DNA from: an uncultured Thermodesulfobacteriota bacterium
GTDB lineage: Bacteria; Desulfobacterota; WTBG01; CAIYCZ01; CAIRTM01
DNA: 64,000 nucleotides
Assembly: GCA_964518865.1 (NCBI GenBank)
Contig: CAZFIB010000012.1
Span: forward strand, 2,736 to 66,735
Direction of reading: 5' to 3'
This document shows, piece after piece, positions 1 through 64,000 of this stretch. The translations under genes were made by a program, and so were the position numbers. The notes under the pieces were generated by a model. It did no database searches. It had not been told where the DNA came from and saw only the letters and a list, made by a program, of their open reading frames with translations. Numbering within the stretch: position 1 is the first letter of the stretch; every line of letters begins with the position of its first letter.

Positions 1-734
1 TGCCCGGAACCGTCGGCGCGCATGCGGTAGAGCTCGAAATTCCCGTCGCGGTAGCTTTGAAAGCTTATGTATAAGCCGTCGGGTGAAAAGGCGGCGACTT
101 TATCATGGGCGGGATTGTTGCTGATATTTACCAGACCGGAACCATCGATATTCATCAGGTGTATCTCCGACTTCTGCTTCGACCGCCTGTTGATTCCCCC
201 AAGCTGAAAAGCGAGCCTGGTTCCGTCCGGCGAACGGGCCGGGTGCGTTGCATGGCTTTTGAAGCTGGTAAGTTTTGTGCGCTGGGATCCGTCGGGCAGC
301 ATTGAATACAGCTGCGATATGCCGGAGTCCTGGTCGCTTATAAAGTATATTTTGCTTCCGTCAGATGACCATTCGGGGTGGCGGTCTATCGCTGTGTTTC
401 GGGTCAGCTGCTGCAAGCCGCCGCCGTCTGCGTTCATGAGAAATATTTCATAATCACCGTCACGTCTTGAGGTAAAGGCGATACGGGCACCGTCCGGTGA
501 CCATACCGGCTCCCAGTCTTTAGCGTTGCTGTCGGTTAATTGTCGCCGGTCGGTGCCGTCGGGCCTGATAGAATAAATGTTTGTAGTTTTTTTAGCGCCA
601 TGGGCATACACGATTCGTGTTGTGGCGTTACTATCGGACCCCTCCGCTGCATGCCCGGAGCGTGCCATCAAGAGCTGCAGAACAATTGTGAGAATGAAGG
701 CCATCGCAAAAACGTGCCGCTTTGCCTCATCCAT
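1..734 (-). CDS. TolB-like beta-propeller (PD40 repeat) secreted protein, 3' end runs off the window
   Basis: Manual translation from ATG at 734 with SD AGGAGG: signal peptide MDEAKRHVFAMAFILTIVLQLLM, then repeats WEPVWSPDGARIAFTS, HPEWSSDGSKIYF, HPARSPDGTRLAF, AAFSPDGLYISFQS. Not in the ORF track. Confidence 0.88.
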   Translation of the reverse strand, partial: MDEAKRHVFAMAFILTIVLQLLMARSGHAAEGSDSNATTRIVYAHGAKKTTNIYSIRPDGTDRRQLTDSNAKDWEPVWSPDGARIAFTSRRDGDYEIFLMNADGGGLQQLTRNTAIDRHPEWSSDGSKIYFISDQDSGISQLYSMLPDGSQRTKLTSFKSHATHPARSPDGTRLAFQLGGINRRSKQKSEIHLMNIDGSGLVNISNNPAHDKVAAFSPDGLYISFQSYRDGNFELYRMRADGSG

Positions 735-1025
735 AATAACCTCCTTTTATTGATATCCGTTCTCGCAGGTAAGGTTGCCGAGTTATAGATTTTTTCATGT
801 CTGACGTCAGTTGATTCTGGTGTCATAAAGCGACCCCTGTGAAGCTATTGTAGTGGCTGCTTATCCCCTGCATTGTTAGCGACAACCTTCATATGCTATC
901 AAAGTGAATATGAAATTCACAGAGAATTGGCGGTCACGCTGCGGATTTTTGTTTTTGCCTCTCAGCGCAATATCTGCTATTGCTACTTTCAGAGCAGACT
1001 GCTGATTAACCATACGGGAATACGC

Positions 1026-3116
1026 ATGACCCCCTCGCCGAAACGGCCGGTCCCGAACAGACTTGCCGATGAGAAAAGCCCCTACCTTCTTCAGCACGCC
1101 CGCAATCCGGTCGACTGGTTTCCCTGGGGCGATGAGGCGTTTCAGGAGGCCGCGCGGCTGGACAGGCCCGTGTTTCTGTCGATCGGCTACTCGACCTGCC
1201 ACTGGTGCCATGTCATGGCCCATGAGTCATTCGAGGACGGGGAGGCCGCGAAGCACCTCAATGAAACCTTTATCTGCATAAAAGTCGACCGCGAAGAGCG
1301 TCCCGATATCGACATGATCTACATGCAGGTCTGCCAGATCATGAGCGGCAGCGGCGGCTGGCCGCTGACCGTTATCCTGACGCCGGACCGCAAGCCGTTT
1401 TATGCATGCACCTATCTCCCCAAGGCACACCTTGTAGATCTTGCGCGGCAGGTCGCTGAAATCTGGCAGCACCGGCGCGGCGATATCGCCGGGTCTTCCG
1501 AGCGAGTCGTTGAAGCGCTCAGGCGCGGCTCCGACGATCGCTCCGCTGCAGCACCGGATACCGGGACGCTGCACAGGGCTTTTGTGCAGCTTACGGAAAG
1601 CTTCGACGACCGGTGGGGCGGGTTCACCCATCAGCCGAAATTTCCGACACCGCACAACCTGCTGTTTCTTCTGCGATACTGGCACAGGACCGGAAGCCCG
1701 CAGGCCCTCGGCATGGTTGAGAAAACCCTCGATGCAATGCGGGCCGGCGGTCTGTTCGACCACCTCGGGTTCGGCTTTCACCGCTACTCGACCGACCGGC
1801 AGTGGCTGGTCCCCCATTTCGAAAAAATGCTCTATGACCAGGCCCTGCTTGTCATGGCATACACCGAAGCATACCAGGCCACCGGCAGGGCCGCCTACCG
1901 GCAAACCGCTGAAGAGGTGATCGAGTACGTGCTGCGCGACATGCGGGCGCCGGAGGGGGCTTTTTACAGCGCGGAAGATGCCGATTCGGAAGGCGTTGAG
2001 GGAAAATTCTATGTCTGGACGGAAGCGGAAATCCGGGACAGCCTCGATGAGAAAAGCGCTGCACTTGTCATTGATTATTTCGGCATAACCGCGGAGGGCA
2101 ATTTCCGGGATGAAGCTGCGGGCCGCACAACCGAACGCAATATACTGCATGCTGCCTGCAGTCTTGAAGATCTCGCCCGCAGGCACGGCAGCTCGGAAGA
2201 AACATGTGCGGACATACTGAATGCAGCGCGGAGGAAACTGTTTCAGGTACGGGAAGCGCGCGTGCGCCCGCACCGGGATGATAAAATCCTCACCGACTGG
2301 AACGGGCTGATGATCGCTGCGCTGGCAAAGGCCGGCCGGGCGTTTGACAATCCCGTCTATACCGCTGCTGCCGCAACAGCGGCCGAGGCTGTGCTGCACC
2401 ACCTGTCCGCCCCGGAGGGGCGCCTGTACCACCGCTTTCGGGAGGGGCACTCCGCCATAGATGCCCTTCTCGACGATTACATGTTTCTGACATGGGGACT
2501 TGTCGAGCTGTATGAAGCTGTATTTGAGGCACAGTGGCTGGAAAGGGCCCTCGACCTTACCGGGGTCGCAGAGCGCTACTTTTGGGACAGCACGCACGGA
2601 GGCTTTTATTTCAGCCCTTCCGACAGCGAAGCGCTGATCGCGCGGCCGAAAGAAATCTACGACGGTGCGGTTCCTTCCGGCAACGCGGCGGCACAGCTCA
2701 ACCTTATCAGGCTTGCAAGAATGACCGGGTCTCAAGAACTCGAGGAGCGTGCCGCTGCAATCGGCACGGCCTTTGCCGAAAAGCTTACGAGCTTTCCCCA
2801 GGCATATACGTTTACCATGACAGCCCTGGAATTCACGGCAGGCGATTCCTGCGAGGTCGTCATTGCAGGAAACCCCGGTTCGAACGATACCCGGGAGCTG
2901 ATTCGAACGCTGCAATCGATTTACCTGCCGAACGCGGCTGTCATGCTGCGCCCGACCGACACGCCTGCACCGCGGATTCTCTCATCAGCCGACTACCTGA
3001 AGGACTTTGAGGATGTGAACGGCAAAGCCGCCGCCTATATCTGCCGCAACAGAACCTGTCAGGCACCGGTCAGCGATGCCGGAGAGATGCTTAAACTGCT
3101 CGGGAAAGACGGGTAG
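1026..3116 (+). CDS. Thioredoxin-domain protein, YyaL/SSP411 (SPATA20) family
   Basis: [54 protein letters not shown]. Start placed at ATG 1026 rather than TTG 873. Confidence 0.93.
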
Positions 3117-3123
3117 AAAAATG

Positions 3124-4785
3124 CTACTGCATCACGGGGTGACGGCACCCTTTTTTCAGCTCTTCCACCCCCTCGTCATCAAGGTAAACCAGGTTGTTGG
3201 CTCCTATCCGTCCGGAGCAGAAATATCTGCGATCGACGTTTTTCATCCTGAACAGATTGAGCGTCATGATATCGAAGGCTGCCTCTGATACATCCTGCCG
3301 GTAGGGGATATCGTATGCTTCGTCAACAGGTCCGCTCATGTTCACCCTGACAACGGTTTCCGGCAGGCGCATCCCCGCGCGCTTGACGTCGATGTGCTTT
3401 TTAGTCATGGCAAGCATCTCAGGCAAAAAACCCGTCATCTGAAGGCACAGCAGTACGACGGCAGCTGATTTCAAAAAACGCTTTGCTCCGGCCAGGTGCT
3501 CCAGCGCCGCCGCAGCGCCGAGAATAATCACCAGCTGTGCGGGCAGCATGCTTCGATAGGAAAGAACATTGTAGCCCGAGCTGTGAAAACAAAAAAGCAG
3601 CACAAAGGTCAGCAACACAAAAGACGCATCAGTAAGCGCCTGCCGGTCGGACTGCCTGCGCCGAGCATACACATACATGCAAAACAGCAGTAGCACTACA
3701 CCGAATTCCACCGCGAGAAACAGCACATAGGCAGGCAGATCCTGAATATCTGCAACCCAGGCAAGGGGTGCCGACCTGCCGGCAATGCAGCCGGCAGCGG
3801 GAAGCAGCGCCGCAAGAGCCCCTGCAGAAAACCAGACAGCGGCAGCGAGCGCCTTTCGGATGTTATTCAGGGCGCGCCTGAAAAGTGCCAGCAGGCAGTA
3901 CAGGCAGGCAAACAGGGCCGTGTAGGCGGAAAACCCGGCCTGGATGCCTGCCAGCAGCCCGCACAGCAGCGCTGCAGCCGTACTCGGCCCGCAGCGCCTG
4001 AGCACGGCAAACTGTACAGCGAACAGGGCAAGGCCGCAGGCGTGCTGCGGCGCCCAGAAATGGGTGCTGTACAGCGAGCTGACCTGCTGCTCGAGCCCGA
4101 TGCCGCGCGCCCACCACTCGGTATGCCAGTTTGGCCGGCCGTGCAGCAGCGAGGCCATGAAGTGCGGCCATTCGTGCAGCCCGCCGAGAAAGGTGATGCA
4201 CAGTGTGAAAAACAGACGCTGCCCGGTCTCTCGCGGCACAAGTGCATTGCCGCAGATGCACAGCAGCGCAGTTACACTGCACGACACGCACAGGACATAC
4301 AGCGCCCATATGAGCTTGAGATTGAGGCCCGGTGCTGTGCTGTACAGCGCAGCCGGAATACTGTAGGCATAGAAATAGTAACTGAACGACAGGTCGGGAA
4401 ACAGATAATGGCGCAGGTGCGGAAACGATCCCATGACCGATACCGCCTTTTGCATGTGCCAGCTGTCGTCGTACACCGCCACCGGCAGATCAGGAGCAAG
4501 GGCTGTCAGGCGCGGCAGCGCAACGGCAAGAGCGAACAGGACCGCGCAGAGTATCTGTCCGAATGTCAGCTCCAGCCCCTGCAGGTGCCTGCCGTACCGG
4601 CGAACGGCTGCAGCGAGGCCGGCCGTAACAGCCACCCCCGCGCACAGGCAGGTACGCTGGAGAAGGCCGTGAGGCTGCCATGCCGTCAGGGGGTTGAGAA
4701 TCCTGCCGAGCACAAAGGACAGAGGCGGAACAAGGAGCGTAATTGATGCGCTCCAGATAAAAAAAAGCGTCGATAGTTTCTGCAT
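3124..4785 (-). CDS. Multi-pass membrane protein, possible GT-C glycosyltransferase
   Basis: Many hydrophobic segments, YDDSWH loop after the first TMs, located in a GT cluster. Confidence 0.6.
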   Translation of the reverse strand: MQKLSTLFFIWSASITLLVPPLSFVLGRILNPLTAWQPHGLLQRTCLCAGVAVTAGLAAAVRRYGRHLQGLELTFGQILCAVLFALAVALPRLTALAPDLPVAVYDDSWHMQKAVSVMGSFPHLRHYLFPDLSFSYYFYAYSIPAALYSTAPGLNLKLIWALYVLCVSCSVTALLCICGNALVPRETGQRLFFTLCITFLGGLHEWPHFMASLLHGRPNWHTEWWARGIGLEQQVSSLYSTHFWAPQHACGLALFAVQFAVLRRCGPSTAAALLCGLLAGIQAGFSAYTALFACLYCLLALFRRALNNIRKALAAAVWFSAGALAALLPAAGCIAGRSAPLAWVADIQDLPAYVLFLAVEFGVVLLLFCMYVYARRRQSDRQALTDASFVLLTFVLLFCFHSSGYNVLSYRSMLPAQLVIILGAAAALEHLAGAKRFLKSAAVVLLCLQMTGFLPEMLAMTKKHIDVKRAGMRLPETVVRVNMSGPVDEAYDIPYRQDVSEAAFDIMTLNLFRMKNVDRRYFCSGRIGANNLVYLDDEGVEELKKGCRHPVMQ

Positions 4786-4802
4786 GCGGTATGAGCAGCC
4801 TG

Positions 4803-6263
4803 TTATTCTTTCGGAACGTACCAGTATTTAATAAGGGGGTAATACCGCGCAAACCGCACATACTCGGGCCTGAGGCGGTAATACCGCTCGATAACTTTTT
4901 GAAAACGGGTGAATTTTCTGTCAAGCAGAACAGCGCTGTAGCGCCTTTCTCTGAGGGCTTTTCGGATATCTGCTATCAGCCGGTTTGCAACCGGATGCGG
5001 CCCGCCGCGCAGAATATCGTTAATACAGCCGATATGGGCCGAACTGTTTTTCCCGGCTGCCGCGCACAGGTAGCCGTTTGCCGGAGCGAATACCGGGCCG
5101 CTGATCTCTCCGATAGCGCTGACCGTGCTTTTACACAAAAGCTCGAAGTCCTGTGACGGGATAAGTCGAACCGGGTTGTAGAGCAGAAAGAAAAACTGAA
5201 GCAGTAGGGCCGACACAGCCGCCGCCTGCTTCCAGGGCGGCGGTGGTGCCGGTGCAGCTCCCCGCTGTATGGATGCACCCAGGCAGAGCCCGGCCAGCAT
5301 CGATACGACGGCATAGACCGGCATCAGCACATTCTTGAAACCGCCGCTTTTAATATACGTCATGCAGGCAATGCCTGTTACCGCAGCCGCAACAAGGCCG
5401 TAGAAAACAGCGCGCTCTTTGGTGCGCAGCCGGGATGGCAGCGCAAAAAATGCCGCCGCGAGCAGAAGTGAGCACGGCAGCACCGACAGCATGTGCTCCC
5501 CCCAGAACTCGCCGATTCTGCTTAAATCGACGGCGTGCCTGCCGGGCAGGATAAGGGTATAGTAGAGATACCAGCCGTCATGCGCGGCATTGATTGCAAG
5601 CGTCAGGGCGGCGGCCGGTCCCCAGGCGCTCAGCGCCAGTACGACGCCGCGGGAAGCAGAGCGGAAACAAAGGCAGTACACGATCAGCGGCAGGCTCAGC
5701 ACCAGCCCCGTCTGCTTTGTCAGCGCCGAGCAGGCAAGCAGCAGCCCGGCCGCAACCGCGCCGCCGAAAGAGGTGCGAAAACGGCACACATACATCCCGG
5801 CAAAAAAGAGAAACAGAAAAAGCGTGTCGATGCGGCCCATGTCGAGGTACGGGCCGCCTGCCTTGTAGGTTGCCGCGAAAAGCCCCGCAGCGGCAAGGCC
5901 TGCCAGCCGGCTTCCCGTCTCGCGCTTCACGAGGGCAAACAGAAGCCAGAAAATACCGATGCTCGACGCAACCGACACCAGCCGCAGCGCCGCCATTCCT
6001 TCTCCCGCAACCTTGGCCGCCAGCGCCGCGATGCAGAAGTACAGCGGCGGATAAATCGACGGGACAAACCCGGGAGAGGGGGCACAGTAAAGGCTGCTCC
6101 CGCGCAGAACCCTTCCCACATGATCGAGCATGCTGCCCTCGATCCACTCCAGGGCAAAGGGAAACTCAAGGTGGGCAAGTGCCAGCGCAGCATACACGCC
6201 CAGATAGTACAGGCTGAGCCCCGCCAGCCCGTACCGTGAAAGAGCCCTGATTGTCACAAACAT
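4803..6263 (-). CDS. ArnT/PMT-like (GT39/GT83) membrane glycosyltransferase
   Basis: LEWIEG, IYPPLY, LRLVS, GRIDTL, LTKQT motifs and multiple TMs. Confidence 0.8.
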   Translation of the reverse strand: MFVTIRALSRYGLAGLSLYYLGVYAALALAHLEFPFALEWIEGSMLDHVGRVLRGSSLYCAPSPGFVPSIYPPLYFCIAALAAKVAGEGMAALRLVSVASSIGIFWLLFALVKRETGSRLAGLAAAGLFAATYKAGGPYLDMGRIDTLFLFLFFAGMYVCRFRTSFGGAVAAGLLLACSALTKQTGLVLSLPLIVYCLCFRSASRGVVLALSAWGPAAALTLAINAAHDGWYLYYTLILPGRHAVDLSRIGEFWGEHMLSVLPCSLLLAAAFFALPSRLRTKERAVFYGLVAAAVTGIACMTYIKSGGFKNVLMPVYAVVSMLAGLCLGASIQRGAAPAPPPPWKQAAAVSALLLQFFFLLYNPVRLIPSQDFELLCKSTVSAIGEISGPVFAPANGYLCAAAGKNSSAHIGCINDILRGGPHPVANRLIADIRKALRERRYSAVLLDRKFTRFQKVIERYYRLRPEYVRFARYYPLIKYWYVPKE

Positions 6264-6474
6264 GTTTCTTTACACCATCCTGAAGTGATGCTACCTTTTC
6301 AGAACCGTTACCGTAGTATATGTGTATATTTACAATTACCGCCTCCGGCGGTGCAGCCCGAAAATCATTCTGCGTTTTGGGTTACAATTAAAGTTACTGG
6401 TTACATAACATGTCAGCTTGCAAAGTTCATACCTTTCTTTGCGTGTCCAAAGAAAGGTATGGCCAAATAAAGGA

Positions 6475-6678
6475 CACCCGTTTGCCCGGCCCGCCTCCGG
6501 CGGGCAGCCTCGCTTGAACCGTGTGCAGCGGCGGGCCGAAAACTCGCTGCGCTCAGACAGTTCGGCCCCTTTTTCGGCAGCACACGGTTCAGACTCGGCG
6601 CGGTCACAATGGGACCAAAAGACCCGATGGCCCCTGAAGGGGGTTATCCTGACACCTCGCCCTTTGGGCGAGGATAAT
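6475..6678 (+). repeat. ~200-bp structured intergenic repeat, family A copy 1
   Basis: Aligns with 59467-59669; nested inverted repeats. Confidence 0.85.
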
Positions 6679-6694
6679 CACTCTCCGGCGCCGT

Positions 6695-7819
6695 ATGAAA
6701 ATCGCGCTCGTCATTCCCCAGTTTCTGCCCTTTGTGGGCGGCGCTGAAATGGTTGTCCATCATCTGGCCTGCGCCTGGCATCGTGGGGGCCATGCGGTCC
6801 GTGTGTTCAATCATACAACCGGCGCCGCACCGCCGGATGCCCCCTACAGCGTCAGAAAATACCGCCTCCTGCGGGGATCGACCCGCCTGGGCGCGCACCG
6901 CTTTCCGTTCCGGCAGTACACGTCCCGCCACCTCAGGCTTCTGCTGCACGATTTTCAGCCGGATGTCATCTCAGCCCACTTCGGCTACCCGACCGCCGTC
7001 TGGCTGGATGATACCGGTATGCTGCCACGCTGCCTGGTCACCTGCCACGGCATGGAGCTCAACGAGCAGGAGCGCCCGCGCCGTGTTTTTAAGATCGACC
7101 GGCTCATGGCGGACTGCATCAACAGATCGGCCGGCGCGGTTGCAATCAGTTCCAATGCCCGCAGTGTTCTGGAGTCGATGGGGGTACGGCAATCGAAAAT
7201 ATATTATATTCCCAACGGCATCGACACGCGGCAGTTCAGCCGCCGGCCGGCATTCAACCTTCGCGCAGCGTTCAGCCTGCCCGAACAGTCCCCGATCGTA
7301 CTCAGCGTGGGTCGCAACAACTGGATAAAAGCCCGCGATGCAGGCCTGCACGCTTTTGCAACGGTCCTCCGCAGAATGCCCGATGTCTACTATATCATAC
7401 TCGGCACAGGAAACCGGCAACTGCTTCCGCTTGCCGCTAAGCTGGGAATCGCCGACAATGTCGTCTTCAGCGAACTCTACGGAGATGATCTCACCGCCGC
7501 GTATCAGCAGTCAACCGTATACTTCTCATCATCGCTTTTTGAACTCTGTCCCGTCAGCGTTCTGGAAGCGATGGCTGCCGGCCTTTCCGTAGTTGCAACC
7601 GATGTCAGCGGAAATCAGGACCTCGTCGATCACGACAGGAACGGGCTGCTTGTCCCGCCGGGCGACACGGCGGCAATGGCCGATGCCCTCTGCGCAGTCA
7701 TTGATTCCGAATCTCTCCGGAGCCGCTTCAGCCGATGCGGCCTGGCGCACGCCTCGTTTTATGACTGGAGCGCCATCGCCGACATCTATCTCGGCTGCAT
7801 CCCCCGGGCTGCGACCTGA
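6695..7819 (+). CDS. Glycosyltransferase family 4
   Basis: GGAE at N-terminus, IPNGID, LEAMAAG, GLLVPPGD. Confidence 0.93.
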   Translation: MKIALVIPQFLPFVGGAEMVVHHLACAWHRGGHAVRVFNHTTGAAPPDAPYSVRKYRLLRGSTRLGAHRFPFRQYTSRHLRLLLHDFQPDVISAHFGYPTAVWLDDTGMLPRCLVTCHGMELNEQERPRRVFKIDRLMADCINRSAGAVAISSNARSVLESMGVRQSKIYYIPNGIDTRQFSRRPAFNLRAAFSLPEQSPIVLSVGRNNWIKARDAGLHAFATVLRRMPDVYYIILGTGNRQLLPLAAKLGIADNVVFSELYGDDLTAAYQQSTVYFSSSLFELCPVSVLEAMAAGLSVVATDVSGNQDLVDHDRNGLLVPPGDTAAMADALCAVIDSESLRSRFSRCGLAHASFYDWSAIADIYLGCIPRAAT

Positions 7820-7830
7820 TCGACTTCCGC

Positions 7831-8748
7831 CTAGCGGCCGTGTTTTATCCTGCTCAGCACGGCCGCCATGCCCGGCGGCAGCAGCGCCTTCAGGAAGAAA
7901 ACGATTCCCCGCAGGGTGGGGGAATGCCGCAGCGAGGCCGCGATGCTGCGGCGGGCACGCCGGTGGTCCCCGGCCGAATAATAGTTGATACCCCACACCA
8001 GATGGTGATCCGCGAAAAGCATCTTTTCATGCGGCCGGTAGATATCGGGCTGTCGTTCCAGGGCCCGCTCGATAACGCGAAAATGTGCAGCGCGCTTTGT
8101 CTCGAGAGCGGTGGTGTCGGAAAGACTGCCGCTTCTAAGGTGGATGACGACCAGGCGCTCCGGCACCTCGCGAACGTCGGCGTGCTCGGCCATGCGTATC
8201 CAGAGATCCTGATCTTCCCATGCGGCAAGCGATTCGTCAAACCCTCCCGCCTGCTCAAGAACCGCCCGGCGGCAGGTGGTGGCGGGCGTGAACTGAAACG
8301 GGCTCGGCCACAGGATGCGCGGGAAAGCTCTGTGCCGTTCATACTCCTCGTTAAGCCGTACCCGGGTTCCGTCCGGACGCTGCCCGATCGACAGACAATA
8401 GGTCATGCCGGCACCATGATCGTCGATCATCGGGTCCACTCCTGAAGACAGCCTGCCGGCCAGCCACTCGTCGTCAGCATCCAGAAAGGCGATATGCTCA
8501 CCCGTGCTTGCCGCTATGCCTGCATTCCGGGCGGCCGCCGCTCCGGCATGCTCCCGGCGCACAAGGCGGACGGCAGAACCGAAGGCCCGGACAGCCTCAG
8601 CGGTCCGGTCTTCCGAGCCGTCATCGACAACGATTATTTCCCGGGCGGCATAGTCCTGCGCAAGTACAGAGCGCAGAGCCCGTCCGATACAGGCACAGCT
8701 GTTGTAGGCGGGAATGACGACTGAAACAAGCGGATTCCGTCCCGTCAT
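7831..8748 (-). CDS. Glycosyltransferase family 2
   Basis: VSVVIPAYN, VVDDGS, AARNAG, FLDADD, EDQDLW. Start MTGRNP at 8748 gives an ATGA overlap with the upstream gene. Confidence 0.92.
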   Translation of the reverse strand: MTGRNPLVSVVIPAYNSCACIGRALRSVLAQDYAAREIIVVDDGSEDRTAEAVRAFGSAVRLVRREHAGAAAARNAGIAASTGEHIAFLDADDEWLAGRLSSGVDPMIDDHGAGMTYCLSIGQRPDGTRVRLNEEYERHRAFPRILWPSPFQFTPATTCRRAVLEQAGGFDESLAAWEDQDLWIRMAEHADVREVPERLVVIHLRSGSLSDTTALETKRAAHFRVIERALERQPDIYRPHEKMLFADHHLVWGINYYSAGDHRRARRSIAASLRHSPTLRGIVFFLKALLPPGMAAVLSRIKHGR

Positions 8749-9728
8749 ATTTTTTCGAACACCTTTTGTTTGAAAACCTGTTCGAGCCTGCCGAACCACG
8801 GCACGTGCCTGCTCAGGGCGGCATAGGCGCGCGGTCCGATCATCTGCCTGAGCCGGTAACGCAAATGGGTAAAGGATATGAGCAGCAGCGGGCAGCGCCG
8901 CCAGGCCTGCCGCCAGCACTGACGGGCCTCGCGGTGCTTTCCCGATTCCCGGAGGCGCATGCCTTCGGTCATCAGCTGAGTCGCATACATCAGGTGCATC
9001 GGCAGCAGTATGCGCCATGCTGCAATGCCGCCTCTTTCCTTCCAGTAGCGTCGGGTTATGAGCATGCCCTCCTCGACAAAGGGTTGCCAGCCCCGGGAGG
9101 TTTTGGCCTGCCGGTGCAGCCGGTACGCTGCAAGCGCTTCATCCAGGTAATAAAAACGCACCGTCTCAGACAGCCTGAGCCAGAAGTCGTAGTCCATCAT
9201 GTAATGCAGGTCCGGATCAAAGGGGCCGAACCGCTCCCGGAGCTCTTTTTTAAAAAAGCTGCCCGGCTGGCCGAAGCCGGCCCCGCCCTCCCGCCACCAC
9301 CGGAAAAAGGAGCGGGGGTCATAGGAGGCCCGCTTTGTCTCCACGACAGTGCCGTGCCCGTCGACAAACGTGCAGTTGCTGAACACGAACTGCGCCTCGG
9401 GACAGTTCCCGGCGAAGGCGGCCAGCTTGTTCAGCGCTTCCGGAAACAGATAGTCATCGGCATTGATCCAGGCGATCCACTCGCCCTCAGCCATGCCGAT
9501 TCCCTTGTTGAGCGCATCGGACTGCCCGCGGTCCGGCTCGCTGATCCAGCGCAGGTGACTGTAGTTTTGTATTATATCGAGCGTTTCATCGGTTGATCCC
9601 CCGTCAACGATAATGTGCTCGATATCGTTACGACCCTGTCCGAGAACGCTTTCAATCGTGCTGCGGATAAAGCAACCCTGATTAAGAGACGGGGTAACGA
9701 CGCTTATGAAGGGATTGTCTGAACTCAT
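8745..9728 (-). CDS. Glycosyltransferase family 2 (WcaE-like)
   Basis: ISVVTPSLNQ, DGGSTD, EPDRGQSDALNKG, INADD, MDYDFWLR. Start at 9728. Confidence 0.92.
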   Translation of the reverse strand: MSSDNPFISVVTPSLNQGCFIRSTIESVLGQGRNDIEHIIVDGGSTDETLDIIQNYSHLRWISEPDRGQSDALNKGIGMAEGEWIAWINADDYLFPEALNKLAAFAGNCPEAQFVFSNCTFVDGHGTVVETKRASYDPRSFFRWWREGGAGFGQPGSFFKKELRERFGPFDPDLHYMMDYDFWLRLSETVRFYYLDEALAAYRLHRQAKTSRGWQPFVEEGMLITRRYWKERGGIAAWRILLPMHLMYATQLMTEGMRLRESGKHREARQCWRQAWRRCPLLLISFTHLRYRLRQMIGPRAYAALSRHVPWFGRLEQVFKQKVFEKI

Positions 9729-10984
9729 GTCAGTACCGTTTCGCACAGCCTGAGATAATCATCGACCATGCGCTCCAGGCGATACGATGCGCGGACTTTT
9801 TCAGCACCGGCGGCCCCCGCCCGCCGCCTCTCGTCCTGATGACCGTACAGGCGCCTGAGGGCCCGTACAATCGCGCCCGCATCACCCGGTCCGGTCAGGA
9901 ATCCTGTTCGTCCGTGCTCGATCTGCTCGGAAACCCCGCCCACAGCAGTGCCGACTACCGGCACCCCGCAGGCCATGGCTTCCAGCACGGACACGGGGAA
10001 GTTATCGGCTTTGGTTGCGTGAACGAACACGTCGGCGCAGTTGTACACGGCCGCCATATCTTCAGGGGAGGGTACTCTGCCGAGAGACACGATACCCGTA
10101 TCTTCGCGGTCAGCCTCCGGGTCGCCGGCTGCCAGAACACAGCAGGAGGGGACCGCCTGTTTAAGCAGCCGTGCAGCTGCAGCGAATGTCGCATAATCCT
10201 TGAACGGATTCCTTTTACCGAGGTTTGCACTGAAAAGCACCGTGAACGCACTGTGCGATATGCCGAGTCTGCTGCGCGCGTTCCTGCGCTGATGGTCGGT
10301 AAAAGGTGTAAACACGGCCGTATCGATACCATACGGGATATGATGTACGGGAAGATCACCGGCAATGCTTTTCTGAACACATCCCGTAAGCCATTGCGAC
10401 GGGCATACAAGGTGAAGCCGGTCCGGAAGCAGCCTGCTGATGCGCCGGTACTGGTGCCTGCGCCGCCACAGGTTCAGCCTGCTCAGGTCATAGCGCAGGG
10501 GTACATACACGTCCGGGTACGGACAGTTTCCGCAGCCGCGCTGCCAGCGCAGGCAGTCAAAAGAATAGGCGCAGTGGCCGGTGAAGGCCCACATGTCGTG
10601 CAGCGTCCATATGAGCGGCGCGTGCCGGCACAGGCGGTACAGGTCCTCGATCCGCATGAGATCGGCCCGCATCGTATGTGACAGTACGATGTCGGGCCGG
10701 AACGGCAATTCATCGAACAGGTGTCGTGAGGAGCCGCCGGCACACTGCTCGAGACCCAGCGCCTCGAGTTTACAGAGAAGGTAGTGAATAACCTTGTCCG
10801 GAAGAGGTGCGTCGCCCGCCTCGCAGGGTGTTGCTGAAACCGCTGCACAGCCGCCTGCATCCTTGCCGGCGCGCACCCTGGTGTGAGAGCCGTGACCGCT
10901 TTTCAACAGCTCGCCGGCAAGCAGCATCGCCATGCCTTCGGCACCGCCGCCGTAATGCTCTGATGTGAGTGTAAGTATGTTCAT
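9725..10984 (-). CDS. Glycosyltransferase family 4 (WcaC-like)
   Basis: GGAE, WTLHDMWAFTGHC, DNFPVSVLEAMACG. Start MNIL at 10984. Confidence 0.92.
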   Translation of the reverse strand: MNILTLTSEHYGGGAEGMAMLLAGELLKSGHGSHTRVRAGKDAGGCAAVSATPCEAGDAPLPDKVIHYLLCKLEALGLEQCAGGSSRHLFDELPFRPDIVLSHTMRADLMRIEDLYRLCRHAPLIWTLHDMWAFTGHCAYSFDCLRWQRGCGNCPYPDVYVPLRYDLSRLNLWRRRHQYRRISRLLPDRLHLVCPSQWLTGCVQKSIAGDLPVHHIPYGIDTAVFTPFTDHQRRNARSRLGISHSAFTVLFSANLGKRNPFKDYATFAAAARLLKQAVPSCCVLAAGDPEADREDTGIVSLGRVPSPEDMAAVYNCADVFVHATKADNFPVSVLEAMACGVPVVGTAVGGVSEQIEHGRTGFLTGPGDAGAIVRALRRLYGHQDERRRAGAAGAEKVRASYRLERMVDDYLRLCETVLT

Positions 10985-11204
10985 GGCACGAGTCGGGCGG
11001 TTGGAAAAGTCCTGCGGCGCCTGCTTGCAGCGGTGGTGTGCTGCAGGCTGCCGCCGACAGTCCGCTAGTAGCGTATCAAAGTGATTCGTCAAAAGCAAAA
11101 CAAAGTTGTGCGGAGCGTATGCCCGGCCGATTGAAACACCTTTTGCTTTTCAGGGGCTGAGCAGCTACAATGTTCTTACGCTGCAAACCCTCAGGAGCCG
11201 ATCC

Positions 11205-13301
11205 GTGCAGTACGCACCTGTTTGTCTTTTTGTCTACAACCGGCCGGAGCATATCCGCCGCGTGACCGAGGCGCTCGGGCGGAACCTGCTGGCCGCTCAG
11301 ACCGACGTGCGGATTTATGCCGATGCCGCGGAAGGAAGGGACAGCCGGGTCGAGGCCGTCCGTGAGCATGTGCGATCCCTGGAGGGCTTCAAATCGACAA
11401 CCGTTATAGAGCGCGAAACCCACTTCGGGCTGGCGCGCTCGATCTTAAGCGGCGTAACCGAAACACTTGCTGCTGCCGGCCGGGTGATCGTGCTGGAAGA
11501 CGACCTGGTGACAGCACCATACTTTCTGAGCTTCATGAACAGGGCGCTTGACTATTATGAGCAGCATGATGAAATATTTTCCGTCAGCGGGTACAGTCAT
11601 CCGCCGCACACCCTGCCGATCCCTTCTGCGTACCGGCACGACGTGTACCTGAACTACCGGCCGTCGTCATGGGGCTGGGCGACCTGGGCCGACCGCTGGG
11701 AACGAATCGACTGGGACGTGTCGGACTATGAGCAGTTCTGTAACAGCAGTGCTCTGCAGGCGCGCTTCAACCGCGGCGGAGATGACCTCACTCCCATGCT
11801 GAAAGACCAGATGGACGGCAGGATCGATTCCTGGGCGATCCGCTTCTGCTATGCACATTACAGGCACAATGCCTACAGCGTCTGCCCGGTGCGCTCCTAC
11901 ATCAACAATATCGGCTTTGATGATACAGGCACGCACCCGAGCCCGCCGTTCAGCTGCGAAAACGACCTCGATGCATGCCGTGAAGCCGTAACCTTTCCCG
12001 ACAGCCTCGAGATCGACCGCGAAATAGCCGACAGGTTCAGGGATATGTACCGCAGGAAACCCGCTTCAGCAGGACGCACCGGCATCCTGCATAAAGTAAA
12101 AAAACTGTTCTCCTCGGTGTCGAAAGCAGGGCGGAGCTTCATGGTGCTGCTGGGCCTTGTGCTGCTGTGCTCTTCGTGCACCTCAGCCGGGCAGCCATTG
12201 AAAAAAAACGGCTATCTCATTATCGTTCCGACTGCGGTTTCGGCAGCGCTAGAGGACTTTGCCGCCTTCAAGGAATCGCAGGGGTTCCTCGTGCAGACCG
12301 CCCTTCTGGAAGAAATCCTTGCCGCATCCGAGGGTACGGATGATCCTGAAAAAATAAGAAACTATTTGATCCGATATTCATCCCGCGTGCCTGAAGCGCG
12401 CTATGTCCTGCTGGTCGGCTCGCCGTCCGGCATGCCGATGCGTTTTTCATATCCCGACCCCGACAACCACGGGCATTCGGTCCCGACCGACTTCTATTAC
12501 GAAGACCTGTCCGGCAGCTGGGATGCCGACGGTGACGGGTACTGCGGTGAGTACGGCGACGACCTGAGCCCCGGCACACATGACTACCGGGCCGCGCTTC
12601 TCACCGGGCGCATCCCCTGGGACGGGTACGATGAAATAAAGGCTGTCTGCGATTCAAGTATCTCCTACCAGCAGGACACATCGCCCCGCATGCAGAAGGC
12701 GCTCGGGGCCGGTGAAGACCTCGGGTTCGGCGAGGCCTGTGACGGCCCCCTGATCATGCATATGGTGAAAAAAATGGCTCTTGACCCCGGCGGATTTGAT
12801 ACCACCGTATTATACAGCGACTGCCCGATGGTGGCAGGTGACTTCGAGCTCAGCGCCGGTGCCTTTGTGGAACAATGGGAGCGGATCCAGCCCGGATTTG
12901 TGGTGTGGGTATCACACGGGGCCCCGGAGGGCACGACGTTTATCGATATTGAGAACTACCCGCAGGGTGCGGCACCCGCAATCGCGGTTTCGGCATCCTG
13001 CTCGGTTGCCAGCCCGGACGAGCTCAGCCTTGCCCGCGTGCTCATTCGCGACGGCTCCTGCGCAGCTTTCCTGGGTGCCTCGCGCTGGGACTACTTCGAC
13101 CCTTTTCCCGTGCTGGCAGCCGGATGCCGGGCGGCGACAGAGCTTCTCCGGCGGGGACGGTCGCTCGCGGAAGCAAAAGCCGAATTTATCAAGCGCTACG
13201 CGCGAAAACCTTCGTCGATCGAAGGCTGGCAGTACCACCAGAACATGTTCCTGTTCATGCTGTACGGGGACCCCTCCATTACCGTTTCCACCGGCGCCTG
13301 A
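11205..13301 (+). CDS. Fusion of a GT2-like sugar transferase, a hydrophobic segment and a peptidase C25 (gingipain-like) domain
   Basis: N-terminal APVCLFVYNRPEH, VIVLEDD, WGWATWADRW. C-terminal YLIIVP, YVLLVG, PTDFYY, GRIP, SHG, ASC, LYGDP. GTG start at 11205 after AGGAG. Confidence 0.8.
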   Translation: MQYAPVCLFVYNRPEHIRRVTEALGRNLLAAQTDVRIYADAAEGRDSRVEAVREHVRSLEGFKSTTVIERETHFGLARSILSGVTETLAAAGRVIVLEDDLVTAPYFLSFMNRALDYYEQHDEIFSVSGYSHPPHTLPIPSAYRHDVYLNYRPSSWGWATWADRWERIDWDVSDYEQFCNSSALQARFNRGGDDLTPMLKDQMDGRIDSWAIRFCYAHYRHNAYSVCPVRSYINNIGFDDTGTHPSPPFSCENDLDACREAVTFPDSLEIDREIADRFRDMYRRKPASAGRTGILHKVKKLFSSVSKAGRSFMVLLGLVLLCSSCTSAGQPLKKNGYLIIVPTAVSAALEDFAAFKESQGFLVQTALLEEILAASEGTDDPEKIRNYLIRYSSRVPEARYVLLVGSPSGMPMRFSYPDPDNHGHSVPTDFYYEDLSGSWDADGDGYCGEYGDDLSPGTHDYRAALLTGRIPWDGYDEIKAVCDSSISYQQDTSPRMQKALGAGEDLGFGEACDGPLIMHMVKKMALDPGGFDTTVLYSDCPMVAGDFELSAGAFVEQWERIQPGFVVWVSHGAPEGTTFIDIENYPQGAAPAIAVSASCSVASPDELSLARVLIRDGSCAAFLGASRWDYFDPFPVLAAGCRAATELLRRGRSLAEAKAEFIKRYARKPSSIEGWQYHQNMFLFMLYGDPSITVSTGA

Positions 13302-13318
13302 GCTGTTTTACAACGTGT

Positions 13319-14374
13319 TTATTGGCTTCCTGTGCTGCCTATATACCCCCGAACCGTCTCCTCGAAGTGTGAAAAAAAACCTTCCGGGCTCAGCCAGGTC
13401 TCCCACACGCGTCGGCAGGTGCGCTGCACGTCTTCAAACGAACCAGGGGTCAGGTTCGCGTGAAATGCCGCGACATGGTCAGCCGCATGCGATATGTTTT
13501 TTTCATCCACCCACACGCAGATGTCACGCCAGGGTATCCGGTCTTCAAACGGCAGCACGCAGTCCGTGTCGACAAACACGGGAATTCTGCCCAGTGACAG
13601 GGTTTCATACAAACGATAGGAAAAGTTGCCCCCGCCCCGGGCGCACAGCACATAGTCGGCGTCAAGCATATTGTGCACGTACTCCCGCCGCCTGGCCTGC
13701 GCAGCGCGCGCATCCAGCCTGCCGTCCACAAGCGCCCCGCCCCAGAACCCCTCGCGTATGACGAACCTGCAGGCAACCGCAGTGCTTTTTTTCAGCGCGC
13801 CGAGAGCCCTGGATCTGACTGCCATGCCCGGATGCCCGCCGGTATCGATGCCCAGCGCCTTTTTTATGTTCCGCTTGAGCGCCGGCATCCCTGCCTGCAG
13901 GCCGTAGCCGCAGTAGCTTACCGCCGGAACGGTCTGCAGCTGCCGCAATTGCAGGCTGCCCTGACAGTAGCACTGCAGGAAATCCTCCGACCAGCACGGC
14001 AGGGCAAATTCATTCGGCTTTCTGCAGGAGCGATACAGGGAGGTGCGAAATACCACGGAGCCGGGTATGCTCAGGTTTTCGTCGGAGTCGCTGTTGAAAA
14101 AAACGATGAGCGGCTTGCCGGCATCACGCGCCGCTTCCGCGGAGGCTCCGGCATCCTGCCGGCCGGGCTGCCACTCACACGGATACACGACCACGTCGGC
14201 ATCCTCAAGGGATGTCAACTGAAAGAACTGCCTTCCCCGTCCGGCATAGCGCTCAAAGCGGCCGGCGGTGGGCAGCGCCGGGTCTTCATCTGGCAGCCCC
14301 CAGAACGGAATGAGCATATGAACATGGCTGCGATCCGCAGGCAGGCACGTACGGTCAGAAAATATTTTGAGCAT
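13319..14374 (-). CDS. Exostosin-family (GT47-like) glycosyltransferase
   Basis: YVLCARGGGNFSYRLYETLSLGRIPV, LPFEDRIPW. Confidence 0.85.
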   Translation of the reverse strand: MLKIFSDRTCLPADRSHVHMLIPFWGLPDEDPALPTAGRFERYAGRGRQFFQLTSLEDADVVVYPCEWQPGRQDAGASAEAARDAGKPLIVFFNSDSDENLSIPGSVVFRTSLYRSCRKPNEFALPCWSEDFLQCYCQGSLQLRQLQTVPAVSYCGYGLQAGMPALKRNIKKALGIDTGGHPGMAVRSRALGALKKSTAVACRFVIREGFWGGALVDGRLDARAAQARRREYVHNMLDADYVLCARGGGNFSYRLYETLSLGRIPVFVDTDCVLPFEDRIPWRDICVWVDEKNISHAADHVAAFHANLTPGSFEDVQRTCRRVWETWLSPEGFFSHFEETVRGYIGSTGSQ

Positions 14375-14518
14375 TCACCCACCTCTGCTATAGTAATGCT
14401 TCCCGCAGATAACTCGAATGTGCAAATCCCACTGCCTGTTGCGGGATTGCGGTCAGGTGACTCATACTAGCATACTTTTAGCGCTCCCGGTATCTGAAAG
14501 ACACCGGCCGCACAATCC

Positions 14519-15667
14519 ATGAAAACCAGCTCAGGCTCTGCAATGGCGAGCGTCAGTGTCATAGTGCCGACATTCAACAGAAAAGACCTGGTGTGCGGGG
14601 CACTGGACAGTGTTTTTGCGCAGACCTTTCGTGATTTCGAGCTGCTGGTCATCGATGACGGCAGCACTGACGGAACCTTCGAGCTGCTGCAGCAGACATA
14701 CGGCTCGGCAATCAGGCTGTACCGGCAGAGCAACCTGGGCGCGGCAGCCGCACGCAACAGGGGCATGGACGAGGCCCGGGGCCGTTTTATTGCCTTTCTC
14801 GACAGCGATGATACGTGGAAGCCGGAAAAGCTCGAGCGACAGATCAGCGCTTTTCAGCGCGACCCTGACCTCGGGCTGGTCTACTGCGGGTTCGAAGGCC
14901 GCAACGAGCGCGGCGAACTGATTCGAACGCACATTCCGCAGCTTGACGGCATGATCGCCGACCAGCTTCTCTTCGGCAACCATATCGGCGGCGCCTCGGT
15001 CGTGGTTCTGAAAAAAGAATGTGCGAATGCCGTCGGCCGGTTTGACGGTGCATTCTCTCCGGCAGAGGATCACGAGTACTGGATTCGTTTCTGCCGCCGG
15101 TATAAAGCAGGCTTTACGCCAGAGCCCCTGGTCCTTTACCTGTCGCACCGCACAGGCATATCACAGGACAACGGCAGGCTGGAGCGGGCCGACCGTGCGG
15201 TTCTGCAGGCCTGCCTTGCCGGTGAGCCGGATACGGAAGAAGCCGCGCGCAGGAAAAACCGGGTTTTTCAGAATCTCTACACCCGCTGGGCACGGATATA
15301 CTGTACCGCCGGGAACGATGACGGGTACAGGCGATGTTTTGTCGACCTGCTGCACTGCCGGCCCGACACAATCTATGTTGATACGGCAACTATTGGAAAA
15401 GAAGAGCTCCTGGCGCTCGAGGCGCTTGATGCGTACTGCCGGCATACAGGCTGCTCACAAGAGGAGAAAAACACGCTTTCCGCCGTGATCGCGAAATCCT
15501 GCGCATATGCTTATTACAGCCAACGCAACACCGGCGGATTCAGCAGATGTTTTCTGCGCTATATGCGTCACGACTCACCACGGCGGCTGTTCAGAAACAC
15601 GGTGACGTACTGCATGCTGATGATGCGGGCCCTTTTTCTGAAACGCCCCCCCGGCACCGCTGCATAA
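14519..15667 (+). CDS. Glycosyltransferase family 2
   Basis: VSVIVPTFNR, IDDGSTD, FLDSDD, EDHEYW. Start may be 14543. Confidence 0.9.
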   Translation: MKTSSGSAMASVSVIVPTFNRKDLVCGALDSVFAQTFRDFELLVIDDGSTDGTFELLQQTYGSAIRLYRQSNLGAAAARNRGMDEARGRFIAFLDSDDTWKPEKLERQISAFQRDPDLGLVYCGFEGRNERGELIRTHIPQLDGMIADQLLFGNHIGGASVVVLKKECANAVGRFDGAFSPAEDHEYWIRFCRRYKAGFTPEPLVLYLSHRTGISQDNGRLERADRAVLQACLAGEPDTEEAARRKNRVFQNLYTRWARIYCTAGNDDGYRRCFVDLLHCRPDTIYVDTATIGKEELLALEALDAYCRHTGCSQEEKNTLSAVIAKSCAYAYYSQRNTGGFSRCFLRYMRHDSPRRLFRNTVTYCMLMMRALFLKRPPGTAA

Positions 15668-15716
15668 GCTCCCTGTAGAGGTGTGGGCCTGATCGGGCAT
15701 GTGCAGCAAGCGGACG

Positions 15717-17000
15717 TCAGCCGCAGGATTCAAGCACCCTGACCATTGCGCCGGTCAGCACGGAAAGCTCATCCGCAGAGATGATGTAGGGCGGCATTAC
15801 ATATACCAGCCTGCCGAAGGGGCGAATCCACACGCCCTCCTCGACAAACCGGGCCTGGAGCGCGGGCAGGTCGACCGGCTGCTTCATTTCAACGACTCCG
15901 ATAGCTCCGAGAACGCGCACATCAGCCACCGTTTCGAGAGAGGCGGCGGGCGCGAGTCCCTGCTGCAGCTGCTGCTCGATCGATTTCACCTTGTGCCGCC
16001 ACTCTGACGACAGCAGCAGGTCGATACTGGCATTTGCAAGCGCGCAGGCGAGCGGATTGCCCATGAACGTGGGGCCGTGCATGAACACGCCGGGAGGGCT
16101 GCCGCAGATCGTTTCGGCCACCCGGTCGGTGCACAGGGTTGCGGCAAAGCTCATGTAGCCGCCTGTTATGGCTTTGCCGAGACACATGATGTCAGGCGAT
16201 ACGCCCGCGTGAGAGCAGGCAAACAGCTCGCCGGTTCTGCCGAAGCCGGTTGCGATTTCATCACACACAAGCAGTACGTCGTAGCAATCGCAGAGCTGCC
16301 GCGCCCCGGCGAGAAACTGCGGATGATAGAAGCGCATGCCCCCGGCACCCTGTACCACCGGCTCGAGAATGAAGCCGGCAATTGATTCGCCGTGTTCCTG
16401 CAGCACCGCTTCTGCCTGTTGCAGGTCTGCCGGGTTCCATCGGTCGTAGAAACCCGATGCCGGCACCGGCACAAAGTGCTGCCGCGGCAGCGCGCCCTGA
16501 AAGAGCGCATGCATGCCGGTTACCGGGTCGCACACCGACATGGCATGCCAGGTGTCGCCGTGGTAGCCGCCCCTGACGGTTAAAAAAGATGTTTTGGCTT
16601 TTTTTCCGGCAGCCTGCCAGTACTGCAGGGCCATTTTCATGGCGATTTCGACAGCCACCGAACCGGAGTCGCAGAAAAAAATACGCTGCAGCTGCTGCGG
16701 GGTCAGGTCGACCAGCGTTTCCGCAAGCTGCACAGCCGGGCGGTGCGTGAGCCCGCCGAACATGACGTGTGCCATGTCATCGATCTGCGCGCGCAGGGTT
16801 TCGTTCAGCACCGGGTGACTGTATCCGTGAATCATGCACCACCAGCTTGCCATGCCGTCGATCAGGCGGCGCCCGTCCAGCAGCTCGAGGTACACTCCGC
16901 GCGCGCGTTGCACCGGATAGCAGCAAACCGGGTCGACGGCCGATGCATAGGGGTGCCATATGTGGCGCCTGTCAATCGAGAGAAGCCTGTCCGTATCCAT
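15717..17000 (-). CDS. bioA: Adenosylmethionine-8-amino-7-oxononanoate transaminase
   Basis: [62 protein letters not shown]. Confidence 0.95.
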
Positions 17001-17344
17001 TGTTCGAATATCCGCAGGAGCCGTTCAAATAACGGTTAGAAAAATTTCTGCTTTTGTGCGCCCGGCAGAGGAGGGCGGGTGGCCCATGAGCACTGTTTGC
17101 ATGCCGTTTGCTCGTTTGCACACTCTTTCATTACCGGCGGCACGGTTACTGCATTATACACCATGCAGCACCGTGAAACAAAGTGCTGCCCGGCAATACT
17201 GCAACAGCTTTAAAAAATCCGGGAATGTCAGATTACAGGAAAGAAGCGCTCGACCCCTCCGGGAAGCTCCGTACCCCCGGCGGAGCTTCCTCTTTTTTCA
17301 CGCACGAGAGCAGGCTTCTGTCGGATGCAACACGAGGAAAACGT

Positions 17345-18673
17345 CTATTTATAGGTCGCCCTCACCGGGTCGTGCATCATTGATTCGCCCGAGGAATCGA
17401 TATCCTCGAGCCTGTACCAGTTCGTCCACCACCGTGCGGACTCATCCACGAACTCATACGCCGCCCCGCCGGTCGGTGAGCCCCTGGCGGGAATAAGGGC
17501 TTCATTGACACGCACATAACGGCCGCGCTGAAAGGCGCAGCGGTATATGTTGAAACCGGCGCTGTCGACCTCCGAAGCCGTTGTCCAGCTGATTGCAACG
17601 TGCTTAAACCCGCGGCGCTCGGCAGACAGTGATGAGAGCTCTACGAGGGTAGATGATCCTGCACCGCGGACCGCCCGCACATAGTGCAGAGCGCTTTTAC
17701 CGCTGCCGAAGTAAAAATCCACATACCCGAGATCGAAGTCGACAACCCAGGCCCTGTCGGTATAGCCCCCGGGGATGCTGGTTGATGTGCGGTAGGATGC
17801 GGCTACGGCTGCAGGAAAAAAATCGGTGTCGATGCTTGGTCCGTATCTCGTGTAATCGACAAGGGACTGCAGCTCGTTGACATTGGGAAGGCGCCAGTCG
17901 CTGTAACCGGCAAGTTCCAGGTTCTCGCAGTAGGCGAGGGCTTCCTGCCAGTCCATGGTCTGCGCAGGCCCTGCCTGCTGCCACATAAGCCCGGTGCCCT
18001 GATCACTGACTGTTCCGTCGCCGTTATCGACAAACATACCGCGTTGTGCGATATCACCGCGCACCGCCATGGCGCCGTCACCGTCTTTAATAAAATTGTA
18101 CTCATAGCCTGTGAAAAACTGCACATAATAAGGGCCCAGCGCTGCTGACGGGTCCGGGGTCGCGGTCCAGTAGTAAAGTGCAACGAGGGGGAAATAATCG
18201 GTATCGACTGCCGGGTCGATGGTGCCGCGGTCGATCAGGTATGACAGCTCGTGAATTTCCGGGAGGCGCCAGTCGCTACAGCCGCCGAACGCGGCCTGGT
18301 TGAGCGCAGGAATAAAAATATCCCGGGCATCATTCCAGCTGTAACTGTTTTCGAAATCGTGGATCGAGCCGTCATCGGTCTTGACTTCCCAGGTCAGGCC
18401 CGTAACCGTGTCGCGGACCATGGCCCAGGATTCCGCAGTATCGGGAAGCGGCAGGCCGCTGCCGTCCAGCTTTATATATTCACGGCTGCCGGTGTCATAC
18501 TGGGCATCCTGACCGTAGAAGGGCTCCCCGGGTGCAGGGCATGCGATTTCCGCAGTATTGTCGTAACAGGCTGTCTGTCCTGTGTCGGGCACGTGACCGC
18601 CTAAAGCCGGCTGGCAGGTAAAAAGCAGCACTACGTGCAAAAAAATACCTGATATTGCAACATATTTATTCAT
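17345..18673 (-). CDS. Secreted DUF1566 (Lcl C-terminal-like) protein with a C-terminal Ig/Fn3-like module
   Basis: Signal peptide, PDTGQTACY, two blocks ending DWRLP, C-terminal TLVELSSLSA..WTTASEVDSAGFNIYR. Start MNKY at 18673. Confidence 0.85.
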   Translation of the reverse strand: MNKYVAISGIFLHVVLLFTCQPALGGHVPDTGQTACYDNTAEIACPAPGEPFYGQDAQYDTGSREYIKLDGSGLPLPDTAESWAMVRDTVTGLTWEVKTDDGSIHDFENSYSWNDARDIFIPALNQAAFGGCSDWRLPEIHELSYLIDRGTIDPAVDTDYFPLVALYYWTATPDPSAALGPYYVQFFTGYEYNFIKDGDGAMAVRGDIAQRGMFVDNGDGTVSDQGTGLMWQQAGPAQTMDWQEALAYCENLELAGYSDWRLPNVNELQSLVDYTRYGPSIDTDFFPAAVAASYRTSTSIPGGYTDRAWVVDFDLGYVDFYFGSGKSALHYVRAVRGAGSSTLVELSSLSAERRGFKHVAISWTTASEVDSAGFNIYRCAFQRGRYVRVNEALIPARGSPTGGAAYEFVDESARWWTNWYRLEDIDSSGESMMHDPVRATYK

Positions 18674-18813
18674 TTTATCTTTACCTTGAGAAAGGTGACC
18701 ATGTTTTTCACTCATAATTATTATAGTACGTGCTGATTCCGGGCTCGTCAATGAACAAAACAAACAATTAGTATTTATTGCTTTTTCCGTCATGCTTTTC
18801 GGTGTGGAGCATA

Positions 18814-18850
18814 GAAAAAGCACCCGTCCTGCCAGGACGGGTGCTTTTCT
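18814..18850. terminator. Rho-independent terminator (bidirectional type)
   Basis: aaaaagcacccgtcct-gcc-aggacgggtgcttttct downstream of the 18881 gene. Confidence 0.8.
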
Positions 18851-18880
18851 GCTGCGTTCGAAACTGTTCAGCTGTCAGCC

Positions 18881-21007
18881 TCAGTCAATCGCCTTTGCGA
18901 TTCCTGAAAGCAGTTTTGCGGCGGTCCAGCGCAGAAAGGGGCTTTCCTCCAGCATTCCGCGCAGGTGCGGGCTTGCACGGTAGTAGGCTTTAATCAGGAT
19001 TCTCCCGAACCGAATCCGGGACAGCTTTTCATCGCGGAAGCGGCGGAACGTTTCAACTTCCTCCTCAGAGAGAACAAGCGCGAACGGGCAGGCGGAGGCC
19101 TCGTGAACCGTTACCTCGATTGTGCCGGTGCCTGTCAGGCCACCGCTGTCTATGACTTCCAGTGTTGCCGTGTACAGGTCCGCACTCTCAAAACGATGAA
19201 ACGATATCGGGTCGCCGTCAAATGATGTGTCCCACGAACCGTCGCTTTCAAAGTCCCATCTGAACTCGAGGCTTTCGATCGGATCTTCAGGATCGGAAGA
19301 GTCAAACGCCATGAACTCGAATTCGGTCTGGGTGTCACCCTCCGGCGGATGCACCAGAGCGACAGCTGTCGGCGGATTGTTTGTGCCGCCTGCAGGTGCT
19401 GTAGTCGTTGTCGTAGTGGTGCTGCCGGAAACTGTTGTCGTAGTGCTGCTGCCCGCTGCGGCACTGACCACCACCTGCTGGTCGGTCTGGTCGGTCAAGC
19501 CGCCCTGGTCGATAACTTCCAGGGTGACCGTATAGGTGCCGGCAGCGGTATAGTTCCACGTTTCGGTTTTAGTCGTTGAAAAGCCCGTATCCCACATGCC
19601 GTCACCGTCAAAGTCCCAGATGACCTTCAGTGCCGACACCGCATCCTCGGCATCCGTGCAGCCTGAGGCATCAAAAGAAAACATAGTTGTCGTATCACCG
19701 GAAGACGGGCTTACGGTGAACACGGCCGTCGGGTTCGTGTTGCCGGTGGTCGGTGAGACGACAATTACCTGCTGGGATGCCTGGTCGGTAAGCCCTCCGG
19801 TATCCTCAACTTCGATGGTTATCGTATAGGTGCCGTCCCCCGTGTACTGATGATCGATATCCTTGTCGGCCGTGATCTGGTCGTCCCAGGCACCGTCGGT
19901 TTCCCAGTCGATACGTACGATCAGCGCGGCGATCGGATCTTCGGCATCAGCGCTTGCAAACGGCTCGAGGTGAAAGGTCTGCGACGTGTCACCCGCTGGC
20001 GGTGTTACGGTAAAGGCGGCTGACGGTGCAGTATTGGCGGCAGCGGACGTTGTTGTCGAGGACGCGGCTGTTGTGGTTGTGGTGCTCGCCGCCACACCGT
20101 CATAGCGCAGCAGCGTACCGCTTGTTCCACCGGCGAACACATTGCTTGACGATGTTCCCCAGACGCTGAACAGCCCGAAATAGGTGCCGCTGGTCATTGT
20201 CGACCATGAGGTGCCGTCGTAATGTAGAATCGTGCCCTGATCGCCGACCGCAAAAACATCGTTAGACGCCGTGCCCCACACATCTCTGAGGGTGTTGGTT
20301 GTGGGATTGGTCATGACGCTCCAGCCGGTGCCGTCATAGTGAACGATGTCGCCGCCGACCGCGAAGATATCTGTTGCCGATGAGCCCCACACAGCTTCAA
20401 GAAAACTGGTTGTAGGGCTGGTCATTGCCGACCACGAGGTGCCGTTATAATGAAGAATCGTACCGGAATCCCCAACCGCATATACGTCGTTAGCCCCTGT
20501 GCCCCACACCCCGTAAATCGTATCCGTGCTGCCGCTCGTCATGGCACTCCAGCTCGATCCAATGCTGTGAACGATCTCACCGCTGTAGCCGACGGCAAAA
20601 ATATCACTCGCGGATGAGCCCCACACATCGATCATCCAGCTGTTGATACCGCTCGAAGTTGCGGTCCAGCCGGTGCCGTCGTAGTGCGAAACGCTGCCCG
20701 AGCTTCCGAGCCCGCCCCCTGCGATATAGATATCCGAAGCAGATGAGCCCCAGATGCCCCTGAGGGTACTGGCCCCTGCAATACCGCTTACCGACACGGA
20801 CCAGGCCGATCCGTTGTAGTGCAGAACACCGCCGCCCCCGGAAGAGTCATCAAGGGTGGCGTGGATGTCAGATGCAGAGCTGCCCCAGATGCTTTGAATG
20901 GAGTAAGACGTTCCTGAGCTCACAGCGCTCCACCCGGCAAAAGCTTGGGTCGATGTTACGACCGCAACTAAAATACACGTTGTAAAAACCAGTTGTAAAT
21001 GCCTCAT
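18881..21007 (-). CDS. Secreted beta-propeller repeat protein with 3 PKD domains and a CFI-box-CTERM-like tail
   Basis: Seven WG(S/T) repeats, Thr-rich linkers, WDFDGDG/WDFESDG PKD motifs, tail CPFAL..FRRFRD..GRILIKAYYRASP. Confidence 0.85.
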   Translation of the reverse strand: MRHLQLVFTTCILVAVVTSTQAFAGWSAVSSGTSYSIQSIWGSSASDIHATLDDSSGGGGVLHYNGSAWSVSVSGIAGASTLRGIWGSSASDIYIAGGGLGSSGSVSHYDGTGWTATSSGINSWMIDVWGSSASDIFAVGYSGEIVHSIGSSWSAMTSGSTDTIYGVWGTGANDVYAVGDSGTILHYNGTSWSAMTSPTTSFLEAVWGSSATDIFAVGGDIVHYDGTGWSVMTNPTTNTLRDVWGTASNDVFAVGDQGTILHYDGTSWSTMTSGTYFGLFSVWGTSSSNVFAGGTSGTLLRYDGVAASTTTTTAASSTTTSAAANTAPSAAFTVTPPAGDTSQTFHLEPFASADAEDPIAALIVRIDWETDGAWDDQITADKDIDHQYTGDGTYTITIEVEDTGGLTDQASQQVIVVSPTTGNTNPTAVFTVSPSSGDTTTMFSFDASGCTDAEDAVSALKVIWDFDGDGMWDTGFSTTKTETWNYTAAGTYTVTLEVIDQGGLTDQTDQQVVVSAAAGSSTTTTVSGSTTTTTTTAPAGGTNNPPTAVALVHPPEGDTQTEFEFMAFDSSDPEDPIESLEFRWDFESDGSWDTSFDGDPISFHRFESADLYTATLEVIDSGGLTGTGTIEVTVHEASACPFALVLSEEEVETFRRFRDEKLSRIRFGRILIKAYYRASPHLRGMLEESPFLRWTAAKLLSGIAKAID

Positions 21008-21142
21008 GAAACCTCCTTTGCTTGTTTTTTTCCTGATACGGCTTCCGTGTGACGAACATCATCGTTTCCATGGCCACTAAAAAGAGTAACGTGCCTTTGT
21101 ATTTTTGCAGCCGGGAAGCCATGAAGTCAAATTTTTTATTCA

Positions 21143-21191
21143 TTGACATTGCTGCCGGGATAGCCTATATGTGGACATGAATCCATATTCA
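21143..21191 (+). promoter_or_regulatory. Sigma70-like promoter with a putative TetR operator
   Basis: TTGACA-17-TATATG, then palindrome TGAAT-ccat-ATTCA (21178-21191) before tetR. Confidence 0.5.
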
Positions 21192-21207
21192 AAAAACCTC
21201 GTGCTGC

Positions 21208-21834
21208 ATGACTTCGCGCCGGACAACGAAAAAAAAAATCATTCTGGATGCCGCCCTCAAGGTTTTCGCGGACAAGGGTTATCACTATGCAACCATAGGC
21301 GACATTGCCAGAGAGGCCGGCATTGCCAAGGGATCGGTGCATGTTTATTTCGAAAGCAAGCTCGACGTTCTTCTCTCGATCATACTCCTGTTCTGGCAGT
21401 CGATAAACGAAGCCAACCGTAACAAGCTGAACGACGATAAAAATCCCCTTGAAACGCTCAAGGAACTTTTCAGCACGTTTCAGGACATGCTGCTGCATGA
21501 TGTCCAGTCGCTGTACTGGGCAAAAATACTCAGGGAGGGTCTGCCGAAACTGCACGACATCAAGAGCGAGCAGCTCCGTAACAAACAGGCCGACATCGAG
21601 CGCGAGCGCAAAAAACTGATGGAAACAATCGACGCGGTCATTCGCAAAGGACAACGGCAGGGCCTGATCAAGAAAAACATCAAGCACCAGGCGCTCCGGC
21701 AGATTCTGGGCGGCTCCAGTCAGCTGCTGGTATACGGTTTGTTTATGCATCTGAATGAGTCAAAAGGCATCGGCTACCGGGAAAAAGATGTCAGGGATTC
21801 CATGAGTATTTTAATCGACAGTTTTTCAGCATAA
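21208..21834 (+). CDS. TetR/AcrR family regulator
   Basis: ILDAALKVFADKGYHYATIGDIAREAGIAKGSVHVYFESK helix-turn-helix. Confidence 0.95.
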   Translation: MTSRRTTKKKIILDAALKVFADKGYHYATIGDIAREAGIAKGSVHVYFESKLDVLLSIILLFWQSINEANRNKLNDDKNPLETLKELFSTFQDMLLHDVQSLYWAKILREGLPKLHDIKSEQLRNKQADIERERKKLMETIDAVIRKGQRQGLIKKNIKHQALRQILGGSSQLLVYGLFMHLNESKGIGYREKDVRDSMSILIDSFSA

Positions 21835-21872
21835 CGAATGTATTGACAACACAACCAGAAAAGGAGGGAAAC

Positions 21873-22352
21873 ATGGAAAAGGCTGTAGGCAAGGAAATGC
21901 CCTGGGAACAGCAGCGGCAGATTCTGATTGAAACCGCGGCGCTGAAGCTTCCGATGCTGTATCAGTCGCTTGTGGGTCTGTACGGCGAGGAAAAGGGCAG
22001 GAAGATCTATGACGAGCTGTTTGAGGAAAACTTCAAAAAAAGATCGGCCCGTTTTGCCGATAAAGACATCGGCGACATCATGATGGCGGAGATCGACATG
22101 TTTCCGGCAATGGGATGGAAGCTCTGGGTGGAAAAAAAGGAGGCTGACGGCGAAACCGCATGGTTTGAGCATCTCGAAAAATGCCCCCACCTTGAAGCGA
22201 CCAGAAAGTATAAGCTGCCCGACCCCTGCCCGCTCATCTGCGACATGGACTGTGTCATGGGCGAAAAGTACAGGATCGCGCGGTGGGAGCGTCTGAAACA
22301 TATGCCGGCGGGTGATTCCGAATGCTGTTTCAAGATTACCCGATGCAAATAA
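21873..22352 (+). CDS. ATC-hydrolase / V4R-like ligand-binding protein
   Basis: KCPHLEA..PCPLICDMD..HMPAGDSECCFKI Cys pattern; SD AGGAGG before ATG 21873. Confidence 0.7.
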   Translation: MEKAVGKEMPWEQQRQILIETAALKLPMLYQSLVGLYGEEKGRKIYDELFEENFKKRSARFADKDIGDIMMAEIDMFPAMGWKLWVEKKEADGETAWFEHLEKCPHLEATRKYKLPDPCPLICDMDCVMGEKYRIARWERLKHMPAGDSECCFKITRCK

Positions 22353-22387
22353 CACAACACCGACATTCACCGGAAGGAGGATTTTCC

Positions 22388-23185
22388 ATGATGAACAGCA
22401 CAAAAAAAAGTCGAAAGAGTTTTTTTCTGACAACAGCGGTTATGCTGTGTGCAGCACTGCTGGTGTGCAGTCCGGCAGCGGCACAGACCCTTGATTTTAT
22501 CGGCAGCGCCAAGCAGAGCCTCAGCACATTCATGCAGGAAACCGTTCCGTTCGATGAAAAGTATGAGCACTACGAGGGTGACGGCGGTTCGATCGACCTT
22601 GAGGTATACACGGCGGATAAAATCGAAAAAATCGTTTTTTCTTCCATCCAGATCGAGGAGACCAACGTCTCGGAAGAGTCCGTCTTTATCTATCCTGCTG
22701 AAGGGTATGAATTTCCGGTGTTCTGGGCAAACATGACGCGCTTTGGCATTATGACGATTTTTATTTTCGACTTCCTGCCCCTGCAGGACCTTATCATGTC
22801 CCCGGAATACGGCGAGCAGTACATTCAGCCGCTCAAAACGACCAAGGATACGGTTACGGGTGATATCCTGAAGAACAAAATTCGGGACAAATCGCTTGAG
22901 CTCGACAGCCTGGCGATGTATGTCTATTCACCCTACAGGATGGTCGTCATGGTTTCATTCTTAGGAGCGCTGAAGGTAGCGGAAGTGGTCGATGCCTATG
23001 CCCAGAGCTACATCTCCCTGTGCAACGCAGCCCAGGAACTGCCCGACGGCGATGCCAGGGACTATGCAACCGACAAGCTGGCGGCGCTGCGGAATCTTCT
23101 CAAGGAGAATGACCCGGGCTATCCGATTATGGTGGAGACGTTCGGCGAGGCCGCCACGCTGGAAATCATGGAAGTCATTTTCTGA
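22388..23185 (+). CDS. Signal-peptide-bearing protein with a ferredoxin-dependent bilin reductase / RCCR-like fold
   Basis: Sec signal ending PAAA-Q; FIYPAEGYEFPVF, FDFLPLQD, YSPY, NDPG..FG..IF motifs. Confidence 0.6.
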   Translation: MMNSTKKSRKSFFLTTAVMLCAALLVCSPAAAQTLDFIGSAKQSLSTFMQETVPFDEKYEHYEGDGGSIDLEVYTADKIEKIVFSSIQIEETNVSEESVFIYPAEGYEFPVFWANMTRFGIMTIFIFDFLPLQDLIMSPEYGEQYIQPLKTTKDTVTGDILKNKIRDKSLELDSLAMYVYSPYRMVVMVSFLGALKVAEVVDAYAQSYISLCNAAQELPDGDARDYATDKLAALRNLLKENDPGYPIMVETFGEAATLEIMEVIF

Positions 23186-23215
23186 CGACGGTTAATCCAG
23201 TAAGCGATTTTTTTG

Positions 23216-23252
23216 AAGGACGGCCGCGGGAGTTTCCCCGGCCGTCCTTTTT
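23216..23252 (+). terminator. Rho-independent terminator
   Basis: aaggacggccg..cggccgtcc followed by a T-tract. Confidence 0.75.
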
Positions 23253-23545
23253 AGTGGTACGCCCGGACGAAGCCGGATCCTGCGGTAGCGCCGCGGCTTG
23301 ATGGTACGGGATTTATTCAGTATCCCCTGCGCGTGGTTTTCAGTGATTACATTTATACTATAAGTCTGTTTTTCCGCAGGTCAAGCTTACCCCCTGCCCG
23401 CTTTTCCGGCAGCAAAAAAAATCATCCTGCCCACTTGACTTCGAAAAAACCGTTTTTATTATTCGAGAAGAAACGTACACCAAACAACAAACGAACTACG
23501 GAAACATAGGGTACACATCAAAACAGCAGGATACGGAAAGGAGGC

Positions 23546-24004
23546 ATGGCTATGCAGGTACGATGGTATGACGGCTTTATGCCCACGTATAACGATTTTT
23601 TCAGACTGCGGGACGAGCTGGACCAGATATTCGACATAGGGCTTCCGCTGTCGAATATTCGCAGCGTTCCGCGGGGAACCTTCCCTGCAATCAACATGCA
23701 GGAAGCCCAGGATGCGGTCAGCATTCAGGCGCATCTTCCCGGCATCGACCCGAACGAAATCAAGCTTTCGATTGAAAACAACACGCTTTCCATTGCCGGA
23801 ACCCGCGAAACCGCTGCCGCCGATGTAAAAACCAATTATCACCGTCGGGAGCGTTACAGCGGCCCGTTTTCAAGAATCATAAGCCTGCCGGAGGGGCTCG
23901 ATGCCGAAAAGGTCGAAGCACACTATCGTGACGGTATTTTGAACATCAGCATCGCAAAAGCCGAGGAAAAGAAACCGAAACAGATCAGTGTTTCAGTAGG
24001 ATAA
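23546..24004 (+). CDS. Hsp20/alpha-crystallin small heat-shock protein
   Basis: FPAINM, LPGID, RRERYSGPFSR, YRDGILNISI. Confidence 0.95.
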   Translation: MAMQVRWYDGFMPTYNDFFRLRDELDQIFDIGLPLSNIRSVPRGTFPAINMQEAQDAVSIQAHLPGIDPNEIKLSIENNTLSIAGTRETAAADVKTNYHRRERYSGPFSRIISLPEGLDAEKVEAHYRDGILNISIAKAEEKKPKQISVSVG

Positions 24005-24020
24005 GAAAGGAGGGACAGCC

Positions 24021-24416
24021 ATGGCTGATAAAAACGTCCAATCGGTCGCACGAACCGAAAAATCCGATCCGGCGGAAATCGCCCGCGATGCCCTGGTCCC
24101 CCCGGTCGACATTTACGAGGATCAGGACAGTGTGACGCTTCTTGCCGATCTGCCCGGTGTTGCAAAGGACGGTCTGGATGTGCATATCGACAAAGACACC
24201 CTGCAGATCTCCGGCAGCCGCACGGCGGTCGACAGCGGGCAGGTGAAAAATCAGTATACCGAGTTCCCGATGAAAGACTACTATCGCGCATTTACCATCG
24301 GCGATGAAATCGATCGCGATAAGATATCGGCTCAGATGAACAGCGGTGTTTTGAAAGTCGTACTGCCGAAGGCTGAAAAAGCAAAACCGAAAAAAATAAA
24401 CATTAAAATTTCCTGA
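24021..24416 (+). CDS. Hsp20 small heat-shock protein
   Basis: PPVDIYE, ADLPGV, GVLKVVLPKAE. Confidence 0.95.
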   Translation: MADKNVQSVARTEKSDPAEIARDALVPPVDIYEDQDSVTLLADLPGVAKDGLDVHIDKDTLQISGSRTAVDSGQVKNQYTEFPMKDYYRAFTIGDEIDRDKISAQMNSGVLKVVLPKAEKAKPKKINIKIS

Positions 24417-24481
24417 AACCGAACACGCTCGGCAGGCTGTGTGCAAACAGCCTGCCGAAAGACACAAGGGGGGTGAAAACC

Positions 24482-24958
24482 GTGTCTCTGACGCTGTGGA
24501 AAGACAAAAGCCCGGCACATCTGCTTGACGATCTCAAAGGCCAGCTCGACCGCTGGTTCGGCGAGTACTTTTCAAAAAACAAGGAGGCTGTCCCGCAAGA
24601 AAGCATCTTCAGCGAGCGCGGTTCGCTGCTGCGCTTCCCTGCGGTCGACATCGAGGAGCGTGATGACAAATACATCGTGCATGCCGAGATACCGGGCATG
24701 AAAAAGGATGAAATCGATGTGCAGTATCACGACGGTTACCTGACGATACGCGGAGAAAAAAAGTTCGAACACGAAGAGAAGAAGAAAGATTTCCACCGCA
24801 TCGAGCGCTCCTACGGCAGCTTCCACCGCACGTTTGAAATCCCGGAGGATATACGCGAAGACGCGATAACCGGTGAGTACAGAAACGGAGTGCTTGAAAT
24901 CAAGCTTCCCCTGCAGTCTCCGGAGAAGCGGCGGGTAAGAAAAATACAAATCGACTAA
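24482..24958 (+). CDS. Hsp20 small heat-shock protein
   Basis: PAVDIEE, AEIPG, IERSYGSFHR, YRNGVLEIKLP. GTG start at 24482 or 24473. Confidence 0.93.
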   Translation: MSLTLWKDKSPAHLLDDLKGQLDRWFGEYFSKNKEAVPQESIFSERGSLLRFPAVDIEERDDKYIVHAEIPGMKKDEIDVQYHDGYLTIRGEKKFEHEEKKKDFHRIERSYGSFHRTFEIPEDIREDAITGEYRNGVLEIKLPLQSPEKRRVRKIQID

Positions 24959-25252
24959 TGGCGTCCTTGACACCGTTCTGCATCTGCAGAACGGTGTCGC
25001 ATTACCCCTCGTCCGCTTCAGTACCATGCCCGTATCAAGAAACATATTTCTGTGTGCCAACCGTGTAGCCCCGCTTCGATTTTCGATGACGGTCATATAA
25101 ATTCAGCCCGGCCCTTGACGTGACGGTATAACTCTTTGTATTGTTAATAATTAACGGCGTATCTATGAGATACAGTACGGTACTGTAATACTTCGTTCCG
25201 GTATCGCCCAATGAAAGCGCAGAGCGGCTGCCAATCGAAAAAGGAGTTTGCC

Positions 25253-25600
25253 ATGACCGAACGTGAAGATCACAGGCCCTGGGGCTATTATGACGTACTT
25301 GCCGATACGGATACCTTTAAAATCAAGCGCATTGTCGTGTATCCCGACAAGCGCCTGAGCCTTCAGCGCCACCAGCGCCGCAGCGAGCACTGGTTTCTGC
25401 TTGCGGGGCGGGCCGACGTTACCCTTGACGATACTATCGTGCCGCTGGAGCCGGGAAAGGCGGTAGATATCCCCCGGGGTGTTGCCCACCGCATCGAAAA
25501 CACCGGCAGCGGGGATGTGGCGTTCATCGAAATCCAGACCGGTGATTATTTCGGTGAGGACGATATCGAGCGGATCGAGGATGATTACGGCAGAGCATAA
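25253..25600 (+). CDS. Cupin, mannose-6-phosphate isomerase type II C-terminal-like
   Basis: RPWG, LSLQRHQRRSEHW, EIQTGDYFGEDDIERIEDDYGR. Confidence 0.92.
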   Translation: MTEREDHRPWGYYDVLADTDTFKIKRIVVYPDKRLSLQRHQRRSEHWFLLAGRADVTLDDTIVPLEPGKAVDIPRGVAHRIENTGSGDVAFIEIQTGDYFGEDDIERIEDDYGRA

Positions 25601-25674
25601 AACGCTGTTTTCAGTGAGCAGAATCGCTTCTTCGACTTGTCAGCCCTTCCGAATCTCGAACACAGGGAGAAATC

Positions 25675-26148
25675 ATGGGTGAGCCGTCCGACATTGAAAT
25701 CCGCACTGCAAAAATCGATGACCTTGCGCTCATTTTTCATCTGGGAGAAAAAATATTTACATCACAGGAAATTTCCAACCTGTACCGCACGTGGGATGAA
25801 TTCGAGGTGACCGGGCTGTTTAACAGCGAGCCGGACTATTTGCTGGTGGCCGAAACATGCGGACGGGTTGTGGGATTTGCCATCGGCACCACCATTGAAA
25901 AAGCACGCTCGGCCTGGAAATACGGCCACCTGCTCTGGCTGGGGGTGGATCCCGCGTTCGCCCGCCAGGGGGTCGGTGCAAAGCTGTTCGATTGCTTCCG
26001 TGAAATCATGGAGGAAAACGGCGTGCGCATGCTGCTGGTTGATACGCAGGCCGACAATATGGCGGCCATAGAGTTTTTCCGCCTGAAAGGCTTCAACAAC
26101 CCCACCGACCACGTCTATATGACGCTGAATCTTCAGAAAGAAGAATAA
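25675..26148 (+). CDS. GNAT family N-acetyltransferase
   Basis: LGVDPAFARQGVG, N..AIEFF..KGF. Confidence 0.92.
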   Translation: MGEPSDIEIRTAKIDDLALIFHLGEKIFTSQEISNLYRTWDEFEVTGLFNSEPDYLLVAETCGRVVGFAIGTTIEKARSAWKYGHLLWLGVDPAFARQGVGAKLFDCFREIMEENGVRMLLVDTQADNMAAIEFFRLKGFNNPTDHVYMTLNLQKEE

Positions 26149-27254
26149 TGTCCGAACGATCCGCAGTTATAAACCGGGAGCGTCTCTTCTCCCTGTTTCG
26201 CGACATGGTTGATATATACAGCCCGTCCGGAAAGGAGGAGGAGCTGGCCTGCTTTTTATCGGACTACCTCGAACGTAAAGAGTTTCCCGTGTGCAGGCAG
26301 CCGGTGGATGAAACGCGATACAACCTGCTCGTTTCAATCGGCGATGCAGTACCCGACACACTTTTTTTCGGTCATATCGATACCGTACCCGCCTTCGACA
26401 TAGAGCAGTACGGCTTTTCCGTCAGCGAGGGATTATGCCGCGGCCTCGGTGCCGCCGACATGAAAAGCGGGTGCGCTGCCATGATCGAGGCTTTTAATGC
26501 TGTCCGGGAGGCCGGTCGGCTGCCGGATAACGTTTTGCTTGCCCTGGTGGTCGGAGAAGAAGAGGCCGGCGACGGGACGCAGGCTTTGCTGGAAACACAT
26601 CGATTCGAGCAGGCCCTGGTCGCTGAACCCACAGATGTACACCCCTGTCTTGAACACTTCGGATACATTGAAATGGAGGTCAGCGCTTTCGGCTCCCGAC
26701 GTCATGCCGCCATGTCGGACCGTGACACCAATGCCATCCGGGCTCTGCTGCGCTTTCTGCTGCAGCTGGAAGCGCGCGTCGAGTCTGACGGATACGATTC
26801 GGTTCTGAACATCCGTGATCTGCACAGCTCCGAATCCGGCTTTGCTGTGCCCGACTGCTGTGCAACCGGTATCGATCTGCATATACCTCCCGGAATCTCA
26901 GCACGCAGCTATGCCGATGAGCTTTGTCCGTTTGTGGAACGAGAGCTTGTGCGGGGAGGGGCTTCCCGGTATGAGCTTGATTTTCCGACACTTGCAGACG
27001 GCTTTCGGACCGACACTCAGGAACGTCTTCCCCGGCAGCTCCAAAAAATTTACCGCGCACAGGGCCTGCCCTGGTCCCCGCGCTCGTTTAAAAGCCACTC
27101 GGATGCCAACATGCTGAGAGATGCGGGATGCAGCCCGGTTATTCTCGGCCCCGGTCAGCTTGCAAAGGCACACACGCGGGATGAGTCTGTCGATTTCGAG
27201 CAGGTTGTCCGTGCGGCGCAAATTTATACCCTGCTGCTGGCCGACGGCTGCTGA
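26148..27254 (+). CDS. M20 family metallohydrolase (ArgE/DapE-like)
   Basis: GHIDTV, GLGAADMKSG, VGEE, AEPT, GPG..AHTRDE. Confidence 0.92.
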   Translation: MSERSAVINRERLFSLFRDMVDIYSPSGKEEELACFLSDYLERKEFPVCRQPVDETRYNLLVSIGDAVPDTLFFGHIDTVPAFDIEQYGFSVSEGLCRGLGAADMKSGCAAMIEAFNAVREAGRLPDNVLLALVVGEEEAGDGTQALLETHRFEQALVAEPTDVHPCLEHFGYIEMEVSAFGSRRHAAMSDRDTNAIRALLRFLLQLEARVESDGYDSVLNIRDLHSSESGFAVPDCCATGIDLHIPPGISARSYADELCPFVERELVRGGASRYELDFPTLADGFRTDTQERLPRQLQKIYRAQGLPWSPRSFKSHSDANMLRDAGCSPVILGPGQLAKAHTRDESVDFEQVVRAAQIYTLLLADGC

Positions 27255-27301
27255 GAGCGGATTTTGATGCAGGTGTTTACAGAGATGAACGGTCCGTATC
27301 T

Positions 27302-28603
27302 TCAGCCTGATTTCTGCGTTAGCTGTAACGGCGGCGTCCAGCTGGTCACGCCGGGTGCACGTCTGCCCCATGTGTTGTTATGCTTATCCGGCCGGCCGGT
27401 AAAAAATCTTACAATCATCCTGTGCAGCATGTTCATATTCGGAAGAATACCATGAAACCCCGACATTTCGGTCAGGGCCTTGTCCTGAACTTCCCAGTAG
27501 CCGAAGTCGTCCGGTGTTACACAGACCAGGCTGGATGGATTTATAAACTTCGGTGTCGCCCCATTGAACGGCACGGTTCCGTCACCGGTTAATTTTTGTT
27601 TTTCAGGGTGATCTCCGGTATTCCACTCATTTCTGCGGTCTGATGATCTGAATATAAATTCAGCTGCCCTTCCCCTCCTTTTGGTTTCCAGGCCGACTCG
27701 CGTAACCGTATCGACGCCGACAATCGCGAGCCAGTCTTCTTTGTTCAATCCGGCATCAGCCGGCCTGAACGTATCCGTTCTGGCACGATGTTTTTTTGCT
27801 TTTTTCAGCAGATGTGCAAAGAGCTCTTCAGCAGCGGCTTTTCTGTTTTTGGTATCGAGGCCCTGCAACCGAATAAACTCCTCTAATGACGCCAAAACAC
27901 TCGGCTGCCAGTTTTTCGGATCGAACAAATCATAATCCTGTGCCGAATAATAGTTATTGTCAAAGCTCGGTAACAGGTGATACAGGGAGGGAGTGATGCG
28001 TGCCGCTTCCCGTTCGCGTGAGCTCGGAGGGGTTGTCCCGAGGCTGGCGGTTCCTGTCGTTATTTTGATTACGGCCTCGAAAGATCCCTGAAACGGCGTT
28101 GCGAGGGTAACGACCTTATTGACGGGAGCCGACTTTTTCTTTTTTTCAAGATATCCGGTAATGATGAGGCCGCCCATCGAATGGCCGACAAGATTTACTT
28201 TTGCGTCTTCGGCATAGCCGGCCTTGTGATAATGCTTGAGAAGTTTGGTCCTGTTGATTACCTCTTCGATAAACAAATCCAGCTCATCTTCAACGGTGGC
28301 CAGCGGCATGCGCCAGTCATAGTTGAATGCATACACCGGCACGGGAACATCTTCTCTAGTTCGCAGATTGTAACGCAATTCCTCCAGTATCTCTTTGTAT
28401 GCCACCTCATATACCTGATCCGGTTTTAAGCGTGCCGGTTCTTTTGCCTCATAGCGCAGGTCATCGGGATGCAGAGATATCCGCTCATAGTTTTGAGAGC
28501 AGTCCATTACCTTCCAGACAGTTTCCGGCGGCAGTTGGTACTCATCGCGTAAATATGTCGCCGTAATGCCGGGCACAAGAATGACAGGACAGGACGGTTT
28601 CAT
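27302..28603 (-). CDS. LCAT-like lipase/acyltransferase (alpha/beta hydrolase)
   Basis: VILVPG, YDWR, GHSMGG, TPFQGS, GDGTVP, FHG. Confidence 0.88.
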   Translation of the reverse strand: MKPSCPVILVPGITATYLRDEYQLPPETVWKVMDCSQNYERISLHPDDLRYEAKEPARLKPDQVYEVAYKEILEELRYNLRTREDVPVPVYAFNYDWRMPLATVEDELDLFIEEVINRTKLLKHYHKAGYAEDAKVNLVGHSMGGLIITGYLEKKKKSAPVNKVVTLATPFQGSFEAVIKITTGTASLGTTPPSSREREAARITPSLYHLLPSFDNNYYSAQDYDLFDPKNWQPSVLASLEEFIRLQGLDTKNRKAAAEELFAHLLKKAKKHRARTDTFRPADAGLNKEDWLAIVGVDTVTRVGLETKRRGRAAEFIFRSSDRRNEWNTGDHPEKQKLTGDGTVPFNGATPKFINPSSLVCVTPDDFGYWEVQDKALTEMSGFHGILPNMNMLHRMIVRFFTGRPDKHNNTWGRRAPGVTSWTPPLQLTQKSG

Positions 28604-28682
28604 GAAAGCCCCTTTTTATGTGCTTGGTATATTATTGATCGAGAATCATTTTTCGAACCGGAGGCTCAGGTACAGAGTCCCT

Positions 28683-31145
28683 TCAGCCAAGCCTGCGCTC
28701 GATGAGCGGCAGGATTTTTACAAGTATGCGTCGCAGCGCGCGCTGAACAAACGGCGAGTCTTCCAGCATGGCCTTCACGCGGGGGGCCGTGCGGTAGTAT
28801 GCTCTGATCAGCAGCTTTCCCGGTTTTGTCTTTATAAGCTTTTCATCGCGGAAGCGCCGCAGTATCTCCAGTTCGTCCTCAGCGAGCAGCAGTGCGAACG
28901 GGCACCAGCCCTCCGGCTCGAACACCAGCAGCTCGACCGTGTCCTGGCCGGTCAGCCCCCCGGTGTCCATTACCTCGAGGGTTACCGTGTAGAGGTCGGG
29001 AGCATCGTAGCGGTGAAATACGGTGGGCTCGCCCGCATATTCAGTATCCCAGGTGCCGTCTGATTCGAAATCCCAGCGGGCAACAAGGCTTTCCAGCGGG
29101 TCCTCGGCATCACTTGAATCGACGGCAAAAAACTCGAACTCGGTGTCGACGTCACCCTCGGGCGGCTCGATACGGGCAACAGCCGCCGGGGCGGTATTGC
29201 CGCCCGCAGAAACCGTGCTGGTCGTCGTGCCGCCCCCGGAAGCCGTCGTGGTCGTGGAGGAGGCGCTGCCGGTCACGACCACCTGCTGGGTGGCGACATC
29301 ATACAGGCCGCCCGAATCGATAACCACAAGCTCCGCATCATAGGTGCCTGCCGCCGGATACTGGTGCGTTGCGGTCTTCGCGGTGCTGAACTGCGTATCG
29401 AACATGCCGTCGCCGTCAAAGTCCCACATGACCTCCAGTGCGGATGCGCTGTCCTCGGCATCGCTGCACCCCGAGGCGTCGAAGGTGAACGTCGTTGCGG
29501 TGTCGCCGGATGAAGGGCTCACGCTAAAGGAGGCCGCCGGGTCGGTGTTGCCGCCGGCAGCAGACACGACCTTTACCTGCTGGGTTGCCTGGTCGGTGAG
29601 CCCCCCGGTGTCCTCCACCTCGATCGTAATGGTGTAGGTGCCGTCAGTCAGGTAGGTGTGGCTTGCCGTGGTGTCTGCGGCTATCGTGTCGTCCCAGGCA
29701 CCGTCGGTTTCCCAGTCGATCGTTACATTCAGGGCGGCAACGGGGTCTTCGGCGTCGGAGCTTGCAAAGGGCTCGAGCACGAAGGCGGTCGAGGTGTCTC
29801 CCACGGTCGGGCTGACGCTGAACGCGGCTGTGGGCGCGGTGTTGCCCGCAGGCGCGCTTGTGGTGGTCGTGGAGCCCCCGGGCGCGGTGGTCGTGGTTGA
29901 GGATGCTGAAGAGAACCCAAAAAGAGATCCGTTAACAACATCCGATCCTGCGGCAGAATCCGTCTGTGTTTGAAGACATGTTCCGCTTGCGGCGCACGCA
30001 AGATCGTAAAGGAGTTCCACCGATGCAGTATTTGTGCTGATCGAGAGGGGGTTTGCGGTGATACCGGCAGCCCCTTCGGGCACATACTGTCCCCAGGTGT
30101 CCCAGTTGTTGCTGCTGCTGCTCCAAACCACCAGATAGCCGAAATCCGGGATTTTTGCTGCCTGCGGATAGCGGTCATACGCATTTGCAATGTCGCCGAT
30201 ACTGAGTGTGCTCGTCCCCAGCGTTCCGTCACCATCTGCCAGCCGCCCTTTTATCTGATCGGGCGTCAGGTTTGCACCGTCTTCCCACACAACCAGGAAT
30301 TCATCGTCACCAGCCGCTATCTTCGGCTGTCCCTGATGTCTGGTATCCGAGACGATTTTGATTTCGCTGATTGCGGTTGTTCCTGAGAGGTTCGCCGGCA
30401 ACAGCTTGCCGTAGATGTCGGATATATAGGTGGTCGGATCCGAGTGTTCATAAACTACCAGGTATTCATTGCGGTCGGCATTATATGCAACATCGACCCA
30501 GGACCGGTCCATACTGTCTCCCCCGCTGTCCCAGCCGGTGGCGATGTTGACCAGACTATACAGGTTCAAATCGCCGGCTCGCACACGCCGTGCATACACA
30601 TCGGTCTCGAAACTTGTAGTATTTGACCGTTCCCAGCAAACCAGAAATTCATCGTCATTGCTGTTATAGGCAACCCGGGCGCCGCCGTAATTGTCGGAGG
30701 TGGAAGGGGCCTGTATTGTTTCGGTTTTTTCAACCGTACCGTCACTTTTGATCAGCGTTGCATAGATGGCGAAGTCTGTCTGATAGACAACCAGATATGT
30801 ATCCTGCTTTATACTGTAGGCGGCATCGGGGTAATCACTGTCAGCACTGCTTGATACGGCAATATCGATGGTGCTTCCGACGGCTGTGCCGTTGCTGTCG
30901 ACCAGTAGTGCTCGAATATCCTTATTGTTCGAAACCCCTGAAACATATTCGGTCCAGACAACAAGATACCCACCCGTTGTTGTGTTCGGGGCAACGGCAC
31001 CGTAGGTGCTTTTGTCGATTCCGTCACCCTTTACGATATCAACCTGCGTGAACGAAATCGAGGGGGTCTGTGCATAAGCCGCACACACATTTACCAAAAA
31101 ACAGAATGTAAAAACAGCGATGAGTTGAGACAGTTGCGCTTTCAT
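28683..31145 (-). CDS. Secreted repeat protein with 3 PKD domains and a CFI-box-CTERM-like tail (paralog of 18881-21007)
   Basis: Signal peptide; YLVVW/FLVVW repeats; PKD block and CPFALLL..LRRFRD..YYRTAP tail. Confidence 0.85.
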   Translation of the reverse strand: MKAQLSQLIAVFTFCFLVNVCAAYAQTPSISFTQVDIVKGDGIDKSTYGAVAPNTTTGGYLVVWTEYVSGVSNNKDIRALLVDSNGTAVGSTIDIAVSSSADSDYPDAAYSIKQDTYLVVYQTDFAIYATLIKSDGTVEKTETIQAPSTSDNYGGARVAYNSNDDEFLVCWERSNTTSFETDVYARRVRAGDLNLYSLVNIATGWDSGGDSMDRSWVDVAYNADRNEYLVVYEHSDPTTYISDIYGKLLPANLSGTTAISEIKIVSDTRHQGQPKIAAGDDEFLVVWEDGANLTPDQIKGRLADGDGTLGTSTLSIGDIANAYDRYPQAAKIPDFGYLVVWSSSSNNWDTWGQYVPEGAAGITANPLSISTNTASVELLYDLACAASGTCLQTQTDSAAGSDVVNGSLFGFSSASSTTTTAPGGSTTTTSAPAGNTAPTAAFSVSPTVGDTSTAFVLEPFASSDAEDPVAALNVTIDWETDGAWDDTIAADTTASHTYLTDGTYTITIEVEDTGGLTDQATQQVKVVSAAGGNTDPAASFSVSPSSGDTATTFTFDASGCSDAEDSASALEVMWDFDGDGMFDTQFSTAKTATHQYPAAGTYDAELVVIDSGGLYDVATQQVVVTGSASSTTTTASGGGTTTSTVSAGGNTAPAAVARIEPPEGDVDTEFEFFAVDSSDAEDPLESLVARWDFESDGTWDTEYAGEPTVFHRYDAPDLYTVTLEVMDTGGLTGQDTVELLVFEPEGWCPFALLLAEDELEILRRFRDEKLIKTKPGKLLIRAYYRTAPRVKAMLEDSPFVQRALRRILVKILPLIERRLG

Positions 31146-31405
31146 ATCTGCCCTCCTGTAACTGTTGGAAATTTTTTACCGGAAATGTTTACCTGACTAT
31201 GTAGCATATGCAATGGTTGTCAGTAAAGTCACCCCTGGAGGCAGTAAGATGATAAAACCGCCTTTTTTATACTATCGGCATTTCTGCGGTTAATTTAATT
31301 TTTTTTAAGAATCTGCTATAGTCTTTATAGGTAGTCGCAGTAAAAAAGCCGGAACAGGAGCCGGCAACAGCATCTTTTCCTCAACAAATACCACGAGGTG
31401 CTCTT

Positions 31406-33466
31406 ATGACACTACAAAGAAGATTTACTCTGTGCTGCTGTGCGGTTGCTGTCTGCGCTGCTCTTTTCTGCAGCTGCGATCAGCGCTCCGGCGAGGAGCC
31501 CTACAGCGGCGGCTATGACAATGCAAGCATAACAACACTTACCCAGGAGGAGGGCTACCCCGAGGTCCGCTTTCCGGTCAACCAGCTTGTCGTCTACGCA
31601 GAAGACGATGCCGGACATGAGGAGGTGCTGGAGGCGCTCAACAGCATGCGCGGGGTGAAGGTGATCGGCCAGGCCCCCTCTGTGGGCTTCTACCAGGTCG
31701 AGGTCAGGGCCGCGAGCAGGGAGGGGCTCGATCAGGCCAAAACCTCAATCCTTGAGAGCGATCTCATCAAGGGCGCCTCGTACAATATCCTCATGTCGGA
31801 CCGCTCGGATCCGGGTTCCTGCCCGACCGAGCCGGATGTGCTCATGTCGTTTCTGATCGAGCACGACCGGCTGCCCTACTACCAGACCGGCTATCAGACC
31901 GCCCTTGAAATCATGCAGGGCCTGCGCGACACCATCTCCCTGCAGGAAGTAACGATCGGCATTCTGGAAGACGGCTACGCGCGCGGCAACGGCCAGTTCG
32001 ACGATATAACCATCGACAACTACTCCGAGCGCGATTCACGGGGCCGCCGGGTGTCTCTGGATTACAGTGACTCGCACGGCACAGCGGTCGCGGGCATTAT
32101 CTGCGCCGACAACGACGGTGCGGAGGTCAACGGCCTGGCAAGCACGCTGATCGGCACAGACCGCCTGCGGGTTATCATGGCCAAACAGAAAAAACTCGAT
32201 TTCATGTCCTACTGCGCCGCACTTGAAAGCCTGATTATAGACGGCGGGGCGGACATCATCAACAACAGCTTCGGTCTGGGGCCCTTCGACAATGAAACGG
32301 CTCAGGAGACGCGCGATACGATTACTGCTTTTAAAGAGGTAATGCGGCGGTTTTCCTATGTTCTGTTCGTCAATGCCGCCCCGAACGAATCTGTCGAGCT
32401 CAACGGCCGCAACGACGCGCCCGCGGGCATAAGTCTCGGAAATACCCTTACGGTCACAACCTGGAACCACGATGATGCCACCCGGCGCTACAGCGGTGCG
32501 GCCTACGGCGATGTGGTTGACATAGCCGCCGCCGGACACGAGCTTATCATTCTGACTCCTTCGGGCGGAACCAGGGAGGACTGGGGCACCTCCTATGCAA
32601 CGCCGCAGGTGACCTCGGCAGCGGCGCTGCTCAAGTCGATCGATCCGAATTTGTCCCCCCTGGAAATCAAATCAATGCTGCTCGATCCGTCCTTTCACGG
32701 CGAGCTGACCCAGCCGGGCGGCGGCATTCAGCTCAGTTTTTCAGCCCCGCTTGTCGACCTGCTGTGGGAGAAATACCAGAACACCTCGTGGGGACCCCTG
32801 CTGCTCGATGCCGACGGGGACGACCTCCATGATATCGCGGAAATTGTCGAAACAACTATCTGCGAGCAGGCCTCGCTGACGGTCGGCGATTTCGGCTCGT
32901 TTGAGAACTATCCCGAGCATGCCTGCAACAGCGGCACGGCCATGTACATGGCCAGCGACGGGTCTGACTGGAGCCTGTTCGTCGTGAGCCTGTTCAGCGA
33001 GAACAGCGACCGGCTCAACCTCAGCCTGGACACCTCCAGCCCGCAGGAGTTCAACCTTGAGAACACCTACAGTCTTTCGCAGGACAGCATGTCGATTAAT
33101 ATAGAGAGCGATCGCCTGGTAGATGACAGCGACTGCACTGTTGAGGACCCTGAAGACGGCGACTTCCGCTACCAGGGGTTCAGCGACAGCGGCTCGTACC
33201 GTTTTACGCGCTGCACCGTCAGCGAGCGCAATTCCGACGGCAAGGCCAAGTATCTTAACGTCGATATCTACTATTCCGGCAGCGCCGACGGGCATCTCAT
33301 GACCTATTATCCGTCGAACGACATCGAACCCATCGACATCGACGAAATGAGCGTGGACTTCGACGGGTTCGTCAAGAGCGTGCGGGTGCAGACCCTTGAC
33401 CCCTTCGGCACCTACACGCAGGCGGTCGAGGAGGCCTGCCTGCAGAAGGAGAGCGAGGAGGAGTAG
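31406..33466 (+). CDS. Subtilase (S8) lipoprotein
   Basis: Lipobox-like LFCSC, HGTAVAGII, INNSFG, GTSYATPQV. Confidence 0.85.
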   Translation: MTLQRRFTLCCCAVAVCAALFCSCDQRSGEEPYSGGYDNASITTLTQEEGYPEVRFPVNQLVVYAEDDAGHEEVLEALNSMRGVKVIGQAPSVGFYQVEVRAASREGLDQAKTSILESDLIKGASYNILMSDRSDPGSCPTEPDVLMSFLIEHDRLPYYQTGYQTALEIMQGLRDTISLQEVTIGILEDGYARGNGQFDDITIDNYSERDSRGRRVSLDYSDSHGTAVAGIICADNDGAEVNGLASTLIGTDRLRVIMAKQKKLDFMSYCAALESLIIDGGADIINNSFGLGPFDNETAQETRDTITAFKEVMRRFSYVLFVNAAPNESVELNGRNDAPAGISLGNTLTVTTWNHDDATRRYSGAAYGDVVDIAAAGHELIILTPSGGTREDWGTSYATPQVTSAAALLKSIDPNLSPLEIKSMLLDPSFHGELTQPGGGIQLSFSAPLVDLLWEKYQNTSWGPLLLDADGDDLHDIAEIVETTICEQASLTVGDFGSFENYPEHACNSGTAMYMASDGSDWSLFVVSLFSENSDRLNLSLDTSSPQEFNLENTYSLSQDSMSINIESDRLVDDSDCTVEDPEDGDFRYQGFSDSGSYRFTRCTVSERNSDGKAKYLNVDIYYSGSADGHLMTYYPSNDIEPIDIDEMSVDFDGFVKSVRVQTLDPFGTYTQAVEEACLQKESEEE

Positions 33467-33467
33467 C

Positions 33468-33728
33468 ATGAAGCTGAATATCAAAGCTTTTGCTTTGACC
33501 TGCGGCATCCTCTGGGGGGTGGGGCTGCTGCTGACAACCTGGTGGATTATGCTGTTTGACGGCGCTACGATGGAACCCACCCTGATCGGCAAAATCTACC
33601 GCGGCTACTCGATCAGCATCCCGGGCAGCTTTATCGGTCTGGCCTGGGGGTTTTTCGACGGCCTTGTCGGCGGCGCCGTGTTCGCCTGGCTGTACAACAC
33701 TCTGGTTGAAAAATTTGCAGCAAAGTAG
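33468..33728 (+). CDS. Small two-TM membrane protein (family often labelled 'holin-like')
   Basis: MKLNIKAFALTCG..YRGY..GSFIGLAWGFFDG..FAWLYN; SD GGAG. Confidence 0.8.
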   Translation: MKLNIKAFALTCGILWGVGLLLTTWWIMLFDGATMEPTLIGKIYRGYSISIPGSFIGLAWGFFDGLVGGAVFAWLYNTLVEKFAAK

Positions 33729-34045
33729 TTCGTAAGGCATTTGCGGGGTTGGACCCGGTCAACACAGGGTAAATCCTTATTAATCAATTCAAAAACATAC
33801 GTTTTCAGGGCTTGGAATCTCATTTTTGACCCAAAAATCAGCTTTCCAAGAAACAATAACGTCTGCGCAGGCTAAACTGATTGATCAACCCTGTCCTTTT
33901 CTGCTTTATAGCACTTACTTCATGACTGAAACCGGCTTTCTAAGGCATTATTTCAGGCTGAAATGAACCTTGTTTATCATTGTTTCAAACACGTACCGGG
34001 GTCCGGCACCAGCACTTACCACAACATGAAAACGCTTAAAAATGG

Positions 34046-36232
34046 TTATTGTGTTTTTCGGAGATAAAAGTTCAAAGAAGGTGTCCGGTCATGATAAAAC
34101 TCGTTTTCCATCAGAGTATAGTCGTTATACAGCGTTGAACATTCGTTTTTGTCGCCATTGGATTCGATCTGGGATTTCAAAAACAGATCAACCGCACCGG
34201 CGACATCCCCGCCGTTTATACTGCACGCAACGCCGTCGGCAGTCTCGGAGCATGAAATACCGGAGACCGTAATCTCAACCGATTCACTTGTTACCCCAAA
34301 GCAGTCCTGACCGTCCGCCGGCTTCTTTTCTTTTGTCGCCACCAGGCTGTCTATCGACAAACCGTCCTCGAAATTGAAGATTACCGATATGTCTTCATGA
34401 ACCGAAAAGCACTGATCATCATAATCGGCGGAAACGGTAAATTCCCCGTCCGCATAGGTTCCGTATCCCTGCGGGGGGCAGGGATACAGCCCGTCAGGAT
34501 CGCCGCCGCCCCAGCTCGGATTCAGCGCCCGGTAAATGTTTCCATAGTCCGCTTCCGAACAGAGTGAAACAGCATTCAATTCCAGATATGCACAGTTATA
34601 AACCGACAGATCTGTTCCGGCAGTCGTCGTGGTAGTTGATTCGGCTGCGGTTGTTGTCGTGGTGGTATCATCGGCAGGTGTGAAGGTTATGTTCACCCAG
34701 CGGAATCCGACATACTCCAAACTATAGTTCCGGTTGCCGTCGCTGTCGGTGGTGTATTTTCCGCCGTTGACGCGGACACCGATGCGGTTGAGCCCCGGGC
34801 TGAGCCTGAAGGCGGCAGTACCATACTCGGTGCCGTCCTCCCTGAATTTCGCAGAATATACATCCTCAATCGCATCACTTTCGGCTTCGATAAAATAGTC
34901 AACGCCGGAAGGACCACTTACCGCGTAGCTGTCCGTTAGTTCACCGATTCGCACCCTTTCGCCGCTCGCTCCGGATTCGCTGCTGCGTTCCAGGTAAAGG
35001 GCGTATTCGGGGAATTCACCATCACCGATGGTTGCATCCTCTAGCTGGTCCCACAGATACGTACCGTCAAGCGCGGGATCGAACAAATCACGTTTTTCCT
35101 TAAAATAGATTTCGGGAAATTGGTCGCCGAGGTTGTCTGCATCGGAACCGGAACTGTAGGGCTCAAAAGCGCCTTTCGCGAAGCTGTACAGTATTTCGCG
35201 CTCCTCTCCCGGATAGTTCGGGTCTGCTACGTGCAGGACGCCTTCCTCGAGCCCCTGGCTGTTCGTGCGGCGGGACTCCTTATACACGATCATTGCATGG
35301 CCTTCCCGTTTTCCTTGAGCGGTCGTGCGGTATATGGTGGCAAACTGCGGTTCCCCTGAAATCAGAATCGCCTGGGAAAACATATTAAAAGTTGCCAGAT
35401 CGCTGTGCTGCCTGTCATGCCAGGACAGGTCATCCACAGCGACATTTGCTCCCAGGACATTTTGTGCCACAGAGCACAACTTGTAGGCCAGAACATCGTC
35501 ATACTGCAAATCAGGTGTTTTATGGTAGATATTGCCGTCATTGTCGTATCGGCCGAAGAGCGGGGGTGCGCCCTCCTTGAGTTTTTTTTCGGTATAATAA
35601 TACAGTGCCATGATGGACTGGCCGGCGCAGTGGCCGTTGGGCGCAACCCAGGAGCCGTAGTTGGCAAACTGCCAGTCGTCGATGCCGGGCTTGAATTCGC
35701 TGTCGATAAAGCCCAGGAGTTTAGCCTTGGGAACGGCTACCGCGACAAAATCAGAAAAGTGCCGTGTGAGAAAGGTTATGCCGTCGCCCCCGGACGCGAC
35801 TACAGTCATGCCTTCCAGGCGGTTTCCCGCTTCATCGTAATAAAAAACCATCGCCTCATGATCATCCGGCACCGCTGCCGGCAGCGACACGGCCACAAAA
35901 TCACCGGCCCGGCTGTTGCCGTTATCCACCGAAACAAGCGGCGTCAGCAGCTGTGCTCCTGCAGGCAGGTTATGGTTTGTCACCTGCCGGTACGAAATTT
36001 TGAGTGTCTGAGATTCACTGAAGGCACCGGCCGGCACATCGATACTCATGCCATTGATCAGCTCATCATCGCTTGTAACGGTTATGACTCCGCCGCCGTC
36101 ATCGACCGTTTCTGTCGTAACATCAACCGTATCACCCGGCACGATAACCGGCGTGGTTCGGCTGCAGCCTGCAATACAGCTCAACAAGCACAATACAAAC
36201 AACATGTTTTTATGATATTTTTCAAAAGACAT
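34046..36232 (-). CDS. Lipoprotein with a ZU5-like N-region, possible Cys-protease core and Thr-rich linker
   Basis: Lipobox IAGC; VPAGAF..TRHFS; GHCAG..GHAMIVY..ADPN. Confidence 0.7.
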   Translation of the reverse strand: MSFEKYHKNMLFVLCLLSCIAGCSRTTPVIVPGDTVDVTTETVDDGGGVITVTSDDELINGMSIDVPAGAFSESQTLKISYRQVTNHNLPAGAQLLTPLVSVDNGNSRAGDFVAVSLPAAVPDDHEAMVFYYDEAGNRLEGMTVVASGGDGITFLTRHFSDFVAVAVPKAKLLGFIDSEFKPGIDDWQFANYGSWVAPNGHCAGQSIMALYYYTEKKLKEGAPPLFGRYDNDGNIYHKTPDLQYDDVLAYKLCSVAQNVLGANVAVDDLSWHDRQHSDLATFNMFSQAILISGEPQFATIYRTTAQGKREGHAMIVYKESRRTNSQGLEEGVLHVADPNYPGEEREILYSFAKGAFEPYSSGSDADNLGDQFPEIYFKEKRDLFDPALDGTYLWDQLEDATIGDGEFPEYALYLERSSESGASGERVRIGELTDSYAVSGPSGVDYFIEAESDAIEDVYSAKFREDGTEYGTAAFRLSPGLNRIGVRVNGGKYTTDSDGNRNYSLEYVGFRWVNITFTPADDTTTTTTAAESTTTTTAGTDLSVYNCAYLELNAVSLCSEADYGNIYRALNPSWGGGDPDGLYPCPPQGYGTYADGEFTVSADYDDQCFSVHEDISVIFNFEDGLSIDSLVATKEKKPADGQDCFGVTSESVEITVSGISCSETADGVACSINGGDVAGAVDLFLKSQIESNGDKNECSTLYNDYTLMENEFYHDRTPSLNFYLRKTQ

Positions 36233-36283
36233 AACTTCCCCTTTTTTCTTTCAGATTTACGGTCGACTGTTTGAATTGCTTTG

Positions 36284-36447
36284 GGGTGCATTCCCCGAAG
36301 CTTGCTTCGATTGCGGAAAAACACGTGCAGCAAAAAGATAAGATTGCTTTGTCGCTGCTGCTTCTTCTAAGACGAGCATGTCATCGCGAGGCCGAAGGCC
36401 GTGGCGATCTCCACGATATCCCATAGCTTGCTGCGGGGTAGTTCATT
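36284..36447. repeat. Cluster of degenerate REP/RPE-like palindromes
   Basis: agattgctttgtcgc, tgtcatcgcgaggccgaaggccgtggcgatct, ccccgaagcttgcttcg and agcttgctgcggggtagttcatt. Confidence 0.5.
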
Positions 36448-36635
36448 GAAATTTGAAATGCAGTCTCTAAAGCATAAATGCTATGCCTGTGCCTGTCAAC
36501 AAAAACAGAGTGGTGCGGCATGATCAGACAGCGTTGCGATGATGTGCCGTTTTCAGATTGGGTTGAGGAACGCATTGTTTAATGGTCCCTTGCGTCATCA
36601 GACAAAATCTATTGAACTTCAGCATATCCTTAAAC

Positions 36636-37163
36636 TTATAAATTTTCTGGTTTCATTTCTACATTTGTGTTTCCGAGAATGTTTGACAGTTCCCTTGTAA
36701 CATATAACGCCTCTTCTCGATTTTTGAAATTTTCTATATGAATATCTTTGCAGCCGTTTCGACAGATCAAATCGACAAGATAATCAACAGTTGTGTTTTC
36801 GTAGTCATCGACTATTTTTTCCAGTTGTATTTTTTGAATGTCGTCAAAGCCGGCAGCACGCCTGTTATTGCAAAAGACGGTTTTTGCAGCCGTATCAAAA
36901 GAATATTTATTGCCGGCAACCGAGGTCTTTCGAAAACCGACAACGCCATACACCGTAGAAGCAATAGAAGCGATTAGAAGCACTGTTACAAAAATAATTT
37001 TAAAATCAATATGTTCCTGCAGGTTTAAGATGACACCCATGACAAGCAGCCCCATGAAAATCATGTAACAGATACCGACAAGATACCGCTCAAATAGTAT
37101 TGCCCGGGAAACCCTCAGAACAACAATATGCGGTTCCGGTTTGGAAAAAGAAATTGTTTTCAT
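36636..37163 (-). CDS. Hypothetical two-TM membrane protein
   Basis: 175-aa AT-richer ORF with two hydrophobic helices. Confidence 0.7.
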   Translation of the reverse strand: MKTISFSKPEPHIVVLRVSRAILFERYLVGICYMIFMGLLVMGVILNLQEHIDFKIIFVTVLLIASIASTVYGVVGFRKTSVAGNKYSFDTAAKTVFCNNRRAAGFDDIQKIQLEKIVDDYENTTVDYLVDLICRNGCKDIHIENFKNREEALYVTRELSNILGNTNVEMKPENL

Positions 37164-37348
37164 ATGCGCAGTACTGTTTGTCCGGGCCGAATGGATTCTG
37201 CGATAAAGTCGCAGAATGAGCGCTTCGTTATGGCACGCAGTACAGTTGTCCTGAACGTCTCATCAAAGAATCGAATATCAAAAAAACAAAGCAGGGTTGA
37301 GGAACGAAACCCGAAAAATTATTCATCGCCGACACCGTCACGAAACGG

Positions 37349-40300
37349 TTACGTGTTCCGCGATGCTTCCAGCGCCTGGCGGGCGCGGTACATGAAAGCC
37401 TCGATGCGGGTCCGGTCGCCGGCCTGCTCCGTTCCGTCATACACCATTTTCAAGACCGGCACGCCGGGGTAGTCCCGCGCAAACGAGCCGAGAAGCGCGT
37501 TGACGATCGTACCCGGCATGCAGCCGAAGGGGATCAGGTTCGCAACACCGTGAATGCCGCTGCGGGCGTATTCCACGGCCCTGCCGAGGCTCAGGTTGGC
37601 CTCGCCCCTGAGGTGCTCGGAGGAATACGGGCTGCAGAGCTTCATGGCCTCGGCGGTCGGGTGGTCGGCAAAGAACGGAATCCCGTCGGCCTTGAAGCAG
37701 TTGCTGATTTTTTTCACCCCGGCGGTCTGCACGGCCGACTTCACCTGCTCGATGCCGTAGCGGTAGAAATCGCCCTCGCGCCGGAGGTCTTTTCTGCGCT
37801 CCCAGTCCGTATAGCGCACCCACTCCTGCATGGTGGGCATAACCGCCTCGCCGCCCAGCTCCCCGATCGTATCGATAAAAAAGCCGTTGCTGAACCGGTT
37901 GGAGCGCACGTAGATTTCCCCGACGATTCCGATAAGCGGCCTGGGGGCACGCCGGTCCACAGCGATGGCGGAAAAGCGTTCGGCGGCATACGCCGAACAC
38001 CCTTTCAATGTGCCGCTGTGCCGCACGTCGGCCATTGCCCGCTCGAGGCATTCGCGATAAACGTCGTCGCTGTCGCCTTTTGTGCGCTCGTAGGGCCTGG
38101 TATGCAGCAGCAGCTTTTTCAGCATGTCCACAAACACGATGCCCTGCCAGGCCAGCAAACGGAACCCGCTGCCGAATCCCTGCAGGCTGCTCTCATAGTC
38201 GGTGTTCTGGTCGAGAATCATGACCGGCACGTCATTAAGGCCCAGGGCGTCGAGCACCTGGCGGTGAAACCGGTTGTACTGGCCGAACCGGCAGGGCCCA
38301 AGGGCCGAAGGCATTAAAAAGCCGGAACGGTCAGGCCGAAAACCGGGGGACAGGGCTTTTTTTACGATGTCGCCGGTGGTCAGGATGCAGGGGTAGCACT
38401 CCCTGCCCGAGGTGTGACGGCGGCCGAGCTCCAGGGTTTCTTCATCGGACATGGGCAGGGCCTCGGCCCGGATGCCGTTGCGCAGCATGGCGGCGGCAAG
38501 CATGAGGCCGTGGTCGTCCATGTAGGGCACGTAGACGGTGCGGTGGTTTGAAGAGGCCCGGCGGCTTTCCGCGGGCCGGGCTGCCGGGCGCCTGACAGCC
38601 GTGCGCGCACTGCTGTCAAGAAAGGCTTCCAGCCTGGTCATCAGTCCCGCATCGGCGCTGTGCTCGTCGATCTCGACTGCGAGGTAGGGCTTGCCGTTCA
38701 TCTCGCGCTCGAAATATTTGGTAATGAACGAATCGGGACCGCAGGAGAAATTGGAAAGATACACGGCGCTGAGCCGCTCGTTGCCGGCAATGATGCGGGC
38801 GGCTGAGAGTATGCGCTGGCCGTAGCGCCAGTACATGGTTTTCATGCCCTCGGGCGGCTCTATATCGAGCGGCAGGAAGTCGAGCGGCACGGCCTGCGCA
38901 CCGAGCTCGCGCAGCTTGTCGGGCAGGCGCAGGTTCAGGCCGGGATCGCAGGTGTTGTAGGGCCTGCCGACAATGACTGCCGAGGGAATGCCCTCGGGGA
39001 GTCCGGCAAGCACCTCGTGACCACGCTCCTGCAGGCGGCGCTGAAACGCTTCAAGCGCCGCACGGCCCGCCCTGATCGCCCGCCCGGCCGCGCGGCCGCG
39101 GCGCCCGAGCATGCGGGCCAGATTTCTGAGCTGCGGCTCATACACCCGCGGACCCCATTCAAAGTGCAGCACCGGCGAAAGAACGCGCGGGCGGCAGCCG
39201 GAAAACCCGAGCGCTGCGTCGGCCACGAACGGCAGGGCCTGCACATACGGGCAGTTGTATGAGGCGGGGGCACCGGCTGCGACCGGCTCGCCGTTGACAA
39301 CGCAGGGCAGGAGCAGATAGTCGACGCCTTCTTCGAGCAGCGCGCGGATGTGGCCGTGCGCGACCTTGATCGGAAAACAGAACTCCTCGGCCGACAGCTC
39401 GCAGCCCTGCCGTATGATCGCGCGGTTGGTGGGCGGCGAAAGCCTCACCCTGAAGCCCAGCTCTGCAAGAAACGCCTGCCAGAACGGGTACAGCTCGAAA
39501 AAAAGCGTTGTCCGCGGCAGGCCCACACAGGGGGCCTCAGGCGGAACAGGCTGCCCGGGCGCACAATCTGAAAGCAGCATGCGCTCGCGCTCGGCAAAGA
39601 GGTCCGGAATCTTAAGGGTGGCAGAGCTGTGCCGTTTCTCGTCGAATTTGCCGCACCTGCTGCCGTAGCAGAGGGGCTTTTCGCCCTCGAGCCGCACGGA
39701 CCGTATCTCGCAGGCATTGGGGCAGTCGGAGCAGGTAAACGAGTCGAGCTCGTAGCTGCGGCCGGCAAGGTCAAATCCCCGGAAGCGTGTCGGCGAGCCT
39801 GCGATTGCATCGCGGGCGATCAGCGCGCAGCCTATGGCGCCCAGCACGTCGTGATGTGGCGGAACCGTGATCTTCGTGCCGCACACCTGCTCGAAGGCAG
39901 CCCGCACGCCGCGGTTGTAGGCCGTGCCGCCCTGGAAGAAGATCACGTCCCCCACGCGCCGGTTTTCGACCACGCGGTTCAGGTAGTTGAACACCACCGA
40001 ATAGCAGAGCCCGGCCGCGATATCCGATGCAGGCGTGCCCTGGCGGAGGCAGCTGGTCAGGCTCGATTCCATAAAGACCGTACATCGCTCGCCCAGATCG
40101 GCCGGGTTTTTCGCGGAAAGCGCCAGGTCGCTGAACTCGTCTTTAATGCTGATGCCGAGCCGCTCGGCCTGCTCCTCGAGAAACGAGCCGGTGCCTGCGG
40201 CGCACACCTTGTTCATGGTGAAGTCGACGACCGTCCCGTTGTCGAGCGAGATGTATTTCGAGTCCTGCCCGCCGATTTCAAAGATGGTGTCAACGCGCGG

Positions 40301-41536
40301 ATCGGCGGCAAGAGCGCCGCGGGCATGCGCGGTGATTTCGTTTTTGATGAAATCGGCACCGATAAAATCGCCGATCAGGTAGCGCCCGGATCCGGTGGTT
40401 GCCGCCCCCCGCACGACCGCTCGGCCGGAGACCTCGCGGCCGATTTCATCAAGGCCCCGGCGGACCGCCTCGATGGGCTGTCCGGCCGTCATGAGATAGC
40501 GGCGGGCGATGACACCGCCCTGCCGGTCGATCAGAACCAGGTTGGTGCTGATCGAGCCGACATCGACGCCGAGGAAGGCGTCGCAGGGAGCATCTCCCGC
40601 CGCCGGCCGCGTTTCGATATCGAGCGCGGCCCCGCTTCCTGAAAGCGCGCACAGGCGCGACGGAACCGGCTTTCGTGTGCGGATGAAGTGCTGCAGGCGC
40701 TCAAGCCCGCCGAACCTCCCGGCACCGCCGCTCTCAGTCATGATCAGAACAGCGCCGACAGCGCCCATGAGGGCGAAATGCCGCGGCACGACAAGCTCGT
40801 TTTCGCTGAGCCCTAAAACATCCTGCAGCGCCCTGATCATGCCGCGGTTGGCGGCAACGCCCCCCTGAAAGGCGACCGGCCGCTTGAGGTGCCGGGCGCC
40901 GACGAGGCTGCCTTTAACCGTCCGGGCGAGCGCGATGCACAGGCCCATAATGATGTCGTGCTCGGGCGTCGCGATCTGCTGCAGGTGAATCATGTCTGAT
41001 TTTGCAAAAACGCTGCACCTGCCCGCGATGTTCGCCGGGTGGGTCGATTTGAGCGCCAGCGCGCCGAACGCATCCTCTATGGCAACGCCCAGGCGTGCTG
41101 CCTGCTGATCGAGAAACGAGCCGGTGCCTGCGGCGCAGACCGAGTTCATGACAATGTCGCTGATTGACGCCCTGCCGTTTGACGAATCTCCGTCAAGCAG
41201 TATGAGCTTCGAGTCCTCGCCGCCCATTTCGATGATCGTCCGAACGCCGGGGTGCAGGCGGGCGGTGGCTGCTGCATGGGCGATAATCTCGTTGACGTGA
41301 AGGCAGTTGAGAAGGCCGGCAACCGGTGCGGCCCCGGAGCCTGTCAGTGCGACAGCCGATACGGTGGTGTGCGGCCTGCGCTGCAGCATGTCCTCGAGAA
41401 CCGCCAGCGCTGTTTCAAGCTGAAGGCCGCGTGTGCGCCGGTAGCATGTCTCAAGCACATCGCCGCCCGGCGTCATGAGAACAGCCTTGACGCTGACCGA
41501 GCCGATGTCCAGCCCCATGAACATATCGTTCGGCAT
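37349..41536 (-). CDS. CoA-substrate-specific enzyme activase (2x BadF/HgdC ATPase, DUF2229, dehydratase-like C-terminus)
   Basis: GLDIGSVS / GVDVGSIS, two EITAH-type and GG(E/Q)DSK..CAAGTGSFL blocks, FCFPIKVAHGH, FSCGPD, PFGCMPG. Start MPND at 41536. Confidence 0.92.
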   Translation of the reverse strand: MPNDMFMGLDIGSVSVKAVLMTPGGDVLETCYRRTRGLQLETALAVLEDMLQRRPHTTVSAVALTGSGAAPVAGLLNCLHVNEIIAHAAATARLHPGVRTIIEMGGEDSKLILLDGDSSNGRASISDIVMNSVCAAGTGSFLDQQAARLGVAIEDAFGALALKSTHPANIAGRCSVFAKSDMIHLQQIATPEHDIIMGLCIALARTVKGSLVGARHLKRPVAFQGGVAANRGMIRALQDVLGLSENELVVPRHFALMGAVGAVLIMTESGGAGRFGGLERLQHFIRTRKPVPSRLCALSGSGAALDIETRPAAGDAPCDAFLGVDVGSISTNLVLIDRQGGVIARRYLMTAGQPIEAVRRGLDEIGREVSGRAVVRGAATTGSGRYLIGDFIGADFIKNEITAHARGALAADPRVDTIFEIGGQDSKYISLDNGTVVDFTMNKVCAAGTGSFLEEQAERLGISIKDEFSDLALSAKNPADLGERCTVFMESSLTSCLRQGTPASDIAAGLCYSVVFNYLNRVVENRRVGDVIFFQGGTAYNRGVRAAFEQVCGTKITVPPHHDVLGAIGCALIARDAIAGSPTRFRGFDLAGRSYELDSFTCSDCPNACEIRSVRLEGEKPLCYGSRCGKFDEKRHSSATLKIPDLFAERERMLLSDCAPGQPVPPEAPCVGLPRTTLFFELYPFWQAFLAELGFRVRLSPPTNRAIIRQGCELSAEEFCFPIKVAHGHIRALLEEGVDYLLLPCVVNGEPVAAGAPASYNCPYVQALPFVADAALGFSGCRPRVLSPVLHFEWGPRVYEPQLRNLARMLGRRGRAAGRAIRAGRAALEAFQRRLQERGHEVLAGLPEGIPSAVIVGRPYNTCDPGLNLRLPDKLRELGAQAVPLDFLPLDIEPPEGMKTMYWRYGQRILSAARIIAGNERLSAVYLSNFSCGPDSFITKYFEREMNGKPYLAVEIDEHSADAGLMTRLEAFLDSSARTAVRRPAARPAESRRASSNHRTVYVPYMDDHGLMLAAAMLRNGIRAEALPMSDEETLELGRRHTSGRECYPCILTTGDIVKKALSPGFRPDRSGFLMPSALGPCRFGQYNRFHRQVLDALGLNDVPVMILDQNTDYESSLQGFGSGFRLLAWQGIVFVDMLKKLLLHTRPYERTKGDSDDVYRECLERAMADVRHSGTLKGCSAYAAERFSAIAVDRRAPRPLIGIVGEIYVRSNRFSNGFFIDTIGELGGEAVMPTMQEWVRYTDWERRKDLRREGDFYRYGIEQVKSAVQTAGVKKISNCFKADGIPFFADHPTAEAMKLCSPYSSEHLRGEANLSLGRAVEYARSGIHGVANLIPFGCMPGTIVNALLGSFARDYPGVPVLKMVYDGTEQAGDRTRIEAFMYRARQALEASRNT

Positions 41537-41547
41537 AAACGGATCCC

Positions 41548-43434
41548 CTAACTGGTGCCCCTCAGGAAAAGTGCATGCCACAGCTGCACAAAGAATACAA
41601 CCGTAATAACACCCGAGTAATCGACTTTGGGGTTTGTTTCATGTTCGGACAGAATAAAATCGACAAAGCCCGGATTGAAACAGCCGGTCTGCCGGATGCT
41701 TCTGTTGCTGAGCAGCTCCCGCAGCAGGTCTCCGGCCGCATCCACAAACCACTTGCCGGGCGGCTGGAGCGGCTGTTTTTTTCTCGTGCAGATTTCACGG
41801 GGCAGCAGGCTGTGCATGCTGCGTTTCAGAATATGCTTTTCCGACAGGCCCTGTATTTTCAGGTGATGGGGGATTCTGAAAAAAAAGTCCACCAGCTCGT
41901 GATCGAGAAACAGCGGCCGCGCCTCAACCGAATTGGCCATGCTCATTTTATCCGACAGCGGCAGGGTCAGGTTCAGAAGGCGCATCCTGGTTTCGAAATA
42001 CAGGGCCTGGTCGATAAGGGGCCGGTGGGCGCAGGCCCGCGGATCGAAAAAGAACGGATTGGCAGGAGGCGCTTTGTCCAGCACGGCCTTGAAATCGGCC
42101 GAGTAGAGCTGGTCCTTCATCTGAAAGGCCTGAAACTGATACGGCAGGGCCGGGTGCAGAACCGGAAAGCGGTTGCGGATGTTTGTCAGATAGACATACT
42201 GGGCTGCCGCGTCCTCCGAATCCTGCAAATGCGGATAGATGCCGCGCAAAAGGTTTTTGCGGAACGGTGTTTCGTTTTTTCCGATGAACGCCATGGCTTT
42301 CAGCAGCTTGAAGTAATCGTAGCCCCCGAGCACCTCGTCGGCCCCGTCTCCGGTAAGCACCACTTTTATACCGCGTTCCCGTGTTTTTTTCGACAGAAGA
42401 AACAGGGGCAGATTGAGCAGCGTGACCAGCGGATTTTCCAGAAAGTATACGAGGCGCTGTATGTCGTCCTGAGAAACGCTGCAGCAAAACTCTTCGTTGT
42501 CGGTGCCGAAATAGCGGGCCACGCTTCGCGAAAAGCGGGATTCATCATACCCGGCCTGGTCGAAGGTAATGGTGATGGTTTTGACCGAGGCGTCCGCGTT
42601 TCTGGCGTACATGCCGGTTACGGCGCTCGAGTCTATGCCGCCGCTCAGGTATGCGGCTACCGGCACATCGGCGACAATGCTCTGGCGAACCGACTGCTCG
42701 AAACGGGATGCGAGCTCCGCGGCGATGTCGTCGGCATCCGCCGCGAGCGGCCCGGCAGTGAGGTCGATATCCCAGTACTGTTTGCGCTCTATGCCCCGAT
42801 CGGAAACAAGAAGCCAGTGGCCGGGCAGGACCTGCTGGATGTTTTCAAAAAACGTGTGCGGTGCGAGATTGAATCCGTAGGTGAGCATTGTATCGACGGC
42901 CTGCGGATGCAGGGCGCGCTGCACGCGGGGGTGCTGCAGCAGCGCCTTGATTTCAGAGGCGAACAGGATGGTGGAATCGGGCAGGGTGCACAGGTAGAGC
43001 GGCTTTATGCCGAACCGGTCGCGCGCCAGAAAAAGACGGTTTTTTTTCAGGTCGCGGATGCAGAAGGCGAACATGCCCTTCAGCCGCGCCAGGCAGTTTT
43101 TGCCCCAGGTGCGGAAGGCGGCAAGCACGACCTCGGTATCCGTCTTTGTTTTGAAGGCGCAGCCCTGGTCCTCGAGCTCTTTGCGAAGGGCCCGGTAATT
43201 ATAAATCTCTCCGTTGAAAACGATACATGCTTTTTTGTCGGGGGTATAAATCGGCTGGGCGCCTGATTCAAGATCGATGATGCTCAGGCGGCGCGCGGCC
43301 AGGTGCGAGCAGGCGTCCATGTGGATACCCTCAGCATCGGGCCCCCGGTGAGCGATAGCTGCCGACATGGCCTTTATTATCCGTTTTCCTGTATCAAGGC
43401 CGTTTTTATTGTATATCCCGGCTATTCCGCACAT
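41548..43434 (-). CDS. asnB: Asparagine synthase (glutamine-hydrolyzing) family amidotransferase
   Basis: MCGIAG, HRGPD, RLSIID, FNGEIYN, LSGGIDSS, TGDGADE. Confidence 0.88.
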   Translation of the reverse strand: MCGIAGIYNKNGLDTGKRIIKAMSAAIAHRGPDAEGIHMDACSHLAARRLSIIDLESGAQPIYTPDKKACIVFNGEIYNYRALRKELEDQGCAFKTKTDTEVVLAAFRTWGKNCLARLKGMFAFCIRDLKKNRLFLARDRFGIKPLYLCTLPDSTILFASEIKALLQHPRVQRALHPQAVDTMLTYGFNLAPHTFFENIQQVLPGHWLLVSDRGIERKQYWDIDLTAGPLAADADDIAAELASRFEQSVRQSIVADVPVAAYLSGGIDSSAVTGMYARNADASVKTITITFDQAGYDESRFSRSVARYFGTDNEEFCCSVSQDDIQRLVYFLENPLVTLLNLPLFLLSKKTRERGIKVVLTGDGADEVLGGYDYFKLLKAMAFIGKNETPFRKNLLRGIYPHLQDSEDAAAQYVYLTNIRNRFPVLHPALPYQFQAFQMKDQLYSADFKAVLDKAPPANPFFFDPRACAHRPLIDQALYFETRMRLLNLTLPLSDKMSMANSVEARPLFLDHELVDFFFRIPHHLKIQGLSEKHILKRSMHSLLPREICTRKKQPLQPPGKWFVDAAGDLLRELLSNRSIRQTGCFNPGFVDFILSEHETNPKVDYSGVITVVFFVQLWHALFLRGTS

Positions 43435-43639
43435 GATCGTACGTTATAAAAGTGTTGAGAAAAAATCAAGTCATTTGTTAATATTTATTAAAATTATTAA
43501 AATATATAGAAATTGTGTTTTTAACTTACAATTAAATTGTTATTTATGCTTATTTAATTATCATGGTCTATAATTTACATAAAAAACTAATTATTTACAC
43601 AAGCATAACCATTTCATAACACAGGAAAGGAGGTGCAGC

Positions 43640-43804
43640 ATGAATAAACTTCTTGAACAGCTGATAATTCTGTTGCTGTTTGCGCTGATGGGGCTGCCGG
43701 TAACCTCATGGGTTAACCGTACAGCCGGCTCTGAGGACGTTTACGGCTCCGTTTATTGTTACGACGTACAGCCGGTTCCCCCCTTCAGCTTCGAGCTGCC
43801 CTAA
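43640..43804 (+). CDS. Unannotated 54-aa small protein with a hydrophobic N-terminus
   Basis: SD AAGGAGGT; MNKLLEQLIILLLFALMGLPVTSWVNRTAGSEDVYGSVYCYDVQPVPPFSFELP*. Below the ORF-track length cutoff. Confidence 0.65.
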   Translation: MNKLLEQLIILLLFALMGLPVTSWVNRTAGSEDVYGSVYCYDVQPVPPFSFELP

Positions 43805-43947
43805 AACCTTTATCTATTCTTCAGTAGTCCTGAAAACATTCTGATTGACGAAAGAAACGGAAAGAGAAAAACAGACGGCCGAAGCGGGGCGGGTACAGGA
43901 GCACGGACAGCGGAAGCTGACCGGTGATGCACAGGCGGCACATACAG

Positions 43948-43980
43948 GAGAGCCCTGCAGGGTGTCTCCGCAGGGCTCTC
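43948..43980 (-). terminator. Hairpin downstream of the carboxyltransferase gene
   Basis: gagagccctgc..gcagggctctc; weak U-tract. Confidence 0.5.
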
Positions 43981-44004
43981 GTAAGTGCAAACAGTACCGG
44001 GATA

Positions 44005-45558
44005 TCAGCAGGGGATATTGCCGTGCTTCTTGGCCGGACGGGCCTCACGCTTGTTGCGCATGGCATCAAGAGAGCGGCACAGGACTTTTCTTGTATCCTT
44101 CGGATCGAGAATGTCGTCCACATAGCCGCGCGTGCCGGCAATATAGGGATTTGAAAAAAGTTCTTCGTATTCCTGGATTTTTTCAGCGCGCTTGGCCTTG
44201 GGATCCTCGGCGGATTTTATCTCTTTGCGGTGGATTATATTGGCAGCTCCTGCAGCGCCCATAACGGCGATTTCAGAGGACGGCCAGGCATACACGAAGT
44301 CGGAACCCAGGTGCTTGCTGCACATGGCGATGTAGGCGCCGCCGTATGCCTTGCGGGTAATAAGGGTCATTTTCGGAACGGTGGCCTCGGAGTAGCACCA
44401 CAGCAGCTTGGCGCCGTGACGAATAATGCCGCTCCACTCCTGGTCGCATCCCGGCATGTATCCGGGTACGTCGACAACGGTCAGCAGCGGGATATTGAAA
44501 GCGTCGCAGAACCGTATAAAGCGGGTTGCCTTGTCCGAGGCATCGACATCGAGCGCGCCGCCCAGCACGCTGGGCTGGTTGGCTATGATGCCGATGACGT
44601 CACCGTTGAGACGGGCAAAACAGACGACGATGTTCCGGGCGAAATGCTCATGGGGTTCGAAAATAACGCCCTTGTCGACGATCGTGCGGATGACGTTTTT
44701 TATGTCGTAGGCCTGGTTGGGCTCGTCGGGGACAAGTGACTCGAGCTCCGGGCACGCGCGCTCCGGGCTGTCGCCGGTTTCGACACGGGGCGGGTCCTCC
44801 ATGTTGTTTGAGGGGATGTAGGAGAGCAGCTCCTTTATGAGGTCAAGCGCGTGCTCGTCGTTTTCGGCGGCGAACTGCGAAACGCCGCTTTTGGTGTTGT
44901 GCACCATCGCACCGCCGAGCTCTTCATGCGTTACCTCTTCGCCCATGACGGCCTTTACCACTTCCGGGCCGGTAATGTACATGTAACTTGAGTTTTTGAC
45001 CATAATGATCCAGTCGGTCATGGCCGGCGAATACACGGCCCCGCCGGCGGTAGGGCCCATAATACAGGTAATCTGGGGTATGACGCCCGAGGAGAGCGAG
45101 TTGCGGTAGAATATTTCACCGAAGCCGAACAGCGAGTCGATGCCCTCCTGAATGCGCGCACCGCCCGAGTCGTTGAGCCCGACGCAGGGGCAGCCCGCTT
45201 TAGCGGCAAGGTCCTGAATTTTGGTTATTTTTTTTGCGTGCATTTCACCCAGCGATCCGCCGCGGGCCGTGAAGTCCTGGGCAAATACATAGACCGTGCG
45301 GCCGTTCACCCTGCCGAACCCGGTAATGACACCGTCGGCGGGAATATCGGTCTTGGGCATGGTAAAGTAACCGCAGCGGTGCTTTACGAACATGTCGATT
45401 TCCTGAAACGTTCCGGGATCGAAAAAACAGTTTATTCTGTCCCGGGCGGTCATCTTTCCCTTGGATGTCTGACTTGCAACCGCTTTTTCTCCGCCCATAC
45501 GGGCAATTTTCTCTTTTCGGGCTTTCAGGTCCTCTATTTTTTCGCTTATCTTTCCCAT
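44005..45558 (-). CDS. Acyl-CoA carboxylase beta / methylmalonyl-CoA carboxyltransferase subunit
   Basis: GKMTARDRI, DSGGARIQEG, GGAVYSPA, RKAYGGAY, KKHGNIP. Confidence 0.95.
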   Translation of the reverse strand: MGKISEKIEDLKARKEKIARMGGEKAVASQTSKGKMTARDRINCFFDPGTFQEIDMFVKHRCGYFTMPKTDIPADGVITGFGRVNGRTVYVFAQDFTARGGSLGEMHAKKITKIQDLAAKAGCPCVGLNDSGGARIQEGIDSLFGFGEIFYRNSLSSGVIPQITCIMGPTAGGAVYSPAMTDWIIMVKNSSYMYITGPEVVKAVMGEEVTHEELGGAMVHNTKSGVSQFAAENDEHALDLIKELLSYIPSNNMEDPPRVETGDSPERACPELESLVPDEPNQAYDIKNVIRTIVDKGVIFEPHEHFARNIVVCFARLNGDVIGIIANQPSVLGGALDVDASDKATRFIRFCDAFNIPLLTVVDVPGYMPGCDQEWSGIIRHGAKLLWCYSEATVPKMTLITRKAYGGAYIAMCSKHLGSDFVYAWPSSEIAVMGAAGAANIIHRKEIKSAEDPKAKRAEKIQEYEELFSNPYIAGTRGYVDDILDPKDTRKVLCRSLDAMRNKREARPAKKHGNIPC

Positions 45559-45665
45559 TAACCTTCTCCTTTCATTAGACGCGGTAGCGGTTATCTTTCA
45601 TATATCGTACGAGTAAGGGTGCATAGTATACCCTATCAGGCAGTTTAGTCAAGAAAAACAGGGTG

Positions 45666-46583
45666 TTAAAGGGATTCGGGACCGCCGTCGCGCTCTTCTG
45701 CCTCCCACCGGCGCAGGGTGCGCGCTGCAGCGCGTTTTTTCCTGAAATAGCTGCAGATAAAAATGATGCCTGCCCCGAACCACAGTGCGCCGGAGCTTGT
45801 CAGGATCGGTATCCAGCTGAAGCGAAGGTGCAGGTAGTCGAGCCAGCGCTCCTCCAGAAGCGACCAGCTGATGCGGTACGCGCTCAGAATGGCGTGCTCG
45901 AAGTCGCGGCTGCGATAATAATTGTCCAGAAAGAGCCGAAAGGCATCCGGACCGAATTCACCCTTGAGAAACGATATGAAATAAAAACTCTGGCAGTAGG
46001 CGATTTTCGCCTTGCGCAGGTCGGCCGGAAACGATTGGGCAAGGCTGTCCATGGGAAGCAGCGAGTCTGAAAGCACGGCGAACGTCATGGTGGAGAGCCT
46101 GCTCATGTTCCACTCGCGCGCCTGAATCATGGCGAGCCCTTCATTGAGCCAGCGGGGAATGCGGTGGGTGCCGCCGAAGGCGCGGCCCAGCAGAATATGG
46201 GTTGCTTCGTGGCGGAACAGCTTGAGAAGATCAGCGCCCGGGCTTAGACAGAGAACAATCAAATTCTTTTCCGCGTAGGCAACACCCGCAGCCCAGTGCG
46301 GTACCCGCGCGCCCGCAGGCTGCAGGCGCTCAAAGGCCTGCCGATCGGATGTGAGGGCAACGGTTATGCGCGGGCCGGGCCTGAGCCCGAGCAGGTGGCC
46401 TGCCTCCTCCACGGCGGCATCGGCATGCGATGCCAGCCACCGCGCAGCGTCGGCATCCTGCGGCTCATGCGTGATAACACAGTGCCCGGTTTCTATACGT
46501 CCCGCTCCGCCGCCGCCCCGTGCCGCGGGCAGCCACAGCAGAAGCAGGCACAAAATGGTCAGGGCACCGGCAGCCGGGCGCAA
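45666..46583 (-). CDS. Peptidase MA-like zinc metalloprotease, exported with a C-terminal TM
   Basis: HEATH, PRWLNEGLA. Start uncertain; TTG 46583 avoids overlap with polA. Confidence 0.8.
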   Translation of the reverse strand: MRPAAGALTILCLLLLWLPAARGGGGAGRIETGHCVITHEPQDADAARWLASHADAAVEEAGHLLGLRPGPRITVALTSDRQAFERLQPAGARVPHWAAGVAYAEKNLIVLCLSPGADLLKLFRHEATHILLGRAFGGTHRIPRWLNEGLAMIQAREWNMSRLSTMTFAVLSDSLLPMDSLAQSFPADLRKAKIAYCQSFYFISFLKGEFGPDAFRLFLDNYYRSRDFEHAILSAYRISWSLLEERWLDYLHLRFSWIPILTSSGALWFGAGIIFICSYFRKKRAAARTLRRWEAEERDGGPESL

Positions 46584-46659
46584 TTTCTTTTGACTGCAAA
46601 AAGGTTTTAGGATACCTTTGACGGGTGTCAGCACAGCTCCTAACTGCTCTGTAAAAATC

Positions 46660-49323
46660 ATGCCGAAAGAAAGACTGTTCCTCATTGATTCCAGCGCGTA
46701 CTTTTACCGGGCGTTTTTTGCGCTGCCCCGGCTGACGACCTCCACGGGTTTTCCCACCAATGCCATTTACGGCTTTACCACCATGCTGCAGAAACTTCTG
46801 AACGACCACGCGCCCGAGTTTATCGCAGCGGTATTCGACTGCCCGGAGCCGACCTTCAGGCATGAGGCCTACGCCGACTATAAAGCAAACCGGGAGGAGA
46901 TGCCAGACAATTTGTCGGTACAGATACCGCACATGAAGGAAGTGACCGCGGCCTTCGGCATAGCTGCCGTGGAGAAGCCCGGATTCGAGGCCGACGATGT
47001 TATCGGAACCCTGGCGAGGCAGGCTGCCCGGGACGGTTCGGACGTGGTTATCGTAAGCGGGGACAAGGACCTGCTTCAGCTCGTGGGGCCGCATGTCACG
47101 GTTCTCGATACCATGAAAGACCGGGTCTTCGACCGTGCGGCGGTCGAGAAAAAATACGGGCTCGGCCCTGAGAAGCTTATCGATATGTTCGGGCTTGTGG
47201 GCGACGCGGTCGACAATGTTCCGGGTGTTCCGGGAGTCGGCCCCAAAACCGCAGCCCGCCTGCTCGAGCGCTTCGGCAGCATCGACGCTGTGTATGAAAA
47301 CCTCGAAAGCATCACACAGAAAAAGCTCAAGGAGTCGCTTGCGGAGCACAGAGATCAGGCGTTGCTGAGCAGGCAGCTGGTTACGATCGACTGCAGTGTC
47401 GGGCTCGAGTGTTCCTGGAAATCATTCAAAGCAATGCCGCCGGACCAGGAGGCCCTGCGGCGATTCTTCCGGGAATACGAATTCACCCGCCTGCTCAAAA
47501 CCCTGGACGCCGGAAGTCCGGCAGCCGAAAAGAACTACCGGCTGCTGACAGAGCCGGGTGATATCCGGGCCCTGCTGGAAACGCTCCGCGCGCTGGGGCG
47601 GTTTACGCTCGATATCGAAACGACCTCCGAGCAGCCCATGCTGGCGGAAATCGTGGGCATCTCCTTTGCCTGGCAGGACCATGACGCCTGCTACGTTCCG
47701 CTTGCCCACCAGGGCCTTGCCCGGCAGCCGGATGCAGATGCCTTCCTTGCGCAGCTGAAGCCGATTCTGGAAGACGAAACCGTCAAAAAGACCGGTCACA
47801 ATATCAAGTATGAATACATCGTTCTCAAGCGCCGGGGCATCACGCTGCGCGGCATCGCCTGCGATACCATGGTCGCCTCCTACGTTCTCAACCCCTCAAA
47901 ATACCGGCACAACCTTGACGATGTGGCCCTTGACATTCTCGATCACCGCATGATCTCCTTTAAAGACGTTGCGGGCACGGGGAAAAAAGCCGTAACCTTC
48001 GACCGGGTTCCCATCGAGCGCGCAACGGAATATGCCTGTGAGGATTCGGATATCACCTGCATGCTTGCCGGCCGGCTGCTGCCGCGCATACGCAGTGAGG
48101 GGTTCGAGAGCCTTTATTACGAAATGGAAATGCCGCTGGTTCCCGTGCTTGCAACAATGGAAATGGCGGGCGTAAAGCTCGACACCGATCACCTGCGCGC
48201 GCTGTCGGTTGAGTTCAACAGCGCGCTGAAAAACCTCGAGGAGAAAATCTACGGGCTGGCAGGCCAGGAGTTCAACATCAACTCGCCCCGGCAACTGGGG
48301 GGTGTCCTGTTTGAAAAGCTTGGACTGCCGGTTCTCAAGAAAACAAAAACAGGCTATGCCACGGATGTCGGCACGCTCACCGAGCTGTCAAAGCAGCATG
48401 CGCTGCCGGCAGAGGTGCTTGCCTACCGTGGCTTTGCAAAGCTGATTTCAACCTATATCGATGCAATGCCGGCGCTGCTGAACCCCGTCACGGGCCGCAT
48501 TCACACCTCCTACAACCAGACCGTCACGGCAACCGGGCGACTCAGCTCGAGCGATCCCAACCTGCAGAACATTCCCATCAGAACCCAGGAGGGACGCCGT
48601 ATCCGGGAAGCCTTTATCACCGAGCCGGGCTGGCAGCTCCTGTCGGCCGACTACTCACAGATCGAGCTGCGGATTCTGGCGCACCTCTCCGAAGACGCCA
48701 CGCTCATCGACGGATTTTTGAAGAACGAGGATATTCACGCGCGCACCGCATCGGAAATCTGGGGCGTGGCCCCTGCAGCTGTCGGCGCCGACATGCGGCG
48801 GGATGCCAAGGTCATCAACTTCGGCATCATTTACGGCATGAGCGCGTTCGGCCTCAGCAACGAGCTCGGCATCGCACCGGGCACGGCCCAGGAGTACATC
48901 GACAGCTACTTTGCCCGCTACAGCAGCGTGCAGAGCTATTTTGACGGCATTCTCGAGCAGGCGCGCACAGCTGGATATGTCGAGACCCTGATGAAGCGGC
49001 GGCGCTACCTCCCCGACATATCGGCCGGCAACAACAACGTGCGCAGATTCGCCGAGCGCACCGCCATCAATGCGCCCATACAGGGCACGGCCGCCGACCT
49101 GATAAAAATAGCCATGATACGGCTGGCGCGCATTATCGGGCAGGAGAACCTGCGGGCCCGCATGATCATGCAGGTGCACGACGAGCTTGTGTTCGAGGCT
49201 CCGGAGGAGGAGCGGCGGCGCCTTGAAACCATAGTGCGCGAAGAAATGGAGGGAGTGCTTGCACTGCGGGTGCCGCTGAAAGTCGATCTGCACTGGGGCC
49301 GCACCTGGCGGGAGGCGCACTGA
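46660..49323 (+). CDS. polA: DNA polymerase I
   Basis: 5'-3' exonuclease EADDVIGTL, 3'-5' exonuclease DIET, polymerase motifs DYSQIELR, KVINFGIIYG, QVHDEL. Confidence 0.98.
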   Translation: MPKERLFLIDSSAYFYRAFFALPRLTTSTGFPTNAIYGFTTMLQKLLNDHAPEFIAAVFDCPEPTFRHEAYADYKANREEMPDNLSVQIPHMKEVTAAFGIAAVEKPGFEADDVIGTLARQAARDGSDVVIVSGDKDLLQLVGPHVTVLDTMKDRVFDRAAVEKKYGLGPEKLIDMFGLVGDAVDNVPGVPGVGPKTAARLLERFGSIDAVYENLESITQKKLKESLAEHRDQALLSRQLVTIDCSVGLECSWKSFKAMPPDQEALRRFFREYEFTRLLKTLDAGSPAAEKNYRLLTEPGDIRALLETLRALGRFTLDIETTSEQPMLAEIVGISFAWQDHDACYVPLAHQGLARQPDADAFLAQLKPILEDETVKKTGHNIKYEYIVLKRRGITLRGIACDTMVASYVLNPSKYRHNLDDVALDILDHRMISFKDVAGTGKKAVTFDRVPIERATEYACEDSDITCMLAGRLLPRIRSEGFESLYYEMEMPLVPVLATMEMAGVKLDTDHLRALSVEFNSALKNLEEKIYGLAGQEFNINSPRQLGGVLFEKLGLPVLKKTKTGYATDVGTLTELSKQHALPAEVLAYRGFAKLISTYIDAMPALLNPVTGRIHTSYNQTVTATGRLSSSDPNLQNIPIRTQEGRRIREAFITEPGWQLLSADYSQIELRILAHLSEDATLIDGFLKNEDIHARTASEIWGVAPAAVGADMRRDAKVINFGIIYGMSAFGLSNELGIAPGTAQEYIDSYFARYSSVQSYFDGILEQARTAGYVETLMKRRRYLPDISAGNNNVRRFAERTAINAPIQGTAADLIKIAMIRLARIIGQENLRARMIMQVHDELVFEAPEEERRRLETIVREEMEGVLALRVPLKVDLHWGRTWREAH

Positions 49324-49468
49324 AAAGCGGGCACCCCGTGGTTGTTTTCTGTGCAGCGGCTCGGACAGTGCCACCGCCGACTACTGCATTCCCGAAAGTA
49401 TCGAAGGGCTCGGCAGAGCATAAGAACACCGGTTACCCACACGTGAAGCGGGGTGTAAGTAAAAAAGC

Positions 49469-50815
49469 ATGAACAGCAAAAATATTCCGACCGAATACGT
49501 TGATTCGGGCAAATACATCGTCAGCGGCCCGGCGGAAAAAGTGCTTGCCGCATGTCTGGGAAGCTGTGTCGGCATAGCCGTGTTCGACCGCACCGCGCGG
49601 GTCGGCGGCCTGTATCATATCCTGCTTCCCGAGCCGCCGGGCACGGGACTGTACTGGCAGCGGGCCTGTTATGCCAGAACCGGACTGCCGGAATTCCTCG
49701 AGGATTTGTGCGCTGCCGGAGCGGACAAGCAGCGTTTGCAGGCGGTTGTGGGCGGCGGCGCCCTGGTGCGCCCTGTTTCAAAGCATGACTTTGATCTCGA
49801 TATCGGGGGGCGGACCGTCGAGACGGTGTTTGAAATACTGAACGAAAACGGCATTCCGATAAGGAAATCGGAGACCGGCGGCTATTTCGGCTGCCGCCTG
49901 TTGATGAACATGCAGAGCTTCACCACGAACATAGAGCCGCTGGGCATGCCCGAAACTGAGCCTGACAGCATACAGCAGCCGACACCCGAGGAAATCGATG
50001 CGGCAATTCAGCGGGTGCAGCCGATACCGCAGGCGGCCCTGAAGCTTATCCGCCGCATCAGCACCGGCGATTATACAATAGACGACATCACCGGCATCGT
50101 CCGCAACGATCAGGTCATCAGCGCGCGTATCATAAGCCTGTGCAACTCGGCCCTCTTCAGCCTGCCGTCCCGGGTCGATTCCATACAGCGGGCCCTGGTG
50201 CTTCTGGGGGAAAAGCAGCTTCTTCAGATAGCACTGATGGCATCGGTCGACCGGTACTTCAGTGAAGACGCGCAGGGCTACTCGCTGTGCCGGGGCGGGC
50301 TTTTCCACCACAGCATCCGCAGCGCCATGATATCGGCAGCGCTTGCCAGGATGTACGGCAGGATCGATGCGGATGCTGCATATACGGCCGGCCTGCTGCA
50401 CGATATCGGCAAGTCCGCGCTCGACCAGTACATTGCCGGTGCGTATCCGCAGTTCTACCGCGGGGTTCAGGAGGATGGCCGTGAGATGACGGCAGTCGAG
50501 CAGGATGTTCTCGGTATCACGCATGCCGAGGCGGGCAGGCGGCTCGCTGAGATGTGGTCGCTGCCCGGCAGCCTTATCGAGTGCATTGCCCGGCACCACG
50601 AGCCGGAGAAGGCGGAGTCGTACCCCGAACTGACAAGTATCGTCTACCTTGCAAATGTTATTCTGTGCCTGTTCAATCCCGGTGACGAGCTCGAGCGCAT
50701 AGACGCATCACGCATAGCCTCAAGCCTCGAGCGCCTGGGCCTGCACACCGACGAGTGGGCCCGCGTGATCAACAGCATTCCGCAGAATGTGTTTGTTCAG
50801 ACCATGCTTTTTTAG
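49469..50815 (+). CDS. CheD-like deamidase fused to an HDOD domain
   Basis: LGSCVGIAVFD..HILLP, GGA..IGGR; AYTAGLLHDIGK, HAEAG..W.LP..HH. Confidence 0.88.
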   Translation: MNSKNIPTEYVDSGKYIVSGPAEKVLAACLGSCVGIAVFDRTARVGGLYHILLPEPPGTGLYWQRACYARTGLPEFLEDLCAAGADKQRLQAVVGGGALVRPVSKHDFDLDIGGRTVETVFEILNENGIPIRKSETGGYFGCRLLMNMQSFTTNIEPLGMPETEPDSIQQPTPEEIDAAIQRVQPIPQAALKLIRRISTGDYTIDDITGIVRNDQVISARIISLCNSALFSLPSRVDSIQRALVLLGEKQLLQIALMASVDRYFSEDAQGYSLCRGGLFHHSIRSAMISAALARMYGRIDADAAYTAGLLHDIGKSALDQYIAGAYPQFYRGVQEDGREMTAVEQDVLGITHAEAGRRLAEMWSLPGSLIECIARHHEPEKAESYPELTSIVYLANVILCLFNPGDELERIDASRIASSLERLGLHTDEWARVINSIPQNVFVQTMLF

Positions 50816-51116
50816 CAAACTCCGGGGGCTGCCGATCCGCCTTGCCGCCGGTCACCAGCGGTGAGGAAAACACTGCACCGCCTGTTTCGACTTGCCCGGC
50901 ACGCTCACCCGTGCGTGAATGTACGCAGTAGACCTTCGTGTCGTCGCTGCCGAAATACACATGCCCGTCAGCCACCGCCGGCCACGATTTTACCCAGGCA
51001 TCTGTTGCAAACTCCCATACGGGGGTCACGCTCCGGCCGGTTTCTTCAGCCGCAGCAGGCCAGACGGAAAGAAACACGGCAGCACATAAGATGCTGAAAA
51101 TGACATATCGTTTCAT
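50769..51116 (-). pseudogene. Truncated PQQ-binding-like beta-propeller (BamB-type) protein
   Basis: Signal peptide plus ~1.5 blades (WEFAT..PAVADGHVYFGSDD), then an unrelated tail overlapping the convergent gene. Confidence 0.6.
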
Positions 51117-51313
51117 GGAAATTCCTTTCCGGGCATAATGGTTGCGGGATGCAATGACGCCTTCTGGTATATATTTTTTTTGTTAAAAACATGTTAATCC
51201 GCCTCGGTTTTGCAGTAAATATAAACAACGCTCAGGAACGCAATATACTGTAAAGAATACTCCGTGACGGACCGAAGTAGATATAATACCGGAGAACAGC
51301 CGATTCCGTGCCG

Positions 51314-51958
51314 ATGAAAAGGTTTTCAGTAATTATTTGTATTTTGTTGGGTTTTCAGATTGTTGGGCCCGCTGCCCCGGATCTGGGGGCTGAAACGGCG
51401 CAGCAGGTCTGCAGCCCGCAGGAACAAAGCACGCTGCTGGCGCTTGCGCGCGATACTCTGGCACTGTATTTGAACAGCAAAAAAGTGCCTGACCTGAAAA
51501 ACTATGAAATTACCGGACTGTTGCATAAAACCCGGGGGGTCTTTGTAACGCTGAAGGAAACAAAGAGCGGTAATCTGCGGGGGTGCATCGGGTATGTGCG
51601 GGCTGTCCGGCCGCTTGCCGAAGCAGTCCGTGACTGCACGATTCAGGCGGCAACCCGCGATCGGCGCTTTCCTCCCATGCAGAAAAACGAGGACTCGCGC
51701 GTCTATATCGATATATCTGTTTTGTCTCCCCCGCGGAAGATTCGGCATATCGATGAAATCGACGTGGGGAAGCACGGTTTGATAATTCAAAAGGGCATGC
51801 GTTCCGGCATCCTGCTGCCGCAGGTTCCCGTTGAGTGGGGCTGGGACCGTGATGAATACCTGCAGGCTATCTGCAGAAAAGCCGGGCTGCAGGACAACGG
51901 GTGGCGCAATGGTGCCGAGCTGTATGTTTTTACCGCTCAGGTGTTCGGAGAGAAATAA
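51314..51958 (+). CDS. amrA: AmmeMemoRadiSam system protein A (AMMECR1 domain) with an N-terminal hydrophobic leader
   Basis: GVFVTL, LRGCIG, DRRF, GKHGL, LLPQV, KAGL, FTAQVF. Confidence 0.88.
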   Translation: MKRFSVIICILLGFQIVGPAAPDLGAETAQQVCSPQEQSTLLALARDTLALYLNSKKVPDLKNYEITGLLHKTRGVFVTLKETKSGNLRGCIGYVRAVRPLAEAVRDCTIQAATRDRRFPPMQKNEDSRVYIDISVLSPPRKIRHIDEIDVGKHGLIIQKGMRSGILLPQVPVEWGWDRDEYLQAICRKAGLQDNGWRNGAELYVFTAQVFGEK

Positions 51959-51994
51959 AGCAAGTAACTGCTAATTTTTCAGGAGGTATCTGTT

Positions 51995-52789
51995 ATGAGA
52001 ACGTTCAGCAAAAAAATTGCATGTATTATGTCATGCGCCCTTGTTGCAGGGCTGTTCTGCGTGACCCAGGCTGATGCTGCCATACGGGCCGGCGGCAGCT
52101 TCACCGCTGATGAAACCGGAGTCGTTCTGGATTATAACATTCCCGTTGTGGGGTTCGGCCGGGTGGACCTCCCGGGGGTGGGCGCCACCGACAGCATCAC
52201 GGTCAGGCTGGCGGGGGTAAAGCTCGCCGATGTGGACCTGGAGCTGATCGCAATCAACACCGACAACGAAACCGTTGATGTTCAGTTTTCCGCGCAGTCC
52301 CCGCTTGCGCCCGGTCGGACGATTGACGGCGTCATTCCGGTGCCGTTCGGATCGGTCGAGTTCGGTGCGGTACTCAATATTATGGGAAGGCTTTTTATTC
52401 CGATCGGCGATCACGATGTGGATATTTCCGTGCTGATTTCCCGGTTCAGGACAAAGTATGCGGCTGTGGTCGATCTCCCGCCGATAGTCGATGATTTTGA
52501 AGTGGAGGGACTGGCCCAGGACAATGAAATTTCGATCGAGATACCGAACCTGGCAACGCTTAACTTTACGCTCGAGCCCGGTGCGGCCTTTACGCAGGTG
52601 ACCTACAGCATAGAGCTGGATCTTCCCGCACCCGAGATGCCGGATATGCCCGAAGGCGGAGAGATTCCCGAAATTACCATTCCTCCCATCGAGGGCGGGC
52701 CGATTGCAATACCCAACGGCAGCTATCATATCTGGTTCGACCTTGATATCGACCTCGAAGAGCTTCTGGGACCGCCTCCGGTCATGTAG
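51995..52789 (+). CDS. Hypothetical secreted acidic beta-rich protein
   Basis: SD AGGAGG, signal peptide ending ADA, terminator downstream. Confidence 0.8.
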   Translation: MRTFSKKIACIMSCALVAGLFCVTQADAAIRAGGSFTADETGVVLDYNIPVVGFGRVDLPGVGATDSITVRLAGVKLADVDLELIAINTDNETVDVQFSAQSPLAPGRTIDGVIPVPFGSVEFGAVLNIMGRLFIPIGDHDVDISVLISRFRTKYAAVVDLPPIVDDFEVEGLAQDNEISIEIPNLATLNFTLEPGAAFTQVTYSIELDLPAPEMPDMPEGGEIPEITIPPIEGGPIAIPNGSYHIWFDLDIDLEELLGPPPVM

Positions 52790-52802
52790 GCGAACGGTAC
52801 TG

Positions 52803-52835
52803 AAAAAGCCTGCAGCAGATGCTGCAGGCTTTTTT
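52803..52835. terminator. Bidirectional rho-independent terminator
   Basis: aaaaagcctgcagca-ga-tgctgcaggcttttt. Confidence 0.85.
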
Positions 52836-52851
52836 GTGAAGGTGAGACCTT

Positions 52852-52996
52852 CCAGGCAATTTTCTGTTTTCTGCAGCCATCTGTTTTTTTGACATTTCGA
52901 CCGACGGGAGAAATCTCTTCACGGGCGCGATTTTTCTCAGTCGCCGTGTTCCCCGGAAATGACAGCAAGGCTCTGGAAGTGCAAACAATGCTCTGG
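52852..52996 (-). repeat. MITE-like palindromic repeat, family B copy 1
   Basis: Reverse complement aligns with 59281-59427. Confidence 0.75.
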
Positions 52997-53019
52997 ATGC
53001 GGAGTCGGGCAGGGCAGCT

Positions 53020-54963
53020 TCACAGAACTTTCAGCCGGGGCGCGGGCTGCCGGTCGAGAATGTCCCTGAGCGTCACCGAAAGCTCGCTGATTGCAAAGGG
53101 CTTTTGAATAAAGCCGATATCATCCCGCTGCAGCAGCTCGGAGGATTCGCAGTCCCGGCTGAACCCGCTGGAAACGAGCAGCCGCGTCCGGGGGTGCTGC
53201 TTCAGGATGGTTTCGCACAGTTCGATACCGCTCATGCCGGGCATAACAAGATCGCAGATGACAAGATCGATTCCTGAATCGCTGTCGAGCCGATCGAGGG
53301 CTTCCTGTCCGCTGCCGGCTGTTGCGACGGTATAGCCGAGGGTTTCCAGTATCTCCCGCCCTACCTCCAGCATGGGCTTTTCATCGTCGACGAGCAGCAG
53401 TGTTTCCGTTCCGGTGTGCAGGGTCTGCTCGACCGGCGTCTGCTCTTCGACGTGCCTGTCCGAAGCGGGTAGAAAAACTGAAAAAACCGTACCGTCGCCC
53501 TTTCTGCTCTGCACGGTTATGGTTCCTCCATGGTTTGCAACGATGCCGTAGGCGGAGGCAAGTCCCAGGCCGGTGCCGTTTTTGTCCTTGGTGGTGAAGA
53601 AGGGTTCGAATACGCGCTGCAGGACCTCATCGTCCATGCCGACACCGGTGTCTCTGACATGAACCGCGACATAGTCACCGGCCCGCAGGTCGCTTCTGCG
53701 GGCGTGCAGCTCATCGACGCTCAGGCATTCGGTCGCAAGGGAAATCGAACCGCCTGCGGGCATGGCCTGCATGGCGTTGACGTACAGGTTTAGCAGCACC
53801 TGCTCGATCTGCCCCTCGTCGACCTCTACGGCGGAAACCTGCTCGGCGAAGCTGCGGGTGATTGCAATGTTCTTGTGGGCGCGGCCGAACATGTTTACCG
53901 TTCTGTCGATGATACCGTGTATGTCGGCCGGTTTTACATCGAACGTGCGACCGCGCGCAAATCCCAGCAGCTGCTTGGTGAGGTTCGCGCCGCTTCTGAC
54001 ATGCTGTTCTATGCTTTGCAGTTTGGCATGATGAACGTGGTCTGCATCGGTTTCGGAAAGCATCAGAGAGGTATAGCCCATGATGCCCATGAGAATGTTA
54101 TTGAAGTCATGGGCGATGCCGCCCGCCAGGCCTCCGATAGCCTCCATTTTTTTTGCCTGGCGCAGCTGGTTCTCCAGCTGCCTGCGATAGGTTATGTCAC
54201 GGGCGACGCCGTAGGTGCCGGAGGCCTCATCGTCCGGGCTGAACCCCATCCGGGCGTGTTCGATTTCAAACAGTTTGAACCCATCGGGGTGGTCGCGGAG
54301 CTTAAGCTTAAGCTCGACAGAAAGGCTGCTGCGGGCACCGCTGCCGGTAATATCCTTCAAAAAGCCTGCGAGCTGCGCCGCACTTTCCTCGTGGACGATG
54401 GTTTCAAAGGGGCACCCGATCAGCTCATCGGCAGAAAAGCCCAGAATGCGCTCAACCGTTACATTGATAAAGGAAAAGCAGCCCCGGCCGTCGACGATAT
54501 AGATAATGTCAGGCGAGTTCTGCACGAGAAACTGATAACGTTCCTCGAAACGTTCAAGCTTGCCGTTGATGATCCTTTTTTCATGCACCAGCTTTTTCTG
54601 CTGGAGGGCGTTGCCCACCCGCTTGATAAGCTCCTCATACTCGAAGGGCTTTTTCAGGTAGTCGAAGGCACCCTTTTTGAGGGCGGTCACCGCGGACTCG
54701 ATCGAGGCGTTGCCGGTAATGACGATAGTGAGTATTTCACGTTCGCTGCTGTTGATATGATCCATAATCTGGAATCCGCTCATGTCGGGTATGACCATGT
54801 CGAGCAGCAGCAGATCGAATGTTTCGTGGCTCAGCAGGTCCACGGCCTCCCGGCCGCTGGTAGTGGTGAAAATATCATACCCCTGACGCGCCAGGAGCAG
54901 GCGCAGGCTGTCGCATATCTGCGGTTCGTCATCGACTATCAGTATGCGCGGTATATACGGCAT
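53020..54963 (-). CDS. Hybrid sensor kinase REC-PAS-HisKA-HATPase-REC
   Basis: ILIVDDE, AHDFNN, NAMQAM, DTGVG, GTGLGL, C-terminal receiver. Confidence 0.95.
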   Translation of the reverse strand: MPYIPRILIVDDEPQICDSLRLLLARQGYDIFTTTSGREAVDLLSHETFDLLLLDMVIPDMSGFQIMDHINSSEREILTIVITGNASIESAVTALKKGAFDYLKKPFEYEELIKRVGNALQQKKLVHEKRIINGKLERFEERYQFLVQNSPDIIYIVDGRGCFSFINVTVERILGFSADELIGCPFETIVHEESAAQLAGFLKDITGSGARSSLSVELKLKLRDHPDGFKLFEIEHARMGFSPDDEASGTYGVARDITYRRQLENQLRQAKKMEAIGGLAGGIAHDFNNILMGIMGYTSLMLSETDADHVHHAKLQSIEQHVRSGANLTKQLLGFARGRTFDVKPADIHGIIDRTVNMFGRAHKNIAITRSFAEQVSAVEVDEGQIEQVLLNLYVNAMQAMPAGGSISLATECLSVDELHARRSDLRAGDYVAVHVRDTGVGMDDEVLQRVFEPFFTTKDKNGTGLGLASAYGIVANHGGTITVQSRKGDGTVFSVFLPASDRHVEEQTPVEQTLHTGTETLLLVDDEKPMLEVGREILETLGYTVATAGSGQEALDRLDSDSGIDLVICDLVMPGMSGIELCETILKQHPRTRLLVSSGFSRDCESSELLQRDDIGFIQKPFAISELSVTLRDILDRQPAPRLKVL

Positions 54964-54984
54964 CGGTATCCTCAGGGCCGCACG

Positions 54985-57900
54985 TCAGGCAGCGAGCGTA
55001 ACGGGAAGGGTAATGGTGAATTCGGTTCCCTGCCCCTTCTCGGATGAGCAGGCTATAGAGCCCTGCAGCTCTTTTATTTTACTGTATACAATCGAAAGGC
55101 CGAGCCCGGCGTGATCATTCCCCTTGGTGCTGACATACGGCTCGAAAAGCCGGTCACGGACAACCTCTGCCAGGCCCGGGCCGTCGTCGGCTACGGCGAT
55201 GGCAATTGAGCCCGCCGCATTGAGCTGTTTGGTCGACAAAGATATGGTTCCCCCCCCGGCAAGAGACTCGGCGGCGTTTTGGACGAGATTCACGATTATC
55301 TGCTTGAGGCTGTTTTTCCCGGTCGTAACCCGGGGGAGCCGGCTGTCGAGCTCAAAGTGAAACCGGATGCCCTGCTGCTCAAAGGACTCTCTGGTCAGGG
55401 CCGCTACATCCTCCAGCAGGGCGTTTACGTCCACGGCATCGGGGTCTTCGTGCGGGGGGCTGGAAAAGTCGGAAAGGCTGTTGATAATGCCGGATACGCG
55501 GTCGATCTCCTCGCGCATGATGGGAACCTCATCGCAGACAAACTCTTTTTCAGCAAGATTCAGCTCGAGAATTTTTAAATAATTCTGAATGATGCTCAGC
55601 GGATTGTTGACTTCATGAGCGATTTTTTTAGCTATCGCGGAAGATGCGGCAAGACGCTCTTCAAGTTTTTCCCTGGACTGGGCCGCGCGGGTGCGCTCGG
55701 CGTCAAGCGCCATTGAGAGATAGCAGGTGAACATGCTCAGGACCTGGAGCCGTTCCCGCAGCACCGCCAGCTTGTTTTCATCGGCTCCGATGGCGACAAC
55801 GCCGATCGGCCGTTCGCTGAGGCTCATGGGAAGACACACAATACCTGAACCTCCCAGAAGCCCGATAATCTGTTCGTCGATAATGGTCGGGTCCCGCTGC
55901 GATAGTGAAAAGGAGTCAATCGTGCTGCCGGCGAGCAGGGCTTCTGAAATGAGGCTTGTTTCCCGGCGGCAGGGGACCGTCAGCTCGTCGAAAAGCGACT
56001 GTTCCGAATCCCGTCCTGGCGCTGCCGCCTCAAGCACACCGTTTTGTTCGTTATGCAGGAAAAACAGGACATGCTCGATATCGAACAGAACCTGCAGGCC
56101 CTCGCGGGCGGCCTGCAGCATGCTTGCGGTATCATCGGCGGATATGAATCTTTGCAGCGTACCGTGCAGCAGCGAAAGATCGCGAACGTGCCGGGTCAGG
56201 CTCTGCATGGCCTCCCGGTCGCCTTCGGCGTCTGCGGCAAACGGCTGCTCGATGGTAATGTCGAGCGATGCCGCAATCTGCTCGACCCGCTCTTCGGCTT
56301 CCTGAAGCAGCTCCTGCGCTTCCGATTCGTCGATCTCGAGAACGGCCCGGGCCTGTTCGATACGATGCTCGCGCGATTGCGGGCCGCACGAGCACAGAAG
56401 GTTTGCCGCATACACGGTTTTCACCAGCGGCAGCGCATTCGTTATTCTTTCGCCGGGCTCATGGTGGTATCTGATAGCGTCCGCTATGAAGGTCTGCAGG
56501 TTCCAGTGCGAGACGATGCGGGCACCGGCATAGCAGTGGGTGATGCCGAAATGGCGCAGCTCCTCCTGAAAAACGAGGTCCGGTGAGGAGGCCTCCTGCA
56601 GAACGGCGTCATATCGTTCCGGATAGTTGTTGAACAGCACCAGCTTGCCGATATCGTGCAGCAGGCCCGCCAGAAAGGCCTCTTCGGCCAGGGGGCTGGA
56701 GAGCTTTTTCGCTATAAGGTTCGACAGGACGGCGCACATCAGCGAGTGCCACCAGAACTGCCGCAGGTTGAAGGAAGCGCTTTCCCTGACATTGTCGAAT
56801 ACCTGGTACACCGAAGCGCTGAGGCCTATGTTGCGGATCGTGTCGATTCCCAGCAGAGAAAGCGCCTGATTGAAATTGCTGATTTTACGGGAAAATCCGT
56901 AGTGGACGGAATTGACCAGCCGCAGTATTTTTGTGCTCAGTGACGGGTCGTTTTCGATAATCGCCGCGAGGTCTTTCATGCTTGTTTTTTCATCGCTGCA
57001 GGCCTGAATGAGCTTGACAAGAATGTGCGGCAGTGTGGGAAACTGGACGACGTCGAAATCGATCGGTGCTTCTGGCAGTTCAACCGCTGTTGCAGCGGGA
57101 GCATGTTCCTCGACCGGTTCCACGGACTCTGTCGCTTCGCCAGGCTGCGGTTCAGCGAATTCGGGTGCGGTGTCCTCGAAGGTGTCCGGCTGCGGCTGTC
57201 CGGCGGGTTCGGGTGCGGCGTTCTCGAAAGCGACCGGCTCCTGTTCGGCCTGAGCTTCCTGCAGCACAAGCTCGTCCTCCGCAGGGGCTTCCGGCTGAAC
57301 CGCTTCCGGCGCCGTCTCCTGCCGGGGCAGGGGCTGTTCCCTGTCGGGCAGCCGGAGCGGGCTGCGGGCGATATCGAGAAACTTTTCCCAGAATGTTTTT
57401 ATTGAAAAGGGCTGCAGGTCGGCCGGCTGATTTTCGATGAGACGTTTTGCGATGGCCTGTATGCACTTTGCCGCCGGCGCATCAGGGGAGACCTTGAGCA
57501 GTGGCTCCTGGCGGTGCACCGCGTCGATTACTTTCTTGTCCTGGGCGATTATGCCCAGCGGCTCTATGTCGATGGAAAGATAATTCTGAACGACTTCTTT
57601 CAGTTTTTCGAATGTCCTGGTCGCTATGGCCGTGCTTTTGCACTGATTGACGATGATTTTTGCCGTGCCGGAGAAACCGTTGAAGGTCAGGACTTTCAAG
57701 AGGGCATAGGCATCGGTCAGTGAGGTCGGCTCGGTTGTCACAACGATTATGACCTCTGATGCGGAAAGACAAAACGCTATTACGCTTTTTGATATTCCTG
57801 ATGATGTGTCGAAAATGCAATAGTCATAGTTTTCCAGCAGGGCAAAACTGGTTATCAGGTGCTCGATGTCGTCGTGATCGATGTTTGCAAGCCGTTCGAC

Positions 57901-58161
57901 GCCGGAGCTGCCCGGAATAATATCGATGCCGTTGTAATCCTTTATTATTATATCCTGGAGGGTCTTTTCGCCGAGCACGACGTCTTCAAGGTCGAAGTCC
58001 GGATACAGGCCGAGAAGTATATTGACGTTTGCCAGCCCCAGGTCGGCATCAAACAGACAAACGCGGGATTTTTGTCTGGCAAGGGCTATGGCAAGGTTGA
58101 CGCTGATATTGGTCTTGCCCACGCCGCCTTTTCCGCCGCTTATGCTGATTACACTTGCCAT
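54985..58161 (-). CDS. FlhG/MinD-type ATPase fused to HDOD, a GAF-like region and a histidine kinase
   Basis: SGGKGGVGKT, DADLGLAN, EPTSLTDAY; AGLLHDIGK; AHEVNNPL, DDGPG, GLGLSI. Confidence 0.88.
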   Translation of the reverse strand: MASVISISGGKGGVGKTNISVNLAIALARQKSRVCLFDADLGLANVNILLGLYPDFDLEDVVLGEKTLQDIIIKDYNGIDIIPGSSGVERLANIDHDDIEHLITSFALLENYDYCIFDTSSGISKSVIAFCLSASEVIIVVTTEPTSLTDAYALLKVLTFNGFSGTAKIIVNQCKSTAIATRTFEKLKEVVQNYLSIDIEPLGIIAQDKKVIDAVHRQEPLLKVSPDAPAAKCIQAIAKRLIENQPADLQPFSIKTFWEKFLDIARSPLRLPDREQPLPRQETAPEAVQPEAPAEDELVLQEAQAEQEPVAFENAAPEPAGQPQPDTFEDTAPEFAEPQPGEATESVEPVEEHAPAATAVELPEAPIDFDVVQFPTLPHILVKLIQACSDEKTSMKDLAAIIENDPSLSTKILRLVNSVHYGFSRKISNFNQALSLLGIDTIRNIGLSASVYQVFDNVRESASFNLRQFWWHSLMCAVLSNLIAKKLSSPLAEEAFLAGLLHDIGKLVLFNNYPERYDAVLQEASSPDLVFQEELRHFGITHCYAGARIVSHWNLQTFIADAIRYHHEPGERITNALPLVKTVYAANLLCSCGPQSREHRIEQARAVLEIDESEAQELLQEAEERVEQIAASLDITIEQPFAADAEGDREAMQSLTRHVRDLSLLHGTLQRFISADDTASMLQAAREGLQVLFDIEHVLFFLHNEQNGVLEAAAPGRDSEQSLFDELTVPCRRETSLISEALLAGSTIDSFSLSQRDPTIIDEQIIGLLGGSGIVCLPMSLSERPIGVVAIGADENKLAVLRERLQVLSMFTCYLSMALDAERTRAAQSREKLEERLAASSAIAKKIAHEVNNPLSIIQNYLKILELNLAEKEFVCDEVPIMREEIDRVSGIINSLSDFSSPPHEDPDAVDVNALLEDVAALTRESFEQQGIRFHFELDSRLPRVTTGKNSLKQIIVNLVQNAAESLAGGGTISLSTKQLNAAGSIAIAVADDGPGLAEVVRDRLFEPYVSTKGNDHAGLGLSIVYSKIKELQGSIACSSEKGQGTEFTITLPVTLAA

Positions 58162-58357
58162 ACTGTGAGAAAATGGTTTATTGTAAGATTTATTAAAGCA
58201 ATTGATTAATTATATAAATTAATCGTTTTATTTTCAATGAAAAAGTATTTTTAAGATAAATTTAAAAAAAATATTATGCAAAATAATGAAAATAAACTCA
58301 TGATTTTTCAAAAATCTGCAAGATACTACATCTTTTATCGGATAAGTTAATCAAAGC

Positions 58358-59284
58358 ATGAGTTATTATATTAAAAGAATTATAATGATTATTCCCACGC
58401 TTCTGGGCATAACCTTCATAACGTTTCTACTGTTGAGTGCTCTTCCCGGCGATCCGGTCCGCGGTATGGCAGGGAACCGGTCCGATCCGGAAACGCTGGC
58501 ACGAATGAGGCGTGAGCTCGGAACCGATCAGCATTTTATTCGCCGGTATGCCGGCTATCTCAAACTCCTGAGTCGCGGTGAAATGGGGCGCTCATATTAC
58601 ACTCAGAAAAAAGTCAGCCGCGAAATCGCCGAGAAGCTGCCCAACACCCTGAAGCTGGCATGCGCGGCGATGCTTGTTTCAACGGTTTTCGGTCTGGTGC
58701 TCGGCAGCCTCATGGCCGTATACCGCGGCCGGCTCCTCGACCGTATCTGCCTGATTATCAGCACGGGCGGCATTTCGGTCCCGGTATTCTGGGTCGGTCT
58801 GGTGCTCATCTATATTTTTGCCTTTCAGCTGAAGCTCCTGCCGCCATCCGGCACAGGCGGCGCCGCTATGGTCCTGCCCGCCTGCACGCTCGGTCTGTAC
58901 TCGGCGGCGTTCATAGCCCGGATCACCCGGGCCGGCATGATCGAAACCCTCGGGCAGCCGTTTATTCTGACCGCACGGGCCAAGGGTGTCGGCGCGACAG
59001 CCGTTGTCATCAGGCATGCATTGAAGAATACGCTCATTCCGGTTGTCACGCTGGTGGGGCTTGATTTCGGCAGCTACCTGAACGGGTCCGTGCTGACGGA
59101 AACAATTTTCGGCTGGAACGGTATCGGCAGATATGCGGTCGAGGGAATATTCCGAAGGGATTACCCGGTTATACTGGGCAGCGTTCTGGTTGGCGCCGGG
59201 CTGTTCGTAGCGGTCAATCTCATCGTAGATCTGTTATACGGCCTTTTTGATCCCAGGATCGGTGCAAAGAAAGGCGGGGGCTAG
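58358..59284 (+). CDS. Peptide ABC transporter permease (DppB/OppB)
   Basis: LPGDP, TARAKG, HALKN, TETIF, RDYP. Confidence 0.93.
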   Translation: MSYYIKRIIMIIPTLLGITFITFLLLSALPGDPVRGMAGNRSDPETLARMRRELGTDQHFIRRYAGYLKLLSRGEMGRSYYTQKKVSREIAEKLPNTLKLACAAMLVSTVFGLVLGSLMAVYRGRLLDRICLIISTGGISVPVFWVGLVLIYIFAFQLKLLPPSGTGGAAMVLPACTLGLYSAAFIARITRAGMIETLGQPFILTARAKGVGATAVVIRHALKNTLIPVVTLVGLDFGSYLNGSVLTETIFGWNGIGRYAVEGIFRRDYPVILGSVLVGAGLFVAVNLIVDLLYGLFDPRIGAKKGGG

Positions 59285-59427
59285 AGCGTTTTCACACTGG
59301 CTGATAAGCCATTCTGTCATTTCGAAGGAGCACAGCGAAAGAGAAATCTCATGCCCCTGAAGAGATTTCTTCCTTCGGTCGAAATGACAAACAACAGACG
59401 GCTGCAGAAAACAGAAAACTGCTCTGG
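59281..59427 (+). repeat. MITE-like palindromic repeat, family B copy 2
   Basis: Terminal ctagagc-gttttc / gaaaactgctctgg; internal gtcatttcga..tcgaaatgac and gaaatct..agatttc. Confidence 0.75.
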
Positions 59428-59466
59428 CATGCTGTCACGGCATTTCACAAAAAAGCGGAGATGCGG

Positions 59467-59669
59467 CACCCGTTTGCCCGGCCCGCCTCCGGCGGGTGCC
59501 CTCGCGTGAGCCCCGTGCAGCGGCGGGCCAAAAACCCGCTTTGCTCAGACAGTTCGGCCCTTTTTCCGCAGCACGGGACTCAGACCCGGCGCGGTCAAAA
59601 CGGGACCCGGAGACTTTATGGCCCCCGCCGGGGTCCATCATGAAGACTCGCCCTGTGGGCGAGGATAAT
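59467..59669 (+). repeat. ~200-bp structured intergenic repeat, family A copy 2
   Basis: Aligns with 6475-6678. Confidence 0.85.
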
Positions 59670-59684
59670 TACCGGAGGGTGCTT

Positions 59685-60524
59685 GTGAGAGCTGTGCGTA
59701 TACTGCGGACGATATTTTTTCGTCATACCGTGCTGGCCTGCTCGGCCGGGCTGCTGCTGGTGCTTGTGGCTACAGCCCTGCTGTGCCCCTGGCTGGCGCA
59801 CCATGACCCGCTTGCAATCGAACTCGACCGGATCAAGCTGCCGCCGGGTTCGGAGCACTGGTTCGGCACGGACACGCTTGGCCGGGATATCTTCAGCCGC
59901 GTTGTCTGGGGCTGCCGCTATTCGCTCGCCATAGGGCTTTCAGCCACCGTGCTCGCGCTGCTGGTCGGCCTGCTTACCGGCCTGGCTGCGGGGTACTGGC
60001 GCGGAAAGCTCGATGCGCTGTTTGTCGTAACGACAGATATTTTTCTGGCGTTTCCCACCCTGCTGCTGGCTGTCGGCATCTCGGTCGTGCTGCCTCCGGG
60101 CGCCGTGTCGACGGTTATCGCGCTTTGTGCAACCGGGTGGGCTTCCTTCGCCCGCCTGTTTCGGAGCATGGCCATGTCATTAAACGAGCAGGCGTTTGTC
60201 GATTCTGCCAGGGCAGCGGGCTGCTCGCACCTGCGCATCATTTTTTCTCATATCCTTCCGCACTGCCTGCCCCTGGCGCTGGTTTCCGCAAGCATCAAGG
60301 TCGGCAGCTTTATTCTTGCCGAAGCCGCACTCGGATTTCTGGGGCTGGGCGTTCAGCCGCCCATGCCTACCTGGGGCTCGATGATAAGCCTGCACCGGGC
60401 GTACCTTGCAAGCGCTCCCTGGATGATTCTGTTTCCGGGGGCTGCGATAGCGCTGACCGTGTATGCCTGCAATGTGTTCGGGGATGAGCTTCGCGACAGA
60501 CTTGATCCTGGACTCAGGGTGTAG
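59685..60524 (+). CDS. Peptide ABC transporter permease (DppC/OppC)
   Basis: HWFGTDTLGRDIFSR, FVDSARAAG, FLGLG..PTWG. GTG start after GGAGG; the ORF-track extension upstream is repeat DNA. Confidence 0.9.
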   Translation: MRAVRILRTIFFRHTVLACSAGLLLVLVATALLCPWLAHHDPLAIELDRIKLPPGSEHWFGTDTLGRDIFSRVVWGCRYSLAIGLSATVLALLVGLLTGLAAGYWRGKLDALFVVTTDIFLAFPTLLLAVGISVVLPPGAVSTVIALCATGWASFARLFRSMAMSLNEQAFVDSARAAGCSHLRIIFSHILPHCLPLALVSASIKVGSFILAEAALGFLGLGVQPPMPTWGSMISLHRAYLASAPWMILFPGAAIALTVYACNVFGDELRDRLDPGLRV

Positions 60525-60569
60525 GAAAGTGTAAGGCAGGAAAATCAGGGTGTGGTGACGGCGTTCGGG

Positions 60570-60818
60570 CTAGTCGCTCAGCCACCGGCGGACTTTTTTG
60601 AGCTTGGGCGAATTCAGCCAGTTGTCGATTTCATCTTCATCGACATCGACTGTCTGCAGTGCCCGGTCGATATCGGTATCGTCTTTTTCCTCGAGCCACT
60701 CTATTATTTCTTCCAGGGCCTCCATCTGCTCGATAATATCCCTGTCTTTTGTGCCTGTGTGGCTCTCGGTGAAATGCTGTTTTTTCATGTCGATAGCGGG
60801 GTTCATTTGTTTTTTCAC
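60570..60818 (-). CDS. Small acidic hypothetical protein
   Basis: 82-aa ORF with protein-like composition, downstream of parA. Confidence 0.6.
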   Translation of the reverse strand: MKKQMNPAIDMKKQHFTESHTGTKDRDIIEQMEALEEIIEWLEEKDDTDIDRALQTVDVDEDEIDNWLNSPKLKKVRRWLSD

Positions 60819-60943
60819 ATAGTATTTAAAATCGGATAGACCCCATAAAACATTAATTAAAATCCCCGTACGAACACGTTTTTTTCGCTCCGTGCAGGAA
60901 AGTGATAACTTTGCAAATCTGCTGCAATAATTGCATACAATAA

Positions 60944-61909
60944 CTATATAAGCTCATCGTCCTCCGGCAGAAACTCGTCTTCCGCGCCGGCCAGCATGTC
61001 GATCATATCGGAGTAGGATGACGAAAAACCGCCGGAAAAGCATTCCGAATCATTTTCCGGCGCAGCGCCCGGGCTGCCGAAGTAGGCCTCGGCCCGTTCA
61101 ACGATATGGCGTGCTTTTTTGCCGGCATCCGAACGGTTGCTTTTTGCCTGCGGCAGCTTTTGGATAACCTCACCTGCCAGTCGTTCATAGTCGGCACAGC
61201 CGATCGAGTTCCGGTCGAAGTCACCGACCGGCAGGCCGTGGTCGACCGACTCGCGCAGCCGCACCGTGTAGCGTATGACGGTTTCAAACACATTCTCACC
61301 GAACGCTTCCCGCACCTTTTCCAGAACCCGGCGCGCATAGCGCGTTCTGAAATCGAACATGGTAATCAGTGCCGTGCTGTCGATTTCATGGCCGAGAGAT
61401 TTTTTCAGGTACTCGATGACATCGACCAGCTTTACAACCCCGCGCAAAGAAAAAAGGCTCATGTCGATGGGAATGACAACTTCGCTGCAGGCGCGCAGGG
61501 CATTGAAGCAGAGGTGGCCGATGCTCGGCGGGCAGTCGAGGATTGCGAAATCGTAGGCCCGCGTGACCGGGGCAAGAGCCTCCAGCAGGGTGTGCTCGCG
61601 TCCCTGCACCTCGGCCAGCTGCTGCTCCAGGGCGCCCATGAGCGATCCGGCAGGCGCAAGGTGAAAGCCCGGGCGTATCGGCACGATGACCTCGGCGATG
61701 GGCAGGCGCTCCCCGCCGCAGGGCGTGAGCACATTATACATGCTTGCCTGCTCGGCCTCCACGTGCAGCCCCAGGGTGGCATGGGCCTGGGGGTCGCAGT
61801 CGACGATCAGAACCCGCTTTCCGAGACGGGCAAGCGAGGATGACAGGTTGACGGCGGTGGTTGTCTTCCCGCAGCCGCCTTTTTGATTGGCGATGGCGAT
61901 AATCCGCAT
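60944..61909 (-). CDS. ParA/Soj family ATPase (orphan, acidic C-terminal tail)
   Basis: ANQKGGCGKTTT, DCDPQ, DCPPS. Confidence 0.92.
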   Translation of the reverse strand: MRIIAIANQKGGCGKTTTAVNLSSSLARLGKRVLIVDCDPQAHATLGLHVEAEQASMYNVLTPCGGERLPIAEVIVPIRPGFHLAPAGSLMGALEQQLAEVQGREHTLLEALAPVTRAYDFAILDCPPSIGHLCFNALRACSEVVIPIDMSLFSLRGVVKLVDVIEYLKKSLGHEIDSTALITMFDFRTRYARRVLEKVREAFGENVFETVIRYTVRLRESVDHGLPVGDFDRNSIGCADYERLAGEVIQKLPQAKSNRSDAGKKARHIVERAEAYFGSPGAAPENDSECFSGGFSSSYSDMIDMLAGAEDEFLPEDDELI

Positions 61910-62008
61910 AGTGCGTTCCGGTCCCTGACGGTTTGGGGTATGGCAATACCAGAGAATGTGCAGCCGGTCAAGGCTTAATACGAAATATGGTACCTGAAAG
62001 GAAGGATG

Positions 62009-62458
62009 TTACGGCAGGTGATTCAGGTCCTCGAGGTCTTTGTGTCTGCCGGCAGCGCGCTTGTTCTCCCTGATGTCAAGAAGTGAAATAATATTTACCG
62101 GGATACCGTCAATATCTATAATCTCACGCCGTGAATAGCACTCCTCAAATACAACCCCTGAAGCACCGGTAATTATTTCTATGCGCACCGGCGGTACTCC
62201 CATGCGAATCACCTTGTCTTTTTCGAGAAACAGTTTTTCCGGCAGGGATTCTTGAGGCATGCCGAAAGCAGTAAGTGCTTCAGCGGTCCTGCGGGCATTG
62301 GAATCGCTGACAGCGATCCAGATATTCATATCGCCGGTAGCGCGCGGATAACCGTGATAGCCGACAGCATAGCCGCCGACAAGCAGATACTCAACCTCGT
62401 ATGAGTTCAGAAGTTTCAAGAAGTCTTTGAAGTCTTGATGAAACCCGATCCTTTCCAT
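62009..62458 (-). CDS. Nucleotidyltransferase-like protein
   Basis: YLLVGGYAVGYHGYPRATGD, NKRAAGRHKDLEDL. Confidence 0.85.
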   Translation of the reverse strand: MERIGFHQDFKDFLKLLNSYEVEYLLVGGYAVGYHGYPRATGDMNIWIAVSDSNARRTAEALTAFGMPQESLPEKLFLEKDKVIRMGVPPVRIEIITGASGVVFEECYSRREIIDIDGIPVNIISLLDIRENKRAAGRHKDLEDLNHLP

Positions 62459-62597
62459 ATACCATCCTTCTGTGTATTTCGACGGCGGCAAGCCGTTCCT
62501 GCGGTTTTTTAGACAGCCAGTACTCTTTTTCTTCTTCGGTATCGTGCAGGGAGGTAATTGAAATCACGTTTTTGTCGAGACGAGGAAGTGTATCCAT
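62391..62597 (-). CDS. Small partner protein of the nucleotidyltransferase (TA-like pair)
   Basis: SD GGAGG; EYWLSKKPQERLAAVE..RLQR; overlaps the NTase start. Confidence 0.8.
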   Translation of the reverse strand: MDTLPRLDKNVISITSLHDTEEEKEYWLSKKPQERLAAVEIHRRMVYGKDRVSSRLQRLLETSELIRG

Positions 62598-63046
62598 GCC
62601 CTCCTGCCCTCCTGTTGTAATCACGATTATGTAATACTACTAATCTACCAGAACAAAAACAAAGTCAAGTATCAAGCAAACAGGCGGCTATCGTATTCAG
62701 CTGGATGCGCCACGCTTTGTCCGGCTTCGGCAGCTAAACCGTGGTTTACCATAACGAAGGAATTCTTTTGACCCTGTCTGAAGGGCGCGGACAGCGCTCA
62801 GGAATCTACGCTTTTCGTGAACTGTTGAATGCAGCTGAAGGCGAGGAGGTATTTTGAGTCTCGTTTGTGACTAACGGGTGAGCCACAAATATGAACGAAG
62901 CAGAAACCGGAGCTGAGCATATTGATCCTGCACCGTCTCCTGGTACGCGGCCCTCGGGCGACAGCCGCCGCCGGAAGCCGGTATCGGTGCCTGGTGCGTT
63001 CGCCTGGTTTGCGCCTGCTGGTCGCTTCGCTCCGGCGACAGGCGGA

Positions 63047-63282
63047 TTAATCTTGGAGCGCATTCAGGAACTGGTTTTGCGTTGATGAGGCCATATGCTG
63101 GGGAGGGCCAGAAACATCATATGTTCTTCTACTATTTTTCACCATCATTCAGATCGTCTCGGGCTCTCATGTTGAAGTGCCGCAAAACGCTTTACCCAGT
63201 TAACATAAGTACGCTCTGTGCGATTCGAGCAAAGCCGCCGTTTCTTCACACTTCGTGTTTCGTTCAATAAATGACTTGACAT
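63047..63282 (-). pseudogene. intI: Frameshifted, truncated integron integrase N-terminus
   Basis: Across three frameshifts: MSSHLLNETRSV..SNRTERTYVNWVKRF / HFNMRARDDLNDGEK / VEEHMMFLA / MASSTQNQFLNAL. Matches the IntI N-terminal pattern S.RTE..Y..W..RF..STQNQA..AL. Confidence 0.75.
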
Positions 63283-63399
63283 AAAATACCTTGTATTTTA
63301 ATTTTTATTTGCACTGTTTATAACAGTATTAAACTAAATTAATTATTCCAATCATGCAGATTTACCTGTTTAGCTGCCCAATATCAGGGTAGAAGGCAA

Positions 63400-63426
63400 A
63401 TCGGCTTTATCTAATATGTTTTTTTA
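63400..63426 (+). other. Putative attI site
   Basis: ggctttatctaatatGTT between the divergent intI remnant and the cassette-like ORF; the R box after GTT is degenerate. Confidence 0.4.
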
Positions 63427-63431
63427 AAACT

Positions 63432-64000
63432 ATGTACATCCTGCTCCCAAACGAGCCAGTACAAGATGCCGAGCTTGAGCAGTTGTTGGAGCTACTCGCT
63501 TTGCTCGATAGGCAGCGTGACCGATACGATTGCCAGCGCAGAGTAACGCAGCCCCCAGAGCAGAACATCTTCTGGGACCGCATATCCTACATTGCCGGTC
63601 TGGGCTTCGTGATGTGCCAACAGTACGTCACCACTACCTGTCAAATCCCAAGTGTGGAAAAAGCTGACGCTCTTCGTTTGCCCCCCATGCATGAGTCGGG
63701 ACATTCTGTCGTAGAGATTATCAACGCTGCTGCGAACCACTGGAAGCACTATTTGGAGGACGTGGACCACCCCAAAGGAACGCTAAGAAAGTCTACTATC
63801 TCCCCGATTTTGGCTTTGGGCTTGGGCCTTGAAGAATGTTGCCTGCAGGAGACGATTTTGGAGGCTCTGGCAGAGACAACCATGCAGCCGTTCGAAAAGA
63901 TAGGGGCACTCATAACCAAATGGCGTGACAATCTGATACTGAAAGACCAACAAACCAGTAGTGCCGTCCCTCGCACCTCGGGCGGCACCGCAGCGTTAGC
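63432..64000 (+). CDS. Integron-cassette-like hypothetical protein, no stop within the window
   Basis: Open frame from ATG 63432: MYILLPNE..GLGFVMCQQY..IINAAANHWKH..KWRDNL. Lower GC than the core; missed by the ORF track. Confidence 0.75.
   Translation, partial: MYILLPNEPVQDAELEQLLELLALLDRQRDRYDCQRRVTQPPEQNIFWDRISYIAGLGFVMCQQYVTTTCQIPSVEKADALRLPPMHESGHSVVEIINAAANHWKHYLEDVDHPKGTLRKSTISPILALGLGLEECCLQETILEALAETTMQPFEKIGALITKWRDNLILKDQQTSSAVPRTSGGTAAL
63945..64000 (+). mobile_element. Degenerate attC-like site
   Basis: GACCAAC..gtgccgtcc..gggcggcac..GTTAGC, about 57 bp, at the end of the cassette ORF. Confidence 0.5.

Follow-up and report, generated by a model that had tools for sequence, protein, structure and literature searches.

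A glycosyltransferase and a C25 peptidase in one reading frame

The window, i.e. the whole analysed stretch of 64,000 nucleotides from an uncultured Thermodesulfobacteriota bacterium, carries a single open frame at positions 11205-13301, which comprises 698 codons plus the stop codon (13299-13301) and shows no interruption. This frame, its parts and the sequence motifs described with them are located on the forward strand. The reading frame extends upstream to a TTG at 11106; the start was assigned to GTG 11205, because the orthologue from the same genus starts at the equivalent residue in the alignment. An AGGAG motif resembling a Shine-Dalgarno sequence is found 7 nt upstream of this GTG (11193-11197), with a duplex energy of -6.6 kcal/mol; all duplex energies were computed against a generic anti-Shine-Dalgarno sequence.

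From the N- to the C-terminus, the frame encodes a GT-A glycosyltransferase domain, a basic linker, one hydrophobic segment and a C25 domain with a His/Cys pair. The same succession, including the retained His (SHG) and Cys (ASC), had been recognized in an earlier sequence-only reading and is confirmed here by the uninterrupted frame, the predicted GT-A fold, the hydropathy, the Pfam match to C25 and the conservation of both residues. Its description of a cluster of about nine glycosyltransferase-type genes also agrees with our annotation, since eight genes of the neighbourhood match a glycosyltransferase-type Pfam profile significantly and one more matches DUF6056 weakly. Next to them are genes whose products are secreted and contain PKD and Lcl_C domains.

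The glycosyltransferase half

Residues 1-283 (11205-12053) were assigned to GnT-I/GT2-like glycosyltransferases of the GT-A fold from structure prediction, structural comparison and the identity to the same-genus protein. The AF2 model of the N-terminal half (mean pLDDT 94.1, pTM 0.91) shows a GT-A (Rossmann-like) fold, and the closest solved structures found with Foldseek are POMGNT1 and GnT-I (5ggf, 1fo8; E 5e-12 to 4e-11), with GnT-II, KfiA and SpsA among the further best matches. The fold and an EDD motif are shared with GnT-I/POMGNT1-like (GT13) and with GT2 enzymes of the GT-A type. This DxD-type metal/nucleotide-sugar motif, E98-D99-D100 (11496-11504), is well kept in an alignment of 41 sequences, in which D99 and D100 never vary and E98 is nearly invariant. 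In contrast, the identity to solved GT-A structures is just 12-17%, and the N-terminal 300 residues stay below the cut-offs of both pertinent profiles, PF00535 (Glycos_transf_2; 19.9 bits, cut-off 23.3) and PF03071 (GNT-I; 14.3 bits, cut-off 25.4). Many homologues of this half have precomputed matches to one of these two profiles.

Relatives of the transferase half exist in thousands (6,973 matches at E <= 1e-10 with the whole protein as query), and it can be regarded as a member of a bacterial family of stand-alone proteins of about 300 aa. Its orthologue in the same-genus genome G001 is part of the corresponding cluster and is encoded by a stand-alone gene for 308 aa with its own stop codon (57-60% identity). 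Upstream of it the cluster is collinear with the window (PMT_2 48%, GT2 49%, GT2 54% and GT4 50% identity), and synteny breaks directly past the transferase gene; a C25 match was not found in G001. Other fusions within this particular GT-A family join the transferase to enzymes of the cytoplasm (GT4, FkbM, hexapeptide transferases, TPR), whereas the partner in the window protein is an exported peptidase.

The peptidase half and its relatives

The C25 (gingipain-type) cysteine peptidase domain comprises residues 335-698 (12207-13298). Pfam PF01364 (Peptidase_C25) matches residues 337-693 with E 1.2e-31 and 110.8 bits (cut-off 23), which covers profile positions 1-373 of 374. His571 in SHG (12915-12917) and Cys599 in SASC (12999-13001), the predicted catalytic residues, are invariant in two family alignments of 15 and 17 sequences. 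Foldseek places the AF2 model of this half (mean pLDDT 83.8) nearest to the catalytic domain of gingipains, with RgpB (1cvr) at E 1.1e-16 and TM 0.71 and Kgp at E 4e-14. Together, the profile match, the His/Cys pair and the predicted gingipain-like fold of two subdomains place the C-terminal half in peptidase family C25 (clan CD). Both halves appear intact, judged from their pLDDT values and from the complete set of invariant residues.

The gingipains RgpB (1cvr/4ief) and Kgp (4rbm/6i9a), which represent MEROPS C25, share with the window peptidase the fold, the full-length Pfam match and the His/Cys pair, but only 13-16% identity in structural alignments. Unlike the gingipains, the window peptidase has no Pfam match to Propeptide_C25, to an Ig-like domain or to a T9SS C-terminal domain, while it is preceded by a putative lipoprotein-type signal and contains a conserved WDADGDG...GEYGDD insert. 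Moreover, gingipains are found in Bacteroidota, whereas the host of the window belongs to the Thermodesulfobacteriota.

Much closer are stand-alone C25 proteins of about 400 aa (384-443 aa), which are 42-54% identical to the window protein throughout the mature domain. These lipoprotein-like proteins (e.g. P0122 and P0023, and those of loci L012-L017) come from uncultured Thermodesulfobacteriota and unclassified genomes and have a signal peptide and a Cys at the same position as the window protein; unlike the window peptidase, they begin at their own Met. To our knowledge, none of them has been studied. More distant relatives (26-32% identity) are present in genomes of Thermoplasmatota, and one of these loci (L056) stems from a genome of the study PMC6461988. 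This study regards the C25 genes of sediment archaea (Thermoprofundales/MBG-D) as extracellular and protein-degrading and mentions that their expression was detected (PMC6461988). By analogy with this proposal for sediment microbes, the most likely substrate of the window peptidase is protein outside the cell or in the periplasm, although the sediment enzymes are archaeal, are not of the lipoprotein type and have no link to glycan clusters.

The segment between the two halves

The linker (residues 284-311, 12054-12137) contains 8 K/R and no D/E and corresponds in length to the non-conserved basic tails of stand-alone transferase relatives. It is followed by the hydrophobic segment FMVLLGLVLLCSSC (residues 312-325, 12138-12179), the sole strongly hydrophobic stretch of the protein (Kyte-Doolittle 2.29 over 15 aa). 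In the alignment, the signal peptide of the stand-alone C25 homologues and its Cys fall exactly on the window sequence MVLLGLVLLCSSC. An N-terminal hydrophobic stretch plus Cys aligned to residues 312-325 is present in 13 of 14 homologues; the hydrophobic core followed by [S/A]-C is common to these 13 and the window, whose lipobox, L-C-S-S-C, is non-canonical. The Cys at the end of FMVLLGLVLLCSSC, Cys325 (12177-12179), corresponds to the Cys of the homologues. By alignment, the apparent membrane segment is the former signal peptide, putatively of the lipoprotein type, of the stand-alone C25 family.

In the window protein this signal is internal, unless translation begins at 12117 or 12141. The distribution of charges (8 K/R ahead of the hydrophobic segment vs 2 in the 15 residues beyond it) makes an N-in/C-out topology plausible, with the transferase predicted in the cytoplasm and the peptidase outside. 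The h-region of 14 residues is short for a stable membrane helix; this and the non-canonical lipobox weigh against the explanation preferred below.

Both sequence details that had been pointed out at the junction before, a GGAG followed after 4 nt by an ATG and a run of seven A in the linker, are present (12133-12143 and 12098-12104, respectively). The ATG at 12141 could serve as an internal start from which the peptidase is made separately, and its Shine-Dalgarno-like motif reaches -6.6 kcal/mol, the same value as the gene's own start GTG 11205. This motif may be due to chance, because an energy at least as good occurs at 7.3% of the 521 internal in-frame ATG/GTG codons of the window. A start at 12141 would give a signal peptide without a charged n-region, while initiation at GTG 12117, in the same frame, would yield a good signal peptide (MSKAGRSF...), but this codon has no Shine-Dalgarno-like motif (+1.5 kcal/mol). 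Programmed frameshifting or slippage at A_AAA_AAA (12098-12104) was considered as well and dropped, as the products in the alternative frames are unlike the tails of the relatives.

Support for the junction in sequence data

A continuous frame of this kind could also be produced by an error in sequencing or assembly, for example a wrong homopolymer length, a miscalled stop codon or a chimeric join. Such concern is justified by the draft state of the genome (202 contigs), by a sequencing depth of approximately 10x or less and by the 7-A run in the linker. Nevertheless, an independent assembly of run X1 with a second assembler spans 11000-13400 and is identical over these 2.4 kb, with zero differences. 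Furthermore, a contig of 184 bases from a second sample (X2, depth about 3.5) covers 11983-12166, including the 7-A run and ATG 12141, again with zero differences. This read support is not fully independent, because the window may itself derive from X1, and X2 belongs to that study too. A one-base change in the A run would not bring a nearby stop either, since the next stop codons follow only 79 codons on in the -1 frame and 31 codons on in the +1 frame. Finally, a chimera would require two false joins, because the flanks on both sides of the C25 part resemble the window's own family; for instance, the BioA-like flanking gene shows 59% identity to G007 of the same family vs 35% to G121, a genome of the family f50 that is mentioned below. 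Altogether, we consider an artefact highly improbable.

Fused relatives and distribution of the peptidase

A search for full-length homologues, as suggested in the earlier reading, was conducted in two very large protein collections, and no protein covering both halves was found among the matches listed. In the first search, query coverage does not exceed 59% in any of the best 120 of 236 matches. In the second (1.84 billion representatives), each of the best 150 of 14,070 matches hits one half only; three of these 150 have several matched stretches and are tandem GT-A proteins without C25. Among metagenome loci, the match was confined to residues 1-330 in all 27 of 27, and in the single case in which it extends to residue 330 the protein itself stops at about residue 309. 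A literature search found no report of a fusion between C25 and a glycosyltransferase. The fused state is thus known from a single instance.

The peptidase is patchily distributed. Within the phylum, C25 matches at E <= 1e-20 occur in 6 of 301 genomes, namely G000 and five genomes of one other family (f50). None of the six sampled genomes of the window's own family had a C25 match in this search, and with the whole protein as query the C25 half was matched in 0 of 16 genomes of this family. Near the C25 relatives, tblastn found a GT-A gene of the window's kind at none of 75 loci within up to 7 kb; the same holds for 7 loci of f50 within about 1.5 kb, most of which overlap with the former set. 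The neighbourhoods of the five closest C25 relatives are mutually unrelated and contain no glycosyltransferase.

The G+C content (0.55-0.63) is even across the junction and shows no step, only a dip to 0.545 at 12000-12399, which gives no obvious sign of a recent acquisition. A scan of 10900-13500 for promoters and terminators gave two promoter-like and two terminator-like sites, no excess over shuffled sequences and none at the junction. Repeats that could mark an insertion were limited to short matches at chance level. One exact 11-mer, TGAAAAAAAAC, is found twice, at 12199 and at 13370, and was rejected as an insertion-marking repeat, because the signal peptide falls outside the two copies and they do not bracket the homologous unit.

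A merger of two genes as the probable origin

The probable explanation is, in our opinion, a lineage-specific in-frame merger of a transferase gene of the cluster with an acquired C25 peptidase gene, which elsewhere are complete and separate and whose activities are not mechanistically coupled. A one-off event of this kind is preferred over a new coupled machine, because the parts are separate in the relatives found and because the apparent membrane segment corresponds to the export signal of the protease. The sequence-only reading had named as its alternative a merger by loss of a stop codon, in which 12141 could be a start of its own; the merger is favoured by our data, whereas its suspicion of an artefact is not supported, the junction being reproduced by a second assembly and by the X2 contig.

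According to this scenario, the first gene would have been a conserved cytoplasmic GT-A glycosyltransferase of the polysaccharide cluster and the second a gingipain-type C25 peptidase, whose relatives are separate exported proteins of about 400 aa that carry a lipoprotein-type signal peptide. Horizontal transfer seemingly brought in the C25 gene, with insertion precisely at the transferase gene's 3' end, and the stop codon between them would have been lost. The 698-aa protein is presumably made, because ribosomes translating the transferase must continue into the peptidase. The old signal peptide could then act as an internal signal-anchor, which would leave its K/R-rich side and the transferase in the cytoplasm and place the peptidase outside the inner membrane. 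Lipoprotein processing (Lgt/Lsp) at Cys325 may separate both parts again, and ATG 12141 may yield some peptidase on its own. We infer that the activities of transferase and peptidase are not mechanistically coupled.

A less favourable outcome of stop loss would be a nascent pseudogene, i.e. a recent, harmful accident that damages one or both functions and leaves the locus heading to decay. As examples of such damage, the peptidase might fail to leave the cytoplasm, or the transferase might end up in the wrong place. An architecture that is a singleton across our searches, a position where synteny breaks, a short hydrophobic core and a non-canonical lipobox would all fit with decay. We still find it unlikely, given 698 codons without stop or frameshift, the family-invariant residues kept in both halves, the even composition and a transferase half that is 60% identical to its G001 counterpart, above the 48-54% of its neighbours.

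The proposed functional coupling and the comparison with PorU

The main proposal of the earlier reading was a membrane-spanning enzyme that links glycan synthesis inside to protein cleavage or transpeptidation outside. Such a selected bitopic enzyme would use its outer C25 domain to cleave or transpeptidate surface proteins in a PorU-like manner and attach them to the glycan of the cluster, which the inner GT-A domain would help to make. The idea has its merits, as the predicted topology is coherent, both halves are intact, the gene lies within 8-9 glycosyltransferase-type genes near those for secreted PKD and Lcl_C proteins, and the C25 family includes a sortase, PorU (PMC5562754).

PorU (PDB 6za2) is indeed of the same peptidase family, and its GHG and TATC motifs align with His571 and Cys599; the latter matches the Cys of TATCDF at index ~688 of chain 6za2_A, and C690 of PorU is named as catalytic residue in PMC5562754. 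Yet the window peptidase has 386 aa compared to about 1100-1160 in PorU, and the PorU model NCBIfam NF033707 reaches only 21.4 bits (cut-off 420) over 75 matched residues. Because of this score and of a predicted fold that is nearest to the catalytic domains of the gingipains RgpB and Kgp, the analogy with PorU is weak. Two other proteins encoded in the window's genome are far more PorU-like (283 and 249 bits). No match to the T9SS-related CTD (PF18962) or SprA_N (PF14349) was obtained in this genome, which is 100% complete by markers, but this counts for little, as the same searches were silent in 14 of 14 control genomes.

Furthermore, neither a fused relative nor a conserved adjacency was found, the cluster of the same-genus genome works without any C25, and this GT-A family is otherwise fused to enzymes of the cytoplasm. 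In all relatives found, the parts are encoded by separate genes, the case that the earlier reading had named as refuting its proposal, and these genes are usually not even neighbours; a coupled enzyme is quite unlikely, and we see no support for a functional connection of glycan synthesis with protein cleavage.

Selection could have kept the fusion in one of two ways, which we rate together as very unlikely. In a self-resolving two-compartment polyprotein, the internal lipoprotein signal would insert and Lgt/Lsp would cut at Cys325, giving a membrane-tethered transferase inside and a lipid-anchored peptidase outside in a 1:1 ratio. In a PorU-like, T9SS-independent transpeptidase, the enzyme would attach secreted proteins to the glycan of the same cluster.

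As an argument for a new connection of glycan synthesis with protein processing the fusion is weak, and it should be treated as the accident of one genome, pending a second independent instance. Should the fused protein be produced and enter the membrane in the predicted way, it would offer a natural test of whether a lipoprotein signal can function and be processed 310 residues inside a protein, and of how a fresh cross-membrane gene merger gets tolerated. Moreover, the locus draws attention to an unstudied family of putative lipoproteins of about 400 aa from uncultured Thermodesulfobacteriota, which are gingipain-like and have no prodomain.

A continuous reading frame with two intact domains

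The fused gene occupies positions 11205-13301 of the forward strand, where one frame stays open throughout 11106-13301 and translation from GTG 11205 gives 698 residues without a stop. This start was chosen because the orthologue in the same-genus genome G001 begins at the equivalent residue (aligned N-termini MTPSPVLIFVYNRP against MQYAPVCLFVYNRP) and AGGAG is located 7 nt 5' of the GTG. Frame, domains and motifs confirm the description in the sequence-only reading, i.e. a single ORF with a glycosyltransferase-like domain, a basic linker, a hydrophobic segment and a C25 peptidase domain retaining His and Cys.

Residues 1-300 stay under the Pfam cut-offs, with 19.9 bits versus 23.3 for Glycos_transf_2 and 14.3 versus 25.4 for GNT-I. 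The AlphaFold2 model of this half, built from a 41-sequence alignment, is confident (mean pLDDT 94.1, pTM 0.91), its top matches among solved structures are POMGNT1, GnT-I, GnT-II, KfiA and SpsA, and the predicted structure is a GT-A fold. The residues E98-D99-D100 are retained, D99 and D100 being invariant in the 41 sequences.

The C-terminal half belongs by sequence to the C25 family, with a Pfam Peptidase_C25 match over residues 337-693 (E 1.2e-31, 110.8 bits versus a cut-off of 23). His571 (SHG) and Cys599 (SASC) are invariant across the family alignments and line up with PorU's GHG and Cys motifs. By our count, Cys599 aligns with a Cys near index 688 of the deposited PorU chain; PMC5562754 gives C690 as the catalytic residue of PorU. 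An acidic insert, WDADGDGYCGEYGDD (12519-12563), occurs subfamily-wide with invariant W, D, D, G and E, and looks like a putative calcium-binding loop.

The hydrophobic segment as a former signal peptide

The linker (residues 284-311) contains 8 K/R and zero acidic residues, and it is followed by the sole strongly hydrophobic stretch of the fused protein, FMVLLGLVLLCSSC, which comprises residues 312-325 and has a Kyte-Doolittle value of 2.29 over 15 residues. In 13 of 14 aligned C25 relatives, the N-terminus runs from a short charged stretch through a hydrophobic core to [S/A]-C, and the remaining one was called from an internal Met. The signal-peptide Cys of these relatives falls into the same alignment column as Cys325 of the window, and the N-terminal part of the best match, the stand-alone protein P0122, reads ...LLLLLLLLGDVTAC. 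Hence, the hydrophobic stretch previously described as a membrane segment exists, but the alignment of these 13 relatives identifies it as the peptidase's own lipoprotein-type signal peptide, the type being suggested by the sequence pattern, which now lies 312 residues deep in a longer protein.

At ATG 12141, the proposed independent start, GGAG is indeed found 4 nt upstream, and its predicted pairing of -6.6 kcal/mol is that of GTG 11205, but equally good pairing occurs at 7.3% of the window's 521 internal in-frame ATG/GTG codons, and a start at ATG 12141 would leave the signal peptide without a charged n-region. A start at GTG 12117 would provide a good charged n-region, but has no SD-like motif. 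An exact 11-nt direct repeat, TGAAAAAAAAC, is found just past the part coding for the signal peptide (12199-12209) and again about 70 nt beyond the stop (13370-13380).

A probable merger of two genes in real DNA

Stand-alone GT-A relatives carry a non-conserved, often basic tail of 10-30 residues past the last conserved motif. The linker in the window has the same length as these tails, therefore each half is essentially complete, and the two halves meet at the point where a stop and a start codon would be expected. A merger of two genes by a lost stop, as considered in the sequence-only reading, is the best explanation.

That the junction merely arose during sequencing or assembly is unlikely. 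Run X1, possibly the source of the window, was assembled independently, and one contig of that assembly spans 11000-13400 with zero differences. From a second sample, taken in the same study, a 184-base contig covers 11983-12166, including the 7-A run and ATG 12141, also with zero differences. Both halves are contained in the samples X2 and X3 as well. The support from X1-X3 consists of low-depth contigs from one study, which makes it good but not fully independent. Moreover, a one-base change in the A run yields no tidy stop, as the other two frames run on for 79 and 31 codons. Four A-runs of 7-8 bases occur within 2.4 kb of this approximately 60% G+C DNA.

Search for the fusion elsewhere

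Full-length homologues spanning the junction were sought in two protein libraries, in neither of which the window's own protein turned up, and in metagenome contigs, and none was found. In the word-indexed protein search, query coverage never exceeded 59% among the best 120 of 236 matches (E <= 0.001). HMMER, run exhaustively against 1.84 billion representatives, matched 14,070 proteins, of which the best 150 each cover one half only; the three that matched in several stretches contain tandem GT-A domains and no C25 match. All 27 loci from the metagenome scan are confined to residues 1-330, and in the single locus reaching residue 330 a stop follows the protein's own tail. Among 41 related genomes, both halves occur together only in the window's own genome, and we found no paper on a fusion of peptidase C25 and a glycosyltransferase. 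By its sequence, the fused gene combines two known kinds of proteins in a new domain arrangement, seen once. The GT-A family has other fusion partners among the best 120 of 236 matches, namely GT4, FkbM methyltransferase, hexapeptide transferase and TPR, all of them cytoplasmic. For the C25 half, many relatives consist of this domain alone (384-443 aa, 42-54% identity). The closest genomic homologue, L092 (G328:C114:7245-8441, reverse strand; 51% identity), contains one in-frame TGA within the match.

Gene neighbourhood and origin of the peptidase gene

The proposed cluster of about nine glycosyltransferase-type genes was recovered with Pfam as PMT_2, two GT4, three GT2, a GT47-like gene, the fused gene and a weak DUF6056 match. 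Four upstream genes are collinear with G001, i.e. PMT_2 (48% identity), two GT2 (49% and 54%) and GT4 (50%), and the GT-A half (60%) is the last collinear gene. In G001, the transferase gene reaches its stop after 308 aa (57-60% identity depending on the alignment). Collinearity ends directly after this gene, and beyond the transferase G001 gave no match to C25, the GT47-like gene or the BioA-like gene.

C25 matches at E <= 1e-20 were obtained in 6 of 301 genomes sampled across the phylum, the window's genome and five of another family, f50, and in none of six own-family genomes of that sample. With the whole protein as query, the C25 half had no match in the 16 own-family genomes among the 41 related ones. 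The C25-matching contigs are recorded as uncultured Thermodesulfobacteriota; judging from identical length and alignment values, two of these loci are on the same contigs as f50 loci from the 301-genome search. The flanks are own-family-like on both sides, with G001 synteny upstream and downstream the BioA-like gene, which shows 59% identity to a same-family genome versus 35% to an f50 genome. This pattern fits a peptidase gene that entered the cluster by horizontal transfer, an event that need not be recent because the region has an even G+C content (0.55-0.63).

The sequences give no sign of a conserved link of this C25 peptidase with glycan genes. This GT-A was found beside none of 75 loci of C25 relatives with flanks of up to 7 kb in both directions (tblastn, E <= 1e-5), and beside none of seven f50 loci with flanks of approximately 1.5 kb, most of which repeat loci of the larger set. 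Around the five closest relatives, the adjacent genes encode an MFS transporter, a DAGK-like protein, tryptophan synthase, an ABC-2 permease, a TPR protein, a CAAX protease and a trypsin-PDZ protease, with no glycosyltransferase among them.

Comparison with PorU and possible function

The sortase-like reading based on PorU finds little support. The fused protein reaches 21.4 bits with the PorU NCBIfam model (cut-off 420), which places it by sequence outside the PorU type, and the predicted peptidase fold is nearest to the catalytic domains of RgpB (TM 0.71, E 1.1e-16) and Kgp. Two other large C25 proteins of the same genome, L087 (G000:C9:64194-66320, reverse strand; 956 aa) and L088 (G000:C109:890-2980, reverse strand; 840 aa), match PorU model positions 7-736 with 283 and 249 bits, also under the cut-off, and one of them has a Propeptide_C25 match. 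T9SS C-terminal domain and SprA_N gave no match in the window's genome, but the same searches were silent in every control genome, too, which leaves this absence with little weight. Distant C25 relatives in sediment archaea were found expressed and read as extracellular protein-degrading enzymes, according to PMC6461988. Because of the RgpB/Kgp-like fold, the lack of a Pfam Propeptide_C25 match in the fused protein and this reading of the archaeal relatives, we interpret the fused peptidase as an endopeptidase of the surface or periplasm rather than a sortase.

Since no stop follows the transferase, every ribosome making it would run on into the peptidase. The charge bias around the hydrophobic segment (8 K/R before versus 2 in the 15 residues after) suggests an insertion that leaves the transferase in the cytoplasm and the peptidase outside, so that the transferase would be sited with nucleotide sugars and the peptidase where its relatives work. 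Lipid modification and a cut at Cys325 may follow, which would restore two separate proteins. A membrane-spanning enzyme coupling glycan synthesis to cleavage or transpeptidation is not supported, as all relatives found encode the halves separately, an outcome that the sequence-only reading had itself named as refuting it, and we regard a selected fusion, be it self-resolving or sortase-like, as very improbable.

Further observations in the neighbourhood

The GT47/exostosin-like gene (13319-14374, reverse strand) sits in the non-syntenic part of the cluster and converges on the fused ORF with 17 nt between the stops; it has no match in G001, the same-family genome G007 or the f50 genome G121. 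Two adjacent GT2 genes overlap by approximately 270 nt in their longest ORFs (7831-9018 and 8745-9746, both reverse strand), and the true start of the first is probably far downstream of its first ATG, because its Pfam domain begins at residue 99. Just outside the glycan cluster, 17345-21007 (reverse strand) harbours genes for two probably secreted proteins, one with two Lcl_C domains and the other with PKD repeats.

Follow-up and report, generated by a model that had tools for sequence, protein, structure and literature searches.

Organization of the locus

The DNA analysed here, called the window, is a stretch of 64,000 nucleotides from the genome of an uncultured Thermodesulfobacteriota bacterium (GenBank assembly GCA_964518865.1, contig CAZFIB010000012.1). 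Between positions 21143 and 23254 of its forward strand lies a compact unit that leads from a promoter with a palindromic operator through tetR, an ATC_hydrolase gene and the gene of a 265-residue protein related to the ferredoxin-dependent bilin reductases (FDBRs) to a terminator. The preliminary description of this DNA had drawn the same unit, with a V4R-like gene in the middle, and all of its elements were recovered:

21143-21171, + strand: sigma-70-type promoter read from the sequence (-35 TTGACA at 21143-21148, 17-nt spacer, -10 TATATG at 21166-21171)
21169-21188, + strand: putative TetR operator, an imperfect ATATGGA-N6-TCCATAT palindrome overlapping the -10 element
21208-21834, + strand: tetR, 208 residues, TetR_N
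21873-22352, + strand: ATC_hydrolase gene, 159 residues, preceded by AAGGAGG, product without signal peptide
22388-23185, + strand: gene of the 265-residue FDBR-fold protein, start preceded by GGAAGGAGG
22388-22483, + strand: signal peptide of the FDBR-fold protein, residues 1-32, predicted cleavage between AAA and Q
22484-23185, + strand: mature FDBR-fold domain, residues 33-265, and stop codon
23215-23254, + strand: intrinsic terminator, hairpin at 23215-23250 followed by a U run

The promoter and the operator rest on alignment and the terminator on folding; the consensus scan for both kinds of signal missed the plus-strand promoter, whose -10 element ends in G, as well as the plus-strand terminator. 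In the alignment, two loci of other genomes, L002 and L021, also carry TTGACA at the equivalent spot ahead of their orthologous tetR. The putative operator is an inverted repeat with 7-bp arms and a 6-nt spacer, and was not matched by an inverted-repeat search at seed 6 because its left arm carries a mismatch. Its 21-nt core is invariant in the window, L002 and L021, always upstream of the orthologous tetR and between diverged flanks, and among all loci compared it is confined to sites upstream of these tetR genes. The genome itself holds one exact-class copy of the operator and one weaker site (C179:91). By RNA folding, the terminator hairpin reaches -33.4 kcal/mol (z -5.66), a stability equalled by 0 of 200 shuffles. 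The three genes are separated by gaps of 38 and 35 nt, in which no plus-strand terminator was found by the consensus scan, the same scan that missed the real 3' terminator. A TetR_N helix-turn-helix and, judged by sequence conservation, a palindromic operator overlapping its own promoter place the regulator among the TetR-family repressors, and the three genes form a predicted TetR-autoregulated operon.

The N-terminus of the regulator matches TetR_N in Pfam (E 2.5e-15). Its closest solved relatives, over both domains, are the B. subtilis FadR/YsiA repressors (3whb and 1vi0, E 5e-12, residues 7-171), to which it can also be likened by the palindromic operator overlapping the promoter; it differs from them in lying far under the equivalog cut-off, its best NCBIfam match, FadR, scoring 77.9 bits against 200. 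It belongs to a FadR/YsiA-like subfamily, and its solved relatives bind acyl-CoA. Orthologues at 64-65% identity adjoin exported FDBR copies in L002 and L021, relatives at 42-48% identity adjoin cytoplasmic FDBR clusters, and the same subfamily heads a pathway operon (C15) elsewhere in the genome.

The 159-residue protein matches ATC_hydrolase (PF14196, E 4.6e-13, 50.6 bits against a cut-off of 28.1 in Pfam) and, weakly, MetOD1. Its gene is present as a single copy in the genome. The protein is 75-81% identical in four other loci, and seven Cys and three His are invariant between these and the window. By the PF14196 match and the conserved Cys cluster it is classed within the ATC_hydrolase/V4R/H-NOX superfamily; according to the available part of PMC5847659, the ATC_hydrolase, V4R, MetOD1 and H-NOX families are related, with a Cys cluster common to the first three. 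Its AlphaFold model, built on a 5-row alignment, is of low confidence (pLDDT 67, pTM 0.53) and gave 0 Foldseek matches at E <= 0.001; the weak rows (E 0.02-0.08, TM 0.3-0.4) include DmpR, MopR, H-NOX and Bet3. The protein sequence had no PDB match at E <= 10.

Fold of the 265-residue protein

The last gene product matches the Pfam family Fe_bilin_red (PF05996) with E 4e-8 and 33.6 bits against a cut-off of 31, over profile positions 17-222 of 228, and a profile built from 29 relatives finds tomato HY2 (6kmd) in the PDB with E 2.1e-9. Its AlphaFold model is confident (pLDDT 88.8, pTM 0.83). VIA-align places it next to PebB (Z 25.2), PebA (24.1), HY2 (23.6), PcyA (23.3) and RCCR (22.7), the superpositions spanning model residues 34/35-265 with an rmsd of 2.3-2.8 A over 216-228 residues. 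FDBR and RCCR entries occupy the Z range 25.2-17.1 and coproporphyrinogen oxidases the range 16.8-11.7, which takes in PcyX (5owg, 16.8); the first unrelated row stands at 5.1. Among the Foldseek matches listed, all rows to rank 45 (E <= 0.001) are FDBR, RCCR or PcyA-like chains. The best ESM Atlas feature score, 0.85 against a lead level of 0.9, is also to FDBR clusters. The modelled protein thus has the full FDBR/RCCR alpha/beta/alpha sandwich. The preliminary description had proposed this fold from motifs aligned by eye, and profile, AlphaFold, Foldseek and VIA all agree with it, the predicted structure being the FDBR sandwich. No NCBIfam equivalog cut-off is reached: the best model for the window protein is PebA NF009720 (26.8 bits against 263), and the 14 other paralogues of the genome are all below the cut-offs as well (best 92.1 against 263).

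Export signal

The N-terminus combines an n-region of charge +4, a maximum 11-residue hydropathy of 2.92 and small residues at -3 and -1, ending in A-A-A before Q. The same n-h-c design is present in 23/23 full-length orthologues and absent in 5/5 cytoplasmic sisters, which start 5 residues before the first conserved motif. In the AlphaFold model, residues 7-26 form a lone helix followed by a low-confidence linker (27-33), and solved FDBRs align with the mature domain from residue 34/35. These features are those of a Sec signal and a signal peptidase I substrate, from which we infer export. Two other routes were considered and rejected: the protein has no lipobox, Cys27 following L-L-V and being unconserved, and no twin-arginine motif for Tat export. 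The clear Sec signal noticed earlier is therefore a shared property of the orthologues.

FDBRs are cytoplasmic or plastidic enzymes that require ferredoxin. Given the conserved Sec-type signal, the window protein would lie outside the compartment of ferredoxin. The exported mature domains carry net charges between -3 and -25, 16 of the 23 being no higher than -15, and the cytoplasmic sisters charges between -3 and -11; the greater acidity of the exported forms would be unfavourable for docking an acidic ferredoxin.

Paralogues and linked pathway

The window protein is one of 15 FDBR-fold paralogues in its own genome. The family is present in 31 of 41 genomes of one Thermodesulfobacteriota class, with 6-22 matches per genome, and in 0 of 146 other sampled genomes of the phylum; it has radiated within this class. 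The cytoplasmic relatives comprise an A type and a B type. In a carefully built tree with the A type as its root, 11 rows form the exported clade (support 100/98), which is nested in the B family, the other members of which have no signals. Its sister is a lipoprotein-type protein, P0033, with the lipobox LLGC (support 100/99), and a second exported lineage (P0035 with L005, support 100/99) has a separate origin, so that the tree requires a minimum of 2 changes of export state. By this topology, the exported protein is a young offshoot of the cytoplasmic B type. Of 42 genomes of the class, just 4 hold the exported clade, which is thus dispensable for the pathway. A metagenome scan for further loci of this clade returned two short contigs (1544 and 1130 bp) without gene context. 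Across the proposed system, the FDBR fold occurs in predicted cytoplasmic, ferredoxin-fused, membrane-tethered, lipoprotein and Sec-exported forms, at 6-22 per genome.

The cytoplasmic B type sits beside genes for ferredoxin-fused FDBR, SDR, AOR and flavoproteins and beside AmeABCD-like envelope cassettes. In the same genome as the window, the C15 cluster encodes TetR, AOR, SDR, a small membrane protein, FAD_binding_4, CCG, a ferredoxin-fused FDBR and an FDBR. The window unit is a satellite of this larger pathway encoded elsewhere; the module described at the outset is real as a unit but does not stand alone, in view of the C15 pathway and of the 15-member paralogous family. The C15 and C23 clusters adjoin MMPL(HAE3)-DUF1302-DUF1329(-Ycf48/BNR) cassettes, and in L003/L005 the second exported B type is the last gene of an operon holding DUF1302 and DUF1329. 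In the available part of PMC6394551, this cassette type is the AmeABCD hydrophobe transporter of C. defragrans. Recurrent neighbours of the FDBR clusters further include a FAD_binding_3 gene of geranylgeranyl-reductase type, AOR, SDR and MarR/TetR regulators. In the exported loci surveyed, no A-type partner or redox gene adjoins any exported copy. A TetR gene is the neighbour of an exported copy in 3 of the 4 loci that could be assessed, and an ATC_hydrolase gene in 3 of 5; the co-occurrence suggested by the preliminary description is recurrent but incomplete, and the homologues keep both this linkage and the signal peptide.

Heme oxygenase (PF01126), reported earlier as missing from the window, has no match in the whole genome either (completeness estimate 100). 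The best HutW/ChuW score in the genome, 204 bits, stays under the cut-off of 400. V4R (PF02830) likewise has no match above cut-off, and the genome has no match to the phytochrome PHY domain (PF00360), to phycobiliprotein-like PF00502, a model that a BBAG globin might escape, or to BchM, whose absence speaks against bacteriochlorophyll-type metabolism in the host. These absences agree with the non-phototrophic host proposed before. In a genome estimated to be 100% complete, there is no recognised endogenous bilin source or acceptor.

Active-site residues

A profile alignment to tomato HY2 puts Ser98 at the position of PcyA His88 and Asn115 at that of PcyA Asp105, just as the by-eye alignment of the preliminary description had done. 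The mapping to Synechocystis PcyA goes via HY2 Asp116 and Asn133 (Table 2 in the available part of PMC13446030), Ser98 being the equivalent of HY2 Asp116. Among 29 relatives, Ser98 is nearly invariant and Asn115 invariant; the Asp105 position holds Asp in the A type and Asn in the B type. Asp242, equivalent to HY2 Asp256 and PebS Asp206, is invariant in the family, and the aligned spacing from Asn to Asp is 123 residues in HY2 against 127 in the window protein. Glu96, located two residues upstream of Ser98 on the same strand, is also invariant. The invariant pocket residues of the B family, namely Glu96, Ser/Thr98, Asn115, Asp128, Asp134 and Asp242, are all kept in the exported clade. As described in the same part of PMC13446030, HY2 Asp256 is the A-ring proton donor, HY2 has Asn at the PcyA-Asp105 position, and the pre-1 enzymes are active despite the absence of both His88 and Asp105. 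The protein had been called possibly non-catalytic. The canonical pair His88 and Asp105 is indeed missing from it, but a loss of catalysis does not follow, since Asp242 and Glu96 are invariant and the pre-1 enzymes work without this pair. The retained pocket residues would fit a kept enzyme as well as a binder.

Proposed function

Our preferred reading, with a probability of roughly 0.45, is that the window protein binds an exogenous pigment-like substrate in the periplasm and serves as its carrier. TetR, answering to an inducer, would control its own three-gene operon by binding the predicted operator at 21169-21188. The last product would leave by the Sec pathway, its signal peptide being removed after Ala32, and the mature acidic protein of 233 residues would act in the periplasm, where it would capture or hand over an exogenous hydrophobic, conjugated substrate. 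Judged by the fold, the favourite ligand would be a linear tetrapyrrole or another tetrapyrrole-derived pigment from phototroph biomass; judged by gene context, an isoprenoid- or lipid-like molecule would be the main alternative. Cytoplasmic processing of this substrate would fall to the ferredoxin-fused FDBR A together with its partner B, SDR, AOR and the FAD/CCG oxidoreductase, and AmeABCD-like cassettes would move it across the envelope. Such a carrier retains much of the periplasmic tetrapyrrole or chlorophyll-catabolite binding/sensing module proposed earlier: the fold, the export signal, the non-phototrophic host and the link to TetR and ATC_hydrolase stand. Sensing forms no part of the present reading; no signalling partner lies near the window unit.

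The nature of the ligand is where a different explanation weighs most. It is possible, though we lean against it, that the class-wide radiation serves an anaerobic lipid- or isoprenoid-like metabolism, of a polyene alcohol, aldehyde or acid for example, with the exported copy as its periplasmic carrier. The context that pulls away from tetrapyrroles comprises the FadR/YsiA-like TetR, the monoterpene-type Ame cassettes beside the clusters, a weak SCP2 match in the C23 cluster and the recurrent neighbours (AOR, SDR, FAD_binding_4 with CCG, geranylgeranyl-reductase-type FAD_binding_3, MarR/TetR); relatives of ATC_hydrolase/V4R moreover include the phenol sensors MopR and PoxR, according to the available part of PMC5847659. 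On the other side, the characterised members of the fold, namely FDBRs, RCCR and coproporphyrinogen oxidase, all bind tetrapyrroles as far as the available part of PMC13446030 extends, the C10 paralogue lies about 2 kb from an MFS transporter with a PCP_red domain, and the C23 and C108 paralogues have PNPOx-like genes next to them. The host habitat is likely a phototroph-rich microbial mat, according to one study that is possibly the source of the DNA itself and thus not independent. From gene context, a lipid- or isoprenoid-like substrate is about as well indicated as a tetrapyrrole.

We infer a carrier rather than an enzyme, and regard it as doubtful that the exported protein is a periplasmic reductase that reduces a substrate C=C bond with single electrons from a low-potential periplasmic carrier such as a c-type cytochrome. 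FDBRs require no cofactor of their own, which would suit such an enzyme, and its acidic surface could suit a basic cytochrome. The polar residues of the pocket that are invariant in the family, Asp242 and Glu96 included, are all kept, and the Asn shared with HY2 and the activity of the pre-1 enzymes without His88 and Asp105 (PMC13446030, available part) argue in the same direction. Against this reductase, Ser replaces HY2 Asp116, no cytochrome or other redox gene adjoins any exported copy, and the literature searched contains no periplasmic FDBR. Class III cytochrome was considered as a periplasmic donor and set aside, the genome having a single marginal match (23.9 bits, cut-off 22.9).

That the protein is not exported at all, its N-terminus anchoring a cytoplasmic domain or its true start lying downstream, is very improbable. 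Two other paralogues, C99 and C191, do begin with hydrophobic segments by which a cytoplasmic domain may be tethered. In the window protein, however, the ATG at 22388 has a strong ribosome-binding site 6 nt ahead of it, the hydrophobic core comes after the positive charges, and in all 23 orthologues this core is followed by a conserved small-x-small site before Q. The conserved domain begins at residue 36, and the one further Met ahead of it, Met19, falls within the core itself; a sister protein has a classical lipobox. An ordinary bilin-biosynthetic FDBR supplying a chromophore, as the Pfam match and fold might suggest, is extremely unlikely in view of the score of 26.8 bits against 263 for the nearest NCBIfam equivalog, a genome without a match to heme oxygenase, PHY domain or phycobiliprotein-like genes, the signal peptide, and the replacement of His88 by Ser and of Asp105 by Asn.

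The carrier reading can be extended, speculatively and with the odds rather against it, to the whole family: in a strictly anaerobic class, an oxygen-independent FDBR-fold system would scavenge bilins or related conjugated phototroph pigments from outside the cell and reduce them, with the window protein as its first extracytoplasmic member, a periplasmic "bilinophore". Pigments from mats and sediments would then be used as carbon source, iron source or electron sink. To our knowledge, the FDBR-fold proteins characterised so far are all active in the cytoplasm or plastid, alongside ferredoxin and downstream of oxygen-dependent cleavage of heme or chlorophyll. The form described here is exported, in an anaerobe without a match to heme oxygenase, HutW/ChuW, phytochrome or phycobiliprotein, and is part of a lineage-specific radiation in which ferredoxin fusions also occur. 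The literature searched, to which the supplementary trees of PMC10151467, PMC13193486 and PMC13446030 do not belong, yielded no exported or Desulfobacterota FDBR, and among the papers listed for bilin reductases in sulfate reducers none contains the term "bilin reductase"; bioRxiv 10.1101/2021.03.22.436540 deals with pigment-gene-bearing Desulfobacterota classes and leaves bilins unmentioned. An anaerobic pigment-scavenging system, if true, would bear on the published view that the known enzymes of the fold all depend ultimately on oxygen (PMC10151467, available part) and on the search for earlier "archae-FDBR" forms, described as still open in that of PMC13446030. If the ligands are bilins, phototroph pigments would have an anaerobic fate not recognised so far, and the fold would have its first bilin-binding protein in the periplasm; if they are not tetrapyrroles, the ligand range of the FDBR fold would be wider. 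Small, soluble and confidently predicted, the mature protein should be an easy target for binding screens, which makes the question directly testable.

Comparison with known systems

The window protein shares with the FDBRs (PcyA, PebA, PebB, PebS and HY2; PF05996) and RCCR profile homology, the full-length sandwich (Z 22-25) and the C-terminal Asp-Pro motif, whose Asp is the equivalent of HY2 Asp256, and with HY2 the Asn at the PcyA-Asp105 position. It differs from them by its Sec signal, by Ser at the His88/HY2-Asp116 position, by reaching no equivalog cut-off, and by its anaerobic host with 15 paralogues and no heme oxygenase or biliprotein match. As with PebA and PebB, the cytoplasmic relatives occur as adjacent genes, A and B, of the same fold, which suggests by analogy two sequential or cooperating proteins; a contact between A and B has weak computational support. 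Unlike PebA/PebB, the A type carries a fused 2x[4Fe-4S] ferredoxin domain and the exported copy has no A partner.

[quoted passage not shown] 2026), provide a second comparison. In the former, this cluster type holds heme oxygenase, an Fe-S protein, two V4R proteins and a BBAG globin, the V4R pair being present in the pre-1 and pre-3 clusters; the V4R genes that the preliminary description placed near bilin-reductase homologues of non-phototrophs are thus in print. Both systems have FDBR-fold genes in non-phototrophs, a neighbour of the V4R/H-NOX superfamily, an Fe-S partner, which here is the fused ferredoxin domain of the paralogous A type, and non-canonical residues at the His88 and Asp105 positions. 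In contrast to these clusters as described there, the present system has no heme oxygenase and no PF00502 match, its protein is exported, a single ATC_hydrolase-type gene stands in place of the V4R pair, and the neighbours are AOR, SDR, FAD/CCG oxidoreductase and Ame-like genes. The window unit, with its TetR and one ATC_hydrolase-type gene, does not match the pre-PcyA cluster type.

The AmeABCD system of Castellaniella defragrans (DUF1302/DUF1329/Ycf48-BNR/HAE3 RND; PMC6394551, available part) differs in that its cassette is absent from the window. The same cassette nevertheless lies beside the C15, C23 and L003/L005 clusters, and by this analogy the Ame-like cassettes offer a plausible periplasmic working context for the exported protein.

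The tetR-linked unit and its surroundings

The unit occupies 21143-23254 of the window (+) and contains every element of the compact series read from the sequence in the preliminary description, from promoter to terminator. Its last gene encodes a protein with the fold of the ferredoxin-dependent bilin reductases (FDBRs).

Features of the unit (window coordinates, strand, description)
21143-21171, +, promoter, read from the sequence: TTGACA, 17-nt spacer, TATATG
21169-21188, +, putative TetR operator: imperfect 7-bp inverted repeat with a 6-nt spacer, overlapping the -10 element
21208-21834, +, tetR, 208 aa (Pfam TetR_N, E 2.5e-15)
21873-22352, +, Cys-rich gene of the ATC_hydrolase family, 159 aa (Pfam E 4.6e-13; 50.6 bits against a cut-off of 28.1)
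22388-23185, +, FDBR-fold gene, 265 aa (Fe_bilin_red E 4e-8; 33.6 bits against a cut-off of 31; profile positions 17-222 of 228)
23215-23250, +, hairpin of an intrinsic terminator, followed by a U run (folding: -33.4 kcal/mol, z -5.66, 0/200 shuffles as stable)

The genes are separated by 38 and 35 nt, and the second and third each possess a Shine-Dalgarno sequence of their own. Alignment revealed an unchanged 21-nt operator core ahead of the orthologous tetR in two other genomes, where the flanking DNA has diverged and the TetR proteins are 64-65% identical to that of the window. Among all loci compared, the palindrome is found only at these three tetR promoters. The genome itself contains one copy and, on contig C179, a weaker site preceded by TTGACA. 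Downstream of this weaker site (region G000:C179:64-3100) come a gene named by eye as aldo-keto-reductase-like, a Cys-rich gene of 126 aa and one whose exported product has a CxxCH motif; the site may be part of one regulon with that of the window, under the same TetR subfamily.

On the upstream side the neighbors encode secreted PKD-domain proteins, and on the downstream side three Hsp20 proteins, a cupin and a GNAT. None of them is related to the unit, which is therefore self-contained in its genome. The secreted proteins to either side (17345-21007 and 28683-31145) are large; they include PKD-domain proteins and one with an Lcl_C domain. The tandem Hsp20 genes lie directly 3' of the unit (23546-24958) with promoter-like sites ahead. 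In 2-kb windows, the G+C content is 0.51-0.53 at 20001-26000 versus 0.49-0.65 (mostly 0.53-0.61) elsewhere in the window.

A protein of the FDBR fold with a predicted export signal

A profile was built from 29 relatives, namely 23 full-length members of the same clade, one N-terminally truncated fragment and five proteins of 234-235 aa. In the PDB it matched tomato phytochromobilin synthase HY2 (E 2.1e-9) and, more weakly, a PcyA-like chain, PebB, PebS, RCCR and PebA. The AlphaFold2 model of the 265-aa protein (pLDDT 88.8, pTM 0.83) consists of a lone helix (7-26), a low-confidence linker (27-33) and a compact domain starting at about residue 37. With Foldseek, only FDBR, RCCR and PcyA-like chains were among the PDB matches listed at E <= 0.001, the best being RCCR 3agb (1.1e-10); coproporphyrinogen oxidases came next at about 1e-3. 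VIA-align of model residues 34/35-265 gave Z scores of 25.2 for PebB (2.3 A over 221 residues), 24.1 for PebA, 23.6 for HY2, 23.3 for PcyA and 22.7 for RCCR, followed by coproporphyrinogen oxidases (Z 12-17) and the first unrelated chain (Z 5.1). Model, Foldseek and VIA-align thus agree on the FDBR fold that had been proposed from motifs aligned by eye.

Residues 1-32 read as a classical Sec signal, with a charge of +4, a hydrophobic core and A-A-A followed by Q; neither a lipobox nor a twin-arginine motif is found in this region. All 23 full-length clade members carry an N-terminal extension of 31-37 residues that is built in the same way (charge of the n-region +2 to +7, maximal 11-residue hydropathy 1.8-3.1, small residues and then a conserved Gln), which argues in favor of the predicted export noticed previously. 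The five shorter relatives start five residues ahead of the first conserved motif. The mature domains of the exported copies are more acidic than their cytoplasmic sisters.

Active-site residues were mapped by HMM alignment to HY2 and interpreted through Table 2 in Frascogna et al. 2026 (PMC13446030). Ser98 occupies the position of PcyA His88 and Asn115 that of PcyA Asp105, exactly as aligned earlier by eye; HY2 has Asp116 and Asn133 at these positions. Asp242 corresponds to HY2 Asp256, PebS Asp206 and PcyA Asp220. Asn115, Asp242, Glu96, Asp128 and Asp134 are invariant in 29/29 relatives, and Ser98 nearly so. The loss of catalysis suggested from these substitutions is weakly founded, since Asn also stands at the 'Asp105' position of HY2, the Asp that donates the A-ring proton is retained, and pre-1 enzymes with Asn, Glu or Ser at such sites reduce biliverdin (PMC13446030).

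A family of paralogs and its cytoplasmic pathway

An iterated HMM search detected 15 FDBR-fold ORFs in this non-phototrophic genome, which comprises 4.46 Mb on 202 contigs and has a completeness estimate of 100. Twelve genomic matches exceeded the Pfam cut-off in another scan, whose first look missed the gene of the window. The paralogs lie on contigs C10, C15, C18, C23, C58, C99, C104, C107, C108 and C191 (loci L061-L070), and none of the 14 other than the gene of the window reaches any of the NCBIfam FDBR equivalog cut-offs. Across all 15, the PcyA-Asp105 position holds Asp in five, Glu in three, Asn in four and another residue in three. The paralogs of C99 (L064:2364-3146) and C191 (L070:1618-2517) have a hydrophobic segment at the N-terminus that may tether them to the membrane; a Peptidase_C39-like gene separates the former from an AOR-family gene of 725 aa, two genes away. 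On C10, a gene for an MFS transporter with a C-terminal PCP_red (protochlorophyllide reductase subunit) domain (L066:7085-8689) lies about 2 kb from the paralog scoring highest against Fe_bilin_red (126.7 bits).

PF05996 matches are present in 31/41 sampled genomes of the class, 6-22 in each (families f1 15/16, f2 4/4, f4 10/10, f5 1/1, f3 0/8, f6 0/1). When 151 genomes sampled evenly over the phylum (completeness of 90% or more) were searched at E <= 1e-8, five were positive. All five belong to this class, in its families f1 and f2, and the other 146 gave no match.

The closest paralog of the exported protein, at 40% identity, is a 236-aa cytoplasmic protein of C15 (type B), adjoining a 327-aa protein (type A) in which a 2x[4Fe-4S] ferredoxin domain is fused to the FDBR domain (L061:7157-8137, -; G000:C15:31154-32137). 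The PcyA-Asp105 position is Asp in A and Asn in both B and the exported protein. The fusion (326-333 aa) is also found at L001:3567-4544, L004, L006, L007, L011, L014, L018 and L019, always with this Asp and directly upstream of a B-type gene. The C15 operon encodes, in order, TetR (46% identical to that of the window), AOR, SDR, a small membrane protein, FAD_binding_4, CCG/Fer4_8, A and B. In 21 loci of related MAGs, the recurring parts are MarR or TetR, SDR, ATC_hydrolase, A, B, FAD_binding_4 with CCG, and AOR.

The C15 operon abuts an MMPL(HAE3)-DUF1302-DUF1329 cassette (L061:484-6101). A C23 cluster combines three FDBR-fold genes, a geranylgeranyl-reductase-like flavoprotein gene and a Ycf48/BNR-MMPL-DUF1302-DUF1329 cassette (L062:7102-13593). 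Both cassettes resemble AmeABCD, described as a hydrophobe transport cassette (PMC6394551), in their MMPL/HAE3 RND, DUF1302 and DUF1329 components, and that of C23 also in its Ycf48/BNR protein; cofitness of DUF1302, DUF1329, BNR and RND genes is noted in bioRxiv 10.1101/072470.

A complex of the two C15 proteins, A and B, was predicted in one run set with alignment input for each. It scored 0.57 (runs 0.58, 0.50, 0.57) against 0.00 for the best of three controls, with partner pLDDT of at least 88 and at least 96% of contacts shared between runs. The result was graded as weak support: in calibration the mark was reached by 58/80 solved complexes and 2/110 mismatched pairs, and scores up to 0.60 comprised seven of the 80 solved complexes plus both passing mismatches. 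The predicted contact is a lead only and has no direct bearing on the exported protein.

Linkage and origin of the exported copy

The exported gene follows tetR and the ATC_hydrolase gene in the window; MarR, SDR, A, B and ATC_hydrolase genes in genome G001; and an ATC_hydrolase gene in G008, where the contig ends. It stands between tetR and AOR in G013, as does a degraded copy in G002. TetR adjoins it in 3/4 assessable loci and ATC_hydrolase in 3/5, so that the expected co-occurrence is recurrent but not present at every locus. Of the components, the ATC_hydrolase protein shows the strongest conservation (75-81% identity, seven invariant Cys, three invariant His). Its gene also occurs within purely cytoplasmic clusters (L011, L019) and is single-copy in this genome; the protein therefore probably serves the cytoplasmic pathway and not export. 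According to Galperin et al. 2018 (PMC5847659), the family is related to V4R, HNOB and MetOD1, and its Cys cluster is shared by the domains with which MopR and PoxR sense phenol.

A careful ML tree, with the A type as root, recovers the exported clade (11 rows) with support 100/98 and places P0033, a lipoprotein-type protein (lipobox LLGC), as its sister (100/99); the two are nested among B proteins that otherwise have no signal. P0035 and L005:5785-6603 form a further exported lineage (100/99), which falls with the cytoplasmic B from the same gene cluster; the exported gene of this lineage closes an operon with DUF1302, DUF1329, FAD_binding_4 and CCG genes. At least two changes of export state are needed, and on this tree export arose independently within the B family.

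Orthologs with 62-65% identity and a covered N-terminus are found in 4/42 genomes of the class, all in f1. A fifth genome holds the tetR-linked copy of G002 (L021:6001-6805; G002:C2:7363-8112), a 42%-identical reading that spans two frames and is interrupted by five in-frame stops; this copy is probably decaying.

Possible role and comparison with known systems

The finding of an FDBR-fold protein with an export signal is genuine and holds across orthologs; the function considered below is a proposal. A profile search found no heme oxygenase in the whole genome, extending the observation made on the window. HutW/ChuW gave no match above cut-off, and the phytochrome PHY and phycobiliprotein models recognized no biliprotein to receive a linear tetrapyrrole. 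Every characterized member of the fold is reported to bind a tetrapyrrole (PMC13446030). If this family does so too, its ligands must come from outside, since no linear-tetrapyrrole route is recognized in the genome. An outside ligand fits the existence of the exported copy, the AmeABCD-like cassettes adjoining FDBR clusters, and the match of the stretch to microbial-mat metagenome runs, which come from one study, possibly the source itself, and are not independent.

The context argues about as strongly for a lipid- or isoprenoid-like substrate as the fold does for a tetrapyrrole: the TetR is FadR/YsiA-like, the clusters include AOR, SDR and the geranylgeranyl-reductase-like flavoprotein, there is a weak SCP2 match, and the cassette is of the monoterpene type. 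As to its role, the exported protein would bind a ligand in the periplasm or hand it over (probability roughly 0.45). This reading is favored because no A partner or redox neighbor stands beside any exported copy and because the mature domains are more acidic; that the protein is instead a periplasmic reductase seems unlikely on these grounds.

No description of an exported or periplasmic FDBR-fold protein, or of the Thermodesulfobacteriota radiation, was found in the literature searched. Uncharacterized FDBR lineages are mentioned by Frascogna et al. (PMC13193486; PMC13446030), and some sequences of this radiation may already figure in published trees. The proximity of V4R genes to FDBR homologs of non-phototrophs, mentioned in the preliminary description, is in print for the pre-1 and pre-3 clusters (PMC10151467). 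Compared with the pre-PcyA clusters as defined there, the present locus and genome gave no heme oxygenase, no V4R match above cut-off and no phycobiliprotein-like match, and thus fall outside that definition. Rockwell et al. regard the known enzymes of the fold as all ultimately oxygen-dependent (PMC10151467), and Frascogna et al. ask whether earlier 'archae-FDBR' enzymes exist (PMC13446030). The anaerobic FDBR-fold radiation described here bears on both the view and the question.
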